Assembly: GCA_007280875.1 (NCBI GenBank)
Contig: QYQJ01000082.1
Location: 1-57,780, forward strand
Length of the DNA stretch: 57,780 bases
Source: Bacteroidota bacterium
Lineage (GTDB): Bacteria > Bacteroidota > Bacteroidia > Bacteroidales > FEN-979
Direction: 5' to 3'
In this document: one piece after another, positions 1 to 57,780 of the stretch
Layout of the letters: the number at the start of each line of letters is the position of its first letter
Position numbering within the stretch: the stretch's first letter is position 1
Translations under genes and position numbers: made by a program
Notes under the pieces: model-generated
The model's database searches: none
Told to the model about the DNA's origin: nothing
What the model saw: the letters and a program-made list of their open reading frames with translations, nothing else

Positions 1-630
1 CATATAAAGGTCCCCCTCCTGAATCCTGCCCTGCCTGCCGATGCGGAAGGAATGATCACCTACACGGCCGATTTTGAAGGTACCGATAACTACCTCTCTG
101 CTTCCGAGCAATTCATTTCCAAACCGGCCAGGCTGGAGGTCTCCTTTTACGAAGAGGACTCTGTCCGGTATATCCGGGTGAATGCCCAGCAACATGCTGG
201 GGATGCCATGGAACCTATCACCGGGGAGACCGTTTTCCTCTTTGTTCCCACCCTGTTCCGTCCCCTTCCGATCGGAGAAGTCTCCCTGGATGAAGAAGGG
301 ACCGGGTCCATCGAGTTCCCGATGTCCCTGATCGGCGACTCCCTGGGAAACATCACTATCGTTGCACGGATCGATGAAAACGATCGTTTTGGGTATGTCA
401 GAGGAGAAAACACTTGTAGCTGGGCCATCCCGAAGCATCTTTTCTCTCAGGATAAACCCACCCGTGAATTGTGGACGCCGGTGGCCCCCATCTGGATGAT
501 CATCACCCTGCTGACCTTGCTGGCTGGTGTGTGGGGTCACTACATCTACGCCGTCACCGAGCTGATAAAAATTAAAAAGAGCGCTTCAAAAGAGAAATCC
601 GAAGAAAAAGACTGGTCCAATTATTCGTAG
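1..630 (+). CDS. Hypothetical membrane-anchored protein, probably 5'-truncated by the window edge
   Basis: Frame 1 is open from base 1 with no stop before the listed ATG at 52. C-terminal hydrophobic helix PIWMIITLLTLLAGVWGHYIYAV is followed by a K/E-rich tail. No family recognised. Confidence 0.45.
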   Translation, partial: HIKVPLLNPALPADAEGMITYTADFEGTDNYLSASEQFISKPARLEVSFYEEDSVRYIRVNAQQHAGDAMEPITGETVFLFVPTLFRPLPIGEVSLDEEGTGSIEFPMSLIGDSLGNITIVARIDENDRFGYVRGENTCSWAIPKHLFSQDKPTRELWTPVAPIWMIITLLTLLAGVWGHYIYAVTELIKIKKSASKEKSEEKDWSNYS

Positions 631-643
631 TTTTGCGAATACA

Positions 644-1051
644 ATGACGCTTCCTTTTTCCATTTCCGGCATTATCGTCAAAGGAGATCAGCTGGGCAGA
701 AAGCTGGGGTATCCGACTGCTAACCTGGATCTGCCCGACGCATCAAAATTTCACGGTCTCACCGGTGTCTATGCGGCGACTGTCACCCTGGAAGAGGTTC
801 TTTATACGGGGATGGCCAATATTGGGTTTCGTCCTACCCTGATTCATCCCTCCTTTACCGTGGAGGTGAACATCTTTGATTTCGACCGGGATATCTATGG
901 AACACCCATCACCATCCATTTTTTAGAGCGGATCCGGGATGAGATGCGGTTCAACTCACTGGATGACCTGGTAAAACAGATGGAACAGGATGAACGGGAA
1001 ATACGGAAAATCCTTTCAGTCTTGCTCAAGCCGGATACCAACACCCAGTAA
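644..1051 (+). CDS. Monofunctional riboflavin kinase (RibF C-terminal-type domain only)
   Basis: 135 aa with riboflavin-kinase motifs GDQLGRKLGYPTANL, TGVYA, GMANIGFRPT and FLERIRDEMRF. There is no FAD-synthetase module in the same ORF. Confidence 0.7.
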   Translation: MTLPFSISGIIVKGDQLGRKLGYPTANLDLPDASKFHGLTGVYAATVTLEEVLYTGMANIGFRPTLIHPSFTVEVNIFDFDRDIYGTPITIHFLERIRDEMRFNSLDDLVKQMEQDEREIRKILSVLLKPDTNTQ

Positions 1052-1480
1052 CCCTGGTGTCTCTATCCGAGGTATGAGGTTCTCCAGTTCGATGACCAAC
1101 AGACCCGATTTATTGATGACCAGTTCCCTGTTCAGGATGATCGAGACTTCGCACTGCTCCCCGTCCCAGTCTCCCAGAAATTTTTCCTTACTATCCCGCA
1201 CGGAAAGCTGAAACTCCCTGATCCGCTCCTCACCGGATGGGGTTCGCAGGATCATTTGAAAATCCAGGGATTGATAGGGGAACTCCCGGGTATGCCTGGC
1301 AAAGAAAAGAACCCGATACGGAGTTTCCGATGATTCTACAGGAAGCTCAAAACTCAGGATATTGAACCGTTGCCAAACCTGGTCACGAAAGGGATAATAG
1401 ACTTCATTGGGGTGATCCGGCTGGCAGGCCGGTAAAAACGCGAAGAGTATCAGACTGATCAGGAATGATCTTTGCATCAT
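1016..1480 (-). CDS. gldH: GldH-like gliding/T9SS-associated lipoprotein
   Basis: 154 aa with a lipoprotein signal and lipobox (LILFAFLPAC). Size and spaced motifs (VWQRFNILSFELPV, FPYQSLDF, terminal GLLGVGIRLE) resemble GldH. Its ATG overlaps the upstream kinase stop (ATGA at 1477-1480). Confidence 0.5.
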   Translation of the reverse strand: MMQRSFLISLILFAFLPACQPDHPNEVYYPFRDQVWQRFNILSFELPVESSETPYRVLFFARHTREFPYQSLDFQMILRTPSGEERIREFQLSVRDSKEKFLGDWDGEQCEVSIILNRELVINKSGLLVIELENLIPRIETPGLLGVGIRLEQD

Positions 1481-4400
1481 GATTCCTTCTCTTGTTCAGA
1501 GGGTTTGGTAGCAGGTAACCGTACGGTAAAAGTAGTTATTTTACCCGGATCGGAGGAGAAGGAGATAGCGCCGCCCACCGAATCCAGGATCCCCTTCACA
1601 ATGGCTAATCCCAGTCCAGCTCCACCACTCCGGGTGGTAAAATTGGGTTGGAATATCTTGTCAGCTTCATCCATCCGGATGCCTTTGCCGTTATCGGTGA
1701 TCTGTACGATGTGTTCTGTTTTGGTCGTATCCGTTCGGACCAGGATCTTCCCGGATGTTCCGGGCTTCGCTTCAATGGCTTCAACTGCATTGTTCAGAAG
1801 GTTACTGAACAGACGAAGGAGTTGTCTGCGGTCAGCATAAACCCACTTCTCAGCAGGTGCCGGATCAAATTCCAGCTGAATAGAGGGGACCTCTTTGTAC
1901 ATCGTCAATGAACTTTTCACCAGGTCGTCAAGGAGCAGGGTCTCATTCTCCGATTCGGGCATCCTGGCGAAATAGGAAAATTCAGAAGCAATGGCGCTCA
2001 GAGAATCGATCTGCGTGATGAGCGCCTCCGAAAACCGCTTCAACCGGAATTCCCAGTCCACTGCACGATCGTCCCAGGCTTTCTGAAGATGTTGCACTCC
2101 CAGCCGCATCGGCGTAAGGGGATTCTTGATCTCATGAGCCACCTGTTGAGCCATTTCACGCCAGGCGGATTCACGTTCCGAAACAGCCAGTTTTTCTGCG
2201 CTGATAGCCAGTTCATCGAGCATCCGGTTGTACTCCTCAACCAGTTTCCCAATCTCATCTTCCCTTCGCCAGATCAGTTTATCATCGGTACGTCCGATAC
2301 GGATCCGGCCGATCCGCTGGGCAAGAAGTTTCAGTGGAGCGGTAATGTAAGTACTAACCAGATACGTCACCAGCACCCCCAGCAGGATAAAAAGGACATA
2401 GATATTAATAAACGCGACCAGGAATGTGGAGATCTCCCGTCTGAGATCGTCCTGCCGTGAAAAGTAAGGCAGGTTCAGGTATCCGAGCAGCTTGTTTTGT
2501 GTGTTATAAAAAGGCACATAGGCCGAGAGGTAATGCAACTCTCCGATATGCTCGATCTGCACAAACATGGAGCTCTTTTTTCCAAGCAGACGGTTGAACG
2601 CTTCCCGGTTGATCAGGTCGGATATCAGCCCCTCCCGGAAGATACGGGGACGGGAGGATGCCAGCAGGATTCCCTGTGGGTCATAGAGGTTGATATCCGA
2701 GAAAAAGACATTGGAGAATTTGATCAGGATGGTTTCCAATTCCTCCGGACCAGCATCCTTTAAATCATTCAACCGGTCGAATTTGTGTTCCACCTCTATG
2801 AGGATCGACAGGGTTCTCTCCATTAGGTTTTCCTCGTTTTTCTTGCTGTTTAACCAGGTGAGATAAACCATCATCAACACACCGGTAATGATGAACAGCG
2901 TGATGATCATCCCCAGCATGGAGAACTGCAGCCGGTTCCTGAGCGAACGCATCATAAGCCCGGTGATCTCGTTCAGGTTCAGGATACTGAAGCCAATGGC
3001 AAAAAACAGCAACAAAAATATCAGGAGATAGGAAAAGGGAGAGATGGTGTTGAGCCAGGTAGGGAGAGGCTTACTCATGATGAGTGATTCCTTGTCGTTG
3101 ATCCGGTACAGGAAATGATCCATCCTGTCTGTGGATGGAAGAAGTGTCTGGCTCAATGTATCAACATATCCCGTCAGCTCAAATCCATAGATATACTCTC
3201 CTACCCTGTGAACCAGCTGATTCTTCTGGTAGAAGGCATAGGAATAATCGCCCGGGTCGGGAAAATCGTAAGAACTTCTGTCAACCAGCAATTCCGGATA
3301 GCCGAGGTCCTTATATGTGCTGCGGGAACTGATCTCCAGATAGATTACTTCTTCTCTTTCCGGAACAGGGAGCCGAACGATATAGTTCTCGTTGCCGTAG
3401 CCATAATCCAGAAAATAGATGCCCTCCTGGCAGCTCTTTCCATACGCGGAGATGACCTCTTCAAAATAGGCAGAGCAATTGATTTCGAATCCCTGTGGCT
3501 GGATCCGGAGGATCTTGGATCCTCTGCAAATGGTTGTCTGTACATTGAAATTATTCCAGTAATCCCTGAAATACTGATGCAGGAGGTAGGACGACACACT
3601 GTCGTCAGTTACCAGAATGTCCGGTTCCACGACTGCACGGGAAAGGATCAGACCGACCGATGAATCGTCTTTAATAGCCTGCACCGTTTGCTGAAGAAGT
3701 AGTTCGGTCACCGGATTTTGACGGGCAGTCAGTCTCATCGCCAGTAATTCCCGCTGATTCTGTTCGCGCAGGGTATTTGCTCGGTTCAGGACAACGGTAG
3801 CACATACGGCGAACAAAACCATTGCCAGGAAGAACCAGGAAAAGGGAAATTTTCGTTCTTCTTCCGCTTTCGCCGGATCCTCAGGAAGCTTTGGAAGTAC
3901 CAGTTTCAATGTAATGAGAATCCATCCAAGGGCCAGAAATCCGATACTTGCAAAAGCCGGTACACTTGCCCAGGAAAGACGTGAAACATTTTCCAGATTC
4001 ATCGCCAGTGTCGAGTGGATCACCAGGCTGTGAAGGCCTGTCATGACCAGTATGAGGGTAGCCAGACTGACTCCAAAACGGAGAAATGGGCATAGGGCCT
4101 TTCCCCAGTATTGAGGCTTGTTTCGCGTAGTTATTTCCGGCCAGATACGGTAAAAAATGAAGGCGATGATCAGGATCAGAAAGCTGTTGATCAGAAAATC
4201 CCCCAGCGAGGGAAAAAGCCAGGAGGAAGAGTAAAGCACGGGGCCGAATAAATCGGATCGGTATAGCGTTTCCGGCCAGCGGAAGGCAAACTGCAGCCCT
4301 CGCAGGATCAGGATATCAGCTAACAGTATGAAAAAAAGCCAGTACCGGTTCCTGAAAACCTCCTGTACTCCCAAAGAGAGCCGGTACAAAAATATGCTCA

Positions 4401-5073
4401 GGAGGAGGTAAGCGGATATCAGGAAAAAGATCAGCCAACTTTGATCTTTCTGGGGAGGCATTTCTCCGGGAATATCCAGAGAGCATACAAAGGTGCCCCT
4501 GGTTGAATAAATTGTATATTGTCCCTCTTTCGGTGAAATCTTCACTTCGTCAGGGATCCGGATCGATCCGATATAATGGTTCCTCAGGTATTGGTTCTGA
4601 AAGGGATAATTCTGTTTTACCAGACAAAGTCCCGCAATGGTAAAAATTCCCTTCCTGAAAACAAGGAGTTCATACCACCCGTTTTCAAGCCTGACGAGTT
4701 CAGGGGTAACATCATGATGAAGAAGTAGGGCCCGGGAGAAAGGTACCCGGTTATCTGACCAGTAGATGAGCGAATCGCCCTGGTAGATGAAAATGGTCAT
4801 CTCCTGGCCGTTTAATTCCGGAATGGTTGCGACCTGATCAGGATCCAGGGGGGTAAGAGAATCTGTCAGAAATTCAGACGAGATTCCTGATACCTCTTTC
4901 CGTATATGATTTTCATGTTCCTGTAAAAAAGACTCAAACCGGAGCCGGATCTCTTCCGGCCTCTCCCGTTTTCTTGTCTGCCAGGGAGTCACTACCAGAA
5001 CCAGCAGAGCAATCAGGCCAAGCAGAAGACAGGCCAGGCATACGTTCTTGCCCTTAATCCCGGGATTTTTCAT
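1477..5073 (-). CDS. Large multi-pass sensor histidine kinase (NtrY-like H-box)
   Basis: 1198 aa. It has an N-terminal signal anchor, a block of about 8 TM helices, a second extracytoplasmic region and a HAMP-like segment (DEIGKLVEEYNRMLDEL). Kinase boxes: H-box AHEIKNPLTPM, N-box LLNNAVEA, G1 DNGKGI, G2 GGAGLGLAIV. Confidence 0.85.
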   Translation of the reverse strand: MKNPGIKGKNVCLACLLLGLIALLVLVVTPWQTRKRERPEEIRLRFESFLQEHENHIRKEVSGISSEFLTDSLTPLDPDQVATIPELNGQEMTIFIYQGDSLIYWSDNRVPFSRALLLHHDVTPELVRLENGWYELLVFRKGIFTIAGLCLVKQNYPFQNQYLRNHYIGSIRIPDEVKISPKEGQYTIYSTRGTFVCSLDIPGEMPPQKDQSWLIFFLISAYLLLSIFLYRLSLGVQEVFRNRYWLFFILLADILILRGLQFAFRWPETLYRSDLFGPVLYSSSWLFPSLGDFLINSFLILIIAFIFYRIWPEITTRNKPQYWGKALCPFLRFGVSLATLILVMTGLHSLVIHSTLAMNLENVSRLSWASVPAFASIGFLALGWILITLKLVLPKLPEDPAKAEEERKFPFSWFFLAMVLFAVCATVVLNRANTLREQNQRELLAMRLTARQNPVTELLLQQTVQAIKDDSSVGLILSRAVVEPDILVTDDSVSSYLLHQYFRDYWNNFNVQTTICRGSKILRIQPQGFEINCSAYFEEVISAYGKSCQEGIYFLDYGYGNENYIVRLPVPEREEVIYLEISSRSTYKDLGYPELLVDRSSYDFPDPGDYSYAFYQKNQLVHRVGEYIYGFELTGYVDTLSQTLLPSTDRMDHFLYRINDKESLIMSKPLPTWLNTISPFSYLLIFLLLFFAIGFSILNLNEITGLMMRSLRNRLQFSMLGMIITLFIITGVLMMVYLTWLNSKKNEENLMERTLSILIEVEHKFDRLNDLKDAGPEELETILIKFSNVFFSDINLYDPQGILLASSRPRIFREGLISDLINREAFNRLLGKKSSMFVQIEHIGELHYLSAYVPFYNTQNKLLGYLNLPYFSRQDDLRREISTFLVAFINIYVLFILLGVLVTYLVSTYITAPLKLLAQRIGRIRIGRTDDKLIWRREDEIGKLVEEYNRMLDELAISAEKLAVSERESAWREMAQQVAHEIKNPLTPMRLGVQHLQKAWDDRAVDWEFRLKRFSEALITQIDSLSAIASEFSYFARMPESENETLLLDDLVKSSLTMYKEVPSIQLEFDPAPAEKWVYADRRQLLRLFSNLLNNAVEAIEAKPGTSGKILVRTDTTKTEHIVQITDNGKGIRMDEADKIFQPNFTTRSGGAGLGLAIVKGILDSVGGAISFSSDPGKITTFTVRLPATKPSEQEKES

Positions 5074-5192
5074 TATCGTTCTGAATGTCAGGTCTTTACG
5101 ACTGATTTGATCGGAGGCTCTCTGAGCTCATTTTAGGGATTCTCCCACCATTTGGATTCAAACAGGGCTTCAGCTGATTCTAAGGCTTAAAA

Positions 5193-6086
5193 TTAAGAAT
5201 TTTTAATTTCCAGGATATAGATTTCACTTGAATGACCTGTGAGTGGATTACGTCCTTCACAATTCGACCTGAGGCCTCTGTAAACTGCCCGGACAAAATT
5301 CGATGATCCGGTTCTGTATTTCTCACTCAAAAGGGATATGTAAAAGGCATCCAGTTTTTGGGGCAGAATTGTGATACAGGTTAATGAGTATTTTGAAGCA
5401 AATTTAATGAAGGTCTCTCTGGTAAAATGATAAATATGTCGGGGCAGATCAAAAGCGGCCCAAAATTTTCCATAGTAAGTGGCATCATGCGCATTGGAAT
5501 TTGGGAGCGCTACAATAAGAACTCCGTCCGGCTCCAGTACTTCAGTCAGTTTCCGCATGGTTTCATCCAATCCGTGAATGTGCTCCAGCACATGCCACAT
5601 GGTGATGCAATGGTACCTGGACGATGGGGAGATGTCTGTCAGAAAGTCAGCCTTCACATCAAGGGAATATCTGTTCTGCGCAAAATTCCGGGCTTTTGCG
5701 GATGGCTCCACCCCAGTACACTTCAAACCCTTTTGCCGGCACAAGTGAAGAAACTCTCCTGTTCCGCACCCGATATCCAGCAACGAATTGCCCTTTGCAT
5801 AAGTCTTTACGATGTTGTACTTGGAATGAACGTTGAATCTCCTGGCCATACCATAGAGGATTGGAATGATGCCCCTTTTACTGGAATCGTGAGATAGATA
5901 TGCTTCAGACTGATAATATGTTTCCGCTGAAACAGGATTCGGACGCGGATTTGTAAACCGGAAACCACAGGCAGTACACGCTACAATGCTAAACGGCTCC
6001 TGGGTCAGAAAATAGTCTTTCCCTTTAAGGAATAGCCTGAATTGCTGATGATCACAAATTGGGCATATCGATATTGTTTCACTCAT
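5193..6086 (-). CDS. Class I SAM-dependent methyltransferase with N-terminal zinc ribbon
   Basis: CPICDH...CTACG zinc ribbon followed by SAM motif LLDIGCGTGEF. The ATG at 6086 (MSETIS) is preferred over the listed GTG at 6101. Confidence 0.75.
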   Translation of the reverse strand: MSETISICPICDHQQFRLFLKGKDYFLTQEPFSIVACTACGFRFTNPRPNPVSAETYYQSEAYLSHDSSKRGIIPILYGMARRFNVHSKYNIVKTYAKGNSLLDIGCGTGEFLHLCRQKGLKCTGVEPSAKARNFAQNRYSLDVKADFLTDISPSSRYHCITMWHVLEHIHGLDETMRKLTEVLEPDGVLIVALPNSNAHDATYYGKFWAAFDLPRHIYHFTRETFIKFASKYSLTCITILPQKLDAFYISLLSEKYRTGSSNFVRAVYRGLRSNCEGRNPLTGHSSEIYILEIKNS

Positions 6087-6093
6087 TTTTCCC

Positions 6094-6109
6094 TGTTTCA
6101 CGTGGAACA
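6094..6109. repeat. Copy 1 of exact 16-nt near-palindrome TGTTTCACGTGGAACA
   Basis: Identical 16-mer at 7993-8008. The CACGTG core has 14 of 16 positions dyad-symmetric. It lies between the mnmG stop and the methyltransferase start. Confidence 0.8.
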
Positions 6110-6110
6110 G

Positions 6111-8009
6111 TCACCTGCCGTGGTGGACAATTAATACGGAGATATCTGCCGGTGATACCCCGCTGATCCGGGCAGCCTGGCCAATTGTTTCCGGCCTGAC
6201 CCTGCTCAATTTCTCTCTTGCTTCAGAGGAGAGCGATTGTAACTTATGGTAATCAATATCCTGCTTAAGCGGCATATTTTCGAGTCTGGAGAGTTTATCC
6301 GCAATCTCCTGTTCCTTTTTAATGTACCCGTTATATTTGATCAATAATTCAGCTTGCTCCATGGCTTCCTGTACCTGTCCGGAAAGCTTGCCAAGGAAGG
6401 ATGAAACCGGTAGGAGTGCACCTGCCATATCTTTCAAGGAGATCTGAGGCCGCAGAAGGATGGTAGTCAGTTTCGTTCGTTGTATCAGTGGAGCAGTCCC
6501 GCATCCGGTAAGCATGGGATTCGCCTCTTCCGGAGAGATGCCCGTCTCCCTTAAAAACCGGATGATCCTTTCGACTGCCTCATATTTTTTCTTCAATATC
6601 TCCATTCTTGTATCCCCTGCCAATCCAAGCTTGTGTGCTTTCGGGGTTAACCGGTAGTCGGCATTATCCTGTCGCAAAAGGATTCTGTATTCAGCCCTGG
6701 AGGTAAACATCCGGTAGGGCTCTTCTGTTCCTTTCGTGATCAGGTCATCAATTAACACACCGATATATGCTTCTGACCTCTTCAAAATAACTGGTGGTTG
6801 TTCCTGCAGTTTCAGATGCGCATTGATCCCTGCCATAAATCCCTGTGCCGCCGCCTCTTCATAGCCGGTTGTTCCATTGATTTGGCCGGCCAGGTACAGG
6901 TTCTCCAGGATCCTGGATTCCAGTGTCAGTGAAAGCTGATGCGGAGGAAAATAGTCATATTCGATTGCATATCCCGGCCTGAAAAAACGGGCATGCTCAA
7001 ACCCTTTTATCCTTCGTAACGCGTCAAACTGAACCTCTTCCGGCAGGGAGGAGCTGAATCCGTTTACATAGTACTCCACTGTGTCCCAACCCTCAGGTTC
7101 AATAAAAAGCTGGTGTCTTTCCTTATCTGCAAACCGTTCAATTTTATCTTCAATAGAAGGACAGTACCTGGGGCCAGTCCCCTTAATACGACCTGTAAAA
7201 AGGGGCGATTTCCCAAAACCTGTACGCAATACATCGTGCACTTCCGATGTAGTAAATGCCAGAAAGCAACTTCGTTGCCTGGTCAATTTCGGTGTGTCCA
7301 GAAAGGAAAATCTTCCCGGATTCTCATCTCCCTTTTGCTCGGTCATCTTAGAAAAATCCAGGGTACGTCCGTCCACCCGCACCGGTGTTCCTGTTTTCAT
7401 CCTGCTTGCCCCTATCCCATACCTCTTCAACGACTCGGTCAAGAATTTTGAAGACCTCTCTCCCATCCTGCCTCCCTGAAATTGTTTCTCCCCAATGTGT
7501 ATGATACCATTTAAAAATGTTCCATTTGCAAGAATTACAGCCCTGGCGTAAAACTTCATTCCCATAACCGTTTTCACACCACTCACACGGTTTTCACGTA
7601 CTAAAATTTCAGTTACAGCATCCTGCCAGAAATCAAGTTTCTCAAATTTCTCCAGCTGTCTTCGCCATTCAATCGAAAACAACATCCTGTCATTTTGGGC
7701 GCGCGGACTCCACATAGCTGGTCCCTTTGACCTATTTAATATCCTGAATTGAATCATTGTCAGGTCCGTTACCACCCCTGTTAAACCGCCCATGGCATCA
7801 ATCTCACGTATGATCTGTCCCTTTGCAATGCCTCCTATGGAAGGATTACAGGACATTTTTGCCATGTTTGTCATGCTCATAGTGATAAGAAGAACCCGTG
7901 ATCCCAGTTTTGCTGCAGCTGCTGCTGCTTCACATCCGGCATGCCCCGCCCCTACAACAATGATGTCATATGTCTCCTGTTTTTCCACTGTATGTTTCAC
8001 GTGGAACAA
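6111..8009 (-). CDS. mnmG: tRNA uridine 5-carboxymethylaminomethyl modification enzyme MnmG (GidA)
   Basis: 632 aa. FAD motif YDIIVVGAGHAGCEAA plus GPRYCPSIEDK and AGQINGTTGYEEAAAQG, with full-length MnmG architecture. The listed start is TTG, so the exact start is uncertain. Confidence 0.95.
   Translation of the reverse strand: MFHVKHTVEKQETYDIIVVGAGHAGCEAAAAAAKLGSRVLLITMSMTNMAKMSCNPSIGGIAKGQIIREIDAMGGLTGVVTDLTMIQFRILNRSKGPAMWSPRAQNDRMLFSIEWRRQLEKFEKLDFWQDAVTEILVRENRVSGVKTVMGMKFYARAVILANGTFLNGIIHIGEKQFQGGRMGERSSKFLTESLKRYGIGASRMKTGTPVRVDGRTLDFSKMTEQKGDENPGRFSFLDTPKLTRQRSCFLAFTTSEVHDVLRTGFGKSPLFTGRIKGTGPRYCPSIEDKIERFADKERHQLFIEPEGWDTVEYYVNGFSSSLPEEVQFDALRRIKGFEHARFFRPGYAIEYDYFPPHQLSLTLESRILENLYLAGQINGTTGYEEAAAQGFMAGINAHLKLQEQPPVILKRSEAYIGVLIDDLITKGTEEPYRMFTSRAEYRILLRQDNADYRLTPKAHKLGLAGDTRMEILKKKYEAVERIIRFLRETGISPEEANPMLTGCGTAPLIQRTKLTTILLRPQISLKDMAGALLPVSSFLGKLSGQVQEAMEQAELLIKYNGYIKKEQEIADKLSRLENMPLKQDIDYHKLQSLSSEAREKLSRVRPETIGQAARISGVSPADISVLIVHHGR
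7993..8008. repeat. Copy 2 of exact 16-nt near-palindrome TGTTTCACGTGGAACA
   Basis: Identical to 6094-6109 in the same orientation. It overlaps the first codons of mnmG. Confidence 0.8.
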
Positions 8010-8030
8010 TTACTCGTTATTCCCTGATTT

Positions 8031-8465
8031 TCAGTATTTAACAAACGTTGATATATAGAAGTCCTCTTCTCTCCTCATTTCCCTCTTTTCTTCCTCAGTA
8101 GCATCCTTCATTCCAGTTAAATGAAGAATTCCATGAATGATAACCCGAGCCAGTTCCATCTGGATAGGTATACTGTATTTCTTTGCATTTTCTCTCACCC
8201 GATCTATTGAAATGTAAATATCGCCTGCAATAATTCCCTCATCATCGGAAAAATCAAATGCAAGTATATCTGTGTAATAGCTCCGCCGAAGGTATTTTTT
8301 ATTGTACCTTCGTAAAACGTTGTCGCTGCAACTAATAATGTTAATGAAAGACGGCTTTCTTTTTTTTTCTCTGATCAACCGTTTAATTCCGTCCCGAATT
8401 GCATTCTTTCTCCGTATCTGGTAGGATATTCCCTCCGTAAAAAAATGTATTTTTTCCTCATTCAT
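8031..8465 (-). CDS. ybeY: rRNA maturation endoribonuclease YbeY
   Basis: Zinc-binding motif HGILHLTGMKD and typical size. The start is likely MNEEK at 8465 rather than 8495. Confidence 0.9.
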   Translation of the reverse strand: MNEEKIHFFTEGISYQIRRKNAIRDGIKRLIREKKRKPSFINIISCSDNVLRRYNKKYLRRSYYTDILAFDFSDDEGIIAGDIYISIDRVRENAKKYSIPIQMELARVIIHGILHLTGMKDATEEEKREMRREEDFYISTFVKY

Positions 8466-8934
8466 TCCTGCCCACCACCTTTTCTTTTCTGCCAAAGTAT
8501 CCCTTTACTTTTTCAGATCTGATCAACGCCCGTTCCAGGTTTATCCCTGCCACCTGAAAATTAAGTTCAATCGTATGTCCATTGTGGCTTAGTTTCGCTT
8601 CGTCTGCCAGTGATCTAATAATAAATGTCTCCCGTGCAATAGCTTGCCTCTCGATTGCTTTATCGAGCTCGTCCAGGTCGCCAATCGCTGCATCCTTTCG
8701 AGTAACTAAAAAGTTCAATCCATTCCTGCTTTTAATTATTTTAATGGTCACTTCCCCTTCTCTTTTTAATCCCATAATTGCAGCTTCCGAAACTGCCAGC
8801 ATGATATTTCCGAAATATTCGCCCGGAACATTATAATAATCCAGGATCTCTTCAATAAAATGCTCCAGCCTGTGTAAATCCACACTTGAGGAGATTTTAA
8901 TTTTCTCTAGACTTCCAGCCATATCACTTTTCAA
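8458..8934 (-). CDS. Hypothetical protein (weak HATPase/anti-sigma-like resemblance)
   Basis: 158-aa ORF overlapping both neighbours on the same strand. The segment NIMLAVSEAAIMG vaguely resembles the N-box of RsbW/SpoIIAB-type proteins. No confident family. Confidence 0.4.
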   Translation of the reverse strand: MKSDMAGSLEKIKISSSVDLHRLEHFIEEILDYYNVPGEYFGNIMLAVSEAAIMGLKREGEVTIKIIKSRNGLNFLVTRKDAAIGDLDELDKAIERQAIARETFIIRSLADEAKLSHNGHTIELNFQVAGINLERALIRSEKVKGYFGRKEKVVGRNE

Positions 8935-11900
8935 TTTTAATCAGGTACTTGTTCGTTTTGCCTTTATAAAACCGGTTCACCGGCAACGTCTTGCGCCTCA
9001 GTAATTCAGTTCCCCCGTATGAATACTTGTTATACTCCAAATTTTGCCCCGGGTTACTATATTTTTGATTTTTCGCCTCATTTGATTCCCTTTCTTCCTG
9101 GTGTTCCCTGATTTGTTCCGCCCGCTCCGATTCAAGCAACCTCGTAAGAATCTTTTGCTGCCTTAACAATGACTCTCTGGTGACCTGTTTGTTGATCAGG
9201 TCTCTTTCATTTTGTTCCATCTCCTTTATTGCTTCATTCAAGCTTCCTTGATCCATTTCTCCCTGTTCCTTCAGGTACTGAGCATATTTCTGCAACTCTT
9301 CCCGCACAGCCTCCTGTTCTGCTGCCAGTCTGGCTATTTGCTCGTTCATACCCTGAGTCCCCGCTTTCCCTTTCTCTCCCTGCTTATTCATTTGCTCCTG
9401 CAATCCCTTTCGTATCCTTTCCATCTGCTCGGTTAATTGCTGCTGCATTTGGCTGATTTTTTTCATGTTCTTATTCCCTTTTCCCATGGATGGATTCTTA
9501 CACATTTTACCCCCTTTTCCTTTCATACTCATGTGCATCTCGTGGTTCATCTGTTCCATTGCCTCATCCAGTAATACAGCCAGGTTATTCAGCGCCGTCA
9601 TGGAAAACTGTTGTCCGGCCAATGCCTCCGGCATATTCCTTTCCGTTAAATTCTGTACTGTTTTCTCTATATTCCTTTTCAGTGAAAGCAGTTCTCTTGC
9701 AATTATCGGCTGGATGACAAACTGTCTTTTACCGATTGCTTCGAGTGTATCTTTGACCGGTTCCAGGTTTTCCATTACTTGCTTCTGCCTTGTTATGATC
9801 TGCTGAAATCCGGGATCATTCCGGTTAATGGTCCGGGTTCTGTTCAGCAATTCTTCCTGATCAAAGGAAACCGTCAGCAGATGCTCCAGTATCTGTCGTA
9901 TCTGGTGGGCATCTTCGGCATACTGGTCTTCCTCAGCCTCCGCTTGCATCTGCTCAAGATCGTCTGCCAGCCGGTCCATCTGCTCTCCGGCATCTCGCTG
10001 GTTTTTTTCTGCTTCCTTTTCATTCTGCTTCTCCATCTTTTCCACCACCTCTTTCAGCGATTCACTTATACTATCCTGCTTCTCCTTTGTCTTCTCGAGT
10101 CCTAGCGGACTCTCGAGCTCCTGATCCAGTTTCTCCAATTTTTTTAATTCCTTCTGAATGGAGTCGTATCTTGCATTCACCTGCTTTTGCCCGGATTTGT
10201 CCTCTTCCCGAATCTCCTTCTGCTGTTTAAGTTGATCCGCTAGTTCAGATTGTTTTTCAGCTGTTTCCCGCAGTTGTCTGATATTCTCCTCCAGCTTTCG
10301 TTCAAACTCAATTTGCTTGAATAATTCCAGATTACGATCGAGTTGTTGTTCCAACTCTTTTGCGGTCATTTTCATTTCCTCCATCAGGGTCTTTAACTTC
10401 TCCTTGTCAACCTGCTTCATCAACTCCTTAAGCTCCTCCAATGTCTTCTTCATCTCTTCCGTCATCATATCTCCCATCAACTCCTGAAGACGCTTCTGCT
10501 TTTCCATGATAGCCTGACTCGTCTGTAAAAATTGCTCTTCCGATTGAATTGCCTTCCTGTTCCCTTCCTTTATTTTGTCAATGGTCTGAAGCATCTCTTC
10601 GTTTCGCCTGATCAGTTCCTCTATGTCCTTCTTCTCCTGCCAGTCCAGTGTTTGCTTCTCCAGCAACTTCCGGTTCATCTGTTCAATTGCTTTTTCCACA
10701 TCCTCAGCGTCCTGTCTTGATTTTGACAGTTTTTCGCGGACCATCTGTTCATTCTCTTCCGCATGAGCACGTATCTCATCCATCGTGAGTGCACGGATTT
10801 CCCGTATTTCAGATCGTGCAGATTTAGGTCCCCTGATGCCATCATTGTCCCATACTTCAAAAAAATAAGTCATTCTCTCTCCCGGTTCAAGAAGAAATTT
10901 CTCCATATCAATCGAGTAATAAAATAGTTCTTCCCTTACCTCTTTACTGATCGGAAGTAAAACTTTTTCGTCTTTTCTGTGTATCGTATCTTCAGCCTCA
11001 CTGATTTTATAGTTAAATTCAAGTCCCGTAAAGCCGTAATCGTCCTTAACGGATCCTCTGAAGAATATCCTTGATGGTAAAAGTGAATCCTGCTGAATTT
11101 CGGTCAGGATTGACGGATAGCCATCCTCAATACAAATGATCCGGTAGGAGAGGGAGTCGTTGTTTTTGCTGGACTCATTCTCAGGCAGGAATGAATAATT
11201 TCCGGTTGACGCGCAACGGTATCGGTACGAAAAAAGGTTTGATCCATTTGATTTCATTTTTGTATCCCTATCCGGAAGACGCAGAAACAGGGATGTTACG
11301 TCCCGGGTATTCCATATCCACTGAATCATGGTCCCCTCGGGAGCGACAATATCGCCTGTGTTCTCCAAAATTTCACTCTTCCTTCCGGTATAAGCCGGAA
11401 ATTCCAGGTTCACCGTAAATGAAAAAATGGTCGGTCGGAGAAAAACCTTAATTCGGTATTCATCGCTCCGATATCTTTTAGCAACGATCCTGAATGAGAT
11501 CTCTTTTTGCAATGACCTGAACAGGAAAGAAAAATTACCCGCACTGTTCTGTCGCATGCGGTATGTGTATCCCTCTGTTTCAATATGAACCTCGGATGGA
11601 ATTTCCTCTCCTGTTACTCTCACCATCAGTTCGAAATCGTCTTGTTGGTAGGCTTCCAGTCGGTCGTTCAAAATGGTGACTTCAAATGGCAACGGGATTT
11701 CATATCCTTTCGAGTAATTTACGATCCGGCTTGTCGGCTCTGTAATAAAAGCCGGAGCTATAACCCAGGCCATTATAATAATGGCAACAGGAGGAATGGT
11801 CACCTTCAGGTATCGCAGATTTCTTTTATAATTGATCACCAGGGTAAACTGGAACAGTTTCATCTTTTGTATGCGCTGTTCAATGGAGGCTATCAGCAAT

Positions 11901-12277
11901 TCCAATTCCTCTTTATTCTCCTTTTTCTGTCTAATTAACTGTAACGAATTCAGCAACTTATCGTTGATTTCCGAAAAATGTTGCCCGATGATCCCAGCCG
12001 CTTGCTCTTGCGAGATTCGTTTTCCAAATCGCAAAATAGATCCTATAGGTTTCAGTATCCACGCAAAGGAGGAAATGGCTGCAACGGCTATAAATAGATA
12101 GAACAGAACCATCCTGACAACGGAGTCGAAACGGAACAGGTTTTCCAGGATCACAAACAACAGGTAACATCCACCCAGAAAGCCAACCGTCAGAAGTACA
12201 CCTCGAATAATCCGGTTGATATAATACTTCCGAATGAACCTGTCAAGTTTTTTAATGAGTAGTTGCTCGTTATCCAT
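8924..12277 (-). CDS. Large membrane-anchored coiled-coil protein (DUF4175-like architecture)
   Basis: 1117 aa with N-terminal TM helices, a beta-rich middle and a very long E/K/Q-rich coiled-coil C-terminal half. The family name is from memory of similar Bacteroidota proteins. Confidence 0.6.
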   Translation of the reverse strand: MDNEQLLIKKLDRFIRKYYINRIIRGVLLTVGFLGGCYLLFVILENLFRFDSVVRMVLFYLFIAVAAISSFAWILKPIGSILRFGKRISQEQAAGIIGQHFSEINDKLLNSLQLIRQKKENKEELELLIASIEQRIQKMKLFQFTLVINYKRNLRYLKVTIPPVAIIIMAWVIAPAFITEPTSRIVNYSKGYEIPLPFEVTILNDRLEAYQQDDFELMVRVTGEEIPSEVHIETEGYTYRMRQNSAGNFSFLFRSLQKEISFRIVAKRYRSDEYRIKVFLRPTIFSFTVNLEFPAYTGRKSEILENTGDIVAPEGTMIQWIWNTRDVTSLFLRLPDRDTKMKSNGSNLFSYRYRCASTGNYSFLPENESSKNNDSLSYRIICIEDGYPSILTEIQQDSLLPSRIFFRGSVKDDYGFTGLEFNYKISEAEDTIHRKDEKVLLPISKEVREELFYYSIDMEKFLLEPGERMTYFFEVWDNDGIRGPKSARSEIREIRALTMDEIRAHAEENEQMVREKLSKSRQDAEDVEKAIEQMNRKLLEKQTLDWQEKKDIEELIRRNEEMLQTIDKIKEGNRKAIQSEEQFLQTSQAIMEKQKRLQELMGDMMTEEMKKTLEELKELMKQVDKEKLKTLMEEMKMTAKELEQQLDRNLELFKQIEFERKLEENIRQLRETAEKQSELADQLKQQKEIREEDKSGQKQVNARYDSIQKELKKLEKLDQELESPLGLEKTKEKQDSISESLKEVVEKMEKQNEKEAEKNQRDAGEQMDRLADDLEQMQAEAEEDQYAEDAHQIRQILEHLLTVSFDQEELLNRTRTINRNDPGFQQIITRQKQVMENLEPVKDTLEAIGKRQFVIQPIIARELLSLKRNIEKTVQNLTERNMPEALAGQQFSMTALNNLAVLLDEAMEQMNHEMHMSMKGKGGKMCKNPSMGKGNKNMKKISQMQQQLTEQMERIRKGLQEQMNKQGEKGKAGTQGMNEQIARLAAEQEAVREELQKYAQYLKEQGEMDQGSLNEAIKEMEQNERDLINKQVTRESLLRQQKILTRLLESERAEQIREHQEERESNEAKNQKYSNPGQNLEYNKYSYGGTELLRRKTLPVNRFYKGKTNKYLIKIEK

Positions 12278-12350
12278 GCTTATGTCCTGTGCTGTATCTA
12301 ACGCCCTGGTGATGGTTATATTTCACCCGCTACAAATTTAGGAATTATCC

Positions 12351-12358
12351 TACTTTTG
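12351..12358 (+). promoter_or_regulatory. Candidate Bacteroidota -7 promoter box TACTTTTG
   Basis: Matches TAnnTTTG 20 nt upstream of the cysC ATG. No clear -33 TTTG. Confidence 0.3.
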
Positions 12359-12377
12359 TACATTCAATCATCCACTC

Positions 12378-12992
12378 ATGGTCGATTCAAGTACCTCTTC
12401 CCGCATCACAAGAAGAGATAAGGAACACTTTTTGCATCAACATGCCCGGTCGATCTGGATGACCGGCTTATCCGGTGCCGGAAAAACAACCCTTGGACTT
12501 GCGCTGGAAAAGAAGTTATTTCACCTTGGTTTTTTTATTCAATTACTGGATGGCGACCATGTGCGGACTGGACTGAACAAAGACCTTCGTTTTAGCGATG
12601 CAGATCGTACTGAAAACATCCGCAGGATTGCCGAAGTGAATGCGCTTTACAATCATTCCGGCATCATAACCATCAACTGCTTCATCAGTCCGACCCATGC
12701 CATCCGGCAGATGGCACGGGCCACTATTGGTTCTGCTGATTTCATTGAGGTCTTTATCAAAGCCCCCCTGTCTGTCTGCGAGGAGCGTGATGTGAAGGGA
12801 TATTACCGTAAAGCCCGTCAGGGACTGATCAAGGAATTTACCGGGGTTGATTCGCCCTTTGAAGAACCCGAACATCCTGACCTGCTTATTGATACTTCCT
12901 TCTCATCAGTGGATCAGTGTCTTCATAAGATGATTGGTTTCATTCTGCCGAAAATAACGATAACCCCAGTTTCGCAACGCGTTTCGCAATGA
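12378..12992 (+). CDS. cysC: Adenylyl-sulfate kinase
   Basis: P-loop WMTGLSGAGKTTLG and LDGDHVRTGLNKDL, typical of APS kinase. 4-nt overlap with gltX. Confidence 0.9.
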   Translation: MVDSSTSSRITRRDKEHFLHQHARSIWMTGLSGAGKTTLGLALEKKLFHLGFFIQLLDGDHVRTGLNKDLRFSDADRTENIRRIAEVNALYNHSGIITINCFISPTHAIRQMARATIGSADFIEVFIKAPLSVCEERDVKGYYRKARQGLIKEFTGVDSPFEEPEHPDLLIDTSFSSVDQCLHKMIGFILPKITITPVSQRVSQ

Positions 12993-14542
12993 ATGGAAAA
13001 TCCATCCGTGTAAGGTTCGCTCCCAGCCCAACAGGTCCCCTTCACCTGGGAGGTATCAGGACCGCCCTGTATAATTACCTCTTTGCCAAACAGCATGAAG
13101 GTACTTTTATTCTCCGTATCGAAGATACTGACCAGAATAGGTTTGTTCCCGGGGCCGAGGAGTATATTCTGGAAGCGTTGCATTGGTGTGGGCTTGAGCC
13201 TGATGAGGACGTGGTCCGTGGAGGAGCCAATAGCCCTTACCGTCAATCGGAACGTAGTGCGATTTACAGGGAGTATATTCAGATTCTGATTGACCGCCAA
13301 CATGCTTACTATGCATTTGATACACCGGAAGAGCTGGAATCGATCCGGGATAAGCACCAGCAGGATCGGGGAGAGGTGTTTCAGTATAATATCCACACGC
13401 GAAAGCAACTCAGCAACAGTCTGACTCTCTCCAGCGAAGAGGTTCGGCATCGTATTGATAACGGGGAACCTTATGTGGTCCGTATCCATATTCCGGAAAA
13501 CCAGGAAGTTATCTTCCAGGATCTGATTCGTGGCGAGGTAACTGTCCATACAGCTAATCTCGATGATAAAGTGCTTTTCAAGTCCGACGGTCTTCCTACT
13601 TATCACCTGGCCAATGTAGTCGACGACTACCTGATGAAGATCTCCCATGTGATCCGCGGGGAGGAGTGGCTTCCTTCGGCTCCCATGCACCTGTTGCTGT
13701 ATCGTTTCTTTGGCTGGGAGCAGCAGATTCCGCAGTTCGCTCACCTTCCGCTCATTCTCAAACCCGACGGTCACGGAAAGCTAAGTAAGCGCGACGGGGA
13801 CCGCCTGGGATTCCCTGTCTTTCCTCTGGAATGGAAAGATCCGGTCTCGGGTGAGGTGTTCACGGGCTTCCGCGAATCGGGTTACCTTCCCGCAGCCTTC
13901 ATCAACATGCTGGCCCTGCTGGGCTGGAATCCCGGTACCGAACAGGAGATCTTCTCCCTGGAAGAGCTGATCCGACTCTTCTCCCTGGAACGGATCCACA
14001 AATCGGGTTCACGGTTCGATCCAGACAAGGCGAAATGGTTCAACCACCAGTATCTGATGAGTCTTTCGGATGAAACACTGGCGGAGATGCTGGTTCAATT
14101 GGCAGTTGACAGTTGGCAGTCGTCTCCCTCACCCTGTCACCCCCTGGATGATCTTTCTTATGCCTGCCTTGTTGTCCCGCTGATCAGGGAGCGCATCACC
14201 CTGTTCCCCGATCTTCCAGTCAGCGCCCGCCTGTTCTACTTCCCTCCCGAATCCTATGATCCCCAGGTGCGGGAGAATGTCTGTAAACCCGGGACCCCGG
14301 CGCTGATCCATCGGTTCATGACGGAGATCGCAGGCCTTGATCCCTGGGCCGCTGAGGCAATCCATGAGTTCGTGCAGTCATTCACGGCCCGGAATGAGGT
14401 TAAAACGGGCGCCCTGATGATGCCGCTAAGACTCCTCCTCGTCGGTTCCAACCAGGGACCCGGACTGACGGATATTGCCGCAGTTATCGGGAAGGAGGAT
14501 TTCCTGTCTCGCCTTGGATCCGGTCTGGAGAGACTTGGATAA
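12989..14542 (+). CDS. gltX: Glutamate--tRNA ligase
   Basis: Class I motifs RFAPSPTGPLHLGG (HIGH-type) and KLSKRDG (KMSKS-type). 517 aa. Confidence 0.95.
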   Translation: MNGKSIRVRFAPSPTGPLHLGGIRTALYNYLFAKQHEGTFILRIEDTDQNRFVPGAEEYILEALHWCGLEPDEDVVRGGANSPYRQSERSAIYREYIQILIDRQHAYYAFDTPEELESIRDKHQQDRGEVFQYNIHTRKQLSNSLTLSSEEVRHRIDNGEPYVVRIHIPENQEVIFQDLIRGEVTVHTANLDDKVLFKSDGLPTYHLANVVDDYLMKISHVIRGEEWLPSAPMHLLLYRFFGWEQQIPQFAHLPLILKPDGHGKLSKRDGDRLGFPVFPLEWKDPVSGEVFTGFRESGYLPAAFINMLALLGWNPGTEQEIFSLEELIRLFSLERIHKSGSRFDPDKAKWFNHQYLMSLSDETLAEMLVQLAVDSWQSSPSPCHPLDDLSYACLVVPLIRERITLFPDLPVSARLFYFPPESYDPQVRENVCKPGTPALIHRFMTEIAGLDPWAAEAIHEFVQSFTARNEVKTGALMMPLRLLLVGSNQGPGLTDIAAVIGKEDFLSRLGSGLERLG

Positions 14543-14575
14543 TTTCTTTATCCACTATTCACCTGCTCACCAACT

Positions 14576-14603
14576 AAAAAAGCGCTTTCATGAGCGCTTT
14601 TTT
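14576..14603. terminator. Bidirectional rho-independent terminator hairpin
   Basis: AAAAA-AGCGCT-ttcatg-AGCGCT-TTTTT. The stem is flanked by an A-run and a T-run, between the gltX 3' end and the tRNA-Gln 3' end. Confidence 0.55.
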
Positions 14604-14604
14604 G

Positions 14605-14677
14605 TTGTCCGACCAGGGCTCGAACCTGGACTCTTCTGATCCAGAGTCAGACGTGTTGCCAGTTACACCATCGGACA
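14605..14677 (-). tRNA. tRNA-Gln (anticodon CUG)
   Basis: A 73-nt cloverleaf folded by hand. Acceptor TGTCCGA/TCGGACA with U1-A72, D-stem GTGT/ACAC, anticodon stem TCTGA/TCAGA with loop CTCTGGA, T-arm CCAGG-TTCGAGC-CCTGG. Confidence 0.9.
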
Positions 14678-14688
14678 ATTTGGGGGTG

Positions 14689-14696
14689 CAAAGATA
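14689..14696 (-). promoter_or_regulatory. -7 promoter box TATCTTTG for tRNA-Gln
   Basis: TAnnTTTG on the minus strand, 11 nt upstream of the tRNA 5' end. Confidence 0.4.
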
Positions 14697-14726
14697 CAAG
14701 AGTCCGTAAAATTTCCCAAATTATTT

Positions 14727-16424
14727 TTATCCCCCGGCCTTTGTCCATGAGTCTTTCAGAGGGACCACCCGGTTGAAAACCAGGTTCGTTCCGGAGCTGT
14801 CCTTATCGACGCAAAAGTATCCTACCCGTTCAAACTGAAATTTTTCTCCAGGCTTAGCGGTCAGGATGGCCGGTTCCAGATACCCTGTAACCACTCTGAG
14901 TGAATCGGGATTCAGGTAATCCTTGAAACTTTTCCCTTCTTCCGTATCATCGGGATCGGGAACCCTGAACAACCTGTTGTATAACCTGATCTCAGATTCC
15001 AAGGCATGGGGAGCAGAGACCCAGTGGAGGGTTCCTTTAACCTTCCGGTTGCTGTTTGGCATTCCGCTTCGCGTCGTGGGATCATACGTGCAGTGAATGG
15101 TTGTCACTATATTTGTGACTGGCTCTCTCTCTATACTTTCGCATCTGACAATGTAGGCGGAGCGGAGCCTCACCTCCCGTCCGGGAGCAAGCCGGAAGAA
15201 TTTGTCGGGTGGATCCTCCATGAAATCTTCCCGTTCGATTAAAATCTCCCTTGAGAAAGGTACCCTCCTGGTTCCCGCATCAGGATCTTCCGGATTGTTG
15301 ACTGCCTCCATTTCCTCAACTACGCCTTCCGGGAAGTTGTCGATGACGACCCGCAATGGATTTAGCACGCCCATGATCCGATTTGCCCGCTTGTTCAGGT
15401 CTTCCCTGATACAAAACTCCAGCATGCTCACATCAATGACATTGTCCCGTTTGGCTACCCCAATGAGTTCGGCAAAGTTGCGGATCGAATCAGGGGTATA
15501 TCCGCGACGTCGTAATCCGGAAATAGTAGGCATCCTGGGATCATCCCATCCATTAACATGTCCTTCCTGTACCAGTTTCAGTAACTTGCGTTTGCTCATC
15601 ACCGTATAGCTGAGGTTTAACCGTGCAAATTCTATTTGCCGGGGGGCATAAATTTCAATTTCACGGATCAGCCAGTCGTAAAGCGGACGGTGCACTTCAA
15701 ATTCCAGTGTGCAGATGGAGTGGGTGATCCGCTCAATGGAATCCGACTGTCCGTGGGCAAAATCATACATCGGGTAGATGCACCAGGTATCTCCGGTCCT
15801 GTGGTGCGCCGCATGAATGATCCGGTACAGGATAGGGTCCCGCATATGCATGTTGGGGGAGGCCATGTCTATTCTGGCACGCAGTACCCTGGCTCCGTCA
15901 GGGAATTCTCCGGCCCGCATCCGTTCAAACAGATCCAGGTTCTCTGCCACAGACCTGTTGCGATAAGGACTCTCTTTTCCCGGACGCTTGGGTGTTCCAC
16001 GGGTGGCACTGATCTCATCCGCCTGCATATCACACACGAATGCTTTCCCCTTTTTAATCAGGATCACGGCATATTCATATAGTTGCTCAAAGTAATCGGA
16101 TGCATAATAGAGACGGTCTCCCCAGTCGTATCCCAGCCAGCGGACATCTTCCATGATTGAATCCACATATTCCAGCTCTTCTTTTACAGGGTTGGTGTCG
16201 TCGAACCGCAGGTTGGTCAGCCCCTTGTATTTCGCCCCCAGTCCAAAGTTCAGACAGATGGATTTGGCGTGGCCGATATGGAGGTACCCGTTGGGCTCCG
16301 GCGGAAAACGCGTATGCACCCGACCCTTATTTTTCCCTTCCCGAATGTCCTCTTCAATGCTCTCTTCGATAAAGTTGCGTGATCGCCCGGAATTTGAATG
16401 CTTTATAGTACTCGACTCTTGCAT
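14727..16424 (-). CDS. glnS: Glutamine--tRNA ligase
   Basis: 565 aa. HIGH region [22 protein letters not shown]-type VMSKRKL, and the GlnRS-type C-terminal anticodon-binding region. Confidence 0.95.
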
Positions 16425-16529
16425 AAGCGAAACCAGTGGTTCAATTCAGGCGGCAAACTTACAGAATTTTAAGTAACTGTCGTCCTTTATCCGGGGAATT
16501 TCATAAATTCGGAGCCTCAGAAAAAGATC

Positions 16530-16880
16530 ATGGGAAAAATTCTTCTTGAGGGAATGGAATTCTTCGCTTACCATGGCTGTTTCCATGAAGAGCAGATCAT
16601 CGGGACACGGTTTGTGGTGGATCTGGAGCTGGAAGTGAATACTACCCGGGCGGAGATCAGCGACCACCTGGAAGACACCATCAACTACCAGACAATTTAT
16701 GGCCTTGTCAGGCACGAAATGGAACAAAAGTCACAGTTGATCGAACATGTGGCCCACCGAATTCTTCAGGCTGTAAAAGAAACCTTCCCGGGAATCGGAG
16801 CGATTCAGGTCAGTGTTTCAAAAGTCAATCCCCCCCTTGGAGGCAAAACAAAACAGGTCTCCTGTGTACTGACCGGTTGA
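16530..16880 (+). CDS. folB: Dihydroneopterin aldolase
   Basis: 116 aa. GMEFFAYHGCFHEEQIIG and INYQTIY match the FolB pattern. Confidence 0.85.
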   Translation: MGKILLEGMEFFAYHGCFHEEQIIGTRFVVDLELEVNTTRAEISDHLEDTINYQTIYGLVRHEMEQKSQLIEHVAHRILQAVKETFPGIGAIQVSVSKVNPPLGGKTKQVSCVLTG

Positions 16881-16889
16881 ATTTTTTTT

Positions 16890-16897
16890 TATTTTTG
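16890..16897 (+). promoter_or_regulatory. -7 promoter box TATTTTTG for tRNA-Cys
   Basis: TAnnTTTG 11 nt upstream of the tRNA 5' end. Confidence 0.4.
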
Positions 16898-16908
16898 CAT
16901 TCCGTTAA

Positions 16909-16979
16909 GGTCTCGTGGCCGAGTGGCTAGGCAGCGGTCTGCAAAACCGCGTACAGCGGTTCGACTCCGCTCGAGACCT
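16909..16979 (+). tRNA. tRNA-Cys (anticodon GCA)
   Basis: A 71-nt cloverleaf. Acceptor GGTCTCG/CGAGACC, anticodon stem GCGGT/ACCGC with loop CTGCAAA, T-arm AGCGG-TTCGACT-CCGCT, discriminator U73. Confidence 0.9.
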
Positions 16980-17114
16980 CTGATTCAGAACCACAGTACC
17001 TATATCCTCCTAGCGATTGATACAGATAGATTGGCGGGTGTATCTGTCGCGTTAATATACCAATGAAGCCGCGATGAGGGCTTACTGAGGAGATTATACC
17101 TGTACGATTCCGTT

Positions 17115-17672
17115 CTACTTCGCCAGTGCGCCGAGAGCAGCCTGCCAGGTTGGTCTGGCTTGAGCCCAGGTACCTTTGAATGATGACTGAGAGATGTGTG
17201 ATTCAAGAGTCTTTGCCAGGCCAGCCACTGTTTTCACAGAATTGGCCGTTTTGGTATCCTTTATCCATTTATCTTTTACTGCACTCCAACCTTTATCCAT
17301 GGCCGATGGCTTTATTCCGCCTTGAAGTGTCTGCAATGCATTACTGAGACCCGATACATCAGATTTACCCGAAGCCGCTTTTACGAAACCCTCCTTTTTC
17401 GCTTTGAATTCATCAGTCAGGGCATTGTCCGAAAGGCCTTTTGAGAGTTGACCGATCAGGCTCCCCAGGTTGACGTTGGAAGTGGCCTTGTTAACAACCT
17501 CATTAGTGGACTTTTGAACCTCATTGGTGGTCTTGTGCACCTCATTGGTGGTTTTCTGCACCTCATTGGTGGCTTTCTTTACATCCTTGGATGTGGGAAG
17601 TTTAATGTCCTGGGCTACCGTAATTCCGGCTATCAGGACGAATGCGATAATTAAAGTGGCAACTGTTTTCAT
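17115..17672 (-). CDS. Secreted repeat protein, function unknown
   Basis: Signal peptide MKTVATLIIAFVLIAGITVA. Contains 7-aa tandem repeats (TNEVQKT/TNEVHKT). No family recognised. Confidence 0.55.
   Translation of the reverse strand: MKTVATLIIAFVLIAGITVAQDIKLPTSKDVKKATNEVQKTTNEVHKTTNEVQKSTNEVVNKATSNVNLGSLIGQLSKGLSDNALTDEFKAKKEGFVKAASGKSDVSGLSNALQTLQGGIKPSAMDKGWSAVKDKWIKDTKTANSVKTVAGLAKTLESHISQSSFKGTWAQARPTWQAALGALAK
17497..17580. repeat. 4 x 21-nt tandem repeat inside the secreted-protein CDS
   Basis: Units begin ACCTCATTGGTGG (first unit ACCTCATTAGTGG) at 17497, 17518, 17539 and 17560. They encode the TNEV heptad repeats on the minus strand. Confidence 0.85.
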
Positions 17673-17704
17673 AGGTACCTCTATTTAGGATTTGCGAATA
17701 TAAT

Positions 17705-17712
17705 CAAAAATA
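17705..17712 (-). promoter_or_regulatory. Candidate -7 promoter box TATTTTTG
   Basis: CAAAAATA on the plus strand, 33 nt upstream of the ATG at 17672. Confidence 0.3.
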
Positions 17713-17781
17713 TCCACTATGATTCGATGGGTATTGAATTAATTCTCATGAGTTGCTTTCGTCAGTACTCTCGTGATCTTG

Positions 17782-18303
17782 CTACCTCCTTTGCATCCTT
17801 CCCGGATAAAACAACAGTTCGCTCAGGAATATCATTGCCAGGGTGAAGAGTGAGCTGAGGACCACGCGCAACAGCGTCTGGAAAAATTCGGTGAACCGGA
17901 AGATCTCCAGGTAGAAAAGCGCCAAATGGTGGATCCCTACCAGGCTAGCTGAGTAGAAGAAAAACCATTCGAAACCCCGACCCTTCAGAGAGGGCTGAAT
18001 ACCCAGCTCTTCTTCAGGTTCACGTGAAATCGCCCGGATGACATAGGGGCGGAAGAAAGCCATCAAAACCGTGGCTGCAGCATTCAATCCGGGAGTATTT
18101 GTAAATACATCGATAGAAATACCTAGTGCAAACGCAAGGACCAGCAGGAGCCACCGGGGAGTGGCAAAAGGAAGCAGCAGGATGAAGTAAACATACAGAT
18201 ACGGATTGGCATATCCTCCCAGGTTGATATGATTCAGGATCAGCACCTGGAAAAAGACCAGGAACAGAAAGCGGATACTATTTCTGACTACCAGATTGGT
18301 CAT
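17782..18303 (-). CDS. mreD: Rod shape-determining protein MreD
   Basis: 173-aa polytopic membrane protein directly after mreC, with a 4-nt overlap. Confidence 0.75.
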   Translation of the reverse strand: MTNLVVRNSIRFLFLVFFQVLILNHINLGGYANPYLYVYFILLLPFATPRWLLLVLAFALGISIDVFTNTPGLNAAATVLMAFFRPYVIRAISREPEEELGIQPSLKGRGFEWFFFYSASLVGIHHLALFYLEIFRFTEFFQTLLRVVLSSLFTLAMIFLSELLFYPGRMQRR

Positions 18304-19130
18304 AATTCCTGAAATGAGCCCTTCAGTTGTACTTTCTCCTCCCGGAACAGGTCAACCACTACCTCTACATACCCGAGGCTGTTAAAGTCAGTTAAAAAGG
18401 TGAGGGTGGCTGTATTGAAATTTTCGTCCGGTTGTTCCCTTACCTGATCAATCACCCCGATCAGGATCCCGTTCGGAAATACCTCCGAGTTTCCGCTGGT
18501 TACAATCGTATCGCCCGGAAGTACCCGGATATGCTTCGGGATTTCCCGGACAAAGCCCTTACGGTAATCTCCTCCCGGCCATTCCACGCTGACCAGCTGA
18601 TTGTTTTTCAGAAATTTGGCCGAAATTTTGCTCTCCTTATGCAGCATGGAGAGGACCCAGCTGAAGTGTCGGGAAACGCTCACCACCTGCCCTACAAGCT
18701 TGTTTCCGAAGATTACTCCCATGTGTGGTTCCACGCCCTGTAGCGATCCCTTGTTGATCATCAGGTAATTATTTCTCCGGTTGGTTGTGTTGCTGATCAC
18801 CCAGGCGTTGATAAACCGGTACTCGGTTTGAAGCAGGGAGTCGCTCCGTGTATAGATCGCTGTGTCGGTCATGTAGAGCGCTTCAGGCATCCGGCCCCGC
18901 AGAATAGCATTTTCTTGGCTCAGTATGAAGTTGGTACGCTGGAGGGCAAAGTACTCGGCTATTTCATAGAACATCGCATTGATACTCCCGGAAACAGACG
19001 AGGTCCAGTTGTACATGGCTGCATTCTGAAATTGATTATAGTGGAAAAAGAAGATCAGCGAAACCACCTCCAGAAGCAGAAAGAGGAAAATATAATAGTG
19101 CTTCCGGAAGAAGAGGTACAGATTTCGCAT
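18300..19130 (-). CDS. mreC: Rod shape-determining protein MreC
   Basis: 276 aa with an N-terminal TM helix and a beta-rich C-terminal domain (GDTIVTSGNSEVFPNGILIG). Positioned between mreB and mreD. Confidence 0.85.
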   Translation of the reverse strand: MRNLYLFFRKHYYIFLFLLLEVVSLIFFFHYNQFQNAAMYNWTSSVSGSINAMFYEIAEYFALQRTNFILSQENAILRGRMPEALYMTDTAIYTRSDSLLQTEYRFINAWVISNTTNRRNNYLMINKGSLQGVEPHMGVIFGNKLVGQVVSVSRHFSWVLSMLHKESKISAKFLKNNQLVSVEWPGGDYRKGFVREIPKHIRVLPGDTIVTSGNSEVFPNGILIGVIDQVREQPDENFNTATLTFLTDFNSLGYVEVVVDLFREEKVQLKGSFQEL

Positions 19131-19137
19131 GGGGCAT

Positions 19138-20151
19138 TTACTTGATCAGGAAGGTGAACTTATCGAAGTTTTTCAGGGCAATCCCGGTTCCCCTTGCCAC
19201 CGCACGTAAGGGGTCTTCGGCCACGTATACTTTCAACTTGGTCTTCAGATGCAGCCGTTTGTCGAGTCCGCGCAACAGGGCGCCGCCACCTGTCAGGTAG
19301 ATGCCTGTTTCATAAATATCCGAAGCCAGTTCAGGCGGGGTCATCTCGAGGGCATTGAGAACGGCGGCCTCTATTTTGGCAATTGATTTATCCAGAGCAT
19401 GGGCGATCTCGGCATGGTTCACGATCACCTCCTTGGGGATGCCGGTCAGCAGGTCTCGTCCGTGCACTGCGTACTCTTCAGGGGGATTATCAATATCGGG
19501 CAAAGCTGCTCCTACTTCAATCTTGATCCGTTCGGCCGTCCGTTCACCCACATTGATGTTATGTTGTTTCCGCATGTATTCGCCGATGTCGGAGTCGAAT
19601 TCGTCGCCTGCAATCCGTATTGATTTGTTATTGACAATACCGCCTAATGCAATCACTGCAATTTCGGTGGTACCACCGCCAATATCAATGACCATGTTGC
19701 CGATGGGTTCCAGCACATCGATCCCGATCCCGATGGCGGCTGCCATGGGTTCATGGATCAATCTTACCTCTTTTGCGCCCGCTTGTTCTGCCGAATCCTT
19801 TACCGCCCGTTCTTCAACTTCGGTGATTCCGGACGGGATGCAGATGACCATTTTCAGGGCAGGCGGAAACCAACTCTTTCTTACCTCGATCATCTTGATC
19901 ATCTCGCGGATCATGTGCTCGGCGGCCTGAAAATCGGCTATCACGCCACCTCGAAGGGGACGGATGGTTTTGATGTTCTCATGGGTCTTCCCATGCATCA
20001 TCAGGGCCTTCTTCCCCACTGCGAGGATTTTATTGGTGGTTCGCTCAATGGCGACAATAGAGGGCTCGTCTACCACCACTTTATCGTTGAATATAATGAT
20101 TGTATTGGCAGTTCCTAAATCAATGGCAATCTCTTTTGTGAATAAGCCCAT
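19138..20151 (-). CDS. mreB: Rod shape-determining actin homologue MreB
   Basis: IAIDLGTANT phosphate-1 motif, DIGGGTTEIA, LTGGGALLRGLD. 337 aa. Confidence 0.95.
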   Translation of the reverse strand: MGLFTKEIAIDLGTANTIIIFNDKVVVDEPSIVAIERTTNKILAVGKKALMMHGKTHENIKTIRPLRGGVIADFQAAEHMIREMIKMIEVRKSWFPPALKMVICIPSGITEVEERAVKDSAEQAGAKEVRLIHEPMAAAIGIGIDVLEPIGNMVIDIGGGTTEIAVIALGGIVNNKSIRIAGDEFDSDIGEYMRKQHNINVGERTAERIKIEVGAALPDIDNPPEEYAVHGRDLLTGIPKEVIVNHAEIAHALDKSIAKIEAAVLNALEMTPPELASDIYETGIYLTGGGALLRGLDKRLHLKTKLKVYVAEDPLRAVARGTGIALKNFDKFTFLIK

Positions 20152-20165
20152 AGCAGTTTCTTCTT

Positions 20166-21692
20166 TTAGTGTTTAAAATGTCGTATTCCCGTGAAGACCA
20201 TCGACATGTCGTGTTCATCACAATAACGGATCGAATCTTCGTCCCGGATCGATCCCCCCGGCTGGATGACCGCCCGGATGCCCGCTTTATCAGCTATCTC
20301 CACTGAATCGGCAAAAGGAAAAAAGGCATCCGATGCCATCACCGCACCCCGGGTATCGAAACCGAATACCTCCGCCTTCAGTATGGCCTGTTTCAGTGCA
20401 TCCACGCGGGAAGTTTGACCCATCCCACTGCCAATCAGCTGCCCGTTTTTTACCAGAACGATCGTATTGGATTTCAGGTGTTTGACAACCCTGGCTGCAA
20501 ACAACAGATCAGGTATTTCATCTGCCGCCGGTCGTTTCTTCGTAACATAGCGGAAATCTTCTTTCTGTTCGCTCTTCAAATCACGTTCCTGTTCAATGAC
20601 CCCATTCAGGAGTGATTTGAATTGACGGTCGGGCAGGGCAACCGGTTTCCGGCACAAAATTATTCTGTTTTTCTTTGACTTAAGGAGTTCCAGTGCTTCA
20701 TTTTCAAAGGTATCAGCGATAATGATCTCAAAAAACAGCTTATTGATCTCTTCTGCGGTTGATTTATCCACCGGCCTGTTTACGCTGATAATTCCACCAA
20801 AGGCAGATACCGGATCACAGGCCAGGGCATCTTTCCATGCTTCGAAAAGGGTAGAACGGGAGGCTACCCCGCAGGGATTGGTATGTTTGATCACTACTGC
20901 GGTCGGATCCTGAAATTCGCCGGTCAGCTGAATGGCCGCTTCTACATCAACCAGGTTATTGTACGATAATTCTTTCCCATGAACCTGCTCAAATACGGCG
21001 CTGAGATCTCCATAGAAAACACCTTGCTGATGCGGATTTTCGCCATACCTCAACGGAATAAACTGCGACAGGCTCTGCTTAAATCCCGGCAAACGAAACT
21101 CCCGGTTGAAATACCTGAATATCTCCGTATCGTAATGGGAGGAAACTTCGAATGCTTTGGCGGCAAACCATTTTCGTTCGCTCAGTGAGGTAAATCCCTT
21201 GCCCTGTTTGAGCAATTTCGACACCTTGTCGTAGAGGCCGAAAGCAGGCACCACCAGAACATGCCTGAAGTTTTTCGCTGCGGCGCGGATCAGGGAGATC
21301 CCGCCGATATCAATTTTCTCAATGATCTCGTCCTCATCTGTCGTGCTGGTAACCGTCTTTTCAAACGGATAGAGATCCACGATGACCATATCGACTGATG
21401 GAATCTCGTACCGGGTTACATCTTCTACATCGGCCAGTTCGTTTCGCCTCCACAAAATACCCCCAAAGATCTTGGGATGCAATGTCTTGACGCGTCCCCC
21501 CAGAATCGACGGGTAAGAAGTGATTTCCTCTATCGGCGTGGCAGCAATGCCTTCGCTCTGCAGGTAACTGTAAGTACCGCCTGTTGAAAGGATCTCTACC
21601 TGGTAACTCTCCAGCAGTTTTGCCAGGTCGGCGATTCCCTCTTTGGAATAGACCGAAATCAGGGCCGATTTGATTTTTATCTGGTCAACCAT
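20166..21692 (-). CDS. purH: Bifunctional AICAR formyltransferase / IMP cyclohydrolase
   Basis: 508 aa. MGS-like N-terminal domain (ALISVYSKEGI, STGGT) and an AICARFT C-terminal domain (LRYGENPHQ, IQPGGSIRD). Confidence 0.95.
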   Translation of the reverse strand: MVDQIKIKSALISVYSKEGIADLAKLLESYQVEILSTGGTYSYLQSEGIAATPIEEITSYPSILGGRVKTLHPKIFGGILWRRNELADVEDVTRYEIPSVDMVIVDLYPFEKTVTSTTDEDEIIEKIDIGGISLIRAAAKNFRHVLVVPAFGLYDKVSKLLKQGKGFTSLSERKWFAAKAFEVSSHYDTEIFRYFNREFRLPGFKQSLSQFIPLRYGENPHQQGVFYGDLSAVFEQVHGKELSYNNLVDVEAAIQLTGEFQDPTAVVIKHTNPCGVASRSTLFEAWKDALACDPVSAFGGIISVNRPVDKSTAEEINKLFFEIIIADTFENEALELLKSKKNRIILCRKPVALPDRQFKSLLNGVIEQERDLKSEQKEDFRYVTKKRPAADEIPDLLFAARVVKHLKSNTIVLVKNGQLIGSGMGQTSRVDALKQAILKAEVFGFDTRGAVMASDAFFPFADSVEIADKAGIRAVIQPGGSIRDEDSIRYCDEHDMSMVFTGIRHFKH

Positions 21693-21817
21693 AGGAACCT
21701 GAGTTTTATGATTTTGTGCAATGTTACCAAAAATCGACGTACAAACGACCGGAAACCTGTTCCAAAAGGGAAAATATATTACCTTTACAGATGCTTTGTC
21801 CCTAAATATTCTGAACT

Positions 21818-23062
21818 ATGTTGCTCATCGTACGACTGCTTAGAGAGAGCTTAATTTTCGCATTTCAAGCCATTATTGTCAATAAGATCCGGACTATTCT
21901 CTCCCTGCTTGGCATCACCATTGGGATTTTCTGTATCATCTCCGTCTTTACCATTTTTGATTCGATGGAGATTGCTATTCGCACCAACATCGAATCACTG
22001 GGAAGCAACGTCCTGTTCGTCCAGAAATGGCCATGGGCCATGGGAGGCGATTACCCATGGTGGAAATACTATCAGCGTCCCGAGACCTCTCTGGACGATA
22101 TGCGTGAAATCCAAAAGCGCAGTACACTGACCGATGTCACGGCATTCATGATGGGTGTGTCAAAAACCGTGAAATACCAGAGCAATTATGTGGAGGGGGT
22201 GACGATACTAGGGGTTTCACATGAGTATGACCAGGTTCTTCCCTTTGAAATCAGTGATGGCCGCTACTTTTCATCCCTTGAATCCACTACCGGGAAGGCT
22301 GTAGCCATCATTGGAAATAACATCGCCGAGGGCCTGTATCCTGGAGTTGAAACGGTTGGTCAGAAGATCAAGGTGATGGGGCGGAATGTCGAGGTGATCG
22401 GAGTGATCAATAAGGAGGGGGAGGACATGTTTTCCAATTCAAATGATGACAATGTAATATTGCCCATCAACTATTTTAAAACCCTGGTGGATATCCGGGA
22501 TATGGATGCAACCATTATAGTCAAAGCCCGTCCCTATGTTTCCAATGATGAGTTACGGGATGAACTGACCGGGATTATGCGTTCGGTACGGAAACTGAAA
22601 CCTTCGGCAGAAGATAATTTCGCCATCAATGAGACCAGCATCATCACCCAGGGATTTGATGCGCTTTTCGGTACAATCGGAATCGTAGGCTGGATCATTG
22701 GAGGTTTTTCTTTGTTGGTCGGGGGATTCGGGATTGCGAATATAATGTTTGTCTCGGTAAGGGAACGAACCGGTATCATTGGCATACAAAAGGCCCTGGG
22801 CGCCAAAAATTACTTTATTCTCTTCCAGTTCCTTTTTGAGGCGATATTTCTCTCTCTAATCGGCGGCGTGGTCGGTTTGCTGATCGTTTTCATCCTCACA
22901 CTGATTGTATCACAAGCTTTTAGTTTCGATCTGATCCTGACAGCAGCAAATATCTGGTTGGGAATCGGCGTTTCGGCAGCTATTGGTCTGATCTCCGGTA
23001 TCATACCGGCATTTACGGCATCCAGGCTGGATCCGGTGGAGGCGATGCGGAGTACCGGTTAG
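21818..23062 (+). CDS. ABC transporter permease, MacB/FtsX family
   Basis: 414 aa. N-terminal TM helix, a large periplasmic MacB_PCD-like domain and C-terminal FtsX-type helices (GIIGIQKALGA). No ATPase is adjacent. Confidence 0.85.
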   Translation: MLLIVRLLRESLIFAFQAIIVNKIRTILSLLGITIGIFCIISVFTIFDSMEIAIRTNIESLGSNVLFVQKWPWAMGGDYPWWKYYQRPETSLDDMREIQKRSTLTDVTAFMMGVSKTVKYQSNYVEGVTILGVSHEYDQVLPFEISDGRYFSSLESTTGKAVAIIGNNIAEGLYPGVETVGQKIKVMGRNVEVIGVINKEGEDMFSNSNDDNVILPINYFKTLVDIRDMDATIIVKARPYVSNDELRDELTGIMRSVRKLKPSAEDNFAINETSIITQGFDALFGTIGIVGWIIGGFSLLVGGFGIANIMFVSVRERTGIIGIQKALGAKNYFILFQFLFEAIFLSLIGGVVGLLIVFILTLIVSQAFSFDLILTAANIWLGIGVSAAIGLISGIIPAFTASRLDPVEAMRSTG

Positions 23063-23664
23063 ATCGCCAGTTTTACGCGGGAGGACAGAATATCTATAGC
23101 TACGCTGTTTTTACCGCCCTGCGGAATGATGATGTCGGCGAAACGTTTAGAGGGTTCAATGAACTGCAGATGCATCGGTTTGACAAATGTTTCGTAGTGC
23201 TGTAATCCCTGGTCAAACGTACGGCCACGTTCTTCGATATCCCGCCGTATGATCCGCATCAGCCGGTCGTCGGGATCAGCATCCACAAAAACCTTGATAT
23301 CCAAGAGTTCACGTAATCCAGGTTCGGTAAATATCAAAATTCCCTCAACAATGATAATCTTCCGGGCCTGAATGGTCACGGTTTCTGCCGACCGGCTGCA
23401 GGTCACGTAAGAATAGACCGGTAGTTCGACAGAACTCCCGTTCTTTAGGGCACCCAGCTGGGCAATCAACAGTTGCCATTCAATGGCATCGGGGTGATCA
23501 AAATTGATGCTGCGCTTCTCTTCAGGTGTCTTATTCCCGTTATCCCAATAATAGGAGTCCTGGGGTATTACGGTAATCGTTTCTCCCGGGATCCGTTGGA
23601 TCAGTTCATGAACCACCGTCGATTTACCAGAGCCTGATCCGCCGCTGATACCAATTATTAACAT
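23059..23664 (-). CDS. udk: Uridine kinase
   Basis: P-loop IIGISGGSGSGKST and an IIVEGIL segment. 201 aa. Confidence 0.9.
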   Translation of the reverse strand: MLIIGISGGSGSGKSTVVHELIQRIPGETITVIPQDSYYWDNGNKTPEEKRSINFDHPDAIEWQLLIAQLGALKNGSSVELPVYSYVTCSRSAETVTIQARKIIIVEGILIFTEPGLRELLDIKVFVDADPDDRLMRIIRRDIEERGRTFDQGLQHYETFVKPMHLQFIEPSKRFADIIIPQGGKNSVAIDILSSRVKLAI

Positions 23665-23694
23665 ACTCGCAAAGATAATGAATCCCGGTTGTTC

Positions 23695-24096
23695 TTAAGG
23701 GCTGCATAATTCTATGAGGACGCCATGGGTCGATTTGGGGTGAAGGAAGCCGATGTTCAGGCCCTCGGCACCTTTGCGGGACACCCTATCAATCAATTGG
23801 AATCCTGCCGTCCCGGCCTCTTGCAACTCCTTGTCGGCATCATCTGTAGCAAAGGCAATATGGTGTATCCCTTCGCCCTTCCTTTCAAGGAATTTTCCTA
23901 CCGGTCCTTCGGGATCGGTGGGTTCCAGCAACTCTATTTTTGTCCGTCCTGCTTTGAAAAACGCTGTCCTGACCCGTTGGTCCTTCACCTCTTCAATGGC
24001 GTAGCAGGGGGCTCCCAGGAGCTTTTCGTAGCAAGGGATGGACTCTTCCAGGCTCTTGACGGCTATGCCGATGTGCTCAATGTACTTAATGTTCAT
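23695..24096 (-). CDS. mce: Methylmalonyl-CoA epimerase (VOC family)
   Basis: [41 protein letters not shown] and [16 protein letters not shown] are the classic epimerase pattern. Start set at MNIKY (24096). Confidence 0.8.
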
Positions 24097-25147
24097 GGGA
24101 TGGGTTTGCATCAAAATATTGTCTCTTAAACCAGAAGGCAAGGTTGACCAGGCTGATCAGCACCGGCACCTCCACGAGCGGCCCGATCACGGCCGCAAAG
24201 GCCTCTCCCGAATTCAATCCGAAAACAGCAATGGCTACGGCAATGGCCAGTTCAAAATTATTGCTGGCAGCGGTAAACGACAGGGTAGTGGTTTTCTCAT
24301 ACCCTGCTTTGAGCTTCCAGCCGATGGAATAGGAGAGGATGAACATCACGCCGAAATAGATGGCCAGGGGGATGGCAATACGCACTACATCCAGCGGGAT
24401 CTTAATAATGAACTCGCCCTTGAGAGAAAACATAACCAGGATCGTAAAAAGCAATGCAATGAGCGTGATAGGGGATATCCTGGGAATGAATTTCTGTTCG
24501 TACCATGTTTTTCCTTTCCAGCGGATCAGACTGAACCGGGAAATGATCCCGGCCAAAAAAGGGATGCCCAGGTATATGAAAACACTTTTGGCGATCGCTG
24601 AAATGGTAATGTCGACGTCGAACGACTGAAGTCCGAACCAGGCAGGCAGAAGGGTAATAAAAAACCAGGCATAAACGGAAAAGAAAAGAACCTGGAAAAT
24701 GGAGTTGAAAGCCACCAGTCCGGCACAGTTCTCACGGTCTCCCCGGGCCAGGTCGTTCCACACAATGACCATGGCAATGCACCGGGCGAGACCGATCAGG
24801 ATAAGGCCCGCCATGTATTCAGGGTAGTGCCGGAGAAACAGAACCGCCAGGAGGAACATCAGTACCGGTCCGATCACCCAGTTGAGGATCAGTGACAAAG
24901 AAAGTACTTTGTAATCCCGGAATACGTCCCGCATCTCTTCGTACCGTACCCTGGCCAGTGGAGGATACATCATCAGGATGAGACCCATAGCGATCGGAAT
25001 ATTGGTGGTACCCATCTGGAACCGGTTCCAGAAACCAACAATGCCCGGAAAGAGGTATCCCCAGAAGACACCGATCCCCATGGCCAGAAAGATCCACAGG
25101 GTTAAATACCGGTCGAGAAATTTCAGCTTTCTTTTCTTCAGTACCAT
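24086..25147 (-). CDS. acr3: ACR3-family arsenite efflux permease
   Basis: 353 aa with about 10 TM helices. RCIAMV motif with the conserved Cys, plus ACR3-like N- and C-termini. Confidence 0.9.
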
Positions 25148-25155
25148 ATTTTTAT

Positions 25156-25968
25156 TTATTCAGGCTTCCCGGCTGTAACAGTAATGCTAAAAATGCCCAC
25201 TTTGCTTTCCCTGAATTTACGGATCTTTTCTTTTGGGAAAAAATTCCGCAGAAGATCATCCGGGAGGTCAATCTTCTTTACTTTTTGCACTTCAATATTA
25301 CAAAATCCCGCCTTTTTTATCACACTCAAGTAGTCGTCTTTGTCAATGGCACCGGCAACGCACCCGGCATACATGACGGCGCTATCCTTTAATTCAGGGG
25401 GCAGCTCTCCCTGCAGTACCACATCAGAAATGCTGAAAGAGCCGCCCGGTTTTAGCACCCTGAATATCTGCCTGAAGGCTTTTTCCTTGTCCGGAACCAG
25501 ATTCAGCACACAATTACTCAACACCACATCCACACTCCCGGAAGGTAGCGGCATTTCCTCGATGTCGCCGGCTATAAATTCCACATTGGTATAGCCCATT
25601 TTTTCAGCATTACGACGCGCCTTTTCCAGCATGGTGTCACTGAAATCGAGACCGATCACCCGGCCCGTTTCACTCACTTCGGCTCGGGCTACAAAACAGT
25701 CGTTCCCGGCGCCGGAACCAAGATCCAGAACAGTATCGCCGGGTTTCATCCGGGTAAACCGGGTAGGGATGCCACAACCGAGGCCCAGATCGGCTTCGGC
25801 ATTGTATCCCTTCAGGTGGTTGTAACTCTCGCTGAATACGGTGTAATCAGTTTCACAACAACCTCCGGATCCGCAACATGATGTCTCATTCTCCTGCTTG
25901 GATTGGGTGGCAATCTGGCTGTACTTCTCTTTGACGATCTCTTTAATCTCTTTTTGTCTTGTTTTCAT
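25156..25968 (-). CDS. arsM: Arsenite S-adenosylmethionine methyltransferase
   Basis: N-terminal Cys cluster [18 protein letters not shown] motif [18 protein letters not shown] and YAGCVAGA. These match the ArsM As(III)-binding cysteines. Confidence 0.85.
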
Positions 25969-25978
25969 AGGATTGAAT

Positions 25979-26401
25979 TTATTTTAGCCGCGGCAAATCG
26001 CGGCTGTACTGTATGAAGGCATCCTTGATCTGGTCCCGGATTTTCCGGTACACGGCAAGCACCTCTTCGGGATTTCCCCGGGCAGCAGCCGGATCCTCAA
26101 AACTAAAGTGAATGCGTTTTGCCACCTTGCCGGTAAAGAGAGGGCAGCTTTTCCGGGCATTGTCGCATACGGTGATCACATAATCGAACCACTCTGATAT
26201 AAACCGGTCAACCTGTTTGGGATAATAGGAAGAGATATCCAGACCGATTTCTTTCATTACCCGGACTGCATGCGGATTGACCTTTTTTTCAGGACGGGTA
26301 CCCGCCGAATGAATTTCCCAATCGGGACGCAGAGAGCGAAGAATTCCCTCGGCCATTTGGCTGCGACAGGAGTTGCCGGTACATAAAATCAAAACCTTCA
26401 T
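25979..26401 (-). CDS. arsC: Arsenate reductase, LMW-PTPase type
   Basis: Active site [16 protein letters not shown]. The start MKVLIL at 26401 forms an ATGA overlap with the arsR stop. Confidence 0.85.
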
Positions 26402-26718
26402 AAAGCTGATGGGTTGAGGTTGAAAAACGCTGACATCATCTCTTTTGCCTTTTTCCAATTTTCAGGATCGATGCAGTACCGGACTTTTGGCGGTTCGATA
26501 TTTCCCTGAATCAATCCACTAACCTTCAGTTCTTTAAGGTGCTGTGAAACCGTCGCCTGCGCCAGGGGAAGTTCCTCTACGATATCACCGCAGAAACAGC
26601 AATTCATGTTGGCCAGCTGCCTGAGAATCGCAATCCGGGCCGGATGCCCAAGCGCTTTGGCAAACCTGGCTAATCTGATATCATCCTCATGGTATGCCCC
26701 TATCTCTTTATGAGCCAT
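26398..26718 (-). CDS. arsR: ArsR/SmtB-family metalloregulator
   Basis: 106 aa. It has a wHTH fold and a CCFCGD metalloid-binding motif at the position of ELCVCDL in R773 ArsR. Confidence 0.85.
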
Positions 26719-26751
26719 AATCTTTGTATCTTTAGCGGCAATTCAATGGTA

Positions 26752-26790
26752 GTTCATTGTTCATCGCAAATATACGATGAATAAATGAAC
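26752..26790. promoter_or_regulatory. Candidate ArsR operator, an imperfect palindrome enclosing the arsR -7 box
   Basis: Arms GTTCATTGTTCATCG (26752-26766) and CGATGAATAAATGAAC (26775-26790). The 8-nt spacer CAAATATA is the reverse complement of TATATTTG (TAnnTTTG), about 49 nt upstream of the arsR ATG. Confidence 0.45.
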
Positions 26791-26800
26791 CATTTCAAAT

Positions 26801-26808
26801 TAATTTTG
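26801..26808 (+). promoter_or_regulatory. Candidate -7 promoter box TAATTTTG for the CYTH gene
   Basis: TAnnTTTG 35 nt upstream of the TTG start at 26843. Confidence 0.3.
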
Positions 26809-26842
26809 TATTTTTTCTCATTAGTTATCTAACCTGCTGAAT

Positions 26843-27316
26843 TTGAAACATCTTGAAATAGAACGTAAGTTCCTTGTCAAACCAGGAGTATGGGAACAAA
26901 CAAAGAAACCGTTAGGAAAGAAGTTATTCCAGGGATATTTGTGCAACGATGATAAAAAATCGATCAGGGTAAGGATCACCGCCGACAAAGCATCACTCAC
27001 CGTCAAAGGAGCCCTGGAAAATCTTTGCCGGCCTGAATTTGAGTATGTGATCCATGAGGGTGAAGCCAGTGATCTGCTGATCTTTGCTCAGAATCATTGT
27101 ATCGAGAAGACGCGCTACAAAACCGAGTACAAAGGAAAGATATGGGATGTGGATGTGTTCCATGGACTGAATGCAGGATTGTTCCTGGCAGAGATCGAAC
27201 TGAATCATCCGGATGAGCTCGTTGAACTGCCTGGCTGGGTAGGGGAGGAGGTTTCATGCGATCCCAGGTATTATAACTCCTATCTTTCGGAACATCCCTT
27301 CACTACCTGGAAATAA
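26843..27316 (+). CDS. CYTH-domain triphosphate tunnel metalloenzyme
   Basis: N-terminal EIERKFLV (ExExK signature). 157 aa. TTG start as listed. Confidence 0.8.
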   Translation: MKHLEIERKFLVKPGVWEQTKKPLGKKLFQGYLCNDDKKSIRVRITADKASLTVKGALENLCRPEFEYVIHEGEASDLLIFAQNHCIEKTRYKTEYKGKIWDVDVFHGLNAGLFLAEIELNHPDELVELPGWVGEEVSCDPRYYNSYLSEHPFTTWK

Positions 27317-27343
27317 AAAAGGAACCAGCGTTTTCTGTTCCTT
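27314..27343. terminator. Hairpin terminator, best for minus-strand tRNA-Ala and possibly bidirectional
   Basis: Stem AAGGAAC/GTTCCTT with an 11-nt loop. On the minus strand it is followed by TTTTTTATTT. Confidence 0.4.
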
Positions 27344-27375
27344 CTTCGTAAATCGAAATTCATAAATTGAACGGG

Positions 27376-27449
27376 TGGAGCATAAGGGAGTCGAACCCTT
27401 GACCTCTAGACTGCCAGTCTAACGCTCTAGCCAGCAGAGCTAATGCCCC
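27376..27449 (-). tRNA. tRNA-Ala (anticodon GGC)
   Basis: A 74-nt cloverleaf. Acceptor GGGGCAT/ATGCTCC with the G3:U70 alanine identity pair, anticodon loop CTGGCAG, T-arm AAGGG-TTCGACT-CCCTT. Confidence 0.9.
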
Positions 27450-27459
27450 AAAATGATTG

Positions 27460-27467
27460 CAAAGGTA
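27460..27467 (-). promoter_or_regulatory. -7 promoter box TACCTTTG for tRNA-Ala
   Basis: TAnnTTTG on the minus strand, 10 nt upstream of the tRNA 5' end. Confidence 0.4.
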
Positions 27468-27475
27468 TAAAAATT

Positions 27476-27483
27476 TATTTTTG
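27476..27483 (+). promoter_or_regulatory. Candidate -7 promoter box TATTTTTG for thpR
   Basis: TAnnTTTG 14 nt upstream of the ATG at 27498, implying a very short leader. Confidence 0.3.
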
Positions 27484-27497
27484 CGGAAACTTTTTCC

Positions 27498-28088
27498 ATG
27501 AAGCGCCTTTTTGTTGCTGTTAAAATCAATCCGGATCCGGATTTTCTTCATTCGTTTCTGGAGTTGCGTCATTCCTTATCTCATGAAAAAATCCGGTGGG
27601 TGGAGGAGCGAACTATTCACATCACCGTGAAATTTCTCGGTGAAACAGCCGAATCACGTATTCCGGAGATCACCGAAACAGTGAGAGGGCTCGCCGAATC
27701 TACAGAAGATTTTGAATTCAGTCTCACGGGACTGGGGGTGTTCGGAAGCTTCTACAATCCCCGTGTGATCTGGGTTGGAATTCATCCGTACCACTGCCTG
27801 GCGGCATTATTGAAAAAGGCAAGAGCGGAATTTACATTGCTTGGTTTTGCAGATGATCGCCAGAATCTCGTGCCTCACCTCACCCTGGGCCGGATCAAAT
27901 ACCTGCATGATAAAACAGGATTTCGGCAAATCCTAATCCGGTTCGGAAAGATCTCCTCAGAGCCGCTGGCTGCAGAAAAACTGATTCTGTTTGAGAGCAT
28001 TCTTCGCCCTTCGGGGCCTGAGTATCATTTGCTCAGCTCTTTTTCTTTTCCAGGTTCTTGGCAACGAAATGATAGGCCAGAAGGCTGA
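27498..28088 (+). CDS. thpR: RNA 2',3'-cyclic phosphodiesterase (2H family, ThpR/LigT)
   Basis: Two HxT/S motifs, HITVKF and PHLTLGR, at typical spacing. 196 aa. Confidence 0.8.
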   Translation: MKRLFVAVKINPDPDFLHSFLELRHSLSHEKIRWVEERTIHITVKFLGETAESRIPEITETVRGLAESTEDFEFSLTGLGVFGSFYNPRVIWVGIHPYHCLAALLKKARAEFTLLGFADDRQNLVPHLTLGRIKYLHDKTGFRQILIRFGKISSEPLAAEKLILFESILRPSGPEYHLLSSFSFPGSWQRNDRPEG

Positions 28089-28362
28089 TTCCTCCACACA
28101 GAAAGACCATGGAAAAGAATGATTCCTCTTCGCCCATAACGGTATACAGGGCCAGAAATCTTCCAATTAGAATACCTATACCGATTCCTACCAGTAACAT
28201 TCCCCATTTCAATTCGCTGGGAACGTTTTTGCGGGTATCGAATAGGGTCGCAGACTGTCCTTTTTCAATCAGGGCAGCCCGTTCTTTTCTTCGAAGGATC
28301 AGGTACACAACCAGTACGATTGAAGCAAAAAACGTGATCGGGATTAAAATTTCACCTTGCAT
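28033..28362 (-). CDS. Small membrane protein, unknown function
   Basis: 109 aa with three predicted hydrophobic helices. Convergent 56-nt overlap with the thpR 3' end. Confidence 0.45.
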   Translation of the reverse strand: MQGEILIPITFFASIVLVVYLILRRKERAALIEKGQSATLFDTRKNVPSELKWGMLLVGIGIGILIGRFLALYTVMGEEESFFSMVFLCGGISLLAYHFVAKNLEKKKS

Positions 28363-28446
28363 GGTTTTTGGATTTAGGGTTTACATGTTTATTCGATCCC
28401 TATGACGTACTGATGTTTATCCAGGTTACAATTCCTTTGGCTTTTT

Positions 28447-31400
28447 TTAACGTCGAACCACAAATTTATCGATATAGTACCGGTTATCATTCGACATCCT
28501 GATGAAATAAAGTCCCTCGGCAAAGCCGGAAATATCAATTTGCCTGGTGCTTTCGACGGTAAGGTTAATCAGCTTTTCGGAATATTTGATGTTTCCGGTC
28601 ACATCGCTGACAACCACCAGGATCTCTGTCTCTGTGCCCCGGATTCGCAGATTCAGTTTTTCTTCGACCGGATTCGGGTAAAGGGTGACATTCGACTTCA
28701 AGCTGAATTCACGAATTCCGGCACAGTCGGAGACAAAGATAGGTTTAGCCATTGGGATTCCGTTTCCGCAATCGTTGGCTCCATATACAGAAATATCACC
28801 TGATAAGGCGGTTGGGCCAATGTCGATTGTGATTTGGCGGGTTCCCTGTCCGGAGGCAACAGTGGTTCCGGCCGGGAGAGTCCAGACATACGTGCTGGCC
28901 CCTGTGATCTCTTCCACACTGTACGGGTATCTGGTGTGATTCACACATACCGTATCATTTCCAGTAATATTTCCGGCTGCACCGGGAATACTGTCCGCTG
29001 TGAGTGTACGTTGGCTTGGCGCGCTGCTACCACACGTATTTTCGGCAACTACGGCAATTTCTCCGGTGGTGGAACCCCAGATCACGTATACCTGGGTTGT
29101 TCCCTGTCCGGATGTAATCTGTGCATCAACCGGAACAGACCAGGTATAGGCTTCCGCTCCGGGAAGCTCGTCAATTTCAAACATGGATTCGATTCCGGTA
29201 CATCCCAGCCCGGGCCCAAGAATCGGTCCGGGAGCTGGCAAAACGGTTAAAACAGTAACATCAATGGTTTTGGGAGGACTGTTTCCACATTCATTTCCCG
29301 CTATAACGGAAACCACGCCGGATGTTTCCCCCCATACTACTTCAATGGTCGGGGTATTCTGTCCCGCCACAATGGTGGCATTATCAGGCACCGACCAGGA
29401 GTAGGACGTAACATTACTCATTGGCGTAATCGAATAAATAGCAGTTGAATCTTTACACACCATAGAAGGGCCGGAAATGGGGCCCGGTATAAGTGGCGCC
29501 ATCAGTACAATCACCACAACGCTGTCTGTAGCGGTCTCAGAAATACTATCCGTGACCGCTACAACGTATTCCGTGGTGGCCGTGGGTGAAGCAATGGGAT
29601 TGGCAATATTCGGATTGTTCAGGCCCGTTGCAGGCGACCATTGATATGTATAAGGCGGTGTACCACCTCCGAGCGGTGTGACATTCAGCTGGGAAGACGT
29701 TCCCTCGCAGATAGAGTCCGGATCGGCCGTAGCAATCACAGAGAATGGCATTACCTGTATTGTTGTGGACCGCCGGTGAACAGGTGTTCCGTTGGGTCCT
29801 TTACCTTCTAAGGTTGCCGTGTAGTTCCCCTCCGGCACTAATCCGGTTGCAACAACATAGATGGGCAAAGATCCCGGGAACGAAGTAATTTCTGTACCGT
29901 TAGGGAAAGAAAAGGTGATATCACCTTCGGTAGGTGCAGGAAAAATACTCGCAGTCAGTACAATGGTATCATCATATAATTTGACGTCCGGCATGTTGAC
30001 GCTAACCATGCAGGAATCGAGCGGAGTATATAGGGTGTCATTGAGGTTATCGAGCGCCATGGCAAAATCGGGTAAATAAGCGGTCATACTCATGAAACTA
30101 CCGTTTCTAAAGTCGGTCCAGGAAGACATAGAGACTTTGCTGTTGGATATAATTCCATTGTAATCGCCCTGATAACGGGGGGTGCCGCCGCCTCCGCAGG
30201 TGGTGCAGTTGATCTTCATCTTCTGATTGGAAACGGCCTGGTTTGCTGCGAAAATGACTCCTCCGTCATCCGAATAGGTTGCGTATATCAGGGCGCTATC
30301 GGATGTTGGCGTATCACGGGTATCCATCCACTGGATATATAACCGGCCGGTCTCCCTGTCACACCAGGGAGCCGGTTGCCACTGGTTGTGCTGGGTTGGG
30401 TCAGGATCGTCGTTAACCCTGACTGCAGATGACCATGTGTAGCCTCCGTTATCCGAATACCGGCACCAGATATCCGGTTTGTTTCCGTTTCCGGGAGGAT
30501 CGTTGGAAGCATAAATACAGTAAAGCCTTCCGCGGTAAGGTCCGTAACTATTATCGGCCGTAATTAAGGGATAAGGCCGCGTTCTCATATTCTCTACCGA
30601 ATGACGACCGCCTACGTTACTACCTACATAACCTGCAAATTGTTGTGACGACATATTTGTAAAGGTCATGCCCCCATTCAGTGAACGGTAAAAGGTGAAG
30701 GTAGAAGCAAAGGTACTTCCGCCATTGGCTACGACATATACCGCCCCTCCCTGAATATTCTGGTATGCACCAACACAAACCATCATTCCGGGCAAGTTTT
30801 GTTCAGAAGTGGTAAATGTGGTAGTCCATGTTTGCCCAAAATCGGTACTTCTCGCAAAATTTCCGCTACTGAGGGAAGGCGCGGTCATAGTAGTATAAAT
30901 ATAATTGGAATACGGGCCCCCCGTTTGGTCGGCAGCAATCCAGTTTTTGTCACCGCCTGAAATAGCTGTTGTTATCGACCCCCATGTGGCTCCATTATCG
31001 GATGATATCGCAACCTTACAGCCCTGGGGTGCTCCTGTTCCGAACATGTTTTCATAATAGAGATTTCCCATGCTGTCATATACCTGAACGACATCTCCCC
31101 ACATATTGGCGCCAAAATTAGGATTGTTTGTATTCCAGTTGTATCCCTCTTCGGTATGATGGGTTTTATTGATATTATATGCTGCAAAATACCAGGTTGG
31201 CATGCCCGGATTTTCCGCAATGTTCCCTTCAGCAAAATCAATGCCCAGATTGAAGTTATCATAATTATCAATTGTAATAACTGACGATAACGGCGGGGCA
31301 TCAGATACATTCCGTGCCTCTTCTAAAAGTGCACGCGGGATCCGGTCTACACGGGGATTGCCGTAATCATCGGTATTCTTCTGGGCAACGACCGCAGATG

Positions 31401-31464
31401 GAACAAAGAACAACATCCCTGCGGCCACAAGACAGTTCTTTAAAAATAAATTTGTCTGCTTCAT
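28447..31464 (-). CDS. T9SS-secreted BNR/Asp-box beta-propeller protein with PKD-like repeats
   Basis: 1005 aa with a signal peptide. Asp-boxes SSDNGATW, STDFGQTW and YSDNGGYTW. Three roughly 80-aa Cys-containing Ig/PKD-like repeats (GPISGPSMVC..., GPILGPGLGC..., GNITGNDTVC...). C-terminal T9SS sorting domain (LYPNPVEEKLNL...GLYFIRM). Confidence 0.8.
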   Translation of the reverse strand: MKQTNLFLKNCLVAAGMLFFVPSAVVAQKNTDDYGNPRVDRIPRALLEEARNVSDAPPLSSVITIDNYDNFNLGIDFAEGNIAENPGMPTWYFAAYNINKTHHTEEGYNWNTNNPNFGANMWGDVVQVYDSMGNLYYENMFGTGAPQGCKVAISSDNGATWGSITTAISGGDKNWIAADQTGGPYSNYIYTTMTAPSLSSGNFARSTDFGQTWTTTFTTSEQNLPGMMVCVGAYQNIQGGAVYVVANGGSTFASTFTFYRSLNGGMTFTNMSSQQFAGYVGSNVGGRHSVENMRTRPYPLITADNSYGPYRGRLYCIYASNDPPGNGNKPDIWCRYSDNGGYTWSSAVRVNDDPDPTQHNQWQPAPWCDRETGRLYIQWMDTRDTPTSDSALIYATYSDDGGVIFAANQAVSNQKMKINCTTCGGGGTPRYQGDYNGIISNSKVSMSSWTDFRNGSFMSMTAYLPDFAMALDNLNDTLYTPLDSCMVSVNMPDVKLYDDTIVLTASIFPAPTEGDITFSFPNGTEITSFPGSLPIYVVATGLVPEGNYTATLEGKGPNGTPVHRRSTTIQVMPFSVIATADPDSICEGTSSQLNVTPLGGGTPPYTYQWSPATGLNNPNIANPIASPTATTEYVVAVTDSISETATDSVVVIVLMAPLIPGPISGPSMVCKDSTAIYSITPMSNVTSYSWSVPDNATIVAGQNTPTIEVVWGETSGVVSVIAGNECGNSPPKTIDVTVLTVLPAPGPILGPGLGCTGIESMFEIDELPGAEAYTWSVPVDAQITSGQGTTQVYVIWGSTTGEIAVVAENTCGSSAPSQRTLTADSIPGAAGNITGNDTVCVNHTRYPYSVEEITGASTYVWTLPAGTTVASGQGTRQITIDIGPTALSGDISVYGANDCGNGIPMAKPIFVSDCAGIREFSLKSNVTLYPNPVEEKLNLRIRGTETEILVVVSDVTGNIKYSEKLINLTVESTRQIDISGFAEGLYFIRMSNDNRYYIDKFVVRR

Positions 31465-31586
31465 GAGTGAATGAATCTGTTTGATAATTTAGATTAAATT
31501 AACACAAAAATAACCAACAAATATACAAATTCCAAAATAAATCCATATATTGTAACCTCTTTTCGTTGTACGCGTCTAAACGCCAG

Positions 31587-32156
31587 ATGAAATTGCGGGA
31601 CGACAATTATTATATAGATCGTGTACTGGGTGGAGATCGTTCAGCTTTTACCGGATTGGTCGCCAAGCACAAGAACATGGTCTTTTCCATTGTACTAAGG
31701 ATCACACAAAACCGGGAAGATGCAGAAGAAGTAGCACAGGATGTGTTTTTAAAGGCTTTTGGATCTCTTGGGTCGTTCGAACGCAAGTCCAAATTCTCAA
31801 CCTGGCTTTTCCGGATTGCCTATAATGCTGCTATCTCTAAAACCAGGAGAAAAAAAGTTGAATTTGTGGGGCTCAACGATCGGATTATCACAAACTATAC
31901 CGAAGATGAGATCCAAGCGCAAAGCGGTCAACTGGACCAGCAGGAACGGAAAATGCTCATTGATACAGCACTGAAAAAATTACCTGAAGAGGATAACCTG
32001 TTGATCACCCTCTTTTACAAAGCCGAAAACTCGGTAGAAGAGATCAGCAGTATTATGGGTCTGTCCGAATCAAACGTGAAGGTCCGGTTGTACCGGGTAC
32101 GTAAAAAACTTTATGGAGAACTCTCTGAAATCATGAAGTACCAGATGGCTGTCTGA
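31587..32156 (+). CDS. ECF-type RNA polymerase sigma-70 factor
   Basis: Region 2 (DAEEVAQDVFLKAF, FSTWLFRIAYN) and region 4 HTH (SVEEISSIMGLSESNVKVRLYRVRKKL). The ATG at 31587 is preferred over the listed TTG at 31566. Confidence 0.85.
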   Translation: MKLRDDNYYIDRVLGGDRSAFTGLVAKHKNMVFSIVLRITQNREDAEEVAQDVFLKAFGSLGSFERKSKFSTWLFRIAYNAAISKTRRKKVEFVGLNDRIITNYTEDEIQAQSGQLDQQERKMLIDTALKKLPEEDNLLITLFYKAENSVEEISSIMGLSESNVKVRLYRVRKKLYGELSEIMKYQMAV

Positions 32157-32180
32157 AGAAAAACGTAAATTTGTACCACC

Positions 32181-32609
32181 ATGAAAAAGAATGATTTATC
32201 GCAGAATGATTTTCTGGCTGACCTGATGAAGGAGGCTTCGCTTGAGACCCCTTCCGACGATTTTATGGAGAACGTCATGACCGGAGTAGAGGCTATGCCC
32301 GCTTATCAACCCCGCAAAAAACCCTTTTTCCTGTTCATTAAATCCGTAGTCCCCTGGATCCTGCTGATTGGGGTGTTCGTTCTCTATTATACAACCTCTG
32401 ATCTTCCCTTCACCAATTATATTCCCGGAAAAGAGTATGTTCAGAATGTGTTGCTTCCTTCTCTTGGAACCTTTTTTACTTCATTTAAAGAGCTTTTCAG
32501 CACAAAGTTTTTTTCCATCTCCCTGGCGGTTCTGGTCTCCTGTGGAATTTTGTTTGGACTGGAACGATTGATCAACCGCAGATCGGCGCATCAACACTAT
32601 GTCTTGTAA
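32181..32609 (+). CDS. Putative membrane anti-sigma factor
   Basis: 142 aa immediately downstream of the ECF sigma gene. Short cytoplasmic N-terminus followed by TM helices. The assignment is by position only. Confidence 0.4.
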   Translation: MKKNDLSQNDFLADLMKEASLETPSDDFMENVMTGVEAMPAYQPRKKPFFLFIKSVVPWILLIGVFVLYYTTSDLPFTNYIPGKEYVQNVLLPSLGTFFTSFKELFSTKFFSISLAVLVSCGILFGLERLINRRSAHQHYVL

Positions 32610-33467
32610 ATGATTCCCGACGAACTTAAGCTATTTTTACAGAATAGGTACCAAATTCAGTCAATCAGGCCGCTGGTGGGCGGAGATATCAACCAGGTAT
32701 ACCGTCTTGATAGATCGTCGGGAACTCTCTGTTTGAAATTCAATTCCGCTGAACGGTATCCGCAAATGTTTGCAAAAGAGGCCAATGGCCTCTCTCTGCT
32801 GAGGGCATCACAAACACTTCGTGTTCCGGTTGTTGTTGAAGTGATCGACCTTGACTCTTGTTCCGCTCTGTTGCTGGAGTTCATCCATTCGGCCGGGCCG
32901 GTGAATGATTTTATGTTCCGATTCGGTTTTTCCCTGGCAAAACTGCACGATCTGACTGCTTTCGAATATGGTTTGGACGATGATAACTATATGGGATCCC
33001 TGTCGCAGTCCAACAGGAAACACAACAACTGGATTGATTTTTTTCGGGAAGAACGATTGGAAAGACAAATTCATCTCGCCAGGGATTCCGGAAAAATATC
33101 CGCTGAAACTTCCCGGTTTTTCTCCCGGCTTTTCGCCCGCCTTGATCGGTTGCTTTCTGTGGACAGACCCGCGCTGGTGCATGGCGATCTGTGGGGCGGG
33201 AATTTCATGGTTTCCGAAACCGGTGAGGCATGCCTGATTGATCCGGCGGTCTATTATGGTCATCGTGAAATTGACCTGGCAATGACCACTCTTTTTGGTG
33301 GTTTTTCTGCTGACTTTTATACCGGCTATGAAGCCCATCATGAACTGGTACCGGGATGGCGTGAGCGCCTGGATATATATAATTTATACCCTTTGCTGGT
33401 GCATGTAAATCTATTCGGAGGAGGGTATCTTGGTTCTGTAATGAGTATTCTCAAGCGTTTCGGTTGA
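32610..33467 (+). CDS. Fructosamine/ketosamine-3-kinase family protein
   Basis: 285 aa. VGGDINQVYRL, LVHGDLWGGN catalytic loop, IDPA. Confidence 0.8.
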   Translation: MIPDELKLFLQNRYQIQSIRPLVGGDINQVYRLDRSSGTLCLKFNSAERYPQMFAKEANGLSLLRASQTLRVPVVVEVIDLDSCSALLLEFIHSAGPVNDFMFRFGFSLAKLHDLTAFEYGLDDDNYMGSLSQSNRKHNNWIDFFREERLERQIHLARDSGKISAETSRFFSRLFARLDRLLSVDRPALVHGDLWGGNFMVSETGEACLIDPAVYYGHREIDLAMTTLFGGFSADFYTGYEAHHELVPGWRERLDIYNLYPLLVHVNLFGGGYLGSVMSILKRFG

Positions 33468-34842
33468 TCGATTGTTGTTCCATCCATCGCTCTTTGAAGC
33501 TTTTTTGAGCTATTTTGGGTAGGGTCCTCCGGGGGCCCCATGGTTTTTTAGCAACCATTTTAATGGCCCTGTTCTTCAAAGAAGCTCCTGGTCTATCCAG
33601 GGTCCACCGGTGAAGCATTACAAAATTCCATCCTTGTATCGCTTTTTTCCACATAAATGCCGGGTATTTTCTCATAACCGCTTCCCGGCGGTTATATAGC
33701 AACAATTCATGCAGGGGGATCTTGACGGGGCACTCTTCCGAGCATTTCCCGCACAGGGAAGATGCAAAGCTCAGGTGGTTATAATCCTTGAAACCCTTAA
33801 AATGAGGAGATATCACCGATCCGATGGGGCCGGAATAAACGGTCCCATAAGTGTATCCGCCGATGTTCCGGTAGATGGGACAACCATTCAGGCAGGCGCC
33901 GCAACGGATACAGGAGAGGGCTTTCCGTTGTTCTTTGTAATTCAACACCTCCGTGCGATGGTTGTCCAGTAATACCACGTACATCTGCTCGGGGCCACTT
34001 TGTTCGTCCGGTTTTCCGGGACCAAACAGTACATTGTTATAGGCCGTCAAGCGCTGGCCTGTCCCAAATGTAGCAAGGAGCGGTAGAAACAAATCAAGAT
34101 CTTCCAGGGATGGAATTACTTTTTCTATACCGGCAACAGCAATATGGATCCGGGGGAATGCCATGGTCAGGATGCCGTTTCCTTCATTTTCAGTAAGAGC
34201 TACAGCTCCGCAATCGGCAATTAAAAAGTTGGCGCCGGTAATTCCGACATCAGCCCGGATAAACTCTTTCCGGAGTTTTTCCCTTACGAATGCTGCAATT
34301 TCTTCTGGGGGGGCATGCTCTGCAATGCCAAATTTCTCATGAAAAAGTGCTGATACATCCTCCCTGGATTTGTGCATGGCCGGTGTTACAATATGGTAGG
34401 GTTTTTCGCCGGCCAGTTGCACGATGTACTCTCCCAAATCCGTTTCAAATACCTCCCGCCTGTTTTTTTCAAGCAATTGATTCAGCCCCAGCTCCTCCGT
34501 AACCATCGATTTTTGTTTGACGATGACCGTTGCTTTTGCTTTTTTAATGATCTGGAGAATCTCTTTCTGGGCATCCCGTTCGCTTTGGGCCCAGATTACT
34601 TTTCCGCCGCGGGAGGTGAAATTACGTTCAAATTCCGCCAGGTATGTGTCCAGCTTGTTAATTGTTTTTGATTTCAGGTTAGCGGCCCTGCATTTTGCCA
34701 GTTCCAGGTCCCGGTAGTGTTGCTTTCCGCGCAAAACGGCCTGATCATATTTTCCTATGTTGAAATCGATTCGCCGCCGGTGTTCCGGGTCAAATGATAT
34801 TCGGGCTGCTTGCTCCTGAAAATAATAGGCTGTTGAATTCAT
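33451..34842 (-). CDS. lutB: LutB/LldF-type lactate-utilisation iron-sulfur protein
   Basis: 463 aa. LUD/DUF162-like N-terminal part plus two 4Fe-4S motifs, CIRCGACLNGCP and CGKCSEECP. Confidence 0.8.
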   Translation of the reverse strand: MNSTAYYFQEQAARISFDPEHRRRIDFNIGKYDQAVLRGKQHYRDLELAKCRAANLKSKTINKLDTYLAEFERNFTSRGGKVIWAQSERDAQKEILQIIKKAKATVIVKQKSMVTEELGLNQLLEKNRREVFETDLGEYIVQLAGEKPYHIVTPAMHKSREDVSALFHEKFGIAEHAPPEEIAAFVREKLRKEFIRADVGITGANFLIADCGAVALTENEGNGILTMAFPRIHIAVAGIEKVIPSLEDLDLFLPLLATFGTGQRLTAYNNVLFGPGKPDEQSGPEQMYVVLLDNHRTEVLNYKEQRKALSCIRCGACLNGCPIYRNIGGYTYGTVYSGPIGSVISPHFKGFKDYNHLSFASSLCGKCSEECPVKIPLHELLLYNRREAVMRKYPAFMWKKAIQGWNFVMLHRWTLDRPGASLKNRAIKMVAKKPWGPRRTLPKIAQKSFKERWMEQQSINRNA

Positions 34843-34849
34843 CCGGATA

Positions 34850-35302
34850 TTATTGCAGTAATATTGAAATTTTTTTTACTCGCCGTTCGTGTCTGCCTCC
34901 TTCAAATGTTGTATCCAGAAACAAATGAACCATTTCCGCAGCCTTCACATTCGAGACAAACCTGGCTGGTATAGATATAATATTGGCATCGTTGTGCTGC
35001 CGTGCAAGTTTGGCAATCTCGTTGTTCCAACATAAAGCGGCCCGAATGTGCATATATTTATTGGCTACCATAGCCGCACCATTTCCGCTTCCGCATATAA
35101 TTATCCCCCTTTGATATTCTCCTTTTTCCATCGCACTGGCAAGCGGATGAATTGGATCTGGATAATCCATACTCTCTTCTGAAAAAGTTCCGAAATCCTT
35201 TGATTCAAAACCCCATTCAGCTAGCTTTTTCTTCAGGTACTTCTTCATACCAAAGCCGGCATGATCACTTCCAATAGCAATAACTTCACCAGAATCAGTC
35301 AT
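34850..35302 (-). CDS. rpiB: Ribose-5-phosphate isomerase B
   Basis: IAIGSDHAGFGMK and GIIICGSGNGAAMVANK. 150 aa. Confidence 0.9.
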   Translation of the reverse strand: MTDSGEVIAIGSDHAGFGMKKYLKKKLAEWGFESKDFGTFSEESMDYPDPIHPLASAMEKGEYQRGIIICGSGNGAAMVANKYMHIRAALCWNNEIAKLARQHNDANIISIPARFVSNVKAAEMVHLFLDTTFEGGRHERRVKKISILLQ

Positions 35303-35730
35303 TGTTAACAGTTTTTAGCAAAGGTAGCCATTCTATGCACGGGATTCCCTGAAAACCACAATTTTAAATTTTACAGGAAAAGATGTTCACAACTGTGTAA
35401 CTTTGTTATCAAATTCTGATAAAATACCTCTTTCATGCGGTTTTTTAAAACTCTGTCATGATAACATGTTTTTATCCAATTTTATCAAATAGTTTTCACA
35501 ATTTCCCGTCGTAAAAACGTACATTCTTTATAAACAATGCAGATTTTTTCCCAAAAATAATATTTATTTAATTAATTAAATAACAACAATATACAAAAGA
35601 TAACCTGTGGATAACCTGTTCATCGTCCGAAAGAAATGAACATCGCAAACTTTTAGACCAAAATTTTTCAACCAAATCAACAGATACTATAAATAATAAT
35701 AAAAGAAAATATCTTTTTATTTAATATAAG
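35303..35730. other. Candidate chromosomal replication origin (oriC) or unusually long AT-rich divergent control region
   Basis: 428-nt non-coding gap. Perfect DnaA box TGTGGATAA at 35606-35614. Degenerate boxes at 35472-35480 (TTATCCAAT), 35492-35500 (GTTTTCACA) and 35383-35391 (ATGTTCACA). AT tracts at 35553-35600 (4 G/C in 48 nt) and 35691-35730 (3 G/C in 40 nt). The coding-strand majority switches here. Confidence 0.35.
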
Positions 35731-36666
35731 ATGACTGTTTTGAAAGAAACCCTGATCAGAGAAATAAAAACGTTACAACAGAAAAAAAATACTATAATCC
35801 TGGCCCATTTTTATCAGGTACCTGAAATACAAGATATTGCTGATTTTGTTGGAGATAGTCTGGCGTTGGCTCAAAGTGCTTATGAGACAGATGCCGAAAT
35901 CATTCTTTTTGCTGGTGTTCACTTCATGGCAGAGACAGCTAAAATATTGAATCCGGCAAAAAAAGTGATTATTCCGGATTTGGAAGCAGGATGTTCCCTT
36001 GCCGATTCTTGTCCGCCGGAAGAGTTCAACGCATTTAAGGAATTGCATCCTGATCATGTAGTTGTATCGTACATCAATTGTTCAGCTTCGGTCAAGGCTC
36101 TTTCTGATGTTATTTGCACTTCCAGCAATGCAATAAAGGTAGTGGAATCTTTTCCGAAAGAACAAAAGATCATTTTTACCCCCGATATAAACCTGGGGAA
36201 CTACGTGAATCATATCACCGGAAGGAACATGGTATTGTGGAACGGGTCCTGTGAAGTTCATGATGTGATTACGGTTGAATCGGTTATGCAGTTAAAAAAG
36301 GAACATCCTGACGCAAAAATTATAGCTCATCCTGAATGTAAGGCGATCATTCTGGCAATGGCCGATTATATCGGATCAACCACCAGTTTGCTGAATTACA
36401 CAAAAAATGATCCGGCTAAAAAATTTATAATAGCCACCGAAACAGGAATTCTGCATGCCATGCAAAAAATATCACCCGACAAAGAATTTTTAATCGTTCC
36501 GGCAGATGAAACATGTTCCTGTAATGATTGTCCTTACATGAAAAAAAATACACTGGAGAAAATATACCTTTCCCTGGAAAGAGAAAAACCTGAAATTATT
36601 CTGGAGCAGGAGTTAATCCTTAAAGCCCGGAAACCCATTTTGAAGATGTTAGATCTATCTATTTAA
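35731..36666 (+). CDS. nadA: Quinolinate synthase
   Basis: 311 aa. ILAHFYQVPEIQDIADFVGDSL, a FMAETAKIL segment, HPEC and a C-terminal Cys cluster, typical of NadA. Confidence 0.9.
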   Translation: MTVLKETLIREIKTLQQKKNTIILAHFYQVPEIQDIADFVGDSLALAQSAYETDAEIILFAGVHFMAETAKILNPAKKVIIPDLEAGCSLADSCPPEEFNAFKELHPDHVVVSYINCSASVKALSDVICTSSNAIKVVESFPKEQKIIFTPDINLGNYVNHITGRNMVLWNGSCEVHDVITVESVMQLKKEHPDAKIIAHPECKAIILAMADYIGSTTSLLNYTKNDPAKKFIIATETGILHAMQKISPDKEFLIVPADETCSCNDCPYMKKNTLEKIYLSLEREKPEIILEQELILKARKPILKMLDLSI

Positions 36667-36676
36667 CGGTTAAATT

Positions 36677-38218
36677 ATGCGTACGTTCTTGACTTGGATT
36701 ATACTTCACTGTTTATTCGTTTCACTATCGGGACAGGACACGACCCGTATTTCTGGGTTTCAGCAGTTTTTTTATCCAAATGGCCAGATTTCAAGCGAAG
36801 GGATCCTTGTGAATGGTCAACCTGACGGATACTGGAAATCTTATTATGAAAACGGGATTCTGAAATCGGAAGGAAACAGAACGAATTTCAAACTCGACAG
36901 TATCTGGAAGTTCTATAATCCGGAAGGAAAGCTCATTCTGGAAATCACCTACCGGGATGGAAAACGAAACGGATACAAAACCTCCTTCCTCGACAGGGAG
37001 ACCATCCGGGAATACTACATCAATGATAGTAAAGAGGGATTTACGGAATATTATCACACGGAAGGATGGAAGAAGCTGGAAATCCCTTTTGAAAAGGGGC
37101 TGGAACAGGGAATCGGAAAGGAGTATAACGAACAGGGAGAGATCATTACGATTACAGAATACAAAAAGGGATTCATTGTGGAACGAATGAAGATTAACCG
37201 GAAGGATAAACTTAACCGGAAACAGGGCAAATGGATCACTTTCTGGGAAAATGGAAAAATGAAGTTGGAGGGAACCTACAAAGACGACAAAAGAAACGGC
37301 TATTTCAAGGAATACGCCGAATCAGGAGACCTGTTGCAAATCACGAAATATATCGAAGGAGTTCTGCAACCTGAAGCGGCTGAAATCCAGAAACTTGATA
37401 TTGAAAAAGAATATTATCCGACCGGTACGGTCAAAGCTACCCGATTGTATAGAAACGGGGTTCTTGAAGGTATTTCTGTTGAGTATTCACCCGATGGAGC
37501 CATTGTGTCTGCTAAGGAATTCCAGGGAGGAATACAGATTGGACAGGGGTTGGTGCTGGAAGACGGTAGCCGGGAAGGACACTGGATAGAATACTATCCG
37601 GGCGGAACCCTGAAAGCGGAAGGAGATTACAAAGCAGACAAAAAAACCGGCAAATGGAACTATTTTCATCCAAATGGCAGGCTGGAACAAACAGGTGTTT
37701 ACAACAAAGAGGGAAAACCGGAAGGAACGTGGAAATGGTATTATGATTCAGGACAATTATTGCGGGAAGAGAACTATTACCGGGGCAAAAAAGATGGTCT
37801 TTCCGAAGAATTTGACGAAGAAGGCATCCTCATTGAAAAAGGGGAATACCTCGATGGCCTGGAAGACGGACCCTGGTTTCAGTGTGTCGGAGACTGGTGT
37901 CAGCGCGGCAGCTACCGGGATGGGTTGCGTAACGGGCTGTGGGTGGCGTATAACCTGCAGATTGGAGAAAAAGGAACCGATAGCCTGTTGATTTTCAAAG
38001 GAGGATTTCTGGAGGATCTTCCCGATGGAAAGCACTCCTATTACTGGGACAACGGAAAAATACGTGATGAAGGGATGTACGTTATGGGCAATAAAGAGGG
38101 GGATTGGATTAAATACAATTACGACGGGACCCTGTTCATGATTATATCGTATATAAACGGAATAGAAACCCGCTTCGACGGCGTCAGAATTAAACCACCA
38201 TTTGAACCGGAAGAATGA
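36677..38218 (+). CDS. MORN-variant (YwqK-like) repeat protein with signal peptide
   Basis: 513 aa made of many G-x-W-x-x-Y-Y-x-N/D-G-x-L/K repeats (for example GYWKSYYENGILKSEG, GTWKWYYDSGQLLREE). Confidence 0.7.
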   Translation: MRTFLTWIILHCLFVSLSGQDTTRISGFQQFFYPNGQISSEGILVNGQPDGYWKSYYENGILKSEGNRTNFKLDSIWKFYNPEGKLILEITYRDGKRNGYKTSFLDRETIREYYINDSKEGFTEYYHTEGWKKLEIPFEKGLEQGIGKEYNEQGEIITITEYKKGFIVERMKINRKDKLNRKQGKWITFWENGKMKLEGTYKDDKRNGYFKEYAESGDLLQITKYIEGVLQPEAAEIQKLDIEKEYYPTGTVKATRLYRNGVLEGISVEYSPDGAIVSAKEFQGGIQIGQGLVLEDGSREGHWIEYYPGGTLKAEGDYKADKKTGKWNYFHPNGRLEQTGVYNKEGKPEGTWKWYYDSGQLLREENYYRGKKDGLSEEFDEEGILIEKGEYLDGLEDGPWFQCVGDWCQRGSYRDGLRNGLWVAYNLQIGEKGTDSLLIFKGGFLEDLPDGKHSYYWDNGKIRDEGMYVMGNKEGDWIKYNYDGTLFMIISYINGIETRFDGVRIKPPFEPEE

Positions 38219-38994
38219 AACCGAGAAAACCACCCATCAGAAAACCTGACAATAAACAAGAAATGAAAGATACTGAATTGATCAGGCTAAATAAGTTTAT
38301 TGCGAATTCAGGTATTTGTTCCAGGCGGGAAGCGGATAAAATGATCTTGGCCGGTGCTGTAAAAGTGAATGGAAAAATCATCACGGAACTGGGAACCAAA
38401 ATAGCGCTGACAGATAAAGTGTTAATAGGCGACCAGGCGCTGCACCAGGAAAAGCTACGGTATATCCTGTTGAACAAGCCGAAAAACTATATAACCACCG
38501 CCGATGATCCCTATAAACGAAATACTGTAATGGCTCTGATCCGGGACGCCTGTCCCGAAAGGATCTACCCGGTCGGCCGGCTCGACCGTAACACCACCGG
38601 GCTGCTGCTGCTGACAAACGACGGGATCATTGCTAAAAAACTTACCCACCCCCGGTACGGTATCCGCAAGATTTACCATGTAGTGCTGGACCAACCCCTC
38701 ACAAAAGCGGATTTGCAGACGATTACCGGCGGAATCGAACTGGACGACGGATTTATCAAAGTCGACCGGATTGAATATGTAACAGACGGAAAAGATAAGA
38801 GGGAGGTAGGACTGGAGCTTCACTCTGGGAAAAACCGCGTCGTCAGACGGATCTTTGAAAAACTCGGTTATAAAGTGGAAAAACTTGACCGGGTCTATTT
38901 TGCCGGGTTGACGAAGAAAAATCTACCCAGGGGAAAATGGAGGTTTTTAGAGGAGAAAGAGATCAATATGTTGAAAATGATCAGCTCAAAGTGA
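38215..38994 (+). CDS. RsuA/RluB-family pseudouridine synthase
   Basis: S4 domain (IRLNKFIANSGICSRREADKMI) and catalytic motif GRLDRNTTGLLLLTNDG. Confidence 0.85.
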   Translation: MKPRKPPIRKPDNKQEMKDTELIRLNKFIANSGICSRREADKMILAGAVKVNGKIITELGTKIALTDKVLIGDQALHQEKLRYILLNKPKNYITTADDPYKRNTVMALIRDACPERIYPVGRLDRNTTGLLLLTNDGIIAKKLTHPRYGIRKIYHVVLDQPLTKADLQTITGGIELDDGFIKVDRIEYVTDGKDKREVGLELHSGKNRVVRRIFEKLGYKVEKLDRVYFAGLTKKNLPRGKWRFLEEKEINMLKMISSK

Positions 38995-39860
38995 TGAAAG
39001 AACCGATTACCATCTACATTGTCGAAGATGAATTATTGATTGCCGCCTGCCTGAAGGATCAGCTTCTCAGTACGGGATATAAGGTACTGGGCACGGCTAC
39101 CCGGGGCGAAAACAGCATTCAGGCTATCAGGGAGCTGAAGAATGAAGGACAGGAACCGGAGGTTGTGTTAATGGATATTCATCTTCGGGGAAACCTGGAT
39201 GGCATTGAGACAGCCCGGCTGATTTCAGAGGAGTTTCATTGTGCGATTATTTTTATCACCGGCCAGAGTTCGAAAGAAGTATATGACCGGTCGTTTCATA
39301 TCAAACCGTTCGGATATGTGCTGAAACCTTACGACCTCGAACAGATGATTATGATAATAGAAATCGCGGCCTATCAGCGGAAGCTGGAAATCGAAAACCT
39401 GGAAATCAGGGAAAAACTGGAAAAGCACCTGAACGAAAAAATCCGGGAGAACACCGAGGTGCTGGAACTCTATGAAACCATCACAGAAAATACCCTGCTT
39501 GGCATCTGGGTGCTTCAGGATGAAAAAGTAATATTTGCCAATAAAGCCATCGCCAATCTATTCGGGTATACCCTGGAAGAGATAAGTACCTTTAACGAAC
39601 GGGACCTATTGGGCCTGCTTCACCCGGACGACCGGAGCCGACTGCTGGATCTGGCCAGAAAACGGCTTCAGGGAGAGACTCCCCCGCAGCATGCCCTGTT
39701 TCGGATATTCAGAAAAGATGGGGAGACCCGGTGGATGAAAACGTTTGTCAGGCGCATCCAGCACCGGGGGAAACCAGCATTGCACCAGACCTACCTGGAT
39801 ATCACAGAATATGTGCATTTTGATCCAAACAAACCAGTTATACATGATGAAGAAAGTTAG
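38994..39860 (+). CDS. Response regulator with REC and PAS domains, no DNA-binding output
   Basis: REC (IYIVEDELLIA, VLMDIHLRG) followed by PAS (TENTLLGIWVLQDEKVIFANKAIANLFGY). The start MKEPIT at 38994 overlaps the upstream stop (ATGA). Confidence 0.8.
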   Translation: MKEPITIYIVEDELLIAACLKDQLLSTGYKVLGTATRGENSIQAIRELKNEGQEPEVVLMDIHLRGNLDGIETARLISEEFHCAIIFITGQSSKEVYDRSFHIKPFGYVLKPYDLEQMIMIIEIAAYQRKLEIENLEIREKLEKHLNEKIRENTEVLELYETITENTLLGIWVLQDEKVIFANKAIANLFGYTLEEISTFNERDLLGLLHPDDRSRLLDLARKRLQGETPPQHALFRIFRKDGETRWMKTFVRRIQHRGKPALHQTYLDITEYVHFDPNKPVIHDEES

Positions 39861-41802
39861 TCTGATTCTGCTTTTGCAGGCACTCGTGCACTGCACATTT
39901 GCAGGAGACCCCATCAGCGCACTGATCAAAACAGCCGGCGATGCCAGCACGTTTCCAAATGATGACCTGCTGGTGATCTTTGACAGCACCCTGACAGACG
40001 TGAAGGAAAGCGGATTGACCTATGTGACCAATCATATGCTTTACAAAGTGTTGACTCCTGCAGGAGCCAAAGAACTGAATGCTCTTACGTTTGGGTATGA
40101 TCCGCAATCGGCCTTTGTGGAGATCCGAAAAGCAGCTGTCTATAAAAACGATGGCCGGATCATGAATCTTGACCTGAACAGGGTTATGGATTACCCTGCA
40201 CCCGCCAGGGGAATATACTGGGGCGCCCGGGAGATCATGATCGAAATGGGACGGCTTGACCCCGGAGACGCGATAGAGGTGGTCATGTTCCGAAAAGGAT
40301 TTACCTATGCCCTGCTGCAACAAAACGATGAAGACCGGTACATTCCCCCGATGCGGGGCCAATTCTATGATATTGTGGAATTTTTCAGCTCCTGGCCGGT
40401 TAACCTGAAAGTATACCAGGTGAGAGTGCCGAAAGAGAAATTACTACAATTTGAATTTTACAATGGAGAGGCGCAGGTATCAGGCTGGCTGGAGGGGGAT
40501 GCCTTTGTGTACACCTTTTCGAAGACCGGCATGCGACCCATCAAACAGGAACCAAGAATGGTTGCCCTGTCGGATGTGGCACCGAAACTACTGCTTTCCA
40601 CCAGCCCCGACTGGGTTGCCAAATCCACCTGGTTTTTCAAGGTCAACGAGGATTTCGGCAGTTTTGATTTTACCCCGGAGATCAAAGCCAAGGTGGATAC
40701 TATTTTGAAAGGAGCCCGCACAGAAGCGGATTCAATCTCCCTGCTCACCCACTGGTGCGCTGATGAGATCCGCTATTCGGGCATCTCTATGGGAGAAGGG
40801 GAGGGCTTCACCCTGCATAAAGGAGCAATGACTTTCAACGACCGGTGCGGAGTATGCAAAGACAAAGCCGGAATGCTGATAACCATGTTACGGGCTGCCG
40901 GATTTATGTCGTACCCGGCCATGACCATGGCCGGATCACGGATCGACTACATTCCGGCCGACCAGTTCAACCACTGTGTGACGGTGGTAAAACTCAAGGA
41001 TGGTCAATATCATCTCCTGGACCCTACCTGGGTGCCCTTTCTCCGCGAGTTGTGGTCCAGCGCTGAACAACAGCAGCAATACCTGATGGGGGTTCCCGAA
41101 GGGGCCGACCTGGCAACTACTCCACTTTCGCCGCCTGAAAATCATTATATTCACGTGGTTGCTGAAGCGGAATTACTGGATGACGGGACACTGGAAGGGA
41201 CCCTGGTGATCACGGCAGAAGGGCAATCGGACGGATCGGTTCGCGGGTATTTTAAAAATTCCAATCAAACTGAATGGAACCGGAACATCGAACGGGAATT
41301 TCTGCGGATCCACCCTAAAGCCACCATCACGAAACTGAATTACGGAGACCCCATGGATTACCTTTCAGGACCCATCCGGATCGAAATCGGGTACTGCATT
41401 CCGGATTACGCAATGGTTTCAGGAAACACCCTGTTTTTTAAACCGTTGATGGCTTCGCAGTTATTCAAATCGGCTCAATCGCACCTCTATTTCGAAACCG
41501 ATCTGGAAACAAGGCAGTTTCCTTTTCGCGACAGGTGTTCCCGCCAGGTCGTGGTTTCAGAAAAGATACGGATCCCCTCCCTGGAAAAGACAGTCCGGAT
41601 TCCGGAACCGGTCAACCTGCAGGGAGCCTTTGCTTCCATCACAGGCGGATACAACCTGCAGGGAGAGACCCTCGTTTTTAAAGAAGAGATCTCATTTGGA
41701 AAACGGATCTACGAAGCCGGCGAATGGCCTGAATACCGGGATGCAGTCAAAGCCCAGAACCGCTTTGCAGACGAAATGGTTGTGGTGGATTTAAAAAAAT
41801 GA
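39844..41802 (+). CDS. Secreted DUF3857-type transglutaminase-like protein with catalytic triad present
   Basis: Signal peptide MMKKVSLILLLQALVHCTFA. Transglutaminase core with Cys (RCGVCKDKAGMLITMLRAAG), His (QFNHCVTVV) and Asp (HLLDPTW). Confidence 0.75.
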   Translation: MMKKVSLILLLQALVHCTFAGDPISALIKTAGDASTFPNDDLLVIFDSTLTDVKESGLTYVTNHMLYKVLTPAGAKELNALTFGYDPQSAFVEIRKAAVYKNDGRIMNLDLNRVMDYPAPARGIYWGAREIMIEMGRLDPGDAIEVVMFRKGFTYALLQQNDEDRYIPPMRGQFYDIVEFFSSWPVNLKVYQVRVPKEKLLQFEFYNGEAQVSGWLEGDAFVYTFSKTGMRPIKQEPRMVALSDVAPKLLLSTSPDWVAKSTWFFKVNEDFGSFDFTPEIKAKVDTILKGARTEADSISLLTHWCADEIRYSGISMGEGEGFTLHKGAMTFNDRCGVCKDKAGMLITMLRAAGFMSYPAMTMAGSRIDYIPADQFNHCVTVVKLKDGQYHLLDPTWVPFLRELWSSAEQQQQYLMGVPEGADLATTPLSPPENHYIHVVAEAELLDDGTLEGTLVITAEGQSDGSVRGYFKNSNQTEWNRNIEREFLRIHPKATITKLNYGDPMDYLSGPIRIEIGYCIPDYAMVSGNTLFFKPLMASQLFKSAQSHLYFETDLETRQFPFRDRCSRQVVVSEKIRIPSLEKTVRIPEPVNLQGAFASITGGYNLQGETLVFKEEISFGKRIYEAGEWPEYRDAVKAQNRFADEMVVVDLKK

Positions 41803-41827
41803 ATAACGGGTTAATAAGCCTAGCAAT

Positions 41828-43663
41828 ATGAAACAAGTCACGATACTGATATTATTCTCTCTTTCTCTCTTTCCATTTTTTCATCTTTCTGCACAGGAGG
41901 AAAAATACGATGCCATATACCTGTCTCTGACCAAAGAGTACACCCTGAATACCGACGGTACCATGGAATACCGCTATGCCAAGGAACAGAAACTGCAAAA
42001 CTACCGGTCGTTTCACCGGTTATTCGGAGAGACATTCATTTTGTATAATCCTGATTATCAGATACTCACTGTAGATCAGTCGCTTACAGTCATGGCCGAC
42101 GGTAAAAATGTGGTCACACCGGCAAATGCATTTAACGAAGTGCTTCCAAGATTTGCTTCCCACGCCCCGGCCTTCAACCGGTTACGTGAACTGGTCATCA
42201 CCCATACCGGGCTTGAAGTTGGTGCTACCGTGTATCTTGATTACCGGATCCGGACAGCCGTTGATTTCTTCCCTGCATTTATGGGGAGCACGATTTTGGC
42301 CGAAAACCAACCGGTAAAATCCCTTACGATGATCCTTCGGGTACCGGAAAACAAACCCCTGTTTTTTAAATTGTTCAACAGCGAGAAAAAACCATCGGAG
42401 ACAACCGAAAACGGATTTCGGGTATACCGATGGGCCCTGAACGGGATCCCGGCCATGTCGCCCGAAGATCACCGCCCCAACGATCAGTCGCTTTATCCGA
42501 CTCTGATCTTCAGCACACTTGATGGGTATCGGCCGATCGCCGGCTTTTTCATGGATCAGGAGGCTTTCAGGTACGCCACATCTGAGACCATGAATCAATT
42601 TGTAACAAAATTGGAAACAGACCGGAAAGAGAAAAAAGAGCTCCTTTTTACCCTGCAGGATTTTGTAGTGAAAGAGATCAATCTCTTTGACGTCCCCGGG
42701 GAACTTACCGGGTATCGGCTCCGGACTCCGGAAGAACTATGGAACAGCAACGGTGGAACAGTGGCGGAAAAAGCGGTTTTCCTGACAGCCCTTTTGAAGC
42801 AGGCCGGAATCCAGGCACAGCCGGTACTGGTTTTCGACGGATCCGATTTTAACAACCAAATAGGAACCCTTACTACACTGGAAGATTGGGTGGTGAGGGC
42901 CGAAGTGGCCGGACTCGGAGAGGTATATTTATCGGTAGAACAGGCAAATGCGTTTGATATGCCTGTGCTTGAACCCGGAAAGGTATTCCTGGTTCTGAAG
43001 GAAGATGGGACCTTCCAACCGGTTGATACAGAAGCGAAAAAAAACGCTCTTTCGCTGAAAGGAATACTGGTGATCGGTACGGCGCTGACCCTTTCAGGCG
43101 AACTCATAGGAACGATCAGCGGCCCTTCCAATCCTTTTCTGGCCTTGACCCGAAGTGAAAATAAGCTGAAGCAATATTTCCGGGGCGGAGTGGCTTCAGC
43201 CGAAATTAAGGAGATCTCTTTTTCCAGGCTGACACCTGCGGAATCTTCTTTTACCTGCAGAGTGGATCAAGCAGAAATAGTAAAAAAAGATTTGAACTAT
43301 TTGTTCTTCACGCTTCCGTATCTGAATACCGGGATTGAAAGCTGGAATGTCCAAGCGCTGGTTGCAAAGCGTGAGACACCACTGGAAATACCTTTTCCAT
43401 TAGAGGAAAAGTACGATTTTACAATCGCTTTACCTGATAACATGAAAGTGTTTTTACCCAAGCAAAATATAAGAATTACAAATCAGGCAGGTTCATATTT
43501 ATTTGTTGTGTCACAACGGGGCGGAACAATTCATGTTAGAAAAGAGTTAACCATTAACCAGTACATCATTACGCCTGAGAGATACACCGGGTTCAAAGAA
43601 TTAGTTACTACATGGTATTTACCTGGAAACAGTAGTCTTATTTTTGGATTTATTGACCGATAA
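41828..43663 (+). CDS. Secreted DUF3857/DUF3858-type paralogue with degenerate transglutaminase core
   Basis: Signal peptide. The homologous core segment GGTVAEKAVFLTALLKQAG lacks the nucleophile Cys, and the His position reads LEDWVVRA. Confidence 0.6.
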   Translation: MKQVTILILFSLSLFPFFHLSAQEEKYDAIYLSLTKEYTLNTDGTMEYRYAKEQKLQNYRSFHRLFGETFILYNPDYQILTVDQSLTVMADGKNVVTPANAFNEVLPRFASHAPAFNRLRELVITHTGLEVGATVYLDYRIRTAVDFFPAFMGSTILAENQPVKSLTMILRVPENKPLFFKLFNSEKKPSETTENGFRVYRWALNGIPAMSPEDHRPNDQSLYPTLIFSTLDGYRPIAGFFMDQEAFRYATSETMNQFVTKLETDRKEKKELLFTLQDFVVKEINLFDVPGELTGYRLRTPEELWNSNGGTVAEKAVFLTALLKQAGIQAQPVLVFDGSDFNNQIGTLTTLEDWVVRAEVAGLGEVYLSVEQANAFDMPVLEPGKVFLVLKEDGTFQPVDTEAKKNALSLKGILVIGTALTLSGELIGTISGPSNPFLALTRSENKLKQYFRGGVASAEIKEISFSRLTPAESSFTCRVDQAEIVKKDLNYLFFTLPYLNTGIESWNVQALVAKRETPLEIPFPLEEKYDFTIALPDNMKVFLPKQNIRITNQAGSYLFVVSQRGGTIHVRKELTINQYIITPERYTGFKELVTTWYLPGNSSLIFGFIDR

Positions 43664-43692
43664 TACCAAAACCCCACCTGAATGAACATTTC

Positions 43693-45351
43693 ATGCCCGG
43701 ACTGAATATAATAATTGGAAACAAGGGCCTTTCTGGTCCAAACGATCTCCTTGAAACCGTATTAAAACGTTGTTTGTATACTTTTGAATACAGGACGAAA
43801 GTATATTGCTTGTTTGAAAATTTACGGATTGCTGTGGTAACCTATGCCGGTTATCCGGTACGTTATTTTTCAGACGACCGGTTTGAATATTTTTTAGAGG
43901 GCAGGATATACAATTTATCAGACCAACAGGAAGAACAACGGATCAAAGAGATCCCAAAAGTATTTCAGGGAAACTGTATACCCGGGGATCGGTTATATGC
44001 CCTCTTAAATTCAGACGATGCAGAGTTTTTTCTGTGTATTGTAGACCGGCTTTCCCGCCAATGGATGCTTGTTGGAGACTCCTTGAGCAGGCTTCCGGTC
44101 TATTCCTGCCAGAATAAAAACTGGGCGCTGTATCTCCGGGATCTGGCTATAAAAAGAGCATTAATACCTGACGAACCGGATCAGGTTGGAGTAGCGGAGA
44201 CATTATACTTCGGGTATCCACTTTCCGACCGTACGATATATCGTTATACACACCGGCTGATGCCTGCATTTTATATACTGGAAGATATACACGGGAGAAA
44301 GACCGGCACCTGGAAACAATATAATTTTGAGAACTATCATACCGAACGGGATCCCCGTATTATTGCCGGGAAAGCTCGTGAATTGTTTTTAAATGCCTGT
44401 ACTCTGAGGCTGAGGTCGTATGAAGAACGAAAATTGTCATTAAGCGGAGGCCTGGATTCCCGTGTAATTGGAAGCGCCTTGCGGACGCTGAAATTAACAT
44501 TCCGAATCGATTCCTATCTTGATCCATGGAATAATGCTCTTCAGGATTTGCAAGTGGCCAAAAAAATAGCAGATACCTGGGAGAAAAAGCTGAATGTTGT
44601 TGAAATAAAAAGATCCTCCGGAGAGTTTGAAGATATGCTGATAAAAATGAAATCCGGAATGAACTCACTTGGGATGTCATTTATTCTTGAGTTTTTTACC
44701 CGGATTTCTGGTCCCGGGATGGTTTATATTACCGGAGACGGTGGAGATAAGGTACTTCCGGATTTAACCTGGGACATGCAGGGAAAAAATGTCTATCAGC
44801 TTGCTTCGTTTATTCTGAAAAAACACATCATAATAGTTCCTGAAATTGTCGCAAAAGATACGCGGACAGAGATGATTCGTAATTCACTGGTTGAATTACT
44901 TGAAGCCTCGCCCGAAAAATCAATGGAAGGAAAGTATATTCGGTTCCTTATCATGGGAAGAGGGGTAAAGTGGTTATTCGAGGGCGAAGATCGCAACCGG
45001 TGCTTTTTTCCCTCGATTACTCCATATTATTCCACCCCGCTGTTTGATTATTTAATGGCGATAGATCCGGCAGTGAAAAAGAATTATCAATTGTATCACC
45101 GTTTTATTTCGGTTGTTTCCCCGGAAACCTTACGGATCGATAATGCCAACTGGAATTTTCCGATAGATCAGACGACGCGCATAAGGTTTTTACTCTTCAA
45201 ACAACGAGTAAAATATTCACTGCCCGGATGGGCATTGAATGTTGCTGAAAAAAAAGATCATCAGGAATATGTCTTTATCCTGAAAACACTATCAAAGGTT
45301 TTTGGTGACAGATTCGATCCGAATCAGTCACCACTTTTAGTGAGCAAATGA
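43693..45351 (+). CDS. Asparagine synthetase-like ATP-pyrophosphatase lacking the glutaminase nucleophile
   Basis: PP-loop SLSGGLDSRVIG. The N-terminal domain keeps an AsnB-like layout (EGRIYNL, AEFFLCIVDRLSRQWMLVGDSLSRLPVY), but residue 2 is Pro (MPGLN) instead of the catalytic Cys. Confidence 0.7.
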   Translation: MPGLNIIIGNKGLSGPNDLLETVLKRCLYTFEYRTKVYCLFENLRIAVVTYAGYPVRYFSDDRFEYFLEGRIYNLSDQQEEQRIKEIPKVFQGNCIPGDRLYALLNSDDAEFFLCIVDRLSRQWMLVGDSLSRLPVYSCQNKNWALYLRDLAIKRALIPDEPDQVGVAETLYFGYPLSDRTIYRYTHRLMPAFYILEDIHGRKTGTWKQYNFENYHTERDPRIIAGKARELFLNACTLRLRSYEERKLSLSGGLDSRVIGSALRTLKLTFRIDSYLDPWNNALQDLQVAKKIADTWEKKLNVVEIKRSSGEFEDMLIKMKSGMNSLGMSFILEFFTRISGPGMVYITGDGGDKVLPDLTWDMQGKNVYQLASFILKKHIIIVPEIVAKDTRTEMIRNSLVELLEASPEKSMEGKYIRFLIMGRGVKWLFEGEDRNRCFFPSITPYYSTPLFDYLMAIDPAVKKNYQLYHRFISVVSPETLRIDNANWNFPIDQTTRIRFLLFKQRVKYSLPGWALNVAEKKDHQEYVFILKTLSKVFGDRFDPNQSPLLVSK

Positions 45352-45358
45352 ACGAAGG

Positions 45359-47047
45359 ATGCCGGAAGCACTATCATTCGGAATTTTATGCAATAGCCTG
45401 ATGCTAGAAAGATGGCAGGCTGATTCGATCAAACATCTCCGGGATCATGGCATAGAGCTGAAACTTATCATTGTTAAGGCTTCCGGTAAGGAACCCGTTC
45501 TCCAAAACCGGATCCGGTCAAAAATCAACCGGCTTTTCTCCAGGAACGCACTTTTTTATTTTTTTGATCGCTATTTTCTTCATCCTGAATCAAAAAGGAT
45601 TGTAAATTATACCGACGAGGCCACAGATATTTATAAGCTTTTCTGCACTCCTGAAAAACGGAAATACATCTCTTTCTTTCATGAAAAGGATCTTCAAACC
45701 ATCCGGGAAATCGGCCCGCATTTTCTTCTCAGATTTGGATTTGGGATTATTGGTGGCGAGATTTTAACAATCCCTCAGTATGGCATTTGGTCATTCCATC
45801 ATGGCGATGAAATGAAATACCGGGGTGGACCTCCTGGTTTCTGGGAGATACTGAATAACGAACCGGTCACAGGTGTTATTCTGCAGCGATTGAATGAAAG
45901 ATTGGATAAAGGATTTATCTTGAGAAAAGGATGGTTCAAAACGCAACGCCATTCCTATAAGGGTCAGCTGGATCAGCTCTATCTACAGACAACCCGGTGG
46001 CCGTTGCAAGTATGTATTGCGATTCAAAACGGGACCCACTCCGAATGGTTATCTGACAGCAAGGCTCCCTTGTACAGGGCGCCGGGAAATGTTACAATCG
46101 CAAAATTTCTGTATAAGTTGATCTGGAACAGACTGATGTTTCACTTCAACGAACTGACTCGTGCAGAGGACTGGAATATCGGTATTATTCACAGGGCGAT
46201 TCACGATATTGTCAAATGGGGTTGGGATCCGGAAGAAGTGCAATGGTTCCCGAAACCCAAACTGTCGAAATTTGTCGCCGATCCCTTTTTACTTGAAATT
46301 GACGGCAGATCAACCGTGTTCTTTGAATATTATAGTTACCGGAGATCAAAAGGAGAACTATACAGCATGGATATATGTGATATGCAAAGTTTTCCTAAAC
46401 AGATCAGAAAAGCACTACAGACAGAAAATCATAGCTCATTTCCTTTTGTCTTTTCCTTTCAGGGGGAATATTTTCTAATTCCCGAAACCCATCAGGATAA
46501 CCGGATTGTTTTGTACAGCCTGAACCATGATACCGGGCAATTCGGTTATAATCGTACATTAGTGGATCATATGTCGGGTGTAGATCCTGTTATTCTTCAC
46601 TATCAAAACAAATGGTGGCTGTTTTTTACCCGGAAGGATCTTCCCAGTGTTCATCTATATATCTATTATTCGCAGTCGTTATTTGATAAGTTCATATCAC
46701 ATTCCAATAATCCGGTAAAAACGGATATTCGTTCCAGCCGTCCGGCCGGATCGTTTATCCGGATGGATGGCTGGCTTATCAGGCCGGCACAGGATTGTTC
46801 CTGGCATTATGGAGCGAGGATAGTATTGAATCATGTACTAAAATTATCTCCTTTCGATTTTCAGGAAGAGAAATATCTGACGGTTTGTCCGAAAGGAAAT
46901 TATTATTCTGAAGGATTGCATACGATAAATGGAAATGACCGGATTACAATAATTGATGGAAAAGAGTTTCGCTTTCTTTGGTCAAATTTTTTTCATGGGC
47001 TAAAACGAATTGCAAATAACCGGATAGGAATTACAGGCATATGGTAA
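45359..47047 (+). CDS. Formyltransferase-like N-domain fused to a beta-propeller-like (GH43/GINT1_N-like) C-domain
   Basis: N-terminal half has the Fmt/ArnA-type motif SFHHGDEMKYRGGPPGFWEILNNEPVTGVILQRLNERLDKG. The C-terminal roughly 290 aa (FVADPFLL, FFEYYSY, WWLFFTR) resemble bacterial GINT1_N-type proteins. The C-domain assignment is tentative. Confidence 0.55.
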   Translation: MPEALSFGILCNSLMLERWQADSIKHLRDHGIELKLIIVKASGKEPVLQNRIRSKINRLFSRNALFYFFDRYFLHPESKRIVNYTDEATDIYKLFCTPEKRKYISFFHEKDLQTIREIGPHFLLRFGFGIIGGEILTIPQYGIWSFHHGDEMKYRGGPPGFWEILNNEPVTGVILQRLNERLDKGFILRKGWFKTQRHSYKGQLDQLYLQTTRWPLQVCIAIQNGTHSEWLSDSKAPLYRAPGNVTIAKFLYKLIWNRLMFHFNELTRAEDWNIGIIHRAIHDIVKWGWDPEEVQWFPKPKLSKFVADPFLLEIDGRSTVFFEYYSYRRSKGELYSMDICDMQSFPKQIRKALQTENHSSFPFVFSFQGEYFLIPETHQDNRIVLYSLNHDTGQFGYNRTLVDHMSGVDPVILHYQNKWWLFFTRKDLPSVHLYIYYSQSLFDKFISHSNNPVKTDIRSSRPAGSFIRMDGWLIRPAQDCSWHYGARIVLNHVLKLSPFDFQEEKYLTVCPKGNYYSEGLHTINGNDRITIIDGKEFRFLWSNFFHGLKRIANNRIGITGIW

Positions 47048-48342
47048 GAAAGATCACACAAACGTTCCTGGTACGGGTTATCAATGCATTTCTCATGCTG
47101 ATCCTGGTTTTATTATGCACCAACACACTCAAACCTGAATATTATGGAACCATCGGGTTGATTGTACTTGATATCGCGCTGATCATGCTTCTGAACGACC
47201 TGATAGGGGGAAGCGCTATGGTATTTTTCTCTTCCCGGATAAACCTATTCAGTCTGATCCTAATCGGTTATCTATGGGCAATAATTACTTTTGTGGTCGC
47301 TACAGGTATTGGATCTGTCCTTTCCCTTTTTCCGACAGTTTATAGTATTATTGTTCCTTCCGGATTTGGTACACATATTCTGATTCTTGCACTTATAAAC
47401 TCCTTTTCAACTATCCATATCAATATTTTGATCGGAAAGGAAAAGATCACTCTGTATAATACTACCTTTTTGACCCAGATAATCAGTTTGGTAATTTTAG
47501 TATCGCTCCTGCTGTTTGTGATTCATATCAGAACCACTATCATGTATGTGTATGCGCTGTATGGATCTTATCTCCTTACATGGATGATGGGATTATTTCT
47601 TACAAGACGGCATATACGGATTGATCATGTAAAGGAAATTTTTTCGGGAATTGCCGAAATAGTAAAATATGGAATATTCACCCAGATCGCTAACCTCATT
47701 CAACTGGGTAACAAACGGTTTAACTTTTATGTAATCAAAGCGATACACGGAGCATCCCCACTCGGGATATTCAATGCAGCTATACAACTTACGGAGGGAT
47801 TAAGGATAATAGGACAGAGCATCTCGCTGATACAATTCTCCCGTATTTCCAGTTCGCGCGATTTGGTATATTCGCGTGAACTTACTATCCGGTTGTTAAA
47901 AGTCACTGTGCTGGTAACCATGTTTTTAACATTGGTCATGATCGCCATTCCGGAAGGAATATATGCATGGATTTTTGGTGAAGCTTACCGTTTCATTCAC
48001 ACTCTGGTGTTTTGCCTCGCCCCGGGAATTCTGGCACTGAATGCTTCCATGTTACTGAGTTCCTTTTTTTCAGGAATCGGAAAGCCTAAATACAATATGA
48101 TTGCATCCGGGATAGGTTTTCTCTTTACCCTCGGAGCGATATATCCTGCCGTTCTTTATTGGAACTATGTTGGAGCCGGACTTACGGCTTCGGCTGCATA
48201 TATCCTCGCCACGATTTACCAGATGGTAAAATTCATAAAATTAACCAAAGTCACACACCGGGAATTCTTCATCAGACCATCCGATTTTATACTGGTTTAT
48301 CAGATGATCCGAGTGGAATTTTCAAAAAAATACAAAAGATAA
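47041..48342 (+). CDS. MOP-superfamily (Wzx/PST-like) polysaccharide or lipid-linked glycan flippase
   Basis: 433 aa with about 12 TM helices. The N-terminus (TFLVRVINAFLMLILVLLCTNTLKPEYYG) is typical of the oligosaccharide flippase family. 7-nt overlap with the upstream gene. Confidence 0.7.
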   Translation: MVRKITQTFLVRVINAFLMLILVLLCTNTLKPEYYGTIGLIVLDIALIMLLNDLIGGSAMVFFSSRINLFSLILIGYLWAIITFVVATGIGSVLSLFPTVYSIIVPSGFGTHILILALINSFSTIHINILIGKEKITLYNTTFLTQIISLVILVSLLLFVIHIRTTIMYVYALYGSYLLTWMMGLFLTRRHIRIDHVKEIFSGIAEIVKYGIFTQIANLIQLGNKRFNFYVIKAIHGASPLGIFNAAIQLTEGLRIIGQSISLIQFSRISSSRDLVYSRELTIRLLKVTVLVTMFLTLVMIAIPEGIYAWIFGEAYRFIHTLVFCLAPGILALNASMLLSSFFSGIGKPKYNMIASGIGFLFTLGAIYPAVLYWNYVGAGLTASAAYILATIYQMVKFIKLTKVTHREFFIRPSDFILVYQMIRVEFSKKYKR

Positions 48343-48362
48343 TCGGGAGCCATGCTGATGCG

Positions 48363-50312
48363 TTACTTTGTAATGATTCTGCCCAGTTCCTGGTTAATCC
48401 GGACATGACTTGCTTTCAGATTCCGGAGCTCTGAAAGAAGCAGCTCTACGTCGGCCGGATCCCTGGCCTCCTGCATTTCTTTCTGTTTGGCCGTAATGAT
48501 TTTATCCAGTTTCTTGGCTTTAAACGACAGCATGGCGGAAATGACCAGCTCTTTCATGCGTGCCGGTTCTTCCTCGATCAGGATGTTATTTTTCCCCCAG
48601 TTTTCACTGAGTTCATACGGGGAGAAGATCAGGTCGATAGCTGCGTGGGCAATCTCCGGATCTTCGTGCAGTTTGAAATAGGAAATATCGGGGATCTCAT
48701 CTCGTTCCCGGGCAGCGACAAATTCGGCAAAGATCCGGCCATAGAGAGCTTGTTCGAATACCAGTTCATCGCGGAGGATATCGATCACAATAAAATCGGC
48801 CACCCGAATAGGGAAAGGGATATCCCGGCCATCTTCATCAGTCCGCTGAAGGGTGATGGTCTCCCGTCCGTAGAGGACTAGCTGCCTGATCAGTTCCCGC
48901 TCCTGGTATTCGTCGGAGAAGAGGTCGATATCCTCCTGGGAGGGGGCTGTGGTTGTTTCCTGCCATCCGATATCTTCCGCCTTCTCCACCTCCGGGAGCC
49001 TTTTTTTGATCCGGTCACGCAGGATCTTCCGGACTTCATTCATCAGGATCTGTTCCGATACCCCCATCAGGGCCGAACATTCCCGGATGTACAGGGTCTG
49101 GGAAATGCCGTCGGGAATCAGACTGATGGTATGTACGATCTCTTTGATCAGTCCCGCCTTTTTGATCGGGTCGCCTTCAGTCTCTTGCAGCAGTAACTTG
49201 GTCTTGAACAGGATAAAATTGTCGGCGTTGCCGGTGACAAAGGCCTCCACTTCGGAAGGATGGTGATTACGGGCATAGGAATCCGGATCTTCCCCATCAG
49301 GAAAAAGCACGATTTTTACATCCATGCCCTCCTCCACGATCATGTCAATGCCGCGAAATGAGGCTTTGATTCCGGCCGGATCCCCATCGTAGAGGATCGT
49401 AACCTGGCGGGTATACCGCTGGACCATCCGGATCTGATCCTGAGTAAGCGAAGTTCCGGAAGAGGCTACAACATTTTCAATACCGGCCTGATGCAGGGAG
49501 ATCACGTCAGTATATCCCTCCACCAGGTAGCAGGTATCATTCGAAGCAATGGCATGTCGGGCGAAAAAGATGCCGTAAAGGGATTTGCTCTTATTGTAAA
49601 TCCCTGATTCGGGTGAATTTACATATTTCGGACGATTTTTCTCCGAAGTCAGGATCCGGCCTCCGAATCCGATCACCCGTCCCGAAACACTGTGGATCGG
49701 AAAGATCACACGGGCGTGGAACCGGTCGTATGCCCGCTCCTCCTTCTGGAGGGTCAGGCCGCTTTTAATCAGTGCTTCCAGCTTATATCCCTGCTGCCGG
49801 GCGTACGAAGTAAAGGCATCCCAGGTTTCGGGACTGTATCCCAGCTCGAATTTCCGGATAATGTCATCACGGATTCCCCGCTCCTTCAGGTAGCTGAGCC
49901 CGATGGCCTTTCCCTCCTCGGTGTGGTGGAGGGCTTGTGCAAAATAGTCACGGGCAAACTGGTTCAGGTTGAACAGAGCTTCCCGCTCTCCAAGCTCCTC
50001 CTGCATCTCCGGTGTTTGTACCTCCTCCTCGATCTCGATCTGGTATTTGTTGGCCAGGAAACGAAGCGCTTCCGGGTAAGTGTAGTGCTCGTGTTCCATC
50101 AGAAAATTGACCCCGCTTCCGGCTTTTCCGCACCCAAAGCATTTATAAATTCCTTTGGAAGGTGAGACAGTGAACGAGGGAGTCTTCTCTTTATGAAACG
50201 GACACAGGCCAATCAGATTCGTCCCCCTTCGCCGGAGTGTGACAAAATCACCGATCACCTCTTCGATGCGAATGGCGGAAAGAATGCTTTCAACGGTATC
50301 CCGTGAGATCAT
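48363..50312 (-). CDS. dnaG: DNA primase
   Basis: Zinc finger CPFHKEKTPSFTVSPSKGIYKCFGCGKAG, TOPRIM (VEGYTDV, LYDGDPAG). 649 aa. Confidence 0.95.
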   Translation of the reverse strand: MISRDTVESILSAIRIEEVIGDFVTLRRRGTNLIGLCPFHKEKTPSFTVSPSKGIYKCFGCGKAGSGVNFLMEHEHYTYPEALRFLANKYQIEIEEEVQTPEMQEELGEREALFNLNQFARDYFAQALHHTEEGKAIGLSYLKERGIRDDIIRKFELGYSPETWDAFTSYARQQGYKLEALIKSGLTLQKEERAYDRFHARVIFPIHSVSGRVIGFGGRILTSEKNRPKYVNSPESGIYNKSKSLYGIFFARHAIASNDTCYLVEGYTDVISLHQAGIENVVASSGTSLTQDQIRMVQRYTRQVTILYDGDPAGIKASFRGIDMIVEEGMDVKIVLFPDGEDPDSYARNHHPSEVEAFVTGNADNFILFKTKLLLQETEGDPIKKAGLIKEIVHTISLIPDGISQTLYIRECSALMGVSEQILMNEVRKILRDRIKKRLPEVEKAEDIGWQETTTAPSQEDIDLFSDEYQERELIRQLVLYGRETITLQRTDEDGRDIPFPIRVADFIVIDILRDELVFEQALYGRIFAEFVAARERDEIPDISYFKLHEDPEIAHAAIDLIFSPYELSENWGKNNILIEEEPARMKELVISAMLSFKAKKLDKIITAKQKEMQEARDPADVELLLSELRNLKASHVRINQELGRIITK

Positions 50313-50369
50313 ACAATACAGTTACCCTGAAGCGAAAATACGAAAAAGGAGGATCATTTTTTTGTAATT

Positions 50370-50378
50370 TTATCCACA
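50370..50378 (+). promoter_or_regulatory. Perfect DnaA box TTATCCACA in the dnaG/polyferredoxin divergent region
   Basis: Exact 9-mer consensus, 58 nt upstream of the dnaG start on the opposite strand. Confidence 0.35.
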
Positions 50379-50398
50379 ATGGGACCAATTCGATTTGC

Positions 50399-52005
50399 AT
50401 GAAATGGAAATATCTGAAACCGATCCGGGTAGCGATTTCACTCCTGATTTTTGCATTTGTCGCCTGTATTTTCGCTGATATCGCGCTCATCACCACGAAA
50501 GGGCTGATAAAAACCCTGCTCTATCTCCAGTTCATCCCCTCCCTGATCGGCTTCCTGAGTTCGTTTTCCCTGGCTGCAGCGGGATTTCTGTTTATCATGC
50601 TCCTGACCCTTCTTTTCGGAAGGATCTACTGCTCCTCCCTCTGTCCGCTCGGCACGATTCAGGATATCGTAAACGGAATCCGGTCACGATGGAATCCGGG
50701 AAACATATTATCACAATCCAAAATACACTACAGAAAACCGGTACAGTGGGTCAGCTACCCCATCCTCGCTCTGACCCTGCTTCTTTTACTGGCAGGCAAC
50801 CTCTTCCTGTTGACCCTGCTGGATCCTTTCAGTCTGGCTGGACGATCCCTGTCGGGACTGATCGGTCTATTCATTGATCTTCCGGGGAATCCGCTGTTTT
50901 TTTCGCTTGATTCCCTGCGGAGTCCGGAAGGAGAAACAGCCATGCGGACTAGTACGTCCTGGTGCTCCTGGGTGGTCACCCTGACGATGTTTCTGGCTAT
51001 TGTCCTCCTGGCGGTGTGGAAAGGCCGATGGTACTGCACAGTGATCTGTCCGGTCGGGACCCTGCTCGGGATCCTATCCAGGATTTCGTTGTTCCGGCTC
51101 AAACTGGACACTGTTACCTGCAGTGCCTGCGGAAGCTGCATGAAGGTGTGTAAAACGGGATGCATCGACAACGATGCAAAAATCCTGGATTTCGACCGCT
51201 GTGTAGCCTGCTTCAATTGCCTGGAAGCATGTTCGAATGGGGCGATAGGGTTTAAGGTTCAAGGGTCGAGGTTCAAGGGTCGAGGGTCAAGGGTCAAGGG
51301 CCAAGAATCGGGGATCGAAGTTAGAGGATCAAAGTTCGAAGGGAGGAGGGCGTTCCTGAAAAACGCCGTGTTGTCGGTTTCGGTGGCGGTGCCCTCCCTG
51401 GCCATTGCACCGGCCCTTTTCTCCAGGCTGTACGGAAATCCTGCAGAAGAGCTGGCGGGAGGAGAAAAGAATTCAACCGATGAGGAAAATCCCTATCCGG
51501 CTACCCCTCCTGGCTCGGTCAGCGTAGCTTATTACACCGAACGATGCACCTCCTGCCACCTGTGCGTCAGTGTCTGTCCGACCGGGGTATTGCAACCTAC
51601 TATCGGTGCCTTTGGTCTGGCAGGAATCCTCCAGCCGGCAATGGATTTTGAAGCAGGCCTCTGCCGCTACGAATGCACGAAATGTCTGGATATTTGTCCA
51701 ACCGGAGCCATTCTTTCATTATCTCCTGAGCAGAAGAAACGAATCCGGATCGGAATCGCCCGTTTTATTAAAAACCTATGTATCCCGGTAGCGGAACGGA
51801 CTTCCTGCAGCCTGTGCAGTGAACTATGCCCGACCAGGGCCATTACCATGAAGCCCTATCTGGGAGAGCTGACCATACCCGTTATCGATGAAAAAACCTG
51901 TACCGGATGCGGGGCTTGTGAATACATCTGCCCCACCCGGCCTGTCCGGGCCATGTATGTGGAACCGCTGAAGGTTCATACGATTGCAGGGAAAGCAAAA
52001 ACCTG

Positions 52006-52009
<4 letters not shown>
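50399..52009 (+). CDS. Membrane polyferredoxin: NapH-like module fused to a NapG-like 4Fe-4S module
   Basis: Start MKWKYL at 50399. TM helices with CSSLCPLGT and CTVICPVGT, then CSACGSCMKVC and CVACFNCLEAC, then a heptamer-encoded linker. Next come a twin-arginine-like RRAFLK plus a hydrophobic helix, then four more Cys motifs (CTSCHLCVSVCP, CRYECTKCLDICP, CSLCSELCP, CTGCGACEYICP). Confidence 0.75.
51248..51338. repeat. Heptanucleotide tandem array A (about 13 degenerate units, consensus ARGNTCR), translated
   Basis: Units in one 7-nt register: GGGTTTA AGGTTCA AGGGTCG AGGTTCA AGGGTCG AGGGTCA AGGGTCA AGGGCCA AGAATCG GGGATCG AAGTTAG AGGATCA AAGTTCG. They encode GFKVQGSRFKGRGSRVKGQESGIEVRGSKFEG. 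Confidence 0.8.
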
Positions 52010-52929
<920 letters not shown>

Positions 52930-52934
52930 TTATT

Positions 52935-52990
52935 TGAACAATCGAATAACGAACAAAGAACAATGAATGATGAATTAATTTTGAATTACC
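52935..52990. repeat. Degenerate AT-rich heptamer array C (consensus NGAAYAA) filling the U32-PHP intercistronic spacer
   Basis: CGAATAA CGAACAA AGAACAA TGAATGA TGAATTA are in phase at 52943-52977, with flanking related units. It contains AACAATC, the unit of array B's minus strand. Confidence 0.4.
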
Positions 52991-54207
52991 TTATAAATTT
53001 TATCAGAACGGCGAAGGAATTCTGGTACAGGGATTGAGCAGACCTCTCCTTTTTTGGCTTTTTTTACCGGTTTCAGGTTAACCCTGATCTCCGGAATTGA
53101 TAGTTCGATCACGCCAGTTGTCGGGCCCTGGATGTAAATCCGGTCTCCGGGCGCCAGATAATCGGATTCCAGCTTGATTTCAGCCACCTGAAGTTTTGTA
53201 TAGTAGTTAGTTACCTTTCCGACATATTCTTTTGACTGTGTGGCGACAGAACCATGTTGTTCCGCCCATTCACCCATGGTTTGGCCCAGGTAGTATCCAT
53301 CCCAGAATCCGCGGTTGTAGACCGATTTCAACCGATTCAACCAATCTTCAACCCGCTCCTGTGAATACCTGCCTGCTGCAATCGCTTCAACGGCTTCACG
53401 ATAACAGGCGGTAACGGTTTTTACATATTCCGGGCTACGCCCCCGCCCTTCGATCTTTAACACAGAGATCCCTGCTGTTACGATCTTATCCAGGAACCCA
53501 ATGGTGCAAAGATCCTTGGGTGACATGATATACTCGTTATCGACCAGTAGTTCCACCTCTTTGTCGAAGTCAGTTACCCGGTAGAGACGCCGGCATACCT
53601 GGTAGCAGGCGCCCCGGTTAGCTGAGGCGTTGAAGTGGTCAAGGCTCAGGTAACACTTTCCCGATACCGCCATACAGAGTGCTCCGTGGATGAAGACCTC
53701 CAGCCGGACCAGTTGTCCGGATGGACCGGTGATCCGCTGCCGGCGGATGGCCCTGACGATGGAGGCAACCTGATTTAACGAGAGTTCCCGTGCGGTGACC
53801 ATCACATCGGCAAACTGCGACCAGTATTTCACCGCTTCCAGGTTGGTGATGTTGGTCTGGGTCGACATATGAACCGGCATCCCTACCGAACGGGCAACCT
53901 GGATCACAGCCTGATCGGAAGCGATGATGGCATCGATTCCGTTCTTATACGCCGAATCCACAATCCGTCTCACCTCTCTGATCTCGGAATCGTAAATGAC
54001 GGTATTTAATGTGAGGTAACTCTTCACGCCGTACTCCCGGCAGATCCCTGAAATCTTCACCAGGTCGCGAAGGGTAAAATTGATCGATGACCGGGCCCGC
54101 ATATTCAGCACACCCACCCCGAAATAGACCGAATCGGCACCTGCCTGAATGGCAGCCGAAAGCGATTCCCAGGTTCCGACCGGAGCGGTGAGTTCGGACT
54201 TGTTCAT
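52975..54207 (-). CDS. Peptidase U32 family protein
   Basis: ELTAPVGTWESLSAAIQAGADSVYFG N-terminus and an EVFIHGALC segment typical of U32. 410 aa. Confidence 0.85.
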   Translation of the reverse strand: MNKSELTAPVGTWESLSAAIQAGADSVYFGVGVLNMRARSSINFTLRDLVKISGICREYGVKSYLTLNTVIYDSEIREVRRIVDSAYKNGIDAIIASDQAVIQVARSVGMPVHMSTQTNITNLEAVKYWSQFADVMVTARELSLNQVASIVRAIRRQRITGPSGQLVRLEVFIHGALCMAVSGKCYLSLDHFNASANRGACYQVCRRLYRVTDFDKEVELLVDNEYIMSPKDLCTIGFLDKIVTAGISVLKIEGRGRSPEYVKTVTACYREAVEAIAAGRYSQERVEDWLNRLKSVYNRGFWDGYYLGQTMGEWAEQHGSVATQSKEYVGKVTNYYTKLQVAEIKLESDYLAPGDRIYIQGPTTGVIELSIPEIRVNLKPVKKAKKGEVCSIPVPEFLRRSDKIYKVIQN

Positions 54208-54348
54208 AAAAATTTATGCAAAAATACGGAAAATGAGTGCCGGAAAATGGCTTGTCAATCCCTTAATCATAGCAGACTAAAATATATTTGTTATATTTAT
54301 CCTTTCATTGTGGGATGATCGTGGGGAAATGCAAATCCAAAATCGACA

Positions 54349-56346
54349 ATGATGAAAAGAAAAACCAGAATTACTCACATGCAGTTTTCCGGCTTATTAA
54401 TCTGTTTCCTGTTTTCAGGCTGGGGAATGGCACAGACAACCGCCGACCTGGTATTGATCAAGGGGAACATTATCACAATCAATCCCAATGACGATGTGAT
54501 GGAGGCTGTTGCGGTGAAAGACAGTATTTTTATTAAAGTGGGATCCAATCAGGATGTTCAACCCTTTATAGGGACAGGCACTGAAGTGATCGACCTAGAC
54601 GGATTGACCGTAACACCAGGCATGATTGATGCGCATTCACACTTGATGTACTACGGGCAGGCAGAAAATGATTACGTCAACCTGCGCCCTCCTGAAGTAA
54701 CTACAATTGCTGAGATTATAGCCAAAATAGAAGAACGTATCGCGCAAATTGATTCAGGTGATTGGGTCATTGGAGATGGTTTTTATCGCCTGGAAGACGG
54801 ACGACTGCCAACGCGATATGACCTGGATCCGGTTTCTCCCAATAACCCGGTAATACTGAACAGTATGGGGGGGCATTTTGGCACCTCCAACAGTTATGGT
54901 TTAAACCTGGCCGGGATCACTGACACGACGCCCAATCCACCCGGCGGTATCATTGAAAGAGACTCGGTTACCGGTATTCCAACAGGGGTTCTCTATAACC
55001 ATCCGGCCATGGATATGGTCAGGCTTCTTGCACCACCATTGGAATTGGAGCCCCTGGTCAACGATGTGAAATATGCCCAGGAGGTTTACCTGGCTGAAGG
55101 GATCACAAGTTTTGGCGATGTCAATACCAGAGGATTGACACGGTTTGGTGCCTATGCCCAGACAGCCATTAACAGTGAACTGAAAATCAGGTGTTTCATG
55201 CATTATACCATTGAACGGACTTCGGATGTATCCCTTTGCCTGGAGAACACGGAGCTTTTCCGATATCCCATGATTGCTTATACGGGCAATAAATTTCTCC
55301 TTGATGGTCAACCTCCGACCTCCTACACATATGACCCGCACCCGGGACCTTCATGGAACCTTTCTACCTGGAATGCGGATACGTTGAAAATGGTGGTTAA
55401 ACAGCTTCACAGACTGGGCAGACAACTCTCATTCCATGTGATGGGCGATCATGCGATAGACCTTGCATTGGATGCTATTGCAGAAGCCCAACAGGATACA
55501 TTGATCGTCGATTCCCGTCATCGGCTTGAGCATGTCATGGTCCCTTTGGGAACTTCGTTAATCCGTATGAAAAATATGGGAGTGGTTGCCTGTATGCAAC
55601 CGGGAGCCATCTATTCCTGCGGAGATTTCTATCGTCTTTACTGGCCGGATCAGATTCAGCGATTGATGCCATTACGCTCAATGATCGATGCCGGAGTAAA
55701 AGTCTCCCTGGGATCCGATTTTCCGACAGTTCTTTCCCTGGATCCCCGGCTGACTCTTTGGGGTGCACTTGTCAGAAAAACCTCTTCAGGCGTTTTAATC
55801 AATGCGAATGAACGGATTACCATGAAGGAGGCGCTATATGCACATACCATGGGTTCAGCTTATGCGCAGTTCGAAGAGGATGTAAAAGGATCGATTGAAG
55901 AGGGAAAGTATGCTGATATGACCATCTGGTCAAAGGATCTTTATACCATCGATCCTACCGAACTCCTGACAACAGATGTTGTAATGACGATTGTTGGAGG
56001 CACGGTATATGATTTTCTGGGCATTGAAAACAGCATGTGGAATAAAAAGAATTCACTTTTTCAGCTTCATCAGAACTCCCCGAACCCATTTACTCATGAA
56101 ACTGATATTTCATTTGAAGTATTTGAAAGTGAGACCAATGAACCGGTTTTTCTGAAACTTGGAGTATATAATTTAAAGGGAGACCTGGTAAAAATTATCA
56201 TGGAGAAAAAATTGATTCCTGGTAATTACGTTTATTCATGGGATGGAACCGATCATTCCGGAAACCGTCTTACCAGTGCGATGTACCTGGTAAAACTCAC
56301 CTCCGGTTTACATGCACAGGTTAAAAAGATGGTATTGATTGATTAA
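54349..56346 (+). CDS. Secreted amidohydrolase-family metallohydrolase with T9SS C-terminal domain
   Basis: Signal peptide. Metal motif GMIDAHSHL, FHVMGDHAID, GSDFP. The C-terminal roughly 90 aa (LHQNSPNPFTHETDISFEV...SAMYLVKL...KKMVLID) match the T9SS/FlgD-Ig-like sorting domain pattern. Confidence 0.8.
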   Translation: MMKRKTRITHMQFSGLLICFLFSGWGMAQTTADLVLIKGNIITINPNDDVMEAVAVKDSIFIKVGSNQDVQPFIGTGTEVIDLDGLTVTPGMIDAHSHLMYYGQAENDYVNLRPPEVTTIAEIIAKIEERIAQIDSGDWVIGDGFYRLEDGRLPTRYDLDPVSPNNPVILNSMGGHFGTSNSYGLNLAGITDTTPNPPGGIIERDSVTGIPTGVLYNHPAMDMVRLLAPPLELEPLVNDVKYAQEVYLAEGITSFGDVNTRGLTRFGAYAQTAINSELKIRCFMHYTIERTSDVSLCLENTELFRYPMIAYTGNKFLLDGQPPTSYTYDPHPGPSWNLSTWNADTLKMVVKQLHRLGRQLSFHVMGDHAIDLALDAIAEAQQDTLIVDSRHRLEHVMVPLGTSLIRMKNMGVVACMQPGAIYSCGDFYRLYWPDQIQRLMPLRSMIDAGVKVSLGSDFPTVLSLDPRLTLWGALVRKTSSGVLINANERITMKEALYAHTMGSAYAQFEEDVKGSIEEGKYADMTIWSKDLYTIDPTELLTTDVVMTIVGGTVYDFLGIENSMWNKKNSLFQLHQNSPNPFTHETDISFEVFESETNEPVFLKLGVYNLKGDLVKIIMEKKLIPGNYVYSWDGTDHSGNRLTSAMYLVKLTSGLHAQVKKMVLID

Positions 56347-56376
56347 CATGACGATAACAAAGATACTGACAAATCT

Positions 56377-57780
56377 ATGGACGAAAAACAAAAACAGCAA
56401 ATAGACGAGATCCTGGAAAGGGCAACCTATGCTGCTGCGATCTTTAACCAGTATGATCAGGCCCACACCGACCGGATTGTAAAGGCGGTCTATAAAGCCG
56501 GGTTGAACAACCGGGTGAAGCTTGCAAAGATGGCGGCCGAAGAGACCCAACTCGGCCGCTGGGAAGATAAAGTAATTAAAAACGTAGTAGCAACCCAGTA
56601 CGTCTACGAAAACCTGAAGAACCAGAAAACCGTAGGCATTATTTCCGAAGATGAGCAAACTGGCATCATTGAAATTGCCCAGCCCATCGGGCCCATCCTG
56701 GCTGTTATACCGGTTACCAATCCTACCTCCACCACACTGTTTAAGATTTTGATTGCCCTTAAAACCCGCAATCCTATCATCATAAGCCCTCACCGGAGAG
56801 CAACCAGATCCTCAATTGAAACAGTGCGAATCTGTTACGAAGCGGCACTGGCTGCTGAGGCTCCCGATGATTGTATCCAGTGGTCAAACCATAAGTCGCG
56901 GGAGGAGACGCTGTACCTGATGCAACACCCGAAGCTGGCATTGATCCTGGCTACCGGAGGGACCGGACTGGTTCACGAAGCATATAGCTCAGGCACTCCC
57001 GCACTGGGTGTAGGGGCCGGAAATGTTCCCGTATATATTGAGAAATCGGCTGATATCCCTTTTGCCGTAGAGCAGCTGATACGATCCAAGACGTTCGATA
57101 ACGGAACCATCTGTGCCAGCGAGCAGGCCCTGGTGGTTGAAAAGGAAATTGCCACGAAAGTGATAGAAGAGATGAAGAATCAGGGAGCCTATTTTCTTAA
57201 TCCGGAAGAGATAAAAGCAGTGGAGAAGGTAGCCTGGTTCGCCGGGAGCAAATCGATGAGCCCCGAAATTGTGGGTCAGTCTGTAGAGAAGATCGCTGCC
57301 ATGGCAGATATCAGCGTTCCTGAAAATACGCGTATCCTGGTAGCTCCACTGGAAAAGATTGGAGATGAAGAACCGCTCTCTTCGGAGATCCTAGCCCCCA
57401 TCCTGGCATACTACGAAGCAGATGATTTCGATGATGCCATCAGGAAATGCATCGATCTCAATTACCACGGTGGAATTGGCCATACGGCCTCCATCTTCTC
57501 ATACGACGAAGAGAAAATCCGTAAATTTTCCATCATGATGAATGCGGGCAGAATTGTGGTTAACATGCCCGCTTCTCAAGGAGCGGTTGGTTCTCTGTAT
57601 AATACACTTGAACCCTCTTTCACGCTGGGCTGCGGAACAGCCGGTAAAAACATCACAACCGATAATGTGTCGGCACGTCACCTGCTGAACATCCAGCGGA
57701 TCACCCGCCGCCGGATGAATGTACGGATGCTCAACCTCGGATTTGATATTTACCTGGACGAATCGATCGATGCTGACACC
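56377..57780 (+). CDS. adhE: Aldehyde-alcohol dehydrogenase, acetaldehyde-CoA dehydrogenase domain (3' end outside window)
   Basis: The frame is open from the ATG at 56377 to the window end (468 codons), and it is absent from the ORF track because it has no stop. Motifs: PVTNPTSTT, ATGGTGLV, and catalytic FDNGTICASEQ. Confidence 0.85.
   Translation, partial: MDEKQKQQIDEILERATYAAAIFNQYDQAHTDRIVKAVYKAGLNNRVKLAKMAAEETQLGRWEDKVIKNVVATQYVYENLKNQKTVGIISEDEQTGIIEIAQPIGPILAVIPVTNPTSTTLFKILIALKTRNPIIISPHRRATRSSIETVRICYEAALAAEAPDDCIQWSNHKSREETLYLMQHPKLALILATGGTGLVHEAYSSGTPALGVGAGNVPVYIEKSADIPFAVEQLIRSKTFDNGTICASEQALVVEKEIATKVIEEMKNQGAYFLNPEEIKAVEKVAWFAGSKSMSPEIVGQSVEKIAAMADISVPENTRILVAPLEKIGDEEPLSSEILAPILAYYEADDFDDAIRKCIDLNYHGGIGHTASIFSYDEEKIRKFSIMMNAGRIVVNMPASQGAVGSLYNTLEPSFTLGCGTAGKNITTDNVSARHLLNIQRITRRRMNVRMLNLGFDIYLDESIDADT

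Follow-up and report, generated by a model that had tools for sequence, protein, structure and literature searches.

A co-inherited AsnB-like, formyltransferase-like/propeller and flippase cassette in a Bacteroidales genome with its partner glycosyltransferase elsewhere in the genome

The systems closest to the locus described here are the Wzx-dependent O-antigen, capsule (CPS) and exopolysaccharide (EPS) loci, in which a flippase of the MOP/PST type is found together with GT4 glycosyltransferases and cytoplasmic sugar-modifying enzymes. In P. gingivalis, the gene of the AsnB-family protein WbpS adjoins the wzx-like porS; genetic evidence shows that WbpS turns a uronic acid into the uronamide found in the linking sugar of the T9SS, and the protein matches the amidotransferase family TIGR03108 (PMC7468200). 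Other described proteins resemble individual members of the locus, namely the Cys-less amide synthetases of the AsnB superfamily (beta-lactam synthetase, CarA, lasso-peptide cyclases and TsnB9), the N-formyltransferases (the ArnA N-domain, WbkC, QdtF and Fmt), and the five-bladed propeller glycosidases/phosphorylases of GH43, GH62 and GH117 together with the N-domain of plant GINT1 (PF24793).

Here we analysed three adjacent genes, encoding an AsnB-like protein (P0001), a fusion protein (P0002) and a flippase (P0003), in a window of 57,780 nucleotides, that is the whole stretch of DNA under study. The module shares with the Wzx-dependent loci the type of flippase, the GT4 partners and the cytoplasmic sugar-modifying enzymes, and such loci also contain stand-alone propellers and remote members of the AsnB-like family. 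However, it comprises 2–4 genes without Wzy, Wzz/PCP, Wza, a priming phosphoglycosyltransferase or sugar-nucleotide genes, and in relatives it occupies a conserved housekeeping position beside parE. As in the porR–porS(wzx)–wbpS(asnB) arrangement of the P. gingivalis Wbp/Vim pathway, a Bacteroidales AsnB-family gene adjoins a Wzx-like flippase gene, and the uronamide chemistry of WbpS is the chemistry that we propose for P0001. In contrast to WbpS, P0001 lacks the Cys nucleophile and scores 22 bits against TIGR03108, for which the cut-off is 817; the trio has no Wbp or Vim genes nearby, and nothing in the Wbp/Vim pathway corresponds to the fusion protein.

Architecture of the locus and of its three proteins

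The genes and the domains of the fusion protein are arranged as follows.

43693–45351, forward strand: AsnB-like gene P0001, 552 aa; an Ntn-like N-domain starting MPG, then a PP-loop ATP-pyrophosphatase domain in which residues 251–256 read SGGLDS
45359–47047, forward strand: fusion gene P0002 (formyltransferase-like plus propeller), 562 aa
45359–46150, forward strand: N-terminal formyltransferase-fold domain and linker helix of P0002, approximately residues 1–264
46151–47047, forward strand: C-terminal five-bladed beta-propeller of P0002, then a C-terminal helix; GINT1_N (PF24793), GH117/GH62/GH43-like fold
47041–48342, forward strand: flippase gene P0003, 433 aa; MOP/PST (Wzx-like) flippase of the clade that accompanies the AsnB-like gene

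The coordinates of the open reading frames agree with the spacing given in the initial annotation, a 7-nt gap between P0001 and P0002 and a 7-nt overlap between P0002 and P0003, and the two start codons chosen there are backed by the conserved N-termini of homologues; the database gene calls (P0124 and P0004) have later starts than the annotated ones. The trio indeed forms the end of a co-directional string of nine genes (35731–48342) with upstream gaps of at most 29 nt. The six genes 5' of it encode NadA, a MORN-repeat protein, an RluF-like pseudouridine synthase, a REC-PAS protein and two DUF3857 transglutaminase-like proteins, and both of the latter have signal-peptide-like N-termini. On the other side, dnaG is convergent with the string, 20 nt downstream of the trio. 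A scan for sigma-70 promoters and terminators gave signals at chance level, and no mobile-element signatures fit in the 29-nt and 20-nt gaps that flank the trio. Neither in the window's genome nor in the relatives examined are there genes for Wzy, Wzz/PCP, a priming transferase or sugar nucleotides beside the trio. A link with the REC-PAS and transglutaminase-like genes that precede the trio was rejected, because only the closest relative, L004, has them too.

The AF2 model of P0001 (pLDDT 90) displays the two-domain AsnB fold. Its top Foldseek matches are the carbapenam synthetase CarA (E 1.6e-17), human ASNS, TsnB9, beta-lactam synthetase and AsnB, with E-values from 1e-17 to 1e-13 for the set, and the profile matches comprise ASNS (E 9e-10), TsnB9, beta-lactam synthetase and CarA; the Pfam/NCBIfam scores are far under the cut-offs. 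Within the SGGLDS PP-loop, Ser251, Gly252, Gly253, Asp255 and Ser256 are invariant among 44 homologues. The N-terminal Cys nucleophile for glutamine hydrolysis is absent, the protein starting with MPG and not MCG. This MPG(I/L) N-terminus is conserved in more than 100 homologues. The N-terminal Pro was considered as a nucleophile in its own right, as in Fpg or tautomerases, and the idea was dropped because position 2 is Ala, Val or Leu in more distant members of the family. P0001 thus combines the two-domain fold, the intact PP-loop and the lost glutaminase nucleophile of the Cys-less amide synthetases of natural products, but its identity to them is just 12%–15%, its family stands in a polysaccharide context, and it belongs to a separate MPG(I/L) clade spread over many bacterial phyla and haloarchaea.

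P0002 is predicted to be soluble, since it contains no hydrophobic segment. In its AF2 model (pLDDT 92), compared by Foldseek, the N-domain has the fold of Fmt, ArnA and WbkC (E 1e-10 to 1e-8 against Fmt, ArnA, FDH and WbkC) and the C-domain is a propeller like those of GH117 and GH62. A profile search matched the N-domain to Fmt (E 1e-5), and PF00551 gave no match at threshold. When P0002 is aligned by profile with Fmt (4iqf) and ArnA, over a stretch that spans the HxSLLPxxRG-equivalent segment, Ser145, His147 and Asp183 fall on the Asn, His and Asp of the folate-dependent formyltransferase triad, each of the three being invariant in 37 homologues. P0002 has the fold of the ArnA N-domain, WbkC, QdtF and Fmt and keeps their catalytic His and Asp, but Ser replaces the Asn, which makes folate-dependent formyl transfer by P0002 uncertain. 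P0002 further differs from the N-formyltransferases in that a propeller replaces the usual C-terminal barrel or dehydrogenase domain, and no aminotransferase that could provide an amino sugar is encoded in the module.

The propeller matches GINT1_N (PF24793) at 94.6 bits against a cut-off of 27, a match also made in the whole-genome search; matches to GH43 (PF04616) are faint and occur in some homologues only. It resembles the GH43, GH62 and GH117 propellers and the plant GINT1 N-domain in its fold and in the conserved acidic residues on successive blades. Asp308, Asp409 and Glu503, candidate counterparts of the Asp/Asp/Glu catalytic triad of GH43, are conserved at a GH43-like spacing along the sequence. 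In contrast to these proteins, P0002 is predicted to be cytoplasmic, has no signal peptide and lies in a biosynthetic context. An invariant set of residues (Asp308, Glu323, His358, Glu376, Asp409, Arg461, Arg475, His521 and Asp533) is also kept in the stand-alone propellers of CPS loci and in distant fusions, and its Arg and His members would rather suggest a site that binds phosphate or a nucleotide. A profile search for the fusion family recovered 12,332 clusters at 50% identity with E<=1e-3, of which 6,533 have E<=1e-30, making it a large family.

P0003 has about 10–12 hydrophobic segments. Polysacc_synt (PF01943) is matched by 18 of the 22 members of the flippase family (best E 3e-14), P0003 by itself reaching 23.2 bits, under the cut-off of 28.2. 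Three of the 22 show weak matches to MurJ, MatE is not among the Pfam families matched by these members, and the flippase profile matched no sequence in the PDB. The gene identities proposed initially were thereby recovered, the Cys-less AsnB-like protein and the formyltransferase-fold/propeller fusion from profile searches and AF2/Foldseek, and the flippase from its family profile. Neither the literature nor database names, which are 'hypothetical' or domain-derived, gave a function for any of the three families, and literature searches on the bacterial GINT1 domain, on capsule-locus propeller enzymes and on uronic-acid amidation found nothing on them.

Co-inheritance, the partner GT4 and a probable lateral origin

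The initial annotation described the module as lacking a glycosyltransferase, which is true only locally. The gene order in relatives is PnuC, NadR-like, GT4, in some cases the AsnB-like gene, fusion, flippase and ParE, with the GT4 usually directly 5' of the fusion gene, as in L001, L002, L009, L010, G083, G242, G054 and others. In the window's genome, contig C155 carries the orthologous GT4 followed by a flippase paralogue, 34% identical to P0003, between PnuC/NadR-like and ParE. Against NCBIfam the GT4 has no named equivalog, every match being under cut-off. In the window's genome as in relatives, the GT4–flippase site lacks genes for Wzy, for Wzz or another chain-length regulator, for a priming transferase and for sugar nucleotides. 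The competing idea that the trio is the edge of a standard capsule or O-antigen locus with its glycosyltransferases elsewhere is thus partly right: the GT4 does lie elsewhere, but the parent locus is not a standard one, being a compact module of 2–4 genes from which all these functions are missing. A module that is locally devoid of glycosyltransferases can therefore be the displaced part of a split pathway.

Among 301 genomes of the order, the fusion is present in 37 and the AsnB-like gene, which is rarer, in 6; the window's genome has a single copy of each. A full-length fusion orthologue occurs in 28 genomes besides the window's, with the flippase gene immediately downstream in 26 of these 28. 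All 29 genomes with a full-length fusion (the 28 and the window's) have the GT4 orthologue, compared with 102 of 301 overall, although the genomes are related and not independent. Since the trio is far from the GT4 in several lineages, a dependence on the GT4 would rest on their co-presence in the genome.

The trio recurs in about six lineages, either co-directional or with the AsnB-like gene divergent, amid neighbours that are otherwise unrelated, as befits the functional unit that the initial annotation took it for. Sets of AsnB-like, fusion and flippase genes were found in the window, L004, L027, L005/L008, G214/L028/L029, L058/L076, L068/L081/L090/L097, L009/L010 and G246. In L009 and L010 the order is GT4, AsnB-like, fusion, flippase and ParE, and in G246 the AsnB-like gene is directly beside the GT4. 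Furthermore, in G452, a member of a different class, the fusion again lies together with a GT4, a Wzx and an AsnB-like gene that is divergent and Cys-less. The trio is a co-inherited cassette, with its partner glycosyltransferase elsewhere in the genome.

In the maximum-likelihood tree of the flippases, all 15 that are adjacent to an AsnB-like gene fall into one clade of 19 rows (support 100/99), and the other 21 flippases have no AsnB-like gene nearby. The fusion tree shows the same sub-clades. This clade also holds the flippases of G120 and G196, two genomes without a detectable AsnB-like gene. The association of the AsnB-like gene with this flippase clade amounts in essence to a single phylogenetic event.

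The trio has a GC content of 0.40–0.42 and a GC3 of 0.41–0.43, against means of 0.507 (sd 0.038) and 0.598 (sd 0.078) for the long ORFs of the genome, among which it ranks at percentiles 2–4; the AT-richness noticed at the outset is borne out. Low GC alone cannot delimit the cassette, because nadA, the first gene of the string, is just as AT-rich (GC 0.386). The native GT4 and the C155 flippase paralogue have GC3 values of 0.55 and 0.66, respectively, and in the trees they group with same-family relatives, whereas the flippase and the fusion of the window stand apart from those of the same-family genomes G242 and G122, indicating a transferred cassette. Within one genus, the flippases of G246 and G126 also belong to different clades. 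The trio is probably a laterally acquired cassette, and the earlier suggestion that it was acquired as a unit is supported by GC3 together with the discordant flippase and fusion trees.

A putative pathway and its alternatives

The neighbours of distant AsnB-like relatives include GT4s (27 loci), Wzx (13 loci), GT2, DegT, an epimerase, Wza and a deacetylase; the stand-alone propellers sit in CPS loci alongside UGDH, Wzx, EpsG, Wzy_C, GT2 and GT4; and in an Asgard MAG the fusion lies within a GT4/GT2 cluster. Such surroundings, among classical EPS/CPS loci, fit the original reading of the trio as a system that modifies and flips an envelope molecule. On balance, and with moderate confidence, we favour the view that the trio is a self-contained cassette that supplements a small, conserved pathway of a GT4 and a flippase, by which a lipid-linked sugar or short glycan of the cell envelope is made. 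From these comparisons we infer a putative model, including its substrates, the chemistry and order of its steps and its dependence on the GT4. Initially, the GT4 of C155 would build a basic lipid-linked sugar at the cytoplasmic face. The soluble fusion protein would then add or remodel a substituent, by means of a formyltransferase-fold domain with His and Asp, and Ser in place of Asn, and of a glycosidase/phosphorylase-like propeller with a putative pocket of invariant acidic, His and Arg residues. Afterwards, the Cys-less AsnB-like enzyme may adenylate a carboxylate, most likely the carboxyl group of a uronic acid, and form an amide from free ammonia or an amine, not glutamine. Finally, the Wzx-type flippase of the cassette would carry the decorated product over the inner membrane, with the native C155 paralogue handling the undecorated one. 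The module has no uronic-acid, amino-sugar or priming-transferase gene, so the proposed chemistry is without local support.

A bolder version, which we regard as unlikely, is that the cassette acts as a plug-in re-coding a conserved envelope glycolipid, with a transferase propeller, a formyltransferase fold re-purposed with Ser for Asn, amidation by the Cys-less AsnB-like enzyme, and a flippase that has co-diverged to accept the amidated form only. If true, the propeller would be a transferase dependent on sugar phosphates or nucleotide sugars, functionally like GT108/GH130-type propellers, and the two paralogous flippases would yield two glycolipid variants on one cell. 

With a single GT4, one or two decorating enzymes and a single flippase, the compact module is a minimal genetic system in which functions could be assigned to the large fusion family and to the MPG-type AsnB-like clade. 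It also bears on the long-standing question of the substrate specificity of Wzx flippases, namely on whether a flippase co-diverges with a single chemical decoration of its substrate.

The trio might instead be independent of the C155 GT4 and decorate and flip another lipid-linked glycan, such as the product of another Wzx locus, or an A-LPS-like T9SS anchor. In most AsnB-bearing lineages it is indeed separate from the GT4, the window's genome has three more Wzx genes and two priming transferases of the WbaP type at other sites, and the wbpS/porS precedent of P. gingivalis (PMC7468200) applies here as well. Yet we consider this unlikely, given that none of the 29 genomes has a full-length fusion without the GT4 orthologue, that the GT4 heads the conserved order in L009 and L010 and directly adjoins the AsnB-like gene in G246, and that P0001 falls so far below the cut-off of the family of WbpS. 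In one metagenome group, a C25 peptidase of ~1140 aa with a T9SS sorting domain, which resembles PorU by size and domains only, adjoins the AsnB-like gene in three arrangements. This adjacency is limited to that one related group and absent from the window's genome, whose C25 homologue is on another contig; a T9SS link through the PorU-like neighbour was accordingly rejected.

Two further readings take the cassette away from glycans. In structure, P0001 comes closest to amide synthetases of natural products, namely CarA, beta-lactam synthetase and TsnB9, the MOP superfamily includes the MATE exporters, and the trio has no sugar-nucleotide genes, all of which would suit a pathway that makes and exports a small molecule through an amide/lactam synthetase, an Fmt-like formyl or acyl transfer and a MOP-superfamily exporter. 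This appears very unlikely in view of a flippase family in which 18 of 22 members match Polysacc_synt and MatE is not among the families matched, of conserved partners that are GT4s, and of the polysaccharide loci in which remote homologues of two genes of the trio reside; moreover, scaffold-forming biosynthetic genes were not found beside any locus examined. The other reading, modification of a peptidoglycan precursor, would have the AsnB-like enzyme amidate a carboxylate of lipid II in the manner of LtsA/AsnB1, and P0003 serve as an alternative flippase for lipid II. AsnB-family enzymes do amidate mDAP in some bacteria, and the weak MurJ matches within the flippase family point the same way. 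We nevertheless consider it the least probable of all: no mur or fem genes are adjacent, the patchy distribution of the AsnB-like gene is unlike that of core cell-wall functions, a separate MurJ-like gene lies on contig C189, and the partners of the cassette are a GT4 and a glycosidase-like propeller.

The three genes and their predicted products

Three open reading frames occupy exactly the coordinates claimed for them in the initial annotation, spaced by a 7-nt gap and then a 7-nt overlap:

43693-45351, plus strand, P0001, AsnB-like protein
45359-47047, plus strand, P0002, formyltransferase-fold/propeller fusion
47041-48342, plus strand, P0003, MOP/PST flippase, Wzx-like

As also claimed, they end a co-directional string whose genes are no more than 29 nt apart; it begins with nadA at 35731 and continues with genes for a MORN-repeat protein, an RluF-like pseudouridine synthase, a REC-PAS protein and two DUF3857 transglutaminase-like proteins, both with signal-peptide-like N-termini. 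Downstream of the trio, dnaG is convergent and 20 nt away. The public gene calls on this contig give later starts for both enzymes (P0124, 513 aa; P0004, 548 aa). We prefer the longer frames starting at 43693 and 45359, for which the conserved N-termini of homologues argue.

P0001 gave only sub-threshold AsnB matches against Pfam and NCBIfam. In the PDB, a profile of 44 homologues matched human ASNS (E 9e-10), TsnB9, beta-lactam synthetase, AsnB and CarA, and both domains of the AF2 model (pLDDT 90) match the same five proteins. The SGGLDS PP-loop is invariant among the 44 homologues. P0001 begins with MPG, a start shared in the form MPG(I/L) by over 100 homologues spread across Bacteroidota, Ignavibacteria, Krumholzibacteriota, KSB1, Planctomycetes and further phyla. 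In remoter members the Met is followed by Val (haloarchaea), Leu or Ala, so residue 2 does not qualify as a conserved nucleophile. For the N-domain the best interpretation is a remnant without glutaminase function, like that of beta-lactam synthetase.

The AF2 model of P0002 (pLDDT 92) comprises a formyltransferase-fold N-domain and a five-bladed propeller. In the profile alignment to Fmt and ArnA, the invariant Ser145, His147 and Asp183 fall on the Asn-His-Asp triad, His and Asp being kept and Ser replacing Asn. The propeller, a strong match to GINT1_N (PF24793), retains D308, E323, H358, E376, D409, R461, R475, H521 and D533 even where it stands alone or is only remotely related, and has a conserved acid/His/Arg pocket. 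A word-indexed search for the fusion family gave 1,365 matches and an exhaustive one 12,332 clusters (50% identity), with no named member among the matches in either. Hydrophobic segments are absent from P0001 and P0002; P0003 has about 10-12, and 18 of 22 members of its family match Polysacc_synt.

In two related loci (L005 6035-7315; L008 1-881) the AsnB-like gene, there divergent, has an SHMT gene of folate one-carbon metabolism immediately upstream, which hints weakly that the Fmt-like domain might depend on folate. Two genomes carry one in-frame TGA in the fusion gene (G049:C11:18581-20221; G191:C19:148057-149721), and in locus L081 (6214-7898) the gene is split into two frames, the near-identical locus L090 being intact. 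These copies may be pseudogenes or assembly errors.

A GT4-flippase module and its additions

Among 301 genomes of the window's order, 103 carry the flippase family, 102 a particular GT4 glycosyltransferase, 37 the fusion and six the AsnB-like gene. The widespread base unit is GT4 directly followed by the flippase, usually between a pnuC and NadR-like kinase gene pair and parE. In the 28 genomes with a full-length fusion gene, the orthologue of this GT4 is always present, mostly immediately upstream of the fusion, and the flippase directly follows the fusion in 26; of the remaining two, one fusion is at a contig end and one genome has the flippase on a different contig. This distribution and gene order mark the fusion as an optional insertion into a module of GT4 and flippase, with the AsnB-like gene as a second, rarer addition. 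Other inserts lie between fusion and flippase in two loci: a restriction-modification set (two methyltransferases and a DpnII-like nuclease) in L009 (11782-15085) and a different insert of about 3 kb in L110 from genome G041 (8646-11684).

The window's genome has a single fusion gene and a single AsnB-like gene, both within the window. Its contig C155 bears, at the conserved site, GT4 and a flippase paralogue 34% identical to P0003; the missing glycosyltransferase therefore lies elsewhere in the genome, and the description of the module as lacking one holds only locally. Genes of NAD metabolism flank both loci: nadA (35731-36666) opens the window's string, and at the C155 site (L015 7981-9276, 14340-15395) pnuC and a NadR-like kinase gene lie upstream of GT4 and yjeF/nnr downstream of parE.

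Recurrence and probable lateral acquisition of the trio

The AsnB-like gene accompanies the fusion and flippase in about six lineages, co-directionally in the window, L004 and L027 and divergently in the others, amid mutually unrelated surroundings that include SHMT, a copper ATPase, a TonB receptor, UvrD, a C25 peptidase and parE; this supports the trio as a unit, as had been proposed. Loci L009 and L010 read GT4, AsnB-like (minus strand), fusion, flippase, ParE. In genome G246 the AsnB-like gene is beside GT4, with the fusion-flippase pair 25 kb off on the same contig. Maximum-likelihood analysis of 40 flippases put every one of the 15 AsnB-adjacent copies into a single 19-row clade (support 100/99), whose other four rows come from G246, G084 (contig end), G120 and G196; no AsnB-like gene is detectable in G120 or G196. 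None of the 21 flippases outside has an AsnB-like gene nearby, and the fusion tree recovers the same sub-clades.

The AT-richness noted initially is real: GC is 0.40-0.42 and GC3 0.41-0.43, in the lowest 2-4% of 1,347 long frames of the 3.03-Mb genome (mean GC 0.507, sd 0.038; GC3 0.598, sd 0.078). Since nadA is equally low (GC 0.386, lowest 1%), composition alone does not delimit the trio. The C155 flippase clusters with same-family genomes (G242, G122), whereas the window's flippase and fusion do not, and the two homologous flippases differ in GC3 (0.43 in the window versus 0.66 on C155). Two genomes of one genus, G126 and G246, likewise have flippases of different clades. Tree discordance and GC3 contrast together support the suggested lateral acquisition. 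The 70%-identical relative L004 shares the whole string, and the transfer pre-dates the split from it.

A C25 peptidase of about 1140 aa (propeptide and T9SS sorting domain) adjoins the AsnB-like gene at five metagenome loci, in three different arrangements:

L068 9739-13167
L081 9858-13286
L058 3-3581
L097 4189-4946
L063 5305-7812

Judged by size and domains, these peptidases appear to resemble PorU; the best C25 homologue in the window's genome is on contig C62.

Putative role in glycan assembly

In the best-supported reading, GT4 would make a lipid-linked sugar, which would be decorated in the cytoplasm and then flipped by the dedicated Wzx-type flippase; as an amide synthetase, the AsnB-like enzyme would use ammonia or an amine to convert a sugar carboxylate into an amide. 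No substrate gene within the module favours any particular chemistry. The closest precedent with experimental support is P. gingivalis WbpS, an AsnB-family protein whose gene adjoins the wzx-like porS and which produces the uronamide found in the linking sugar of the T9SS (PMC7468200). P0001 is not orthologous to WbpS: it scores 22 bits against TIGR03108, whose cut-off is 817.

A GT4-independent pathway, a small-molecule pathway and peptidoglycan amidation are less well supported than decoration of a GT4-made sugar. Elsewhere, the window's genome encodes a distinct MurJ-like protein, three further Wzx proteins and two transferases of the WbaP type. The genomic context of the AsnB-like, propeller and fusion genes points towards the making of polysaccharides or glycolipids. 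The AsnB-like profile found 80 metagenome loci, of which nine have the fusion and flippase and one more the flippase only; the rest lie among GT4s (27 loci) and Wzx (13 loci), with GT2, DegT aminotransferase, epimerase/dehydratase, Wza and polysaccharide deacetylase genes. Genome G452 belongs to a different class of the phylum; there the fusion lies together with GT4, Wzx and a divergent AsnB-like gene whose product lacks the Cys (N-terminus MAG). Such neighbours of distant relatives support the envelope role proposed initially; of that interpretation, unit, envelope role and acquisition are supported, and the absence of a glycosyltransferase does not extend beyond the locus. The trio is a variant of a Wzx-dependent glycan module, and the three families that compose it are all uncharacterised.

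A 37%-identical fusion (L003 9974-11716) lies within a GT4/GT2/methyltransferase cluster on a 271-kb contig of an Asgard (Promethearchaeota) MAG; it could be an inter-domain transfer or a binning error. Stand-alone GINT1_N propellers of about 300 aa occur in classical capsule/O-antigen-type loci:

L128 8278-9177
L127 7967-8908
L129 8133-9035
L133 8291-9220

One classical CPS locus combines a stand-alone propeller with UGDH, Wzx, GT2, EpsG, GT4 and a 2-epimerase, and another has the order Wzy_C, propeller, GT4. The GINT1_N model also matches in the control genome, Bacteroides thetaiotaomicron, and a stand-alone GINT1_N protein is encoded by 42 of the 85 genomes from one family that belongs to a different class of the phylum.

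Follow-up and report, generated by a model that had tools for sequence, protein, structure and literature searches.

A translated heptanucleotide array in the tether before the internal twin-arginine motif of a dual Sec/Tat-type polyferredoxin from an uncultured Bacteroidales bacterium

Introduction

The polytopic polyferredoxin (PFD) was described by Tooke et al. 2017 (eLife 6:e26577, PMC5449189) as a fusion of NapH and NapG, and in this family a pair of arginines (RR) is located directly before the fifth transmembrane domain (TMD5; PMC5449189). For one member, the MLMS-1 PFD (Q1NSB0), fusions expressed in E. coli revealed Tat-dependent export of the reporter, and the handover from Sec to Tat was found to be set by the low hydrophobicity of the TMD together with positive charges C-terminal to it (PMC5449189). 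The same authors suggested that fused PFDs may stem from adjacent genes. The separate NapH and NapG proteins of E. coli and Wolinella succinogenes (Brondijk et al. 2004; Kern and Simon 2008, as cited in PMC5449189) are, as far as the citing paper describes them, presumed to transfer electrons between the quinol pool or the cytoplasm and the periplasm. In the Rieske model, the loop preceding the internal RR tolerates substitutions, insertions and truncations of 30 residues, and its minimum length is about 8 aa (Keller et al. 2012; Tooke et al. 2017).

Heptameric repeats in bacterial DNA have been reported as the STRR of heterocystous cyanobacteria and among long simple sequence repeats (SSR; Mrazek et al. 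2007). Repeats of the heptamer TAACTGA are present in Beggiatoaceae, Cyanobacteria and some Bacteroidetes (MacGregor 2015, PMC4679880).

Here we describe a PFD gene of an uncultured Bacteroidales bacterium in which these two subjects meet. The gene lies in a window of 57,780 nucleotides, which is the whole stretch of DNA analysed. An earlier note on this DNA had placed a heptamer array between a NapH-like and a NapG-like half of one open reading frame (ORF) and offered two options, namely that the array had fused two cistrons or that it is a tolerated, flexible linker in front of a signal-anchor helix.

Results

The host gene (50399..52009, plus strand) encodes a polytopic polyferredoxin of the PFD type, a fusion of NapH-like and NapG-like halves with a length of 536 aa. 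The ORF and its start are confirmed by an identical protein, with the same start and of the same 536 aa, in the public protein collection and by the alignment of homologues beginning at M1. Pfam recognizes two Fer4_5 domains (NapH-type) and several Fer4 and other 4Fe-4S families, including a Fer4_10 match over residues 235-278. In NCBIfam, NapH/MauN models match the N-terminal half, and NapF and NapG/MauM models match the C-terminal half (residues 357-525). All of the NCBIfam NapH, NapF and NapG matches stay below their cut-offs: 74.5 against 234 and 73.5 against 213 for NapH (NF007013 / TIGR02163), 42.5 against 269 and 46.7 against 178.9 for NapG (NF007012 / TIGR00397), and 65.7 against 102.2 for NapF. 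Because these scores are far under the curated cut-offs, the two halves are NapH-like and NapG-like and not orthologs of NapH and NapG.

The N-terminal half contains four strongly hydrophobic transmembrane (TM) segments (residues 13-31, 56-74, 122-140 and 188-206; 50435..51016, plus strand). Their Kyte-Doolittle values are 2.3-2.7 and their summed Hessa-scale values -1.3 to -2.9, the latter being crude sums on the scale of Hessa et al. 2005 and distinct from the position-dependent dgpred values of Tooke et al. AlphaFold2 (AF2), run on an alignment of 121 sequences (mean pLDDT 83.8, pTM 0.81), models all four as helices with a pLDDT of about 90. Each TM pair is followed by a CxxxCP motif (C78/C82-P83 and C213/C217-P218), and two 4Fe-4S motifs, C241xxC244xxC247xxxC251 and C268xxC271xxC274xxxC278 (51119..51232, plus strand), come next and would lie on the cytoplasmic side. 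The C-terminal NapG/NapF-like domain (51506..52006, plus strand), predicted to be periplasmic and modelled with a pLDDT of about 85-96, has four 4Fe-4S motifs formed by 16 invariant cysteines between C383 and C511. In fact, the Fe-S cysteines of both halves are all invariant in the alignment of 121 sequences. The earlier description of the upstream half as NapH-like, based on two CxxxCP and two 4Fe-4S motifs, therefore agrees with Pfam, NCBIfam and the invariant cysteines.

Searching 5.8 billion proteins yielded 2,785 homologues, of which the best 120 cover 98-100% of the query and are 486-554 aa long. Fused homologues come from sources including Bacteroidota/Bacteroidales, Desulfovibrio, Ignavibacteriales and Gammaproteobacteria, and the nearest by name are Bacteroidales/Bacteroidota. 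BLASTP against residues 1-364 of the MLMS-1 PFD, taken from the supplement of Tooke et al., aligns the two RR motifs with each other, at an identity of 27% over 298 columns (E 1e-13). By sequence, the protein is thus assigned to the dual Sec/Tat PFD family. It shares with the MLMS-1 PFD a NapH-like half of four TM segments, an RR before a weak TMD5, a basic residue following it and a C-terminal NapG-like domain of four clusters. However, two cytoplasmic 4Fe-4S motifs are evident here and three are predicted for MLMS-1. In addition, the present host is an uncultured member of the Bacteroidales, and the tether of its protein consists almost wholly of a heptanucleotide array. With the NapH and NapG proteins of E. 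coli and W. succinogenes, as these are summarized in PMC5449189, it has the domain types and cysteine motifs in common, the Tat signal of NapG corresponding to the internal RRxFLK. In contrast to them, it is one polypeptide instead of two.

The genomic context also differs from that of NapH/NapG. The neighbours of the gene are dnaG on one side and genes for a PHP/HisJ-like phosphatase and a U32 protein on the other, and there is no nap operon with napA at the locus; profile searches of the genome for the Molybdopterin family gave just two weak matches, both away from the locus. A search for a redox partner did not find DUF362 in the genome of the host, which is 88% complete. In two distant loci, DUF362 is situated directly upstream of the gene. 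In the PDB, neither Foldseek nor profile searches recovered a structure of NapGH or of a PFD; the matches are to generic polyferredoxin/ferredoxin modules only (FwdF, MvhB, PsaC and NuoI).

The internal Tat motif, R316-R317-A-F-L-K321 (51344..51361, plus strand), is preceded by a glycine, aligns with the RR of the MLMS-1 PFD and has AGG AGG as its arginine codons. Among the 121 aligned sequences, R317 is invariant, position 316 is R in 97 and K in 24 (so that [RK]R is present in 121/121), and F319 is present in 114; the consensus in the homologues is S-[RK]-R-x-F-[LFI]-K, which corresponds to that of Tat signals. The motif leads into a weakly hydrophobic h-region, or TMD5, of 21 uncharged residues (N322-S342; 51362..51427, plus strand), which is followed by R343. 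On the crude Hessa scale, the best 19-mer of this segment (residues 323-341) sums to +3.7 as compared with -1.3 to -2.9 for the first four TM segments, and the sum is positive in 121/121 homologues. The first charge after the h-region is K or R in 105/121. Conservation of the motif and weak hydrophobicity of the segment bear out the earlier proposal that RRAFLK and its h-region form a Tat-type signal. The genome encodes TatC (222.8 bits) and TatA (53.9 bits), and export of the C-terminal domain in this organism would, by analogy, depend on Tat. The experiments in which Tat dependence has been seen are those on the 27%-identical homologue, with reporter fusions in E. coli.

Because of the hexamer AGGAGG (51344-51349), we considered whether translation of the C-terminal half might also start internally. 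This candidate was rejected. No ATG, GTG or TTG is suitably spaced from the hexamer, a protein started there would be without the RR motif, and AGGAGG is simply the pair of conserved twin-arginine codons. The gene should be annotated as encoding a dual Sec/Tat-type NapH/NapG-like polyferredoxin, neither as two genes nor as NapH or NapG.

Between the last cysteine of the NapH-like half and the twin arginines lies a linker of 37 residues (279-315; 51233..51343, plus strand), most of which is encoded by the array. In register from 51248, 15 in-phase heptamers run to 51352 on the plus strand without any indel, so that the phase is locked. Heptamers 1-8 read GGGTTTA, AGGTTCA, AGGGTCG, AGGTTCA, AGGGTCG, AGGGTCA, AGGGTCA and AGGGCCA, and heptamers 9-15 read AGAATCG, GGGATCG, AAGTTAG, AGGATCA, AAGTTCG, AAGGGAG and GAGGGCG. 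The core of the array consists of 12 successive units (51255..51338, plus strand; 84 nt or 28 codons), a mixture of AGGGTCG, AGGGTCA, AGGTTCA and decayed variants, each of which fits ARGNTCR with at most one mismatch and 8/12 of which fit exactly. The flanking units that extend the array to 51248-51352 (one before the core and two after it) have two mismatches each. An independent call by TRF places a period of 7 (7.4 copies, 82% matches) at 51254-51305, and the same interval is also reported with a 14-nt period (93%). Self-identity of the array is 0.67 at lag 7, 0.69 at lag 14 and 0.66 at lag 21 and only 0.12-0.39 at other lags; the lag-7 value was reached in 0/100,000 shuffles, the highest of which gave 0.49. 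Nothing else in the 57.8-kb window scores higher, except for the arrays in the PHP gene next to it. These numbers confirm the array of ARGNTCR heptamers that had been noticed earlier as the linker. Its translation, GFKVQGSRFKGRGSRVKGQESGIEVRGSKFEG followed by RRAFLKNAVLSVSVAVPSLAIAPA, is also exactly as first read.

The start of the inserted part needs a correction. The earlier note had begun the array at 51248, which holds for the heptamer register. However, the unit at 51248-51254 and part of the second unit still belong to the ferredoxin fold, whose last beta-strand they encode; this strand is conserved (G-I-x-Y/F-x in relatives) and is modelled with a pLDDT of about 85. Therefore, the disordered insert starts around residue 288, and the free, repeat-made part of the protein comprises approximately residues 288-315. 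In the AF2 model, pLDDT drops below 50 at residues 295-314, in contrast to about 85-96 in the flanking Fe-S domains. The 121 homologues have linkers of 20-58 aa (median 31). The linker of our protein contains 8 K+R, 3 D+E and 14/37 G+S, and its net charge of +5 compares with a family median of +1. By analogy with the PFD topology, it would be located in the cytoplasm. It resembles the loop of Sco2149, the actinobacterial Rieske protein, in being a tether between Sec-inserted helices and an internal RR. However, both the length (43 aa) and the sequence of the Sco2149 loop are conserved, in contrast to the hypervariable linker of the PFDs. Since the loop before the internal RR is tolerant in the Rieske model, a repeat can live in the PFD linker.

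The sense strand of the repeat is favourable for translation. AGGGTCA reads RVKGQGS across all three frames without a stop, whereas its complement TGACCCT has one TGA per 21 nt. AGGGTCA is also present in the convergent PHP gene (52715-52743), likewise in sense orientation. Its sense orientation in both neighbouring genes is explained by the TGA that TGACCCT carries. The absence of stop codons on the sense strand of in-ORF arrays is in itself a circular test, because the definition of an ORF already excludes stops.

Arrays of this kind are abundant in the genome of the host. In the assembly of 3.03 Mb, we counted 186 perfect heptamer arrays with at least three copies, as compared with 3, 7, 47 and 0 for periods of 5, 6, 8 and 9, and TRF reports about 469 period-7 arrays. 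Although long open frames make up 92% of the genome, 57% of the period-7 arrays called by TRF are outside such frames and 202/469 are inside. Arrays are clustered, with 26% of the gaps between them shorter than 100 nt (3% expected). We counted 104 canonical units among 429 arrays. AGGGTCG (23 arrays), AGGGTCA (11) and AGGTTCA (7) are among the commonest, and the AGGGTCR family totals about 41-52 arrays. The AGGGTCR triplet occurs 35 times in the genome of the host and is present in 6/10 congeners but in 0/30 genomes of other genera.

In these properties, the arrays are like STRR, long SSR and TAACTGA arrays, which also number in the hundreds of tandem 7-nt arrays per genome and are built from a limited set of lineage-specific units. 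As in those systems, most of them are located outside genes, and their place and orientation inside genes are limited by stop codons in the unit. However, the units are AGGGTCR and about 100 others, the host belongs to Bacteroidales, many arrays are translated, and positions immediately before start codons are not favoured at this locus. We regard the arrays as analogous to STRR and not as STRR proper, because the host is not a cyanobacterium.

Other lineages carry different arrays in the same linker. The linker units are AAATTCG / AAATTAG in G009, GGGATAC / GAGATCC (about 7 units) in G003, the 8-mer AGAATGCA followed by CAAATCG in G020, and the 8-mer TCTTCGCG in G011. At the protein level, 6/121 linkers have a significant 7-residue periodicity. 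Outside the linker, which accounts for about 6% of gene length, 16 orthologous genes contain no array with a TRF score of at least 40. The genes of the congeners G009 and G010 (loci L003 and L004) share 93.8% identity over 1,815 columns, and the sole indel between them is one of 21 nt in the linker, that is, three heptamers or seven codons. Four other assemblies encode the identical 536-aa protein without any indel; these represent the same population and differ by 1-2 mismatches over 5-7 kb. Three of their contigs end inside perfect arrays of the PHP gene.

In the closest orthologs (G004 at locus L002, P0001 and P0002; 59-62% identity), the gene is one ORF each and the linker is a non-repetitive stretch of 21-23 aa, YRIFRPVPSGSPPDTLNTHS-RR. 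Gene order at the P0002 locus is the same as in our window (dnaG-PFD-PHP-U32). The earlier note had named two things that would together speak against its reading, a fused ORF with a non-repetitive linker in close relatives and an RRAFLK segment with no Tat features; the relatives indeed carry the former, but RRAFLK does have Tat features. A split ortholog was sought in 40 relatives and no genuine one was found. Double matches in G015 and G025 are both inside single open frames, the break in G017 is a contig end, and the only broken copy, that of G021 (L019), is a decayed pseudogene remnant. Because the fusion is shared across phyla and the AGGGTCR triplet is seen only in congeners, the fusion is older than the array.

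Discussion

We consider it probable that the protein is a member of the dual Sec/Tat PFD family which carries a tolerated, lineage-specific, STRR-like in-frame insert at a permissive site. By analogy with the PFD family, four Sec-inserted helices would hold, on the cytoplasmic side, the two CxxxCP motifs and the two 4Fe-4S clusters. Next, a tether in the cytoplasm would lead to the internal twin-arginine signal and the weakly hydrophobic fifth segment, which Tat would use to move the folded NapG-like domain with its four clusters across the membrane. The heptamer array appears to be no part of this design; it would have landed in the tether and now makes up nearly the whole of it. The NapH-NapG fusion design is old and was already published in 2017, so the domain and Tat readings of the earlier note are right but not new.

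Survival of the array at this position can be attributed to three properties. First, the disordered tether is constrained neither in length nor in sequence. Second, none of the cyclic frames of the sense unit contains a stop (the TGACCCT strand has one). Third, the net length keeps the frame, 12 units being 28 codons. The earlier option of an array tolerated as a flexible linker before a signal-anchor helix agrees with all of the observations, including the variable length and the predicted disorder. The insert is probably selectively neutral. The decay of the array (82% matches) could reflect either the age of a neutral insert or selection acting on the peptide. The net charge of the linker above the family median leaves room for a selected effect on topology or on the Sec/Tat handover.

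In an adaptive reading, a longer, basic, Gly/Ser-rich tether might aid presentation of the Tat signal to TatBC or retention of the loop in the cytoplasm, and expansion of the array would tune its length. In favour of this, arrays are found at this one site in at least five lineages, the linker of our protein has a charge of +5 and 14/37 G/S residues, and the Rieske work has identified both a minimum tether length and an effect of positive charges in the loop on interaction with Sec. However, most members of the family, the nearest relatives included, manage with non-repetitive linkers of 21-31 aa, well over the minimum of about 8 aa. Moreover, the composition of the peptide is dictated by the DNA unit and not chosen, and the same arrays are present genome-wide in disordered loops of unrelated proteins and in intergenic DNA. 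We therefore regard an adaptive tether as rather unlikely.

It is in our opinion improbable that the PFD tether is a recurrent landing pad for lineage-specific arrays of 7-8 nt, in which steps of 21 nt tune the length and charge of the tether, and hence the Sec-to-Tat handover, and occasional slips out of frame transiently uncouple the two halves.

Such uncoupling on its own, as a phase switch by slipped-strand gain or loss of 7 or 14 nt that would leave a NapH-only product of about 303-317 aa, seems very unlikely, and nothing that we saw points to actual switching. In simulations, changes of -7, -14 and +7 nt end the product at 317, 303 and 310 aa, just past the array, and a loss of 21 nt stays in frame. 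The array retains two 14-nt copies without a mismatch as well as a perfect AGGGTCA doublet, array length does change in the clade, and the perfect arrays of the PHP gene are places where contigs of other assemblies end. However, the degeneracy of the array (82% matches) would suppress slippage, 5/5 assemblies (all of one population) share the in-frame length, the only natural indel seen at the site in relatives is the 21-nt one, which is in frame, and the protein is an internal respiratory-type component and no surface antigen.

The first option of the earlier note, that the array itself created the fusion by replacing or reading through a spacer between napH-like and napG-like genes, can practically be dismissed: the array does coincide with the domain junction and immediately precedes a motif that is N-terminal in NapG proteins, and fused PFDs may descend from adjacent genes (Tooke et al., PMC5449189), but the fused form with its conserved RR is found in thousands of homologues across phyla, the nearest relatives with dnaG-PFD-PHP synteny are fused without an array, the AGGGTCR unit, confined to congeners in our survey, is far younger than the fusion, and the 40 relatives offered no true split ortholog, the broken copy at L019 being a decayed pseudogene.

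A tolerated insert in an old dual Sec/Tat design thus remains our preferred reading, and it reveals no new mechanism or gene-fusion event. The main value of the locus is that of a worked example: the stretch before an internal Tat signal can be nearly any sequence, even a translated repeat. This natural case agrees with the mutagenesis of the Rieske model and extends it. It also illustrates how heptamers persist inside genes, namely at disordered sites only, on the stop-free strand only and in steps of three units.

Natural variation of the linker array and its genomic setting

Two congeneric loci, L003 (in genome G009) and L004 (in G010), carry polyferredoxin genes of 93.8% identity whose sole length difference is a 21-nt block in the linker, made up of three AAATTMG heptamers. 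This linker is a clean natural case of a three-unit array change that keeps the reading frame. The AGGGTCR unit, which builds the decayed array in the linker of the window polyferredoxin (50399–52009, plus strand), occurs in this genus only among the 41 genomes searched. Heptamers are not the only overrepresented arrays in the window's own assembly: those with 8-nt units form a second class in excess, with 47 perfect arrays of at least three copies and 157 rows in the TRF output. Arrays of unlike units are often adjacent in this genome, and 26% of the inter-array gaps are shorter than 100 nt.

Perfect heptamer arrays with the units GATCTCC, GATTGTT and TTGACCC are located at 52644–52743, within the neighbouring PHP/HisJ-like gene. 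Other assemblies from this population supply three independent short contigs (L024, L025 and L026) whose 3′ ends fall exactly within these arrays, which suggests either an assembly problem or genuine length heterogeneity at this place. The decayed polyferredoxin array is spanned by the same three contigs without interruption.

Gene neighbours and a decayed copy

Directly upstream of the polyferredoxin gene, a Bacteroidales relative and Desulfovibrio sp. JY both have a DUF362 gene, with a gap of 1 nt (L030 4073–4999 and L029 2899–4999). A search for DUF362 in the window's assembly, which is 88% complete, did not find it; dnaG, and not DUF362, abuts the polyferredoxin gene there. In genome G021 (L019, contig C20, 1007–1755), the polyferredoxin gene beside dnaG is a decayed copy. 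What remains of it is the TM1 region and, in another frame, the region from the RR motif to the first cluster; the NapH half has mostly been lost by deletion, and the copy contains a premature TAG.

Tat substrates and the segment following the RR motif

A distant analogue of the fused polyferredoxin is also encoded in the window's genome, in split form. It consists of a 199-aa ferredoxin with the N-terminal Tat signal MVDRRTFIRTG... (contig C35, 32560–33159, plus strand), directly followed by an open frame for a NapH/NosR-like membrane Fe-S protein of about 427 aa (approximately 33.0–34.4 kb), whose NapH subfamily score of 49 bits is under the cut-off. Because canonical N-terminal Tat motifs are carried by two more proteins, one of the four-cluster Fe-S subunit type (MGLDRRSFLKTLG..., C176: 4399–5001) and one with a Gfo/Idh/MocA-like N-terminus (MKTSRRNFLKTAA..., C24: 33099–33782), the Tat pathway of this organism has ordinary substrates too.

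Alignment of 121 polyferredoxin homologues (columns matching residues 322–345 of the window polyferredoxin) reveals that the uncharged stretch after the internal RRxFxK motif is only 12 residues long and is followed by a lysine in 49 of them. Among these 49, a small-x-small motif frequently comes next (for example KTAFA, AKGAMA and AKEAVA). The short stretch resembles a cleavable Tat signal peptide more closely than it does a full TM helix, and the NapG-like domain may be freed by signal peptidase in some members of the family.
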